DNA of 63,517 bases, filler included, from Octopus bimaculoides (lineage: Eukaryota), in NCBI RefSeq assembly GCF_001194135.2. It is 5 parts of 4 records of this genome, joined end to end, with 100 filler letters (N's around TTAATTAATTAA, not from the genome) between each part and the next. Parts side by side here need not be neighbours in the genome. Positions count along the whole stretch, not along the records: positions 57,333 to 61,025 come from NC_068998.1; 4 more parts are not named here. The stretch is one strand, 5' to 3'. Positions 1-63,517 of this stretch are shown here, one piece after another; position 1 is the stretch's first letter, and each line of letters opens with the position of its first letter. Below the pieces are notes generated by a model. It was not told where the DNA came from and searched no databases. It saw only the letters and a program-made list of their open reading frames with translations. The position numbers and the translations under genes are program-made.

Positions 1-677
1 GATAAAGACGTTCTATATCTGCCTTAGGGTGGTGCATTGTATGCATTGTCAACAGGTTTCAGATTTTTCTGTCAACATTACATATTTCAGTAATTGACCA
101 GTTAACGATGTTGAAACTGTAAGTCACGACTGGTATGGCTAGAGCATTGATCGCTTCGATCCTGTTTCTCGCGTTCAGTTCTGTCTTCAGTATTGCTCTC
201 AGCCTACGATAACATTCTCTTCTGATCCTTTCCCTCATCACTGAGCGCTTGATATTGTCCCCTTCAATTACCCCTAGGTATTTGTAGCTCTCCACTGGTT
301 CTAACTCTTTTATGACATTTTACTGGTTAAGGTTCACATTAGATGTATTTGTCATTTTTCCTTCGATAAAGGTAGCTTTTGCACATTTATCAAGGCCAAA
401 TTGCATCCTGATGTCATCACTGAATTGTTTAACAATCGCTAGTAGGCCTTTGAGTTGTTGGTCATTTTTTGCAAAGAGCTTCAAATCATCCATGTAAATG
501 AGATGATTTATATTTTTATCAAATATTTTATAACAATCCTGTGCATCATTGAACAATTTTGAGAGCGGTATTAGGGCTAGACAGAAGAAGAGTGGTGATA
601 GTGAGTCACCCTGGAAAATGCCACATGAAATTCTTACACATGAAATGCCACATGAAATGCCACATGAAATTCTTAAT
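1..677 (-). mobile_element. R4/Dong-like non-LTR retrotransposon, RT fragment (5'-truncated; 3' part runs off the window)
   Basis: Minus strand reads GIFQGDSLSPLFFCLALIPLSKL...HLIYMDDLKLFAKN...MQFGLDKCAKATF...YKYLGV...AINALAIPVVTYSF...HRMHHPKADIERL. These are the RT motifs QGD-SP and YMDD plus an R4/Dong-like thumb. Confidence 0.9.
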
Positions 678-686
678 AACGGAAAT

Positions 687-1495
687 TCACAGCGGTAATG
701 CTTTTGTCAATACGTGTGATCTATCAGCTAAAACAATATTTTGCACTTCTTGCATGGATGGTAAGCCAGGGATCATCCTCAAATAATTCCAGTCCCTCTT
801 TTTGATCATTCCAATTATTCCTACAACCGCTGGCATTTTAACCATCTTGAGATGTCACGTTTTTTTCGATTTTGATTATCAAATGTTTTTGCCGAGATAT
901 TATGTTATCAAGGTATGCGCGGGTTAATCGATAAACATATCTTAATTTGTGAGAGGGTCTCTCTCAACAGTTTATGGTTATTTTCTTCTTTTAAGCTTTG
1001 ACGGTCCGATCTATGTGCACTGGAATGTCCCAAAGAATCGTTACATTTTATCCCTCAGTTACAGCCTCATCTTGAGTGGTGCTTGCACCATTTGTCATCA
1101 ATTTCTATTTTATAATGCTGATGTATTGACCACTGTAGATATTGGCCAACAATGTCATGCCATGATTCATAATCGATTGGTGCTAAATCTTTAAACCTAC
1201 AAATTAGGCGGTCTACTCTCACAGTCATGTCCTTCCACTTTGGAAGACATTGGGTGTACTCTATTTTTCATCACTTTTGCATGGTAGTAGTGGGTCAATT
1301 ATCTCCGATCTTGAGCAGCTAAGATAAAACCTTCGCTCTCTGCCTTTGGCCTTCAGCTCTGTAGCCAGTGATGGGTATGCTTCTGGTCTATATCACCTTG
1401 TTTGCTACGAGCAACGTATTTGAAATGCAGAGAATTTTGTTCTCAACTATTAGTCAACTTTTCAAAAGTTTTTGCTATGCAATTGAGTTGACCAT
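687..1495 (-). mobile_element. Older, decayed R4/Dong-like fragment (zinc-knuckle/RLE C-terminal region)
   Basis: Broken minus-strand frames read EGFILAAQD, DIVGQYLQWSIHQHYKI, VTILWDIPVHIDRTVKA and AVVGIIGMIKK...IPGLPSMQEVQNIVL...KALPL*. The stop is at 687-689. Many stops and frameshifts. Confidence 0.75.
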
Positions 1496-1790
1496 TCTTC
1501 TTCTTCTTCTTCTTCTTCTTCTTCTTCTTCTTCTTCTTCTTCTTCTTCTTCTTCTACTACTACTTCTTCCACCTCCTCTTCTTCTTCTACTACTTCTTCC
1601 TCCTCCTCTTCTTCTTCTTCTTCTTCTTCTTCTTCTTCTTCTTCTTCTTCTTCTTCTTCTTCNNNNNNNNNNNNNNNNNNNNNNNNNNNNNNNNNNNNNN
1701 NNNNNNNNNNNNTACTTCTTCCTCCTCCTCTTCTTCTTCTTCTTCTTCTTCTTCTTCTTCTTCTTTTTCTTTTTCTTCTTCTTCGTCCTA
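1494..1790. repeat. (TTC)n compound microsatellite with a gap
   Basis: Direct observation. Confidence 0.95.
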
Positions 1791-2186
1791 AGGTAAAGAA
1801 TAAGAGATATTATAATATAACTAGAAGCCTGAAGAGACGACGTGTCAGCGGTAGGCGTGAACATTTTCATGTAGCACCCACAATAACAGGAACAGTTCTC
1901 GTTTTCAGATGTTACATTATTTGTATATCAATTTTCTCGTACTTATATTTAATTTCATTGTCAATTACCATTACAGATACATCTCTATCCGGGGGAACGC
2001 TTACATCTATTAGTCTACAAGTATTTTCTTCCCTGTTTTAAATGACTATGACTCGTCAATTGCGTGCATTGTTCTCTCGGGGTTGACTGGAAAAACCCAG
2101 AGGATACTGATATCTTTACCCTCAATGACTGGCTGCGGACGATGCTCGTACCACTAAGTAGGAGATTTGACTTTGTAGTTTTTACG

Positions 2187-2714
2187 TATTATTATTATTA
2201 TTGTTCAGTAGTTTTATTTTTATAACGTGCTTTCACTTCACTACCGAGCGCAGCTCTGTGCGCCTTGGGTATGTGCTGTGGTTTGCTGTGGTGCTCTTAT
2301 GTTTACTGTATTGAAAGTGTTTCGCGTAGAATGCGTGCAGTACCCAGTAGTGCAATTTCTGTATGTTATATATATATGTGTAAGTCCTGGTGTTTTTGTT
2401 ATGTATTTGTCTGAATATTTTTTATTATACCTAAGGCACCTACTATGATAGGAATTGTTTCTGTTTTTAGACTCCACATTCGAGTTATCTCTATTTCCAG
2501 GTCTTTGTATTTTGAAAGTTTTTGCATTTCTTTTCGAGAAACGTTGTCATCTGCTGGTATTGATACATCAATTAGAAAGCATTTTTTTCTTCATGATCTT
2601 TGACAACTATATCTGGTCTATTTGCCTTAATTTCTCTATCTGTGTGTATTGGCATATCCCAGAGTATGGTTGCTTTCTCGTTTTCTGTGACCTTTTCTAG
2701 CGTGTATTTATACC
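2187..2714 (-). mobile_element. R4/Dong-like 3' fragment with 3'UTR and (TAA)n tail
   Basis: RLE-region peptide (RPDIVVKD...FLIDVSIP...), then 3'UTR ...GAAAGCACGTTATAAAAATAAAACTACTGAAC, then (AAT)n on the minus strand. Confidence 0.9.
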
Positions 2715-2959
2715 NNNNNNNNNNNNNNNNNNNNNNNNNNNNNNNNNNNNNNNNNNNNNNNNNNNNNNNNNNNNNNNNNNNNNNNNNNNNNNNNNNNNNN
2801 NNNNNNNNNNNNNNNNNNNNNNNNNNNNNNNNNNNNNNNNNNNNNNNNNNNNNNNNNNNNNNNNNNNNNNNNNNNNNNNNNNNNNNNNNNNNNNNNNNNN
2901 NNNNNNNNNNNNNNNNNNNNNNNNNNNNNNNNNNNNNNNNNNNNNNNNNNNNNNNNNNN

Positions 2960-3526
2960 ATTTCTGTATGTTATATATATATGTGTAAGTCCTGGTGTTT
3001 TTGTTATGTATTTGTCTGAATATTTTTTTTATTATACCCAAGGCGCCTACTATGATAGGTAATGTTTCTGTTTTTAGATTCCACATTCGAGTTACCTCTG
3101 TTTCCAGGTCNNNNNNNNNNACTACCGAGCGCAGCTCTGTGTGCCTTGGGTATGAGCTGTGGTTTGCTGTAATGCTCTTATAATTACTGTAGTGAAAGTG
3201 TTTTGCGTAGGACGTGTGCAGTGCCCAGTAGTGCAGTTTTCTGTATGGTATATATATTTGTAAATCCTGGTGTTTTTGTTATGTATTTGTCTGAATATTT
3301 TTTTTATTATACCCAAGGCGCCTACTATGATAGGTAATGTTTCTGTTTTTAGATTCCACATTCGAGTTACCTCTGTTTCCAGGTCTTTGTATATTGAAAG
3401 TTTCTCCATTTCTTTTAGGGAAACGTTGTTATCTGCTCGTATTGATAGATCAATTAGAAAGCATGTTTTCCTTCATGATCTTTGACAACTATATCTGGTC
3501 TATCTGTGTGTATTGACATATCCCAG

Positions 3527-3531
<5 letters not shown>
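2960..3531 (-). mobile_element. R4/Dong-like 3' fragment(s), 5'-truncated into a (TAA)n tract
   Basis: MEKLSIYKDLETEVTRMWNLKTETLPIIVGALGIIKK. The 5' end (TCCCAGAGTA) abuts (TAT)n at 3529-3620. 2960-3110 duplicates 3236-3384 across a 10-N gap. Confidence 0.9.
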
Positions 3532-3621
<90 letters not shown>

Positions 3622-3836
3622 CATTGCGTGTTGCGATTATAATTTATAGGTTTGAACGATATTTCGATAGCTCACCCGTCGTTTTCAAATTCAAAACGTA
3701 AAATGTACGCAAATTTAAAATTATAGAAATTCACATTCAACGAGAGGACCCTGCGTTACCCCGTTGACGTAATTACATCATCAGTTTTCAGGTTTACAAC
3801 TGGTAAGCAGAAAAAAGAAGCGAAAAAAAAAATTGT

Positions 3837-6250
3837 CTAAATATAATGAAATGCCACTGCCATTTTATTCATTCCTCCAGGGCGTGATGCTAATAACTCA
3901 TAAACATGTTTGCCCTCAGGCATTTTAATTACTGAGAATGTAGTAGATTCAGAATATTTTCGAAGAATGTGTGATTTCAGTCTTTCCTTGGAAACCGCTA
4001 ATTTAAAATGTTCAGCAAATTCAGTCGAACTCATGTTATTGTGCCTGACATCATATATGTGCCCATTGAATCTTTTGTTTAACTGCTCTGTTGTACAACC
4101 ATCATAAATCAAGTTGTCTTTAGTGTATTTTGCTGCGTACACCCAATCTTTACAGTCCTACCTTCCGTATAAATAATGGCATTTCTGCTATGATTCCTGA
4201 TGGAAGTGAAATGGACTCACGCTGTGATACAATGAAGAAGGCTCACCTCTCTTGCGGTTGTGTTTTAAGGTGCAGAAATTTCAATGCTAGTTTTCGTGTG
4301 GTCAGATATATGGGGTTAACATTTTCTGATAGTCTATTACGTTTAAAGGCTACAACAGACGGCTGAGGGAATATTTGTTTTAAAAGAGGTTCTGTTCTGC
4401 AATATAATGGTAAGTTTCATGTAACACTTCTGAAATGCCAGTAAAATTTCGGTTGCAGATAAACACTAAAGGAATTCAATCACATATTTTACTTCCTTTG
4501 CTAAAATTATGCATGGAAGCTTAAATTTCCTTGTTAATTCCAGCTATGTCATTTGTGATTTCCTTTAATCATGATTCACTATTACCGCGTTTGGCATAAT
4601 GGTGTACAAGAGCATTTGCATATTTCTCGTAATTCTTTATATAAGTAGGAATCCTTTTTATCCTCATAAATTGGGATTTCGGATTTGACGGGAATTATAT
4701 GACGTGAATGATCGGAGCGGCGGTGGAGATAAATGAGGGATAACGCGGGCGTTCAAAATAACTCTGCCTCCAGAAAACTACTGTGTCCAAAACCCCAACG
4801 CTGTTTTTTGAAAAACTATACATAAATTTTATTTTCGACTTATTAGCGTAATAGTCACAGAAAACAAACTCACTACAGCAGCTAAGCAGAGTTTAAATCT
4901 AGTTGCAGATTTGATGGCATCGAAGCAATATCGCTTTCTTCAAAATGCCTCATTTTCTGTGTCCACCACCAACTACACACAACTCATTTGATTAGTATCA
5001 GCTTCCACTCTGCATATATAGTGGAAGTATATAGTAAGTCATGCGATTTTTCCTGTCTCGCATACTCATATATTTGGTTTCCATTCATATGCAAGTTTAA
5101 TACGTGTTACCACTTGCTAGCACTCATCATACTACTGAATAAATTACAAAGTTTTTGTTTATAAACTTGCCTTCTGAATATTCCTAGTTCACGTCTTTTC
5201 AAGAAATCACTGAAAATGTATTCTTTCTATGAACTGCATTCTAACAATGCAAGCTACACGCATTATGTAACAACTCGAGAATGTTACATATAGGAGATAT
5301 TCCTTTCAACTTACATTAGTGACTCACATTGTTCATTAAACCATCGTGTGATCCTTCCCAGACAAAAGAGACGCCTTCAATGAACGTGACCTGATTACTT
5401 GGTACATAACCATGTAGGGACTTGAATGTGTCAAGTAACAGCGTCTCGAATTTCGTCAAGAAAACATTAGTGAACATAACTGCTATGGATGTCCACAAGG
5501 CGCAAACCCTCGCCTGATGCTTACATTTTTTCCCAGACTTCATTGTGTTACTTAGTAACGCTAACGTCAAAAGCTAGCAGCAAAAAGTAGAGGGATTATT
5601 TTCGTCTCACCGTTTTTCGGAGGCATTTTTCCATCCACTCATCGTGCTTAATAGTGGGATATTGCCAAAAATCATCTATGGCTACCATAAAACAAGTTTC
5701 AACACTACTTCGGTTCGTACAAATGAAGCCAATTTTGGACAGAAAATCAAAAATATTTCTAATATAGGCACTTGATCTTTTTACTACAGGGAGTACAAAA
5801 CCATCTAGCTACACCTAAGATATGGTTTTACAACATTCATAGCTGCTGGAAAATGGGCGCATGGAGGAAATTGTTCGAACATTTTGTGTATTTTGTGGAG
5901 ACCATTAAATACAGGTGTTCTTTCTCCTGAGCGTACAATCCTGGATTCAGCATTATTAATGAAATTGTTTCCATCCATTTCCAGAATTACTTTGCCAAGT
6001 TCTTTGTAATTGCGGTTCGTATCGTCAGGTAATTCTTCAAATGGAATTTGGTCACTTAAAACTTCTTCACAAGCCAAAAAGTACTCACTGTTGTCCATAA
6101 TTACAAAAGCTCCTCTCTTAACCGCCATGTTATTAACAATAAAGTCATTGTTAGCTTTTGTGAGGATATTCCAGGTCTTCTTTCCACTTGTTTAAAGGAT
6201 TTCTCTAATACCTGTATGACATGAACTAATATTCTGGGTCATGAACAAAT
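3837..6250 (-). mobile_element. Decayed Penelope-like element (RT + GIY-YIG)
   Basis: In order on the minus strand: AVKRGAFVIMD...RTPVFNGLHKIHK (PLE RT N-terminus), VKRSSAYIRNIFDFLSKI, AVMFTNVFLTKFETLLL, PLVFICN...QIFPQPSVVAFKRNR and IYDGCTTEQLNKRFNGH (GIY-YIG-like). Heavily disrupted. Confidence 0.85.
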
Positions 6251-7766
6251 ACTCTAGTTATTTTTATTCCCCTTCCTATTCCTCGTTTTATTCTTATTTC
6301 TCCTTAATTTATTTGAGGCTGTTATTTTTGTCTATGGTTTCTATTTGATTTGTCATGGCTATTGCGGAAACCTTTTCTTCGGATAATGGTTGGTTCAGTT
6401 GCATTTCTTAGAGATATATTTTTGCGTCTTTCACCATTGAGTGCAACTACTTTGTATCCTTATGTTTCAGAACCGTCTTTAATGTCCACTCATTCACTTG
6501 TTGTATGTAGGTAGAAAGTCTCATGGTTGTAATTTTCAATAGAAGGTAAAACCATTAAACACCTGCGCGTTCATTTCTCTGTATGTCTCTGCCTATGGGT
6601 GATTCGTACGACGCACTGTTATCAGCTTTCGTATTTTGACATCAAATTCAAACTATCACTTATTAAAATATTACATATGTAACGTAACTTTCTAAATATG
6701 AGAGTAGCTCCATAAAAATGGTTTGTTTTGAGATTGCACACGCCACTCTTGATGTCTACCGATCAATGTGGAATGATGGGTATTTCTTTTCAAGTGAACC
6801 TTATCCAGAGATTATGTTTGGTACGGAATGCACTAATACTTCTAGACATACCTCATATATCCTAATTTTTAATTCGGCATAAGAGCTATTTTCCTTATTT
6901 TCAATATGTTTCTACGATTTTGCGTATAGAAATCCCTTTGTATTTTAGACGGTGTCATAACTTATATGCTGTCTATTAATATCTAGTCTAATGAGTTCAA
7001 CTGTTCCGTCTGTTTGATGTCCCATGGAATTTTCAGTTTATCATGCAATTGTCGGTTTATCATTCTCTGGAAAAATATTGTACCAGTTTTCTTAAGTACT
7101 GCAAATGAACACAAAACATCATATCACGTGTATTATTTCTGAGCTAACATTTTTATCGTCCTCTATTATGAATAATATATTAAGTCCTTTATTGTAAGTC
7201 CTGCAGCCGTCCATTTAATATATCGAACAACTATCACTATTAGTGAAATCTCTTTAGGGTTTGCTCATGAGTAGCCACCAAAAACTACGTGTTACATTAG
7301 ACGCACATCTAAAATAAGTGCATACATATTCATATAATAACATATTCTTGGTATCCTTTCGTTGAGACTTTCATGTAAAGTTTGATCCCCCGAGAATCAA
7401 CACAAAGACGTCTTGTTTCTATTACAATCTGATTAATTCTTCCTTCTTCAATTTTAGCGAGATATTCGTTTGCCGAGCTTTTCTTTCCCTTTATACAATC
7501 TGAAATGCGAGTAAGTCCACTAAAACTAATCAACCGTTTTATGATTAAACGACTGAAATTTGCATTCAGATTAAACACTCAATGCATGGTTAGAGAGATA
7601 AAGAGATATCCTTTTTTTTCACGTCTAATGCATCTATTTCATCTGCTTTCCAATTCCCTATGCAGACGTTAACGTGTGACGGCAATTGCCCAACATATGT
7701 TGATCGCATTTATCAAATTTCTTGATCAAAATTAGGATTTCAATATATTATTTTCAAATAAATTTT

Positions 7767-8010
<244 letters not shown>

Positions 8011-8029
8011 TGTTGCAGTAAACTAGTAC

Positions 8030-8430
8030 AATCATTAGAATAGCAGGGAAGGCGTTGAGCTGGCAGAATCGTTAGCACGCCGGGCGAAATGCTTAGCGGT
8101 ATTTCGTGTCTGCCGTTACGTTCTGAGTTCAAATTCTGCCGACGTCGACTTTGCCTTTCATCCTTTCGGGGTCGATAAATTAAGTACCAGTTACGCTCTG
8201 GAATCGATGTAATTGACTTAATCCCTTTGTCTGTCCTTGTTTGTCCCCTCTATGTTTAGCCCCTCGTGGGCAATAAAGAAATAAGAATAGCAGGGAAAAT
8301 GCTTGGCGTCATTTCATCCGTCCTCACGCTCTGAGTTCAAATTCCACCGAGGTCGACTTTGCCCTTCATCATTTCGGGGTCTTTAAAATAAGTTCCTGTT
8401 GAGCACTGGCATCGATGTAATCGATTATNN
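8030..8430 (+). mobile_element. tRNA-derived SINE family A (8051-8283) nested in an older family A copy
   Basis: Head GAGCTGGCAGAATCGTTAGCACGCCGGGCGAAATGCTTAGC, B-box-like GAGTTCAAATTC and tail AATAAAGAAATAAGAA. 14-bp TSD AGAATAGCAGGGAA at 8037-8050 and 8284-8297. Confidence 0.9.
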
Positions 8431-8472
8431 NNNNNNNNNNNNNNNNNNNNNNNNNNNNNNNNNNNNNNNNNN

Positions 8473-8484
8473 TTAATTAATTAA
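8473..8484. other. Assembly linker TTAATTAATTAA inside N runs (also near 27512, 57277, 61070)
   Basis: The same 12-mer is isolated within N gaps four times and has stops in all frames. Scaffolding artefact. Confidence 0.9.
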
Positions 8485-9182
8485 NNNNNNNNNNNNNNNN
8501 NNNNNNNNNNNNNNNNNNNNNNNNNNNNATATATATATATATATAAACAAATAGTAAATGAGTATATGCATATATACGTACAGGTATGTGCATACCGACA
8601 TTGCAAACAAAACGTAGACAAGAAAACACACAAGCCACATAGAGAACATTTTCCTTCATCAGCTACCCCCGTTTTAACACTGGCGTTTCGAAGAGCTGAT
8701 ATATATATACTCAAATCGAATAAACGAACATTAAAAATCTCTATAACAAACAAGAGAACTAATACAAGGAACGTATTACTTTCACGCTCGATAAGAAGTG
8801 TGAGTTTTTGATGTGTCGAAAAGGTAAGCGGAAATGTTCAATGTAGGAAAAAGTTACCAACAACATGTCTGTAGTTACATTGCTGAAGAGGTAATAATTC
8901 TTGAGTAGTATACACCAAGTAGTATGTCGTTTTAACAAGTCGTCTGATGAGACACATCTGCGCAGCATCTCATCCACGTTGGAGAGATGCATGATGGGTC
9001 GAAAAGATCATTGTGATTAATAAAGAATCTCGAGAATTCCATTTCCTTTCCCTTTCTCTCGTATTATGTCTATATATATNNNNNNNNNNNNNNNNNNNNN
9101 NNNNNNNNNNNNNNNNNNNNNNNNNNNNNNNNNNNNNNNNNNNNNNNNNNNNNNNNNNNNNNNNNNNNNNNNNNNNNNNNNN

Positions 9183-9415
9183 TATATATATAATATGTAT
9201 GTTCGCCATGATAGATCGCTGACCACTACATTTATATATTTCTTCTCCTTGTTTCTTTCTGTATTCCTTTCAGTTGAAGAGCGAAGGCTCGAAACGTTAA
9301 AGACTTACTCTATTCCCGAGCGTTAAACTAATACATCCATTTGTTGTTTACACCATCTGTCTTCGTCTGTTGTTTTTTTCGTAAATTCTCCTATATATAT
9401 ATATATATATATATA
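9183..9415 (+). repeat. Short TA-flanked repeat carrying a degenerate minimal hammerhead motif (Penelope-terminal-like)
   Basis: CTTT-CAGTTGA-A-GAGC-GAAG-GCTC-GAA-ACGT-T-AAAG at 9267-9302, with (TA)n on both sides. Confidence 0.6.
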
Positions 9416-9499
9416 CTCAATAAACCATGAATCAGAAAAGAAGCACAATCTAAAGAATAAAGCAGTAATTATCGAAATAAATAGTTAAATACATATGTA

Positions 9500-9892
9500 C
9501 AGGTGCAAGAATGGCTGTATGGTAAGAAGCTTCCTTTCCAACAACATGGTCCCGGGGTCAGTCCCACTGCGTGGCTCCTTGGGCAAGTGCTTCTACTATA
9601 GCCTCGGGCCAATAAGTCCTTGTGAGTGGAACTGAAAGAAGCCCGTCGCATATATGTATATATATTTATGTATGTATGCGCTTGTTGCTTATATCAGTGT
9701 TTGTCTCACCACTATCGCTTGACAACTGATGCTGATGTGTTTACGTCCCCGTAACTTTGCGGTTCGGCGTAAAGGGTTGGGTAGAATAAGTACTAGGCTT
9801 ACAAAAAATGAGTCCTGGGGTCGATTTATTCGACTAAAGGTGGTGCTCCTGTATGGCTGCAGTCAAATGACTGAAACAAGTAAAAAAGTATT
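9500..9892 (+). mobile_element. tRNA-derived SINE family B
   Basis: Head TGGCTGTATGGTAAGAAGC...GGGTCAGTCCC, CCTTGGGCAAGTG, internal (TA)/(TG) tract, tail GCAGTCAAATGACTGAAACAAGTAAAA. Confidence 0.9.
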
Positions 9893-9924
9893 ATTTATGT
9901 TATTATATATACATATTGCCAGAC

Positions 9925-10135
9925 AGTCAGTTATGATGATAAGGGCTCCAACTGATCCGATCAAAGTGAAAGTAACGTGCAAGTGGCCGAGCAGTACACG
10001 GACACGCGTGGTATAGTCGAGTCTTTAGAGAGTTTCATCGGGACACAGAGAGTGACAAGCCGGCCCTTTCAAATACAGGTACAACTCATTTTTGCCACCT
10101 GAGTTGACTGGAGCAACGTGAAAGAAAGGTGGTGT
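9925..10135 (-). mobile_element. SINE fragment (family C/D 3' part)
   Basis: Shares GTTGTACCTGTATTT...AAAGGGCC...CACTTGCA with the SINE at 51515-51899. Confidence 0.7.
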
Positions 10136-10243
10136 CTCATCATGTCCGCAGATCAACGAATGAGTGTCTGGAATACATAAAAGATAAAAGAATATATGTC
10201 TGTATGTGTGTTATTGCGCGCGTGGGTTGGAGCATGTGTGTGT

Positions 10244-10289
<46 letters not shown>

Positions 10290-11558
10290 CTATGGGTAAG
10301 GAGTGTTGAGAAATGGTCAAAAATATATTTAAGATAACAGCGATGTAGAAATGAAAGAAGTTTTATACATACATCTCTCCACACACGCTTAACGTGTTTC
10401 AGAATGTATGCGTGTGTAAATATACGTTGTTGAGTTTGTGTGTGTGTCTGTATTTATGTGTGTATGTGTGTGTATGTGTTTGTGAGTGTGTGTGTGTGTG
10501 TGTGTGCGTGCGTTTGCATGAGTGTTTCAATCTGTGTACATGTGTATTAGTCTTCGTTTTGCGAAAAGCCCCATATATGATGACACGTCAGAGGCTAAAA
10601 ACCATAAGAGCAACTATGTGACGAAAACAACAACAACAACAACAACAACAAAACAAAACAACACAGAACGAAACAAAAAAAATAAACCAAAACAAAAGTA
10701 AAAAACAAAATCGCAAGAAAATAACCAAAAAAAAAAACCCTGCAATGAAGATAAAGAAATGGAACAAGACGATCAACAATCAGGAGAAGCGGCAAGAACA
10801 ACCACAGTAGCCGTACCCCATACAGCGACAGGAAGCATATACGGGGTGTATAATGCATGTATATGTGTGTGTGTGTGTATATATATCTATATATATAAAT
10901 AAGTGTTTATGCGTGTGCGTGCGTGTGTTTGTGTGTGTATGTATGAGTTAATAGCCTAACACGATAGTAATGGAAAGTCGTTAAGTATGTAAGAGTATCG
11001 CGTTTCGGTATGTGTTTGGTCGTTGGCCCAGCTTGCCTGCAGATGGCGTGGGTGAGGTACAGACAAGGCTACTGACAAGGCATATAAGCAGCTATAAAAA
11101 GTTTGTAAGTAGTACTATAATGTAGCTCACTGCTTCTGGCTTTGGTGGATCAAATTATTTAACTTATAGACTTACTGAGGCGACCCACTAGTTTTATTAT
11201 CTTGACACTAAAGCAGATATCCAAGCAGAAAATGCGCGCACACATACACGCATACACAAATGCATAGTCACAAGCACGCACATACATACAAGCATGCGCG
11301 CACATGGATACATACATACAGAGGCACACACGCACACACGATGAAACAAATATACGCACGCACATACATACACATAGATGTGTAGACGTGTGCTCAAAAT
11401 CATATAAACACATACATAGATAAATTGAGGTGTGGGGGAGATGTGTAGATATAAACAATAGGCACTGTCATGCTATTATCTCTAGGCATATATATACATA
11501 TACATACACACACACACGCGCGCACACACATATATATACATATATACGNNNNNNNNNN

Positions 11559-11618
<60 letters not shown>

Positions 11619-11994
11619 TAGAGAGAGAGAGAGAGAAATATGTATATTTGTGTGTATATGCAAATATAAATGTGACTGCATATATATTTATGTATGTATG
11701 TGTATATATATATATGTGTGTGTGTGTGTATCTATTCACATATGCAAAAACCTGTCTCACACATAGGCTCACCCACGCGCACATATATATATATATGTAT
11801 ATCACATGTGATTAAAATATACAAATGATATAAATATTACAATATTGCGAAGATATATTTATCACATTCGTCGAGTGTTGTTTAGCACTTATAATAATTA
11901 TATGAAGCTCCACGAGGCCTTTCGACAAAAACAAAAACAAACAAGAAGAAGAAGAAGAAGAACAACAACAACAATAGTAATAATAATAATAATG

Positions 11995-12025
<31 letters not shown>

Positions 12026-12361
12026 GCAAAAACCTTCGCGCTTTTTGCCGCTCCTTTTCGCTTCTCTTCTTTATTGCCGTACATTAATTTTTAGTAACTG
12101 TGCCTCTATGAAGAAACGAAACATTATTTGGTGTTTCATATTTTTTACTTAGGTTAATGTCTGCAGTAAAAACTAAGGGATGCGTTTGAAGTAAAGGATT
12201 CCTAAGACATAAAAGTAAATATAATTGAAGCATACTTGGGTGTTTTAGCAAGAATTTCGTTTCGTAATTATGTGGTTTCAGGATCGATCTTAGTGTATAG
12301 CCGCTTGTGAAAATCGTCTTTAAATGGATAATAGGTTGTTGTTAATGATCCTTTGTACTCT

Positions 12362-12794
12362 AGGCACAAGGCATGAAATTTGGTGAGAGTGGGCCAGTCG
12401 ATCAGATCGACCCCAGTACGTAACTGGTACTTAATTTATCGACCCCGAAAGGATGAAAGGCAAAGTCGACCGCGACGGAATTTGAGCTCAGAACTTAAAG
12501 ACAGACGAAAAACCGCTAAGAATTTCGCCCGGCGTGCTAACGTTTCTTATTTCTTTACTGCCCACAAGGGGCTACACACGGAGGGGACAAACAAGGACAG
12601 ACAAACAAGGACAGACAAACAAATTAAGTCGATTATATCGACCCCAGTGCGTAACTGGCACTTAATTTATCGACCCCGAAAGGATGAAAGGCAAAGTCGA
12701 CCTCGGCGGAATTTGAACTCAGAACGTAAAGACAGACGAAATACCGCTAAGAATTTCGTCCGGCGTGCTAACGTTTCTGCCAGCTCGCCGCCTT
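12362..12794 (-). mobile_element. Head-to-tail dimer of SINE family A
   Basis: Two near-identical bodies. The tail ...AAAGAAATAAGAA is joined to ACGTTAGCACGCC of the second copy near 12540-12550. Confidence 0.9.
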
Positions 12795-13094
12795 GATTAT
12801 TGTTAATAATGGGTAAATGTCATGGATGTAAACAACGGCGAGGGAAATTAAAGAAATATATTGAGATATTTGTTCTATATCGAGGAACGGATACTCCCTT
12901 GCAATTCATGACATAAAAAATGGAGTAAAGCAACGAGGTAGACATTTGAATACAGCATTCCATAACAACGTCACTATTGGTCGCAAATTGCATTGTAAAT
13001 TAGATTAATAACAATAAGCTAGAAAGGTATTCTTAATGATGACCGTCTACATGATGGGCCAGGTATTCCCAGTTAGTGAGAAGGGTATTGTTAT

Positions 13095-39973: not shown

Positions 39974-41504
39974 TATTAAATGTATTCCATTTTCCTTACG
40001 TTTCAATAGCATATCTTAATGGCAAAGATAAACATAACTGCTCGGAATCTTTCAAAGAACTGCCACATTGAAATTTTTAATGTAAACCCGTTATATTTGT
40101 CCTCACGAACCATTGAGGCAGAGACATGAATTTGTTTAATCACAGACCTACATACACACACACACACACGATACCAACACCCACAACACACACACTCACA
40201 AGCACACATACACTCATGGACACACAACTCACACTTACAAAGAAAAACACACGCACTCTTACATCCACCCTTGTGTGTATACCTGTGTGTGATTGTCCAC
40301 ATTTATTCTTCTAAATTGAATCCGGCGTTTGGTTCCGCGGCTAGGTGAAAGAATCTATTGAATAATATAATATAATAATTATGAAACGTAATATTGTAGT
40401 AAAGAAATAAATGGTGGGGAGGATGAGTCGGCAGAAGCGGTATATGGAGTGGATTAATGCTATACTATGTGTTTCAGTTATAGCTTTTCTACGTACATAG
40501 ATCAAATGCTACCATACTTTATACTAGTATGTTTATGTGTCGAGCTGACGAGGGGAGCTTGTGATGTTGTCATCCAACCCGCTAGAAATAACAACCAGGT
40601 CACTGTTCAATCAAATTCTTCCCTATAGTATAAATAAAAAATTGAATTGATGGGATGATATAGTCCGATATCAGCATGCTAGAAAGTATCAGCATGATAT
40701 ATGATAACAGCATGAACGTTTTTGATTTCTGTCCACTCGATCACATCTGATTTACTGTTAAATAATAACTACGACTACAGCATTAATGAGTCGACTAAGA
40801 CGGGTAACGTCTATTACTTTCAAGTTGATCACTGACAGTTGCCATTGTGCCTCATCGGAAAATAATTGATATCATCAAAAGAAAACAGTGTATTTAGAGA
40901 TCTGTGAAGCGTCCGGCGAAATGGATTGTGCATTTAGTTATTGTCTTTTTCTTAATGATTTTCAATCCTGTTGAAGTCAATAAAATAAGCAGCAGAGTAT
41001 AAATAATCACTCTTTTCTACCCCATAATTTCTGTGCTTTCGTAAGACATTTATACCATACCCCCCCACCCACCAAAAAAACAAGAACAAATATGATTTGG
41101 AGCGAGGTAATAATTCGATTTAGATTTTATTCAATCACACTCTCAATACTTTGAGAATGGTACATTGATTACATTAGTCCACCAGCAGTTGGTCCACACA
41201 TTCGAAATGGATATCCGCTTTCCTCCTCACCAATTATTTTCCTGTAGATCGTAAATTGCTTGAACCCTCTCTGCATTAATATTGCCATCTGGAGGTGCAG
41301 CCAAAGGTCATTCGCCATTCGCCGCCTTCCTGATTAATTTAATTATAATAATGAAAATGAGTTTTACTCCGAATCAAAACAATGTAAAAAGAAGCAAACT
41401 TAGAGGTATTCAGTTACCCTTTAAGTAATACGAACGATATAAACGTCACTATTATTACAATGGAATCTCACAGTGAAGTGATACAAATAGCAAGGAACCA
41501 ACTT

Positions 41505-41669
41505 AGGCGTAGTTGTGTGGTAAGAAGTTTGCTTCACAACCACATTGTCTTGGGTTCAGTCCCACTCCGTGGCACCTTGGGCAAGTGTCGGCTACTATTC
41601 TACTATATCCTCGGTCCGACCAAAGCTTTGCGACCGTCATGTGTATGTGTGTAGTATGTATGCATATAA

Positions 41670-41703
<34 letters not shown>

Positions 41704-42240
41704 TATATATATAATAATTTTCCAGAGGATGTAGCAACCGTTACCAATATAGCATAAGAACTTATGTCTCTTTTGAATATGAAAATTTAAAAGTTAAAAA
41801 CCTTATAATATATANNNNNNNNNNNNNNNNNNNNNNNNNNNNNNNNNNNNNNNNNNNNNNNNNNNNNNNATATATATACACACAATTATATATATATATA
41901 ATGGAAGAGAGTTAGGGGTTGAGGATTCAACCCACTAAGGGATAGTATCTATCCAATATACTGCTGGGAGGGTACCCAATTATTGTTACACTAGTGTTAT
42001 ACCAAGTGTAATAAGTGGGTGCGGGTAAAAGATATATATACAATGTAATCAGGCAGTGAAATGATAGAACAAACAAGGAACCTACTTAGGCGTGACCATG
42101 TGGTAAGAAGCTTGCTTCACATGGTCCTGGCTTCAGTCCCACTGCGTGGAACCTTGGGCAAGTGTCTTCTACTATAGCCCCGGGTCGATCAAAGCCTTGT
42201 GAGTAGATTTAGTAGATAGAAACTGAAAAAAGCCCGTTGT
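41505..42240 (+). mobile_element. Two SINE family B 5' halves (41505-41640, 42085-42240)
   Basis: GTGGTAAGAAG.TTGCTTCAC...TCAGTCCCACT.CGTGG.ACCTTGGGCAAGTGTC. Confidence 0.85.
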
Positions 42241-43371
42241 GTACAATATATGAAATACTCACCTTTAGGTAAGTGCATTACATGATGTGTAGAGCGGCGG
42301 AGATAACAACATCGGTAATTAAAAACGACACTTGACATTTTAAGTTCAGTCCTCCTGGGGAGTAATTATTAGTCATCCTTCAGAGTAATTATTAGTCAAA
42401 TCGATACAAAGTTTTGCTATCCTTCTCACGTTAGTTCTGAGTTCAAATGCATCTGGAGTTGAATTTATATTTCATTCCTCAATGGTTGAAAAATTTGCTA
42501 ATGAAATTTTGGGATCAATTTTATTGACTATACTTTTGCTTTATTAATTTATTATCCTGTCATGACTGTAAAGTTCACTTCGGACTTATTAGAAGCAGAC
42601 ACCAACTCTCAGATGTTTATAATATACGAAAAAAAAAAGACATTGATAACACTGACACTGCGAAGAACACATTAAGTTATAGCTTGGTACCTTTACAGTT
42701 TTTGCTCGAATTTCTCTAGCATAAGAAACAGTTGTATCTGTATATAACAATTGTAAAGTACTAAGAACCATTTAAATTCCTGATGCTCTTAGAGTATAAT
42801 AAATTTGGTCTGGTGACAAGATTAAAGCAAACATACTGTAGAATTATATGCGAATAGTAATATGTCGAATCAACGAGGCAGTTAACTTGATATGCAATAT
42901 ATGCATGTTGGCCAAACATAGCAATCAATGACAAAGTCCCTACACGGTCATTGAAACTGCTGGTAATAGCATCAACATCTATTCTAAATTACACTCTTTC
43001 ATAAACAAGAAGGCAGATATTTGACAAAATAGCCTTTAATACATTATGCTGGAATAGAAGACGGAGTAGCCATTTCATCATAAATTTGGTTGATGGTGAC
43101 TGTCGTGGGGGCAAACGACAAAAACAATGTGACAATAAGCTGGCAAGACAAGTACACAATTTCATCTATTTCATCTCGTTACACTATGTTCTTGTTAATA
43201 TATATGCATTTGTGTTTGATAAACATAGTTCAGCTAACTCAATAGTTTTGTTACAAACTCATAATTTACTATTTGGATCATAATTGTCTCGAGTCACACT
43301 TTTGAATATATATCATTTTCTTTGTTACTTATAGATGCATACATAGAAATACATATGTCTCTTTGTCTATA

Positions 43372-43438
<67 letters not shown>

Positions 43439-43789
43439 TTGTGTTGTGTGGTGGCGGACTGGCTAAAAACATTACAGCTTTAGAGTATTCCGGCTCCTTG
43501 CATTCTGAGTTCAAAACCGTCCGTGGCCTATTTGGCCTACTTCGGTTTATTGACCTTTTCATTCGGCTGCTATAACACTACTAGCTGGTACCTGAGAAAT
43601 GTTTATGGAGTCCACTGTTTTGCAAGCATTTGAATGTAGTCTCAATTTGAGGAAAGTTTCCTACCACCCTCCAGCAAATGCCTCTTTCTCCTGGCTAAAA
43701 TACAAAACATGTTAGAACGCTTGCTACATGTACACCAATACAGTCTTTTATATTATTACAAGGTTACATCACCAATGACTAAACCGGTC

Positions 43790-44190
43790 AATATATCCAA
43801 AATAGATAAAGAGGAAAATACAGGCAGTGGAAACAAAATACTATCGCAGCATCTAAGGCATTTTGTACTTGGGATATTTAATCAATGAGTGAGTTCGCGA
43901 AACCACCCTTCATTACAATGGCTCTATGAAGACCTTATATTGGTGAAATAAAGAAAACGAGACCGGTATAGTTATAAAACAAGATCCAATGTAATTTCAG
44001 AACGATTCTTTAAAGAACGAGGAAAGCGAAAGAAGGAGAGGAAGAGAGAGAGGAAAGATGGACAGGCAGCATGAAAAACAAATGCACAGGCAAACTTTTT
44101 ACGAGATGCAATCTCTGACACAGGCGCGACAGATAGAGAAAACTGGTTTTCGATTTGTCACAACCGGCCCACTACGACAACTTCGTAAAT
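43790..44190 (+). mobile_element. Old RTE-clade LINE 3' fragment
   Basis: Broken frames read RKIQAVETKYYRSI*GIL, EDLILVK, GK..GRRGREREERW...RENWFSIC...GPLRQLRKSRA. This resembles RTE C-termini. Confidence 0.6.
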
Positions 44191-44284
44191 CGAGGGCTTG
44201 ATACAAACGATATAACGAAATATCGTTGAAGAGCTTAGTTTCATATACCAAAGAAAAATAATGAAACTAGAGATGGCGTACATA

Positions 44285-44318
<34 letters not shown>

Positions 44319-46311
44319 AATCACAATTCATTTTGCTTTACGGTTACTTAGTTAATGGTCTTTTAAAATTCATATCACTTTTGCTGAAAAAATTCATATG
44401 GATAATTTCAGTTACAAACATCTAATTCAATGTAGACAAGAATAATCTGAAATATGAGAGGTTTCTAGAAATGACAATTATCTATGATCAATGCCAAAAA
44501 TCTAACTTCATAATGTTATGTCTCTATTCTTGGAATACGTACGTCTCGTAAAGAATAAATAATGGCTGATTGAATATTTATATATCGGTGGATGTATATT
44601 TATATATGCGAATGCTTCCACGCCTAAGATTGATCACCTATATTTATGTTTTCAGTTTGCCTTTTTTTTCTTTGATTCGATGAAAGTAGACAAAAGGGAA
44701 AAATCCGTCTCTATGATTGTTTCTCTGTAATTGCGTGTGTTTGCGTGTGTGAGTGTGTTGTATGTGATGCACCTAAGCGCATGACTTTGTTGTTGAGCAT
44801 ACAAATAATATGATTTCAATTTGTAACTGTTTGTGATGCTCAGGTGTATTAGAGTTGCTGAGTGTCTTTCTATGTGTGAAAGTTTCAGCATTGCTTAACA
44901 CCACTTTTGCAAAATACGTCTCACCGATATATTCGTAACATTTTTACTCTCTTTAGGGTGAAGTATCCTGTTTTATAAAGTTTTTTGGAGGAAACAAAAT
45001 ATAAAGCAATTAATTATATTTTTGTTCAAGCCTTCATACATTCACAATCATTTTGACGGATTGGGAGCATATTTAATATTAAAAAAACTCCACAAAACAC
45101 AGACATGCTTTCCTTTCTCATAAAATGATTGATACTAAGAATTTACAGCAGATAAATTACACAAATTATTTTTTGCTGCTGATATTAAACAACAGGAAAT
45201 CCGGATTACGAATTACGATGTGTTTTTCACCAGTTTCCATAGTCTAAACTATTTTTACTGCCAAAATTTATATGTTGATATATTTTTTGTAAAAGAACCA
45301 ATAAAACTAACTGGAAACATGTCCACCCAAACCAAAGAGATGCATTAATAAATTATCTTTGTTAATGATTTTGCATAAAAAAAATAATGAAAAAAGAGAT
45401 TAATCCTAGCTAGGATTTTGCAGGAGACTGTATTAAATATTAACAGACACTCACGAGAGCCTATAGTCAAAAAATAATTTTCACTATGAATATCACAGAA
45501 CCAGTCTTAAAAAGTAAATAAAATTTTAATGGAAAATATTTCTTCCTGCCAAAATTGATATCATTGAAATGTTTTGCCCTGCAGTGTTAACTGGAGTAAA
45601 GAAATTTCTGTGTGTATGAGACGCTTTAACCAAAGATTAAGAAAAACACTTATGGAATAAAGAACTCAATACATTTTTACAAAGGCCCACACTCACGTAG
45701 GTAATAGAACTTTTAGAGTCATCCACCTCTCTCCAGTGCTAGTCACAAAGTCGTAAGAATTCATGTCTTGGTACGAACGTGTATATATAGTTCAATTCAA
45801 TTCAATAGATGTATGTATGTATGTATGTATGTATGTATGTATGTATGTATGTATGTATGTATGCATGTATGCATGTGTGTGTCATAATACACACACATGC
45901 ATTTGTGTGTGTGTACATAGATATCGTTTGTATTATTGGAAGTTTTACCAGTACTAACCCATTCCTCCCGTGGCCATACAAGGCAACATGCCATCACTTT
46001 GTGAAAGTAAATCTGTGTATTTAAGTAACTGGCTATCAATGGAGTTGGGAAATTAAAAACCATAACATCCGCTTGATTTAACAACATCCACGTGCGGAAT
46101 GCGCTTGAATAAAATTGGAATTACGTACTTAAACAGCACCCACCCTACCTCTCCTTCGCAGAAATATTATTAACCCTGATTTCGACTAAAATGTAAGACT
46201 CACTATACCTTACCTCTATTCTCACACCACTATATGCATTCTTTTACATTAGTATATTCTCCACCTGCGATACCTTTATCTTTCACACCATGCAATTAAG
46301 CAGACTTCTCA

Positions 46312-46365
46312 GCATTCTGAAGAGATCTGCCAATTAAATTGGCAAATCGAAACGATCGTAAATGT
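46312..46365 (+). ncRNA. Type I hammerhead ribozyme motif with complete catalytic core
   Basis: Stem I (G)CATT/AATG(T). Core CTGAAGA 46317-46323. Stem II GATCTGCCAAT/ATTGGCAAATC (10 of 11 pairs). GAA 46349-46351. Palindromic stem III ACGATCGT 46352-46359. GUA cleavage triplet after 46360. Confidence 0.75.
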
Positions 46366-46626
46366 AACATTACATCATCTCTACCTAACTGATTAAATTA
46401 ATAGCTAAGTAGCGCAATCGACCTGCTTCTTCCTGTGTTTGTTTCTCCATTCTCCACATGACTATACTTATAAACTACGGTTTACACGATAAATTACCTG
46501 CCTCTAGATACCTTCTAACAAAGACGGTACCCACACAAGTAATCTCCAGGAGCGCCTTCAGATTTAATTATCCCTTAGTTGCTTAAACACTTCTAGCCTA
46601 CCACTTGAATGTTTAAACAATCCTAA

Positions 46627-46668
<42 letters not shown>

Positions 46669-46669
46669 A

Positions 46670-46890
46670 ATGTATGTGGGTGTTCGTGTTTGTATTCCCC
46701 CACCGCTTGACAACTGGTGCTGGTGTGTTTACGTCTACGTACACCAGCAGTTCGTCAAAAGTAACCGAAATAATAAGTTCTAAGCTTAAAAAGAATAAGT
46801 CCTGTGGTCAATTTGATCAACTAAAACACTTCAAGGCGTTACCCCAGCATGGCCCCAGTCAAATGACTAAAACAAGTAAAAGATAAAAGA
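46670..46890 (+). mobile_element. SINE family B, 3' half
   Basis: CCCCCACCGCTTGACAACTGGTGCTGGTGTGTTTACGTC...CAGCATGGCCCCAGTCAAATGACT. Confidence 0.85.
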
Positions 46891-48188
46891 AACCAAACTA
46901 TTTTTGTTTTCCAATTTTTTGAAAATATGAGAAAAAAATCCCCGAGGAACTTAAACGCAAAAGTATTTTCAATTTAAGCGACTCGATGCGAAATTGCACT
47001 CCTACAAAATTCATGAATTATCATATCACTCAACATTGTTAAGGACACTAAAGTTTCAAAATAGATGGACATCGGAAATGATAAAGGAAGTCACTGTACT
47101 ACATTATATATATGCGTAGACACGGAATAATATTAAATTTACCTTTACAAAGTACGGGGTTCTAAGATGCGAGAAAATGCTGATGAATTGAAAATTTACC
47201 AATGTCCTCAGTACAATCAAAAATAAAAATCCCTTGCTACTGTAAATTTACCTGTATAGCGCAGGTATTGTAATCTATCGGACTTGGGTCTCGGAGATAT
47301 TTCTATGTCGGTTGCCTTGCAATAATATCAGTAAACACTGGTGCTGATTTGCGTAGATTATCGTTCCAATGTTGCTCTCTCATTAATGGAGCACAACTGA
47401 TAAACCATAAATAACATATAACATTTTGTTAAATATCTGAACAACTACGATGACCCCCCCCCCCGGTGTCTGAATCTCTACTTCATGTAACATTAACATC
47501 TTCTAAACTTCAGTTTGTACCAGAATACATAAACGAATTGGAAGTTATTGTCAACAACCAAATATCTTAGCAGATTACAATTAACTGAAATCATTATATT
47601 ACAAAAAGTCTTGCCTTTGGGTTAGTGCAGCCTTTAATTCTGTATTCAAAGAAATCAAGTAGCAGACGATAGCTACCGCAGAAAATATCAAACAACATAT
47701 TCATCAGCTATTCACCCACGTTCATGACCAGCCACATTCAGTTGGTTATAAACAGCGTAGAACAGCCTAAAGCATTTCAGTAATTTTCAAGCTACAAACA
47801 TGTTACTAAGTAATAGTAACCAGGTATACCTGATTTATACACAATACGATTTAATGTAAAAGAGAGTCTGCTTCTCCATAGCAGTAATACCGCATATAAA
47901 TGACATGATAGACAGCATATAATAATAATTCATGGATAGGATTTCTAAATATTTTATTGGATCGCTACGCGCATTTCCACATATCACATGCTTCTATATT
48001 TCTTCCGATCATAGCCCGTATTCCTGGGATGAATAAAGTACAGATCATGGACATAAGGTGGATCGAATTCATATGATCATTTCCTAATGCATGGAAATGA
48101 ATCCTGCATTATATCAGCACATCTCGGTACAACGTCATAAAACTGCTATTGCTATTTGCTATCATTAGATTGTAGCCGATGTAATAAA

Positions 48189-48221
<33 letters not shown>

Positions 48222-48289
48222 CGTGTGTGTGTGTGTGTATAGGCAGTTATGCGGATAAATAAATTAGACACATTTAATATATTAAATAT

Positions 48290-48540
48290 TTCGTTTTGGG
48301 ATTTAGTTTGCAAGATTCTTTATGTGAGTTCATTTGTTGAAGCATATTCTGTCGTGTCTGGGGAGAGTCATAAAATTTTCGTTGCGTCTTGCAACGTTTT
48401 CCTGAAAACGTTGCAAGACGCAACGAAAATTTCAGGAAAATAAAAATAAGGAATAAGTGGAAATTTTACCAGTGAGTGTGTTAAATTATAAGGCATAAAA
48501 AGAAAATGACTTTCCCCAGACACGACAGAATATATTAAAT
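48290..48540. repeat. Fold-back (tail-to-tail inverted) pair of a short repeat
   Basis: Perfect 29-bp arms at 48373-48401 and 48404-48432. Outer 28-bp inverted repeat at 48344-48371 and 48506-48533 (1 mismatch). Confidence 0.9.
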
Positions 48541-48822
48541 ATAATACATATAATAATTTGGGTATGGAATACAAAATATGTATATACGTTTACATGCAAA
48601 ATACCATGAGCGTTGCATAAATAACACCATGCAAAGAGTGAGACCAACAAATTAGCTGCTACGCAGTCCTTTGACCACTTGCAAATAACAGGCAATGATG
48701 TTGGGGCAAAATATCAAGAATGATGTTGGCACAAACCGAAAAGAAATACTACAGTGAAAGAACAACAATAATAGCCATGACAGTAAAAAAATAGTAGTAG
48801 TAGTAGTAGTAGTTGTGATAGT

Positions 48823-48863
<41 letters not shown>

Positions 48864-49901
48864 TAGTAGTAGTTGTAGTAGCGATGGTGATAAGAAGATC
48901 AAAAGAACGAGGGAAGGAAGTAGTAAAAAAAGAATGAAAAGGGAAGATGGGTAGAAAAATATTAAAAACAGAAGCAGATGAAGAAGATGGAGGAGGAGGA
49001 AGAGGAGGGGAGAAAGTGGTCGTGATGGTGGAAGAGGAGGAGAAGAAGAAGACAAAGAAGTGAATGAAGAAGAAGAGGGAGAGGAATCGAGTAGGAGGAG
49101 AAAGATGAAAAGGAGGGAGAAAATGGCGACGAAGAAAATAAATAGATTATGAATTGACTTAAAAAAAGTCATAGAGATATAATAAAATTATTTCGTTGAC
49201 AGAAAAAAGTAGTTAATTATACCACGAATATATTCAATAATGGCTAAAATCAGTGCATTGTGCACGAATATAACAATATCGCTCCAACACCTCATTTAAG
49301 ATTTTAAAAATGTCACCAACTATGCCTGTTCGCAAACATAGTGCAAACATATATTGCACACATACACATGTATACACTAAGAAGCAGACACACAAAGAAA
49401 GACAAATAACTCACACACTATATAAACAGAATATTTATGAACCAAATCAAGTTTCATGCCAATAGATAAATATAGGAAAAAATACTGTAGATAGATGGAC
49501 TGATAGATATTGATATTTTATATACAGTCAACGTACTACACCTGTTTTTAATATATTAGATTGGTGATTAATCATCGCGGCTTTTTTTTCAATAAATATA
49601 ACAACATTTAACAAAAACATCTTTGAATGATTATTTCGACCAACTGACAAGCAAATGGGAAGCAGTAATTGAAGTAGATGGTGAATATGCTCCAGAATAA
49701 TCATTTAAAGATGTTTTTGTTCAATGTTGTTATTGTTTTTGTTGAATAAAATTTATTGAAAAAAGCCGCAATAATTATGCACCATCCTAATATTTCGTTG
49801 CTATTATGCAAAAGCGTAGTAAGTCCAAATGGTGCATTTTTGGAAGACAAAAAAGTAGTTTCAGCATTCCATAGCCAAACCGTTATAGTACACTTTGACA
49901 G

Positions 49902-50011
49902 TGTTTAGTATCATGGCACCTGAATCAGCTGGAGATACGATACTTAGACCAAAGGAACCGGTTTTTGCAAGCAAAAATACAGAAAGAAAACGCATTTGGC
50001 CAAATTTGGAG
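49902..50011 (+). CDS. Candidate coding exon: (VFSI)MAPESAGDTILRPKEPVFASKNTERKRIWPNLE
   Basis: ATG at 49913 in a good context (ATCATGG), 33 open codons, strong GAG|GTAAGA donor at 50012. Possible acceptors end at 49901 or 49908. No homolog recognised. Confidence 0.35.
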
Positions 50012-50084
50012 GTAAGACAGTTTAACATTATAACAACTATTTATATATAATGTCTATTTAAGTATATATGTCTATTCTCTTTAT

Positions 50085-50280
50085 CCTTCACTTGTTTCAG
50101 TTATCAGGCTACGGCCATGCTGGGGCACCGCCTTCAGGAAGTTTTACTCGAATGAATCGACACCAGTATTTTTGTAAATATGGTACTTGTTCTTTTGCCG
50201 AACCATTAAGTTACGGGGAGATAAACACACCAATACCGTTTGTCAAGCGGTGGTAAGGGGACAAACACCGACACAAAGAC
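50085..50280 (-). mobile_element. SINE family B, 3' half
   Basis: CGGCCATGCTGGGGCACC...TTTTGCCGAACC.TTAAGTTACGGGGA...TGTCAAGCGGTGG. Confidence 0.85.
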
Positions 50281-50560
50281 ATACACACAAATACACACAC
50301 ACAAACGTATATATATATATATATATATATATATATNNNNNNNNNNNNNNNNNNNNNNNNNNNNNNNNNNNNNNNNNNNNNNNNNNNNNNNNNNNNNNNN
50401 NNNNNNNNNNNNNNNNNNNNNNNNNNNNNNNNNNNNNNNNNNNNNNNNNNNNNNNNNNNNNNNNNNNNNNNNNNNNNNNNNNNNNNNNNNNNNNNNNNNN
50501 NNNNNNNNNNNNNNNNNNNNNNNNNNNNNNNNNNNNNNNNNNNNNNNNNNNNNNNNNNNN

Positions 50561-50605
<45 letters not shown>

Positions 50606-50913
50606 GTATGTATGTATGTATGTATGTATGTATGTATGTATGTATCTATCTATCTATCTATCTATCGTAAAGTACATGATAAATGTATAAAGAGGCAGAC
50701 AATTGGTATGATGTCATATTATGATATCTATATATTGAAAAATTGACGCGATATGAGATTAGAATCCAATGTTAAAGGGGTGTAAACCACAAGCGGTCTT
50801 TTATCGACCTCTTGTGATATGTACTCCAGTAACATTCAGTTGCATCTTCATGTTATCATAATATAAATAGCATATATCATTATATAAATATCATAATCTA
50901 AACTAAATGACAG

Positions 50914-50946
<33 letters not shown>

Positions 50947-50951
50947 TATAT

Positions 50952-51029
<78 letters not shown>

Positions 51030-51042
<13 letters not shown>

Positions 51043-52720
51043 AAACGGAGATAGAAAAATATCTCGGGATTAACGGTTTCACATGTTGATATGACTGGAA
51101 GGAAGAGGTCGACGAAAGGGGGGATAATAGGGAAACGGCTGAACATGGGTGTGCAAGCGCGCATGTGTATTTGTGGATGGTATGTGTGAGTGTATATGTG
51201 CGTATGTATGTGTCGGCGAGCATCAAATTATGTGAGCCTGTGTGTGCTATAGGAGCGTGTGTATGTATGTGCATAAGTAAACAAGTATGAGCGCTGTGTG
51301 GAGTGATGTGTATTCCCTGTATTTATGTGTGTGTATGGATGTGTGTATATGTATGGGAGTGTGAGAGGCTGTGTACAGAATATGTGCGTGGGGCTATGAT
51401 ATGTGTGTTTGTGTGCAAACGCATGTGTGTAGCAGCTAATGTGTACATGTACGAGTAGCATGTGTGCGTGTATGTGTATGTGTGTGTATTTATGCTTGTG
51501 TTGTGTATGTGAGTGGAGGCGCAATGGCCCAGTGGTTAGGGCAGCGGACTCGCGGTCATAGGATCGTGGTTTCGACTCCCAGACCGGGCGTTGTGAGTGT
51601 TTATTGAGCAAAAACACCTAAAGCTCCACGAGGCTCCGGCAGGGGATGGTGGCCAACTCTGCTGTACTCTTTCACCACAACTTTCTCTCACTCTTTCTTC
51701 CTGTTTCTGTTGTACCTGTATTTCAAAGGGCCAGCCTTGTCACGCTGTGTCACGCTGAATATCCCCAAGAACTACATTAAGGGTACACGTGTCTGTGGAG
51801 TGCTCAGCCACTTGCATGTTAATTTCACGAGCAGGCTGTTCCGTTGATTGAATCAACTGGAACCCTCGATGTCGTAACCGACGGAATGCCAACAACACAT
51901 GTGTATGTGAGTATTTGTACATCGAGTGTGTGAGTGACATTAGTGTGCATGTGTATTGTGTGTGTTTGTGCGCGAAAATTGTATGTGTTTATGAGTGCTC
52001 AGTGCGGGTGTATTATGTATGTTTATTTGTGAATATTGTGTAAGTAAATGCGTATGCATATGAACGAGAGCATAGAATGTTACCAGTTCGTCTCTGTGTG
52101 TGAATGGGGCTGTCGGATAAAGTGTGGGTGTATATGGTGTTGATGTGTGTGATGTTCCATGTTTGTGCTTATGTGTATGTGTTAGGGTGCATGTATATTT
52201 GTTGATGTGTGTGAAATCATCCGGCGATATGTGTGCTGTAGGGGCATGCATGGAGGGCGAGTTGGGATAGAGGTGACAAGAGTTATGGGTGGGAGGTGTT
52301 GGACTCTAGTGTGGTTGGAGTGAGAAAGTGTGTGTGTGTATAAGTGCTTGCATAATGGTGTGTGTGGTGAGGAGAGTGGAGGAGGGGGTATTGGAACGCT
52401 GGAGACGTGTGTGAATATGTGTAGGTGTGAATTTAGCTGAAGACAGGCTATTAGGAGCACAGGAACGAAAAGAGAAAAATCAAATTCCTGCTCTCGGCGA
52501 AGGCAGGAGTCCCGGTAGCTTTGTGCAACGACAGTGCGAATCACAATCAAATGTCCAGTCGAGCAGAAGTGGCACGAGACCAGGGTGTCATTGCCGAGTC
52601 TGATCTCCCGGGATACGTTCGGCGATCCGGTCGGCTGAACGGTGTCCTGTTTGACCAATGTACAGGGAAACACAGAAAGGAAAGGAGGTACAGTAGATAA
52701 CATTTCTGGAGGTGCAGGTG
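51030..52720 (-). mobile_element. Penelope-like element 3' fragment (GIY-YIG end plus CA-rich 3' region)
   Basis: CTSRNVIYCTSFPFCVSLYIGQTGHRSADRIAE / IRLGNDTLVSCHFCSTGH / RDSCLRREQEFDFSL (GIY-YIG), followed by a long CA-rich tract. The left boundary is uncertain. Confidence 0.85.
51515..51899 (+). mobile_element. Full-length tRNA-derived SINE family C with 13-bp TSD
   Basis: A box TGGCCCAGTGG 51525-51535 and B box GGTTTCGACTCC 51568-51579. TSD TGTGTATGTGAGT at 51502-51514 and 51900-51912. Confidence 0.92.
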
Positions 52721-53107
52721 CATGAATCAGTGCGCGTATGTGTGTTTGTATTGGTATATGTACCTACAGACAATTGTTCATAAGTGTGACATGTTTTCAA
52801 TGGACGGGAAATAGACATTTTTATCGTTATATTATTATCATATCTCAACGGACAATTCTCAGCGACAGAGAAATATCACAGTTTCATATCGCCTCATGTA
52901 TAATAACAATAAGTCAGGAGAAAAGCAAAATTTATTCTTTAATCAATAGGAGAAACAAATTAAGATGATAGATAGACCGATATACTCTAAACATTCGGAC
53001 ATAATCTGTCCGTTACAGATATTCTGTAAACTGATATTTATCTCTTTTGCCTATTATCGAGATATACAGACAGATAGACACCCTCACGCACGCATATTAC
53101 ACACACA

Positions 53108-53175
<68 letters not shown>

Positions 53176-53396
53176 NNNNNNNNNNNNNNNNNNNNNNNNN
53201 NNNNNNNNNNNNNNNNNNNNNNNNNNNNNNNNNNNNNNNNNNNNNNNNNNNNNNNNNNNNNNNNNNNNNNNNNNNNNNNNNNNNNNNNNNNNNNNNNNNN
53301 NNNNNNNNNNNNNNNNNNNNNNNNNNNNNNNNNNNNNNNNNNNNNNNNNNNNNNNNNNNNNNNNNNNNNNNNNNNNNNNNNNNNNNNNNNNNNNNN

Positions 53397-53465
<69 letters not shown>

Positions 53466-53472
53466 GATACAC

Positions 53473-53513
<41 letters not shown>

Positions 53514-54944
53514 GGGGGGTGTACCTATAAATTATATATATACATACGTATATATATATATGTGTGTGTATGTGTGTGTATATATATCGATATATATAGG
53601 TATTGACCTATAAAGTACGCTCTCAAACATACACAAGCACACAAATATACATACATATGCATATGCATATGCATATAGCTGTTTCTATCTGTGTGTATGT
53701 GTGTGTGTAGGCTGGTATTGGTGGTATATATAGGTATATATTCACACTTTTGAAGCTAACTTGTCTAGACAAATATATTGATTTATAATTTCCTGATTAC
53801 ACCAGCATGGCCACTGTCGTATGACTAAAGGAAAATAGAATATATATATGCACACATACACACACAGACACAAACACGCAATCACACACACATGTGCATG
53901 TACACGTATATGTATGTAAAAATATCTTTGCATGTGTGCTTTTTGATGCACCTATGTGCATTGAGTTTGTACATTTATGTACAAGTTCATATAAAATGCA
54001 CAAATACACAGACTTATTGATGTGCATATACGTGTGTGTTTGTCTGTGTGTGTGTATGTATATATATATATATGCATATATACGTATATAAACATTCATA
54101 CACATGCATACATTCATATATATATACATATNNNNNNNNNNNNNNNNNNNNNNNNNNNNNNNNNNNNNNNNNNNNNNNNNNNNNNNNNNNNNNNNNNNNN
54201 NNNNNNNNNNNNNNNNNNNNNNNNNNNNNNNNNNNNNNNNNNNNNNNNNNNNNNNNNNNNNNNNNNNNNNNNNNNNNNNNNNNNNNNNNNNNNNNNNNNN
54301 NNNNNNNNNNNNNNNNNNNNNNNNNNNNNNNNNNNNNNNNNNNNNNNNNNNNNNNNNNNNNNNNNNNNNNNNNNNNNNNNNNNNNNNNNNNNNNNNNNNN
54401 NNNNNNNNNNNNNNNNNNNNNNNNNNNNNNNNNNNNNNNNNNNNNNNNNNNNNNNNNNNNNNNNNNNNNNNNNNNNNNNNNNNNNNNNNNNNNNNNNNNN
54501 NNNNNNNNNNNNNNNNNNNNNNNNNNNNNNNNNNNNNNNNNNNNNNNNNNNNNNNNNNNNNNNNNNNNNNNNNNNNNNNNNNNNNNNNNNNNNNNNNNNN
54601 NNNNNNNNNNNNNNNNNNNNNNNNNNNNNNNNNNNNNNNNNNNNNNNNNNNNNNNNNNNNNNNNNNNNNNNNNNNNNNNNNNNNNNNNNNNNNNNNNNNN
54701 NNNNNNNNNNNNNNNNNNNNNNNNNNNNNNNNNNNNNNNNNNNNNNNNNNNNNNNNNNNNNNNNNNNNNNNNNNNNNNNNNNNNNNNNNNNNNNNNNNNN
54801 NNNNNNNNNNNNNNNNNNNNNNNNNNNNNNNNNNNNNNNNNNNNNNNNNNNNNNNNNNNNNNNNNNNNNNNNNNNNNNNATATATATATATATATATATA
54901 TATATATAGCATATATGTGCTTATAAATTCTTTTACATTTATTT

Positions 54945-55304
54945 TTTTACTTGTTTCAGTCAGTTAGCTGCAGCCAAGCTGGAGCACTACCTTTAGTCGA
55001 AAAAAATCGACCCCAGAATTTATTCTTTGTAAGCCTTGTACTTATTCTTTGTGTCTCTTTTGGCCGAACCGCTGAGTGACGGGGACATAAACACACCATC
55101 TTCGGTTTTCAAGCGATGGTGGTGGTGGTGTGTGTGTGTGTGTGGGACAAACAAACACAAATAACAAATACGTACATACAAATGCACTCACATGGATAGC
55201 CCGAGGCTATAGTAGTAGACACTTGCCGAAGGTGCCACGCAGTGGGACTGAACGCGGAACCATGTGGTTGGGAAGCAAGCTTCTTACCACCCAGCCACTC
55301 CTGC

Positions 55305-55306
<2 letters not shown>
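54945..55306 (-). mobile_element. SINE family B
   Basis: Reverse complement of the head (GCGCAGGAGTGGCTGGGTGGTAAGAAGC) through the tail. Confidence 0.9.
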
Positions 55307-55351
<45 letters not shown>

Positions 55352-55521
55352 NNNNNNNNNNNNNNNNNNNNNNNNNNNNNNNNNNNNNNNNNNNNNNNNN
55401 NNNNNNNNNNNNNNNNNNNNNNNNNNNNNNNNNNNNNNNNNNNNNNNNNNNNNNNNNNNNNNNNNNNNNNNNNNNNNNNNNNNNNNNNNNNNNNNNNNNN
55501 NNNNNNNNNNNNNNNCACACA

Positions 55522-55736
55522 CAGGGTGGCCCAAAGTAGATTTACAGTTATTCAACTATCTCTTTCGCATTCCTTTATTAACAGTTTAGATATGATATGA
55601 AACCATTATTCTTTGCTAATTTGATTTTGTCATGTCCCCTTAGTTTGTAAGATAGAAATTTAAATGTAATAAAATGTTTTAAAACAAATTTAAAATGCCT
55701 ACCTGATAACTGTAAACCCACTTTTGGGCCACCCTG
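55522..55736. mobile_element. Tc1/mariner-superfamily MITE (~215 bp)
   Basis: TIRs CAGGGTGGCCCAAAGTAGATTTACAGTTAT and ATAACTGTAAACCCACTTTTGGGCCACCCTG. TA follows the right end. Confidence 0.88.
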
Positions 55737-55794
55737 TAGATATAATACCTAAGTACTTAAATTGCACTTATGACTATCTATCTATAGATATTTG

Positions 55795-55995
55795 TTTCAA
55801 TTTTTGGCTAGTTCGTGGGAGGGTTTAAGTCAATTACAATGATCCCTATGCTCAACTGATACTTATTTTATCGACTGCGTAAGGTTGAAAGGCAAATTCG
55901 TCTTCGGCAGTATTTTGAAATCAGACTGTAAAGACGGACAAAATGCCGCAACGCATTTGCCCGGCGTGCTAACAATTCTGTCAGCTCGTCGCCTT
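55795..55995 (-). mobile_element. SINE family A
   Basis: GCCCGGCGTGCTAACAATTCTGTCAGCTCGTCGCCTT head (reverse complement). Confidence 0.85.
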
Positions 55996-56139
55996 GAATC
56001 TATCTATAAGTACTGATAATCAGTACATCAAACTTAAATAATTGATACTGCTGAAATCTTTCTCAGTTACGGCGTTCGTCTTGAGGAAGTGTTATAAATA
56101 TATAATGTCAAAAGGTGAGAAATATTTCAACAGAAGCCT

Positions 56140-56289
56140 AGGGTGGTTGTGTAGTAAGAAACTTACTTTCACGTCATTCTGTGTTCAGTTCTACTTCGTG
56201 ATACCTTTATGATATGCCTTTCACTATAGCTTTGTGCGGACCAAGTCCTTCTGAGTGGATTTGGTGGAGGGAAACTGAAAGAAGTCTCG

Positions 56290-56290
<1 letters not shown>
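56140..56290 (+). mobile_element. SINE family B, 5' half (diverged)
   Basis: GTGGATTTGGTGGAGGGAAACTGAAAGAAGTCTCGT, then (TA)n. Confidence 0.75.
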
Positions 56291-56330
<40 letters not shown>

Positions 56331-56335
<5 letters not shown>

Positions 56336-57146
56336 TGTGATGGATAAATGTTGTTGAGTTTGTCGACTATACACTATATTTGGGTCAGATGGGCTCCGTC
56401 TTTGAGAAAAAATGCACCATGAAGCGATTCACTCTGCCAGGAAATAGGCAACGGCATGCTGTAGTGCTGGACATTCGCGCTGGAAGCTCCAATACAAACT
56501 GATGCTGAACCCACAAAACAACCGTTGGTTTGCCGTGTCCCACCAAAATGTACCGAGAGTGATAAAAATCAAACATCCAGTCAACAGCATGGTGTTTGGA
56601 GTGATTACTAGTGATGGCGAAGTTATGCCTCCATTCATCTTCTCATACGGCCTGAGACTCAACACGGAGGCCTACATTACGTGCCTGGCGGAGTTGTGTT
56701 GTCATGGTTCAAGAGGGTGGCTGCTGGAAATCTCTATGTCTGACACCATACCGGACAAACGGGAGAACCCAGTCGTGGCTGTCATACAATTTCTGCGACT
56801 ACATCTCCCCTAATTTTCCAACCTGCAACCTCCTTGATTATTATGTGTGGGCGCAGTTGAATGAGAGAGTAGCAAAACTCCTTGTAACACCGAAGATGAA
56901 CTGAGGGCAAGGATTATGGTAGCATTCACCAACTTAAACAAGGAGACCGTCCACTAGAGATGTGGGAGATCCCGAAATCGTCTGGAGGCCGTGGTTGAAG
57001 CCAATGGCAATTTAATTGAATTAATTTACTCCTTACCATTTCAAGATACCTTTATGCAGTTTTTGGAAATATATCTGTTAAAATGAGATATCAGTGTTAT
57101 TTTCATTTTTGTGTAATTTAGAGGACAATATATTCATCGCACCCTA
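56331..57146 (+). mobile_element. Internally deleted Tc1/mariner (maT/DD37D-like) DNA transposon relic
   Basis: NPQNNRWFAVSHQNVPRVIKIKHPVNSMVFGVITSDGEVMPPFIF.YGLRLNTEAY...RTQSWLSYNFCD...CNLLDYYVW, frameshifted. Imperfect TIRs at 56331-56353 and 57124-57146, flanked by TA. The subfamily call is inferred from similarity. Confidence 0.85.
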
Positions 57147-57332
57147 TATATATATATTTATATATATGTGACACTTATTCGGTAGCCATGATAAAACTCC
57201 AAGTTTCGGATGCCGGGGTGGGAGCCCACGCCNNNNNNNNNNNNNNNNNNNNNNNNNNNNNNNNNNNNNNNNNNNNTTAATTAATTAANNNNNNNNNNNN
57301 NNNNNNNNNNNNNNNNNNNNNNNNNNNNNNNN

Positions 57333-57570
57333 ACAATGTAACCTCCTGGATATCGTTGGCGATTTTTTCTTCCTCCGTCTTCCCTTCTCTGGACTTTCCT
57401 ATGTTTCCGACGAAGAGCTCCGCTCGAAACGTCAAATTCTCTTTCGTTCCTTTCCCGAGCGTCCAGTAATACAATATCTGTATCACGTCCTTGCGTTGTT
57501 GTTTTTTGTTGTCTTTTTGTCGTTTTTCTTTTTTGAACCTTTATATATACATATATATATATATATATGT
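57333..57570 (+). repeat. Short repeat carrying a minimal hammerhead motif (one core substitution)
   Basis: GTTT-CCGACGA-A-GAGC-TCC-GCTC-GAA-ACGT-C-AAAT at 57403-57437. Ends in (TA)n. Confidence 0.65.
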
Positions 57571-57574
57571 GTAA

Positions 57575-57730
57575 ACGACGAACTTTTTCAGTTTCCGTTT
57601 TCCAAATCCACATATAAGGTCCTGGTTGACCCTGGGCTATAGTAGAACACACTTGCTCAAAGTGCCACGCTATGGGACTAGACCTCGAACCATGTGGTTG
57701 GGAAGAAAACTTCTTATCACAGAACCACGT
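57575..57730 (-). mobile_element. SINE family B, 5' half
   Basis: TTTTCAGTTTCCG...GCTATAGTAGAA.ACACTTGCTCAAAGTGCCACGC...AACCATGTGGTTGGGAAG. Confidence 0.85.
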
Positions 57731-58673
57731 GTGGCATGCAAACCAGTAGTGTAAAATAAACTTTTGATCAGTTCAAATATGTTTGAAATATATTTGACTT
57801 ATGAAAAGGTATTTTCATTCCAGTTTGCTATGGAAAGGTGTACACACACCAAAGTCAATTCAGAACTCCTACTATATATTAACTGATGCATTTCCATTTT
57901 ACGTGCCACGCCCAACATTGGTGAGGTCACCATATAACTTGCAAGACAAGGGTCCCTCAATTGAGTGGGGAAATAGTATTGAAGGAGGTGGATTTGTGCC
58001 ACAGCATTGTCTCAAGGTGTAAAGAAATGAGGAAAAAAGAGTGGTGTCGCTAAGTGCAAAACAGAATCGAGGTAATGAACGTTAAGGGCGTTCGATCAGG
58101 TGGTGAATATTAGCAAGGAAAGAGTGGTTACATATGGAAGCAAGAAAAACTGACAGAAGTGATTGAGGGTTTGAATAAAAATGACTTAAATAAATTTTCA
58201 ATAAAATACTTAGAATGTATGGCAGTTAGAATAAATTCATCTTACGTATATTCTTGTGAGAGAAAATGAAAACAGATTTACTTAAAGATCGCTTAACGGA
58301 AAACAATTTATATATATACATATCCAGCAGTAACTTTCCTTGTTTTTAGTCCCAGAATTCTTGAATTCTACTATTCTACTATTTTACTATCATCGGAAGA
58401 TAAATTTACAACCTGGAGAAACAAATATAAACCAAAACAAAACCCAAGATTATTTCTAAAACTAGTCCCGTGAGTACAATTCCTTTCTCTTGATTTGCAT
58501 TAAACACACCGGTCATTCTGATGTGTACTAAATACACTGAACTCTCTCTCACACACACAGATATAGCCACGCATTTCCGAATATATCGACACAAACTTCA
58601 CAACGGTGCATTCACTTTTATACATCAAGTCATCAATAACTGACGTATTGTGTATAATACTGTGCCACTGAAT

Positions 58674-59935
58674 ATGGCCAATGATATTCTAAAACGCCAC
58701 TGGGTAGAAAACGAAATCAGTGCACTGATAAACGCTTGGTACACTCACCATAACGATTGTGTAAAGGCTAATGTCTACAATAAATCGCTGAAAAATTAGC
58801 GTCACAATCCTTTTACAGATCTATAAAACAGATCGAAAACAAAATAAAAGAAATCACAAGATCATTTCATACTTTGCACACGCACATGGCAACACTAGAA
58901 GCTATACTTGTCAATGGATGTAGTGCACCAATTGACCCAACTCCAACAGGTCAGGGGTCACTTCAACGACCCGCTAACCAGCAACAAACAACATCCTCAT
59001 TGACCTAATTCCACCCAAGACTACCGTGGCAAGCCAGGACTCACTACCACAACAACAACAGCTTGCTACTGCTACTATATTGGAAGCACCTTGTTTGGCA
59101 CCACTATCTGACCTGATTCCACCCAGCCCTACTGTTGCAAGTCAAATTTCATTGCCGCTACAACAACAGAAACAACAACAACAACAACAACAACAATAAC
59201 TGTCTGCTACTGCTACTACAGTAGGACCACTGACCAACGAGCCTGCCAGTACAGAAAAACCTCTACTATGCCCACGTCAAAAACCCTGTCGTTACCATTC
59301 ACAAGGTAACTGTAGATTTGGCCCCAGTGGCACCAATAACAAGGGACGCTGTGCTTTTTTCCATCCTACCTTATGCCGTAGACTTGTTAAGGGCACCTGT
59401 CCAAATGGTATAACGGGAACAAACTGCCCTCACCTCCACCCCAAATATTGTCCTAAATACAGAGTCCATGGCCCTGATCCTAAATATGAATGCACAAAAG
59501 GCAATGGATGCACCTTCTTCCATCCTAAACTGTGCCAAACTTCTGTGTCATTAAGAATGTGCTTGAACCCAGAATGCAACTACCACCATCTGAAGGTCAC
59601 AAAACGATCGAAAAATAAATATAAACAGCAACAGAGGAGACCTACAACAACAACAAAAACAAAACACAACCACATTTCACCTCCTACAACCAAACAACGA
59701 AGACAGAACTATGGGAAAACCATAACACCAAATAACATAAATATGAACTATGTACCCTCTGACCAAATGGAAAATCAAAGAGGCAACTCTTTTTTACTGA
59801 CTTATCTAGAAAATATGAAAGCCGACCTAAGCCAGGAGATACAACGGCCTATATGCGACCATTTATGCAAAACACAAAGAAAATACACCCACCACCAACT
59901 AGAAAATCATACATACACAGCTCCATACAAAAACC
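58674..59935 (+). pseudogene. Disrupted intronless ORF: Myb/SANT-like N-terminus + Q/T/P-rich linker + four tandem CCCH zinc fingers (possible LINE ORF1 or retrocopy)
   Basis: MANDILKRHWVENEISALINAW...[fs]LASQSFYRSIKQIENKIKEITRSF...[fs]...polyQ with TAA at 59197, then an open frame 59200-60033 with four C-x7..13-C-x4..12-C-x3-H units at 59287-59589. Interrupted by a SINE near 59940. Confidence 0.7.
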
Positions 59936-59939
59936 ACCC

Positions 59940-60053
59940 TCATGAAATAAAGTGTCTTGCTCAAGAACGCAGCACACAAATCCGGTCTAGGAATCAGACT
60001 CTCTTCTTCACAGTTGTGAGCCCGACGCTCTAACCATTGAGCCATGCGCCTTC
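59940..60053 (-). mobile_element. tRNA-derived SINE head (family D)
   Basis: GAAGGCGCATGGCTCAATGGTTAGAGCGTCGGGCTCAC...TTCTTGAGCAAGACACTTTATTTC. Confidence 0.8.
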
Positions 60054-60084
60054 TATATAATATTATATATTAAGGGAGTCTTTG

Positions 60085-60320
60085 AACCTCATTTTGGGTT
60101 TATGTGCAACAGAACATATGCAACCTATGGAGAGATGTTCCGTTCAGCTGGAGAATTAAAAAGACATGTCAAAAGTCTTCATACTGTGGCACCTTTTCCT
60201 TCTGCGAGCCAGCACAACTGTGCATTATGCAATAAAATGTGCAACCCTTTGGCAGGGCGCAAAAGTCATAGAAAGGCCTCACATTGCGTTATCAATGGCT
60301 CATTCTATGATATTTTCTAG
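60085..60320 (+). mobile_element. Decayed double C2H2-finger fragment, probably an RTE-type LINE C-terminus
   Basis: YGEMFRSAGELKRHVKSLH and CALCNKMCNPLAGRKSHRKASH*, followed by (CTAT)n. Confidence 0.5.
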
Positions 60321-60353
60321 TAATGCTTTTGCTCGTATACAATAGAGCAGCCA

Positions 60354-60389
<36 letters not shown>

Positions 60390-61585
60390 ACGCACACACA
60401 CACACACACACACTCATATATATGAACATGTATATAAACATATATATATAAACACATACACACAATATGAAATTAAATTTGATAATATTGTTACTCGGAG
60501 GTACGTTCTACTGGTTGAGAGAATGGAAGAGAAGAGGGTGGTGAATGAGTAGAGATTTAAATACAGTAGTCTAGTCGAGACGACAATCTATGATGTCTAT
60601 CGTGAAAGAACTGCGTATGTTCCCACAACTGTTGACATTACGGAAGTAGCACTGAAGTCAGGTCAAAGGTCAAAGTAACGCTGAAGAGAACAACTTGCGT
60701 ATTGGTGTCTATGTAACAGCGTTATATTGACGCTAATCTACGTCTATATTAGTTTGTGTATGCATGTATATGCTTAGATGTGTGTGTGTGTGGGGGGGGC
60801 TGCATGTGCGCGCGCATGCGTGTGTGTGTGAATGCTTGTGTTTGTATGCGTGTACTTGTATATACTTCTAGAAGTGTGTGTATATGTGGTAGGGCATATG
60901 TATGCATGCATCTCGTAGTATTGTGTTTGTAAACATGCATACATACGTACACAAACACACGCATATCTATACAAAGACACAGATATATAATATATATATA
61001 TATACATATATATATATAAGATCGGNNNNNNNNNNNNNNNNNNNNNNNNNNNNNNNNNNNNNNNNNNNNTTAATTAATTAANNNNNNNNNNNNNNNNNNN
61101 NNNNNNNNNNNNNNNNNNNNNNNNNATATATATATATATATATAGTCATATGTACATATATGTGTATATGTGTGTGTATGTGTTGCGTGAGAAATAGATA
61201 GATAGAGAGAAAGAGAATGAGAGGAGAGAGGGGGAGAGAGAAAGAGAGGGGAGAGAGAGAAAGAAAGGGAGACAGACAGACAGACAAAAAGAGATAATTA
61301 CAGAAATAATGTTTGACAGCTGTATGGAAAATATTTTGTTTGTGCAAAACAGCAACTCTTACTTACTACTCAATAAAAATGAAATTTGTCAAAAATGAAA
61401 ACCATTAGGTTTACAGCAATGATATAGTGATATATAAATAATAAAATCAAAGCAATTAAGTAATGCTATATTAGTACAAGTAAAATGAGCCTGTATGTTG
61501 AAATAATATGCAAGCCGTGTTTTCCTGCATTCAGATCGAGTTTTTCGGATCGAAATTTACAGCCCCCCCCCCAAAAAAAAGTAGG

Positions 61586-61769
61586 TCTACTTATACACCG
61601 AAATAACTTTGGAGAACCAAAAGTTCTACTTATACACCGNNNNNNNNNNGGTCTACTTATACACCGAAATAACTTTGGAGAACCAAAAGTTCTACTTATA
61701 CACCGAAATAACTTTGGAGAACCAAAAGTTCTACTTATACACCGAAATAACTTTGGAGAACCAAAAGTT
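61586..61769. repeat. 39-bp minisatellite (TCTACTTATACACCGAAATAACTTTGGAGAACCAAAAGT)
   Basis: Identical abutting units with no spacers: three after the 10-N gap and about 1.4 before it. Confidence 0.95.
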
Positions 61770-62300
61770 CCATGCGAAAGGATTTAGAAAGATAGGGACT
61801 AAATACTACGTGGACATGTAATGCCAGAAAATACGATAATATGTTTTGTCTTCTCTAGATGTGATTGTGTTTCTAACTATCAGATGTTTATAAAAGTCTT
61901 ATAATATCATAATTTTTTGACACGTGATTTCGTCATCACCAGCATTCTGAAGAGAGTCTTATGAGAATTTCACTGTTTATATATTGTGGTGTCGAAACCA
62001 GTGATATACGGAAATAGTCGCAATAGGAAAATCAGAAAACGCTCGATATGCTTTGGCAAGAACTTTACAAAAGTACATAGTCATCGAAATAATTTATAAT
62101 TGCGAAGTATTTATTTCTCTAATTACTATAACAGCTCATTTCCGTAAATTAGATTTTAGATTCCATTTTTAACGTTAAGAAAAGAGAAGGCTAAGTTACG
62201 TATGGCGTTTAGACAACGTTAACCACCACACGAAGAATACCTGCAGTCCAATAATTCACCTGCACTACGTTTTAGTATGTATATAGTATGTATGTATGTA

Positions 62301-62512
62301 CGAGGGAGTACTGAAAAGTTCCTGGCTTTAGGTAAAAGAGAATAGAGGATGATCAGTCAATTATGATTTTACCCAACATATTCCCCTCTCAGATTCATAC
62401 ATTTATTGCAGCAGTCCTTCAGTTTTTCTAAGTCCTGTAAAAGAACTCGGAAGGTTGGGCCTCAGGCCTGTGGCTTTACCCTTAAAGCCAGGAACTTTAC
62501 AGCACCCCACCG
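62301..62512. mobile_element. Mariner-type MITE (~212 bp) in a (TATG)n tract
   Basis: TA-CGAGGGAGTACTGAAAAGTTCCTGGCTTTA ... TAAAGCCAGGAACTTTACAGCACCCCACCG-TA. Imperfect TIRs with a TA TSD. Confidence 0.88.
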
Positions 62513-63517
62513 TATGTATGTATGTATGTATGTATGTATGTATGTATGCATATGTAAGTATATATGTGTGTGTGTGTATGTGTTTATGCATGTATTATGT
62601 ATGTATGCATGTATGTATGTATGTATGTATGTATGCATATGTAAGTATATATATATGTGTGTGTGTGTTTATGTATGTATGTATGTATGTATGCATGTAT
62701 GTATGTATGTATGTATGTATTGTTCGTTGATCTGCTCATCCTCAACTAACAAAAGAGAGCAACAACAACAACAATAACGGGGAACATTCATTTAGTTTCT
62801 CGATCTACTAGAAATAACTCTCAAATCAACCACAAAACATCTTAGAAAAGGATATGTTGGATAATGTGGTACTGGGTTCCCANNNNNNNNNNGGAACTTT
62901 ACAGCACCCCACCGTATGTATGTATGTATGTATGTATGTATGCATATGTAAGTATATATATGTGTGTGTGTGTGTGTGTGTTTATGCATGTATTATGTAT
63001 GTATGCATGTATGTATGTATGTATGTATGTATGTATGCATATGTAAGTATATATATATGTGTGTGTGTGTTTATGTATGTATGTATGTATGTATGCATGT
63101 ATGTATGTATGTATGTATGTATTGTTCGTTGATCTGCTCATCCTCAACTAACAAAATCGAGCAACAACAACAACAATAACGGGGAACATTCATTTAGTTG
63201 CTCGATCTACTAGAAATAACTCTCAAATCAACCGCAAAACATCTTAGAAAAGGATATGTTGGATAATGTGGTACTGGGTTCCCAGCACATAGAAAGAAGA
63301 CGAGATGGTCACAATTAGAATTCTGTCTCCTATAGTAAACGTCTGGTAAATCTAATCGGTTTGAGGACGTGAATCTTATTTTGTCACACCCGTTTTTGTC
63401 TCAGTTTTTGACTATTTCTAGTGATTTGATGTCTAGTATTTCTCCTTAAGCATGTGAACTGGAAGTTGTCCATTATTTTCCTCCCATTTTATCGCTTTAT
63501 AGTTTTTACACCCGTAG

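What the first reader, a model, noticed from the sequence alone, without database searches (positions are those of the whole stretch)
58674..59935. Myb/SANT-like domain fused to a four-finger CCCH array in one intronless ORF
Repairing two frameshifts and one CAA>TAA stop gives about 420 aa. It starts with a trihelix/Myb-like pattern (W..NEISALINAW...RSIKQIENKIKEI). Next come two imperfect ~117-bp repeats encoding DLIPP..TVASQ.SLP.QQQ..ATAT. Then four CCCH fingers follow, linked by HPxxC (CRYHSQGNC...CAFFH; CRRLVKGTC...CPHLH; CPKY...CTKGNGCTFFH; CQTS...CLNPECNYHH), and finally a short helix (FLLTYLENMKADL). A putative DNA-binding domain joined to a putative RNA-binding domain in one intronless ORF is not a host architecture I recognise. 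Inference: it is an unusual LINE ORF1 whose ORF2 was lost, or a retrocopy of a lineage-specific gene.
Basis: partly seen in the sequence, partly recalled or inferred. Interest (0 to 1): 0.72.

Follow-up and report, generated by a model that had tools for sequence, protein, structure and literature searches.

The report
Dead octopod LINE ORF1: Myb plus CCCH
This is a broken, cut-off copy of the first gene (ORF1) of a jumping element (a LINE retrotransposon) in an octopus-like genome; its protein joins a Myb/SANT-like domain to four CCCH zinc fingers, a domain mix not listed in the published ORF1 catalogue I could read, though the locus itself is inert.

Summary
From 58674 to 59938 (+) one decayed reading frame of about 421 codons runs through two frameshifts and one CAA>TAA stop. 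Shuffled sequence needs 7-17 such repairs. The repaired N-terminus passes Pfam's own cut-off for Myb_DNA-bind_4 (43.3 bits against 27). Two imperfect repeats follow (108 and 141 nt, not 117), then four CCCH fingers and a conserved helix.

The CCCH-plus-helix part is the ORF1 of an APE/RT LINE. It has 1444 relatives (366 at E<=1e-10). In every related locus I opened that reached past the ORF1 stop, an endonuclease or endonuclease-RT ORF2 follows directly.

Most long relatives carry an N-terminal PHD finger (the known "type III" ORF1 of CR1/L2-like LINEs). None of the 150 best has a Myb domain.

The Myb domain still belongs to the element. A second, diverged copy (L008) has a homologous Myb domain (E=1e-9), then the ORF1 tail, then APE-RT. 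A third copy (L003) shares the linker just after the Myb domain.

This copy is dead. A SINE fragment cuts ORF1 about four codons before its stop, and no ORF2 remains. It is a new domain variant of a known kind. The exact RT clade and any Repbase/Dfam entry could not be checked.

The parts
58300..58673 (+). Putative 5' UTR of the LINE copy (boundary approximate)
   Evidence: GC skew flips from strongly G>C (+0.35 to +0.48 over 57925-58300) to C>G at about 58225-58300. It stays C>G and A-rich through the whole ORF to about 60024. Inference only: no other copy covers this stretch.
58674..58784 (+). ORF1 segment 1 (frame 0): ATG and the first half of the Myb/SANT-like domain
   Evidence: Translation MANDILKRHWVENEISALINAWYTHHNDCVKANVYNK. 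The motif W..EI..LINAW is shared with L008.
58695..58885 (+). Myb_DNA-bind_4 (Myb/SANT-like, trihelix-type) domain, spanning frameshift 1
   Evidence: Pfam PF13837 scores 43.3 bits, E=5e-11, cut-off 27, over residues 8-71 of the repaired protein. BLASTP to the L008 Myb gives 30% identity over 73 aa, E=1e-9.
58784..58796 (+). Frameshift 1 (frame 0 to frame 2, a net loss of one base)
   Evidence: Frame 0 stops at TAG 58797-58799. Frame 2 is open from 58784.
58886..59000 (+). Linker between the Myb domain and the repeats, read in the same frame as the second half of the Myb domain
   Evidence: Frame 2 is open over 58784-59005. Window 58925-58961 matches L003 nt 1-37 at 81% and is collinear with the CCCH match. 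At protein level, SAPIDPTPTGQGS corresponds to ALTDPMATGQVS.
58978..59005 (+). Frameshift 2 (frame 2 to frame 1) in an ACA/CAA-rich run
   Evidence: The open stretches of frames 2 and 1 overlap here.
59001..59108 (+). Repeat unit 1 (108 nt): DLIPPKTTVASQDSLPQQQQLATAT...
   Evidence: the repeat finder families D4 and D7. The same two units are present in L001, and one unit in L003.
59109..59249 (+). Repeat unit 2 (141 nt, with a CAA expansion): DLIPPSPTVASQISLPLQQQK(Q)n..SATAT
   Evidence: D4 is 75% identical at a spacing of 108. D7 is 77% identical at a spacing of 141.
59197..59199 (+). In-frame stop TAA inside the (CAA)n run
   Evidence: L003 has an analogous CAA>TAA at another place.
59287..59364 (+). 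CCCH finger 1 (C-x7-C-x12-C-x3-H), the extra finger of the octopod subfamily
   Evidence: Present in P0001. Absent from most distant relatives, and its AF2 confidence is low.
59374..59439 (+). CCCH finger 2 (C-x7-C-x8-C-x3-H)
   Evidence: The Cys and His ligands are invariant or nearly invariant in 123-150 relatives. pLDDT is above 90.
59449..59523 (+). CCCH finger 3 (C-x13-C-x5-C-x3-H)
59533..59589 (+). CCCH finger 4 (C-x8-C-x4-C-x3-H)
   Evidence: It is the only finger type kept in L008 (one copy) and L009 (two copies).
59593..59718 (+). Basic, low-complexity spacer (K/R/T/Q-rich)
   Evidence: Translation. Predicted disordered, pLDDT about 50.
59785..59844 (+). Conserved C-terminal helix NSFLLTYLENMKADLSQEIQ
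   Evidence: The F and L positions are nearly invariant across the family. AF2 gives a helix over residues 196-231 with pLDDT 91-92 over residues 201-220. Nucleotide identity to L002 is 91% here.
59845..59938 (+). ORF1 C-terminal tail, cut about four codons before the expected stop
   Evidence: Window ..TAPYKNHP| compared with P0001 ..STPYTNSHQCCH* and L008 ..PQYVNHPQCWH*.
59939..60047 (-). Head fragment (about 108 bp) of a tRNA-like SINE that ends the LINE copy
   Evidence: The reverse complement reads GGCGCATGGCTCAATGGTTAGAGCG...GATTCCTAGACCGG...TTCTTGAGCAAGACACTTTATTTCAT. Calling it a SINE is my reading of the sequence. ARAGORN and Rfam find no tRNA.

Best explanation
The finding is a decayed, 3'-truncated copy of an APE/RT-type LINE (non-LTR retrotransposon) in an octopod-like genome. 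The LINE belongs to the Jockey superfamily and is most likely CR1/L2-like. Only a probable 5' UTR and ORF1 survive.

In the ancestral element ORF1 was one continuous frame. It encoded, in order:
- an N-terminal Myb/SANT-like (Myb_DNA-bind_4) three-helix domain;
- a Q-rich linker with two tandem DLIPP repeats;
- four CCCH zinc fingers joined head to tail by HPxxC;
- a basic disordered spacer;
- a conserved amphipathic helix.

The CCCH-plus-helix core is an old, widespread ORF1 module. In most relatives it sits behind a PHD finger. In this octopod lineage the N-terminal module is a Myb/SANT-like domain instead.

Inferred mechanism for the intact protein, by analogy with other ORF1 proteins and other CCCH proteins (not shown here): the CCCH array and basic spacer bind the element's own RNA, the C-terminal helix drives self-association or assembly of the RNA-protein particle, and the N-terminal module (PHD in relatives, Myb/SANT here) tethers the particle to chromatin or DNA.

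This copy cannot do any of that. It has two frameshifts and one stop. Its last roughly four codons are replaced by a SINE fragment, and ORF2 is gone.
For: LINE ORF1 identity:
- An exhaustive HMMER search with window 59200-59970 found 1444 relatives, 366 at E<=1e-10. The best is P0001 at 61% identity, E=2.6e-70.
- In L001 and L002 the homologous ORF ends ..QCCH* and an APE ORF starts about 100-250 nt downstream (LLNVQGINP..FFVLTETHL..GDFNLP..SDHD).
- L005, L006 and L010 have a 442-aa ORF1 followed about 40 nt later by ORF2, whose held part carries the same APE motifs.
- L007 has a 445-aa ORF1 and a 966-aa ORF2 with Exo_endo_phos_2 and RVT_1.
- L009 from Argonauta hians has ORF1 plus an ORF2 of about 1030 aa.

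Myb belongs to the element:
- L008 carries a Myb-like domain (Pfam Myb_DNA-bind_4 E=4.8e-5; BLASTP to the window Myb E=1e-9). It is followed by poly-Q, an SDLP motif, a CCCH finger, the helix..PQCWH*, then APE (68% identical to L002's) and RT.
- L003 shares the linker 58925-58961, which in the window is read in the same frame as the second half of the Myb domain.
- The frameshifts between the repeats and the CCCH part lie at different places in L001 and L003, and are absent in the window. The ancestral frame was therefore continuous.
- C>G, A-rich composition is uniform from about 58300 to 59938.

Family architecture:
- PHD hits occur among 96 long relatives (PF00628 in 19, PHD_4 in 10), with weak CCCH hits.
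- A profile search of the PDB hits KAT6A PHD fingers (3.7e-5) and the RBM22 CCCH finger (4.8e-5).
- Fingers 2-4 and the helix are modelled with pLDDT above 90.

Death of this copy.
Against: - Only one other copy (L008) shows Myb and the ORF1 tail together, and there the CCCH array is reduced to one finger. No second copy with Myb plus four fingers was found.
- None of the 150 best relatives has a Myb domain.
- Two metagenome scans and two word-index protein searches found no further Myb-bearing copies.
- The host genome could not be searched, so copy number is unknown.
- RT clade was not determined phylogenetically.
- CCCH Pfam models are below cut-off on the window copy, and Foldseek against the PDB gave no significant match (best E=0.44).
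- RNA binding, oligomerisation and chromatin tethering are analogies, not results.
- How ORF2 was lost (deletion or rearrangement at the SINE fragment) is unexplained.
Confidence: 0.85

Rival explanations
1. Chance juxtaposition. A 5'-truncated LINE copy, starting in the repeat or linker region of ORF1, landed inside or next to an unrelated Myb/SANT pseudogene. That pseudogene could be a host gene relic or the Myb-like ORF of a PIF/Harbinger transposon. The fusion would then exist only at this locus.
For: None of the 150 best ORF1 relatives has a Myb domain, and most have PHD. Myb_DNA-bind_4 domains are common in animal genomes and in Harbinger-type elements (general knowledge). No other copy with Myb plus four fingers was recovered.
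Against: L008 independently has a homologous Myb domain (E=1e-9) in the same position upstream of the same ORF1 tail and APE-RT. The linker shared with L003 reaches to 58925, about 40 nt from the end of the Myb domain, and is in frame with it. There is no change of composition between the Myb and CCCH parts. No DDE transposase or terminal inverted repeat lies in the piece.
Confidence: 0.07
2. A processed retrocopy, or a pseudogene, of a lineage-specific host gene encoding a Myb plus CCCH protein. That gene could itself be a domesticated ORF1.
For: It is an intronless single frame without ORF2 at this locus. LINE ORF1 domestication is known in general (general knowledge).
Against: There is no poly(A) tail or target-site duplication, and the 3' end is a SINE fragment. 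Every related locus that extends far enough has ORF2 downstream. The copy is broken by two frameshifts and a stop. No annotated host protein with this architecture was found among 5.8 billion clusters.
Confidence: 0.04
3. Two separate genes in the intact element: an upstream Myb-plus-repeat ORF (an 'ORF0') and a shorter CCCH ORF1 that starts near the first finger, as the gene calls P0001 (MLPQAKKEK..) and P0003 (MPYVKTKK..) suggest.
For: In L001 and L003 the repeats and the CCCH part lie in different frames, and a Met precedes the first finger. In the window a stop (TAA 59197) separates them.
Against: The frame change lies upstream of the SATAT motif in L001 but downstream of it in L003, and the window has none. 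These are independent lesions. The window has no Met between the TAA and finger 1. The TAA sits in a CAA run, a single-base change from Gln. Distant relatives have one ORF1 of 400-470 aa with an N-terminal domain.
Confidence: 0.04

Closest known systems
Type III (PHD-containing) ORF1 of CR1- and L2-lineage LINEs (Kapitonov & Jurka 2003; Khazina & Weichenrieder 2009; Metcalfe & Casane 2014, PMC4120745)
   Same: It lies directly upstream of an APE-RT ORF2 (Exo_endo_phos_2 plus RVT_1). The relatives of the window's CCCH/helix core carry an N-terminal PHD finger. The swap of N-terminal modules fits the modular, reticulate ORF1 evolution described in PMC4120745.
   Different: The window copy and L008 have a Myb/SANT-like domain where the relatives have PHD. 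The catalogue in PMC4120745 lists PHD, RRM, CCHC, esterase, coiled coil, transposase_22 and zf/lz, and does not contain the words Myb or CCCH. Whether the catalogued type III elements include this same CCCH core was not tested, because no Repbase sequences were available.
Tandem CCCH zinc-finger RNA-binding proteins (CPSF30, MBNL, ZAP, RBM22, Nab2/ZC3H14)
   Same: Each finger uses Cys3His ligands ending in C-x3-H, and several fingers are packed head to tail. There are weak Pfam zf-CCCH and zf-CCCH_2 hits in relatives (best 5e-5) and a profile hit to the RBM22 finger (4.8e-5). The best Foldseek hits, though not significant, are CPSF30, MBNL2 and ZAP.
   Different: The spacings are non-canonical (x7/x12, x7/x8, x13/x5, x8/x4). 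The HPxxC linkage has the His of one finger three residues from the first Cys of the next. Pfam scores are below cut-off on the window copy, and there is no significant structural match. This is a resemblance in working principle, not demonstrated membership of any one of these families.
Myb/SANT-like DNA-binding domains of mobile elements: the R2-type LINE N-terminus (zinc finger plus Myb) and the Myb-like second protein of PIF/Harbinger transposons
   Same: A three-helix Myb/SANT-type domain is used by a transposable element, presumably to recognise DNA or chromatin (general knowledge; R2 papers were listed).
   Different: In R2 the Myb sits in the single RT-containing ORF of a restriction-like-endonuclease LINE. 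In Harbinger it is a separate protein of a DNA transposon. Here it is the N-terminus of ORF1 of an APE-type LINE, fused to CCCH fingers. No homology to the R2 or Harbinger Myb domains was tested.
L1 ORF1p (coiled coil + RRM + CTD)
   Same: It has the same position and presumed role: a nucleic-acid-binding, self-associating protein encoded upstream of ORF2.
   Different: There is no sequence or domain similarity. No transposase_22, RRM or CCHC hit was found.

Membership tests
LINE (APE/RT non-LTR retrotransposon) ORF1 | The homologous ORF lies immediately upstream of an ORF2 encoding an APE endonuclease and a reverse transcriptase in other copies | tested here: met
   L001, L002, L005, L006, L007, L008, L009 and L010. 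Pfam gives Exo_endo_phos_2 and RVT_1 on L007, and RVT_1 on L008.
LINE (APE/RT non-LTR retrotransposon) ORF1 | This copy itself carries ORF2 | tested here: not met
   tblastn of the L007, L008 and L009 ORF2 against the piece gives nothing below E=0.6. ORF1 abuts a SINE fragment at 59938/59939. This is a truncated relic, which does not argue against family membership.
LINE (APE/RT non-LTR retrotransposon) ORF1 | Many dispersed, diverged copies in the host genome | not testable with these tools
   No cephalopod genome could be searched. Diverged relatives turn up in several ENA, Logan and NCBI samples.
CR1/L2 lineage (Jockey superfamily) of LINEs | RT/APE phylogeny places ORF2 inside the clade | not testable with these tools
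   No reference RT set (RTclass1 or Repbase) was available. The indirect pointers are the Exo_endo_phos_2 type APE, an ORF2 of 966 to about 1030 aa, PHD-type ORF1 in relatives, and 3' ends made of short direct repeats without poly(A) in L009 and L007.
Type III (PHD) ORF1 | PHD finger (C4HC3) in ORF1 | tested here: not met
   The window ORF1 has no PHD. Relatives do: PF00628 in 19 and PHD_4 in 10 of 96, a C4HC3-like pattern in 47 of 150, and the KAT6A PHD at 3.7e-5.
Myb_DNA-bind_4 (Myb/SANT-like, trihelix) | Score above Pfam's gathering cut-off | tested here: met
   43.3 bits against 27 for the repaired 82-aa N-terminus, and 37.9 bits for the whole repaired protein. The L008 counterpart scores 24.1 bits, just below the cut-off.
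Myb_DNA-bind_4 (Myb/SANT-like, trihelix) | Sequence-specific DNA (or histone-tail) binding | not testable with these tools
   This needs biochemistry.
CCCH (C3H1) zinc finger | Three Cys and one His ligands per finger, conserved across relatives | tested here: met
   The ligand columns of fingers 2-4 are invariant or at least 90% conserved in alignments of 96-150 relatives. Finger 1 is conserved in P0001.
CCCH (C3H1) zinc finger | Match to curated CCCH models or solved CCCH structures | tested here: inconclusive
   The window scores 13-18 bits, below cut-offs of 20-31. Relatives reach E=5e-5. The profile hits RBM22 at 4.8e-5. Foldseek's best is E=0.44.
Processed retrocopy of a host gene | Poly(A) tail, target-site duplication, and an intron-bearing parent gene | tested here: not met
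   There is no poly(A) and no flanking direct repeat. A parent gene could not be searched for in a host genome. No annotated protein with this architecture is in the protein collections.
PIF/Harbinger Myb-like protein gene | Accompanying DDE transposase and terminal inverted repeats | tested here: not met
   No DDE domain was found (only noise, E=0.48). The inverted repeats in the piece are microsatellite-based only.

The most novel reading that the evidence does not exclude
The CCCH-array-plus-helix core would be a widespread ORF1 type of CR1/L2-like LINEs in marine animals (octopods, a ctenophore, many plankton metagenome contigs) that published ORF1 classifications have not described as such. 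It would carry an exchangeable N-terminal 'reader' module. That module is a PHD finger in most lineages, a Myb/SANT-like DNA-binding domain in one octopod lineage, and absent in another (Argonauta, L009). The number of fingers would also vary, from 1 to 4. This would be a natural experiment on how LINE particles are tethered to chromatin.
Probability: 0.4. Interest if true: 0.5.

Novelty: new variant of a known kind. Interest (0 to 1): 0.35.

Why it matters
The locus itself is genomic debris. What it points to has some value. ORF1 proteins outside L1 are poorly understood. Here a conserved core of zinc fingers (probably RNA-binding) plus a helix is combined with different N-terminal modules: a PHD histone reader in most relatives and a Myb/SANT DNA or chromatin binder here.

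That supports the idea that ORF1 evolves by swapping modules. It also gives a concrete pair of natural variants for testing whether the N-terminal module directs where, or how well, a LINE integrates. For genome annotation, a Myb/SANT plus CCCH open frame in cephalopods should be masked as a transposon, not called as a transcription-factor or RNA-binding gene.

Tried and rejected
- The word-index protein search with the full repaired protein gave nothing, because poly-Q words swamped the candidate list. After masking, it gave only five hits, none covering the Myb part.
- Two scans of JGI metagenome contigs, one with the full ORF1 and one with a two-sequence Myb alignment, found no relatives.
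- phmmer of the Myb region against the 150 best ORF1 relatives gave no hit.
- ARAGORN and Rfam found no tRNA or curated RNA. The mir-297 and mir-466 matches are TG/CA microsatellite, far below gathering scores.
- Tandem Repeats Finder did not report the 108/141-nt repeat, because it has only two diverged copies. The repeat finder did report it.
- Foldseek against the PDB gave no significant match.
- Kapitonov & Jurka 2003 is not held. A title search did not turn up Khazina & Weichenrieder 2009.
- Cluster look-ups of ten relatives gave no organism names.
- L011-L015 added APE fragments but no 5' ORF1 sequence.
- Harbinger, host-gene retrocopy and two-ORF readings were considered and rated low (see the rival explanations).
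Full report
**What is in the sequence**

The piece 57333-61025 is eukaryotic, microsatellite-rich DNA. An ATG at 58674 opens frame 0 (MANDILKRHWVENEISALINAWYTHHNDCVKANVYNK). Frame 2 continues from 58784 (IAEKLASQSFYRSIKQIENKIKEITRSFHTL...). Frame 1 takes over within 58978-59005 and runs to 59938, apart from one TAA at 59197-59199 inside a (CAA)n run. Three repairs are enough to read 1265 nt. Three hundred dinucleotide-preserving shuffles need 7-17, with a mean of 11.8.

The repaired N-terminus passes Pfam's gathering cut-off for Myb_DNA-bind_4 (43.3 bits against 27, E=5e-11). The two DLIPP repeats are real but measure 108 and 141 nt, the second enlarged by CAA expansion. The four CCCH fingers and the helix are at the coordinates given under parts. 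Pfam's CCCH models stay below their cut-offs on this copy.

**What the CCCH half is**

The word-index search failed at first because poly-Q words swamped it. The exhaustive HMMER search with the exact window frame 59200-59970 found 1444 relatives, 366 of them at E<=1e-10. The closest is P0001 (61% identity, E=2.6e-70). It sits on a 1.9-kb contig (L001) where the ORF ends ..SHQCCH*. An APE endonuclease frame with the motifs LLNVQGINP, FFVLTETHL, GDFNLP and SDHD follows. L002 shows the same layout.

More distant relatives of 400-470 aa are ORF1s placed 40-100 nt upstream of ORF2:
- L005, L006 and L010.
- L007, with a 966-aa ORF2 that hits Exo_endo_phos_2 and RVT_1.
- L009 from Argonauta hians, which carries ORF1 plus an ORF2 of about 1030 aa.

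The CCCH/helix module is therefore a LINE ORF1 core. Its Cys and His ligands and the F/L positions of the helix are invariant or nearly so in 96-150 relatives. AlphaFold models fingers 2-4 and the helix with pLDDT above 90.

**What the relatives have at the N-terminus**

None of the 150 best relatives has a Myb domain. Among 96 long members, 19 hit PHD and 10 hit PHD_4, with weaker CCCH hits. A profile of the family hits the KAT6A PHD fingers (3.7e-5) and the RBM22 CCCH finger (4.8e-5) in the PDB. This is the PHD-containing "type III" ORF1 known from CR1- and L2-lineage LINEs (PMC4120745). That paper does not contain the words Myb or CCCH.

**Does the Myb domain belong to the element?**

I searched with the ORF2 endonuclease of L001 and L002 and fetched contigs with more upstream sequence. 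L008 (3.7 kb, same sample as L002) carries the following, in order:
- HNWSDSEIDMLINAWFSL...RSEKQIRDKLRHIESSF. This scores E=4.8e-5 on Pfam Myb_DNA-bind_4. BLASTP to the window N-terminus gives 30% identity over 73 aa, E=1e-9.
- Poly-Q.
- An SDLP motif.
- One CCCH finger of the finger-4 type.
- The helix (NSFLAMLNLAKEIQ).
- ..PQCWH*.
- An APE 68% identical to L002's, then RT.

Independently, L003 begins with a 37-nt match (81%) to window 58925-58961. This is the linker about 40 nt after the Myb domain, read in the same frame as the second half of that domain, and the match is collinear with the CCCH match.

The frame change between the repeats and the CCCH part lies before the SATAT motif in L001 and after it in L003. 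The window has none. These are separate lesions of one ancestral frame. Composition (C>G, A-rich) is uniform from about 58300 to 59938, and differs on both sides. I conclude that Myb, repeats, four CCCH fingers and the helix made up the ORF1 of an octopod LINE subfamily.

Finger number varies in this clade. The window and L001 have four fingers, most relatives three, L009 two and L008 one. L009 has neither a Myb nor a PHD domain.

**State of this copy**

The window tail ..TAPYKNHP aligns with P0001 ..STPYTNSHQCCH* and L008 ..PQYVNHPQCWH*. ORF1 therefore lacks only about four codons and its stop. At 59939 a 108-bp head of a tRNA-like SINE on the minus strand begins. Beyond it, no ORF2 remnant is detectable. 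A 72-aa C2H2-like frame lies at 60102-60320 and is unrelated, as far as I can tell. How ORF2 was lost is not explained. An ordinary LINE insertion is truncated at the 5' end, not the 3' end, so a later deletion or rearrangement at the SINE is the likely cause (inference).

**Host**

The SINE at 57576-57670 matches several places in the Argonauta hians contig at about 73%, and the nearest named LINE relative is from Argonauta. The window is probably from an octopod (inference).

**Mechanism**

Two things are shown: the domain make-up, and the position upstream of APE-RT. The rest is inferred from established knowledge of ORF1 proteins and CCCH fingers:
- The CCCH array and basic spacer bind the LINE RNA.
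- The helix mediates self-association or particle assembly.
- The N-terminal PHD or Myb/SANT module contacts chromatin or DNA.

Foldseek gave no significant structural match. The best, non-significant hits are the CCCH RNA-binding proteins CPSF30, MBNL2 and ZAP.

**Limits**

- No cephalopod genome, Repbase or Dfam could be searched.
- The RT clade was not determined.
- Only one further Myb-bearing copy was found.
- Two metagenome scans were empty.
- The key older ORF1 papers were not obtained: one is not held, and a title search did not find the other.

**Verdict**

It is a dead relic of a LINE whose ORF1 is a new domain variant (Myb/SANT in place of PHD on a conserved CCCH core) of a known, modular kind of protein. 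Interest is moderate to low for the locus, and somewhat higher for the ORF1 family it reveals.

Noticed in passing
window 57540-57745 (-): A tRNA-derived SINE with a (TA)n tail. The stretch 57576-57670 matches at least four places in the Argonauta hians contig L009 at 70-73%. This suggests the window comes from an octopod.
   Followed up: partly
window 59939-60047 (-): A head fragment of about 108 bp from a second tRNA-like SINE (GGCGCATGGCTCAATGGTTAGAGCG...) abuts ORF1 four codons before its expected stop. The rest of the SINE and the rest of the LINE are both missing, so a deletion or rearrangement joined them.
   Followed up: partly
window 60090-60320 (+): A 72-aa open frame (ATG at 60102) with two C2H2-like units (..FRSAGELKRHVKSLH....CALCNKM..SHRKASH). 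Pfam zf-C2H2 gives E=0.01, below the cut-off. It may be a relic of another element or gene and shows no similarity to the LINE ORF2s.
   Followed up: partly
window 57925-58300: A stretch with strong G>C skew (+0.35 to +0.48) that flips to C>G at about 58300. The flip probably marks the 5' edge of the LINE copy. What the G-rich stretch is remains unknown.
   Followed up: no
L009 8466-8510 and 12877-12925; 8540-8900: The Argonauta LINE copy is bracketed by a 45-nt inverted repeat with (TA)n on both outer sides. A hairpin with arms of about 110 nt lies just upstream of its ORF1. This could be an insertion into a foldback element or a MITE, or a structured 5' region.
   Followed up: no
L009 12840-12880; L007 12370-12405: Just after the ORF2 stop, both elements carry similar short direct repeats: AACCTATCTAAGTGTATCTAAGTGTAAGG and AACCTATCAAAAAGTATCAAAAAAAAGTAAG. 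Neither has a poly(A) tail. This fits a CR1-like 3' end.
   Followed up: no
L008 781-1300: L008 holds a local duplication of the start of the finger (NPKICRYSLRY.. and NPKVCRYSLRERLCTQRDCAFTH). It has only one complete CCCH finger, where the window has four. L009 has two finger-4-type fingers. Finger number is labile in this LINE clade.
   Followed up: partly
window 60760-60970: Rfam mir-297, mir-466 and similar matches (20-31 bits against gathering scores of 64-100) fall on TG/CA microsatellite and are spurious.
   Followed up: yes
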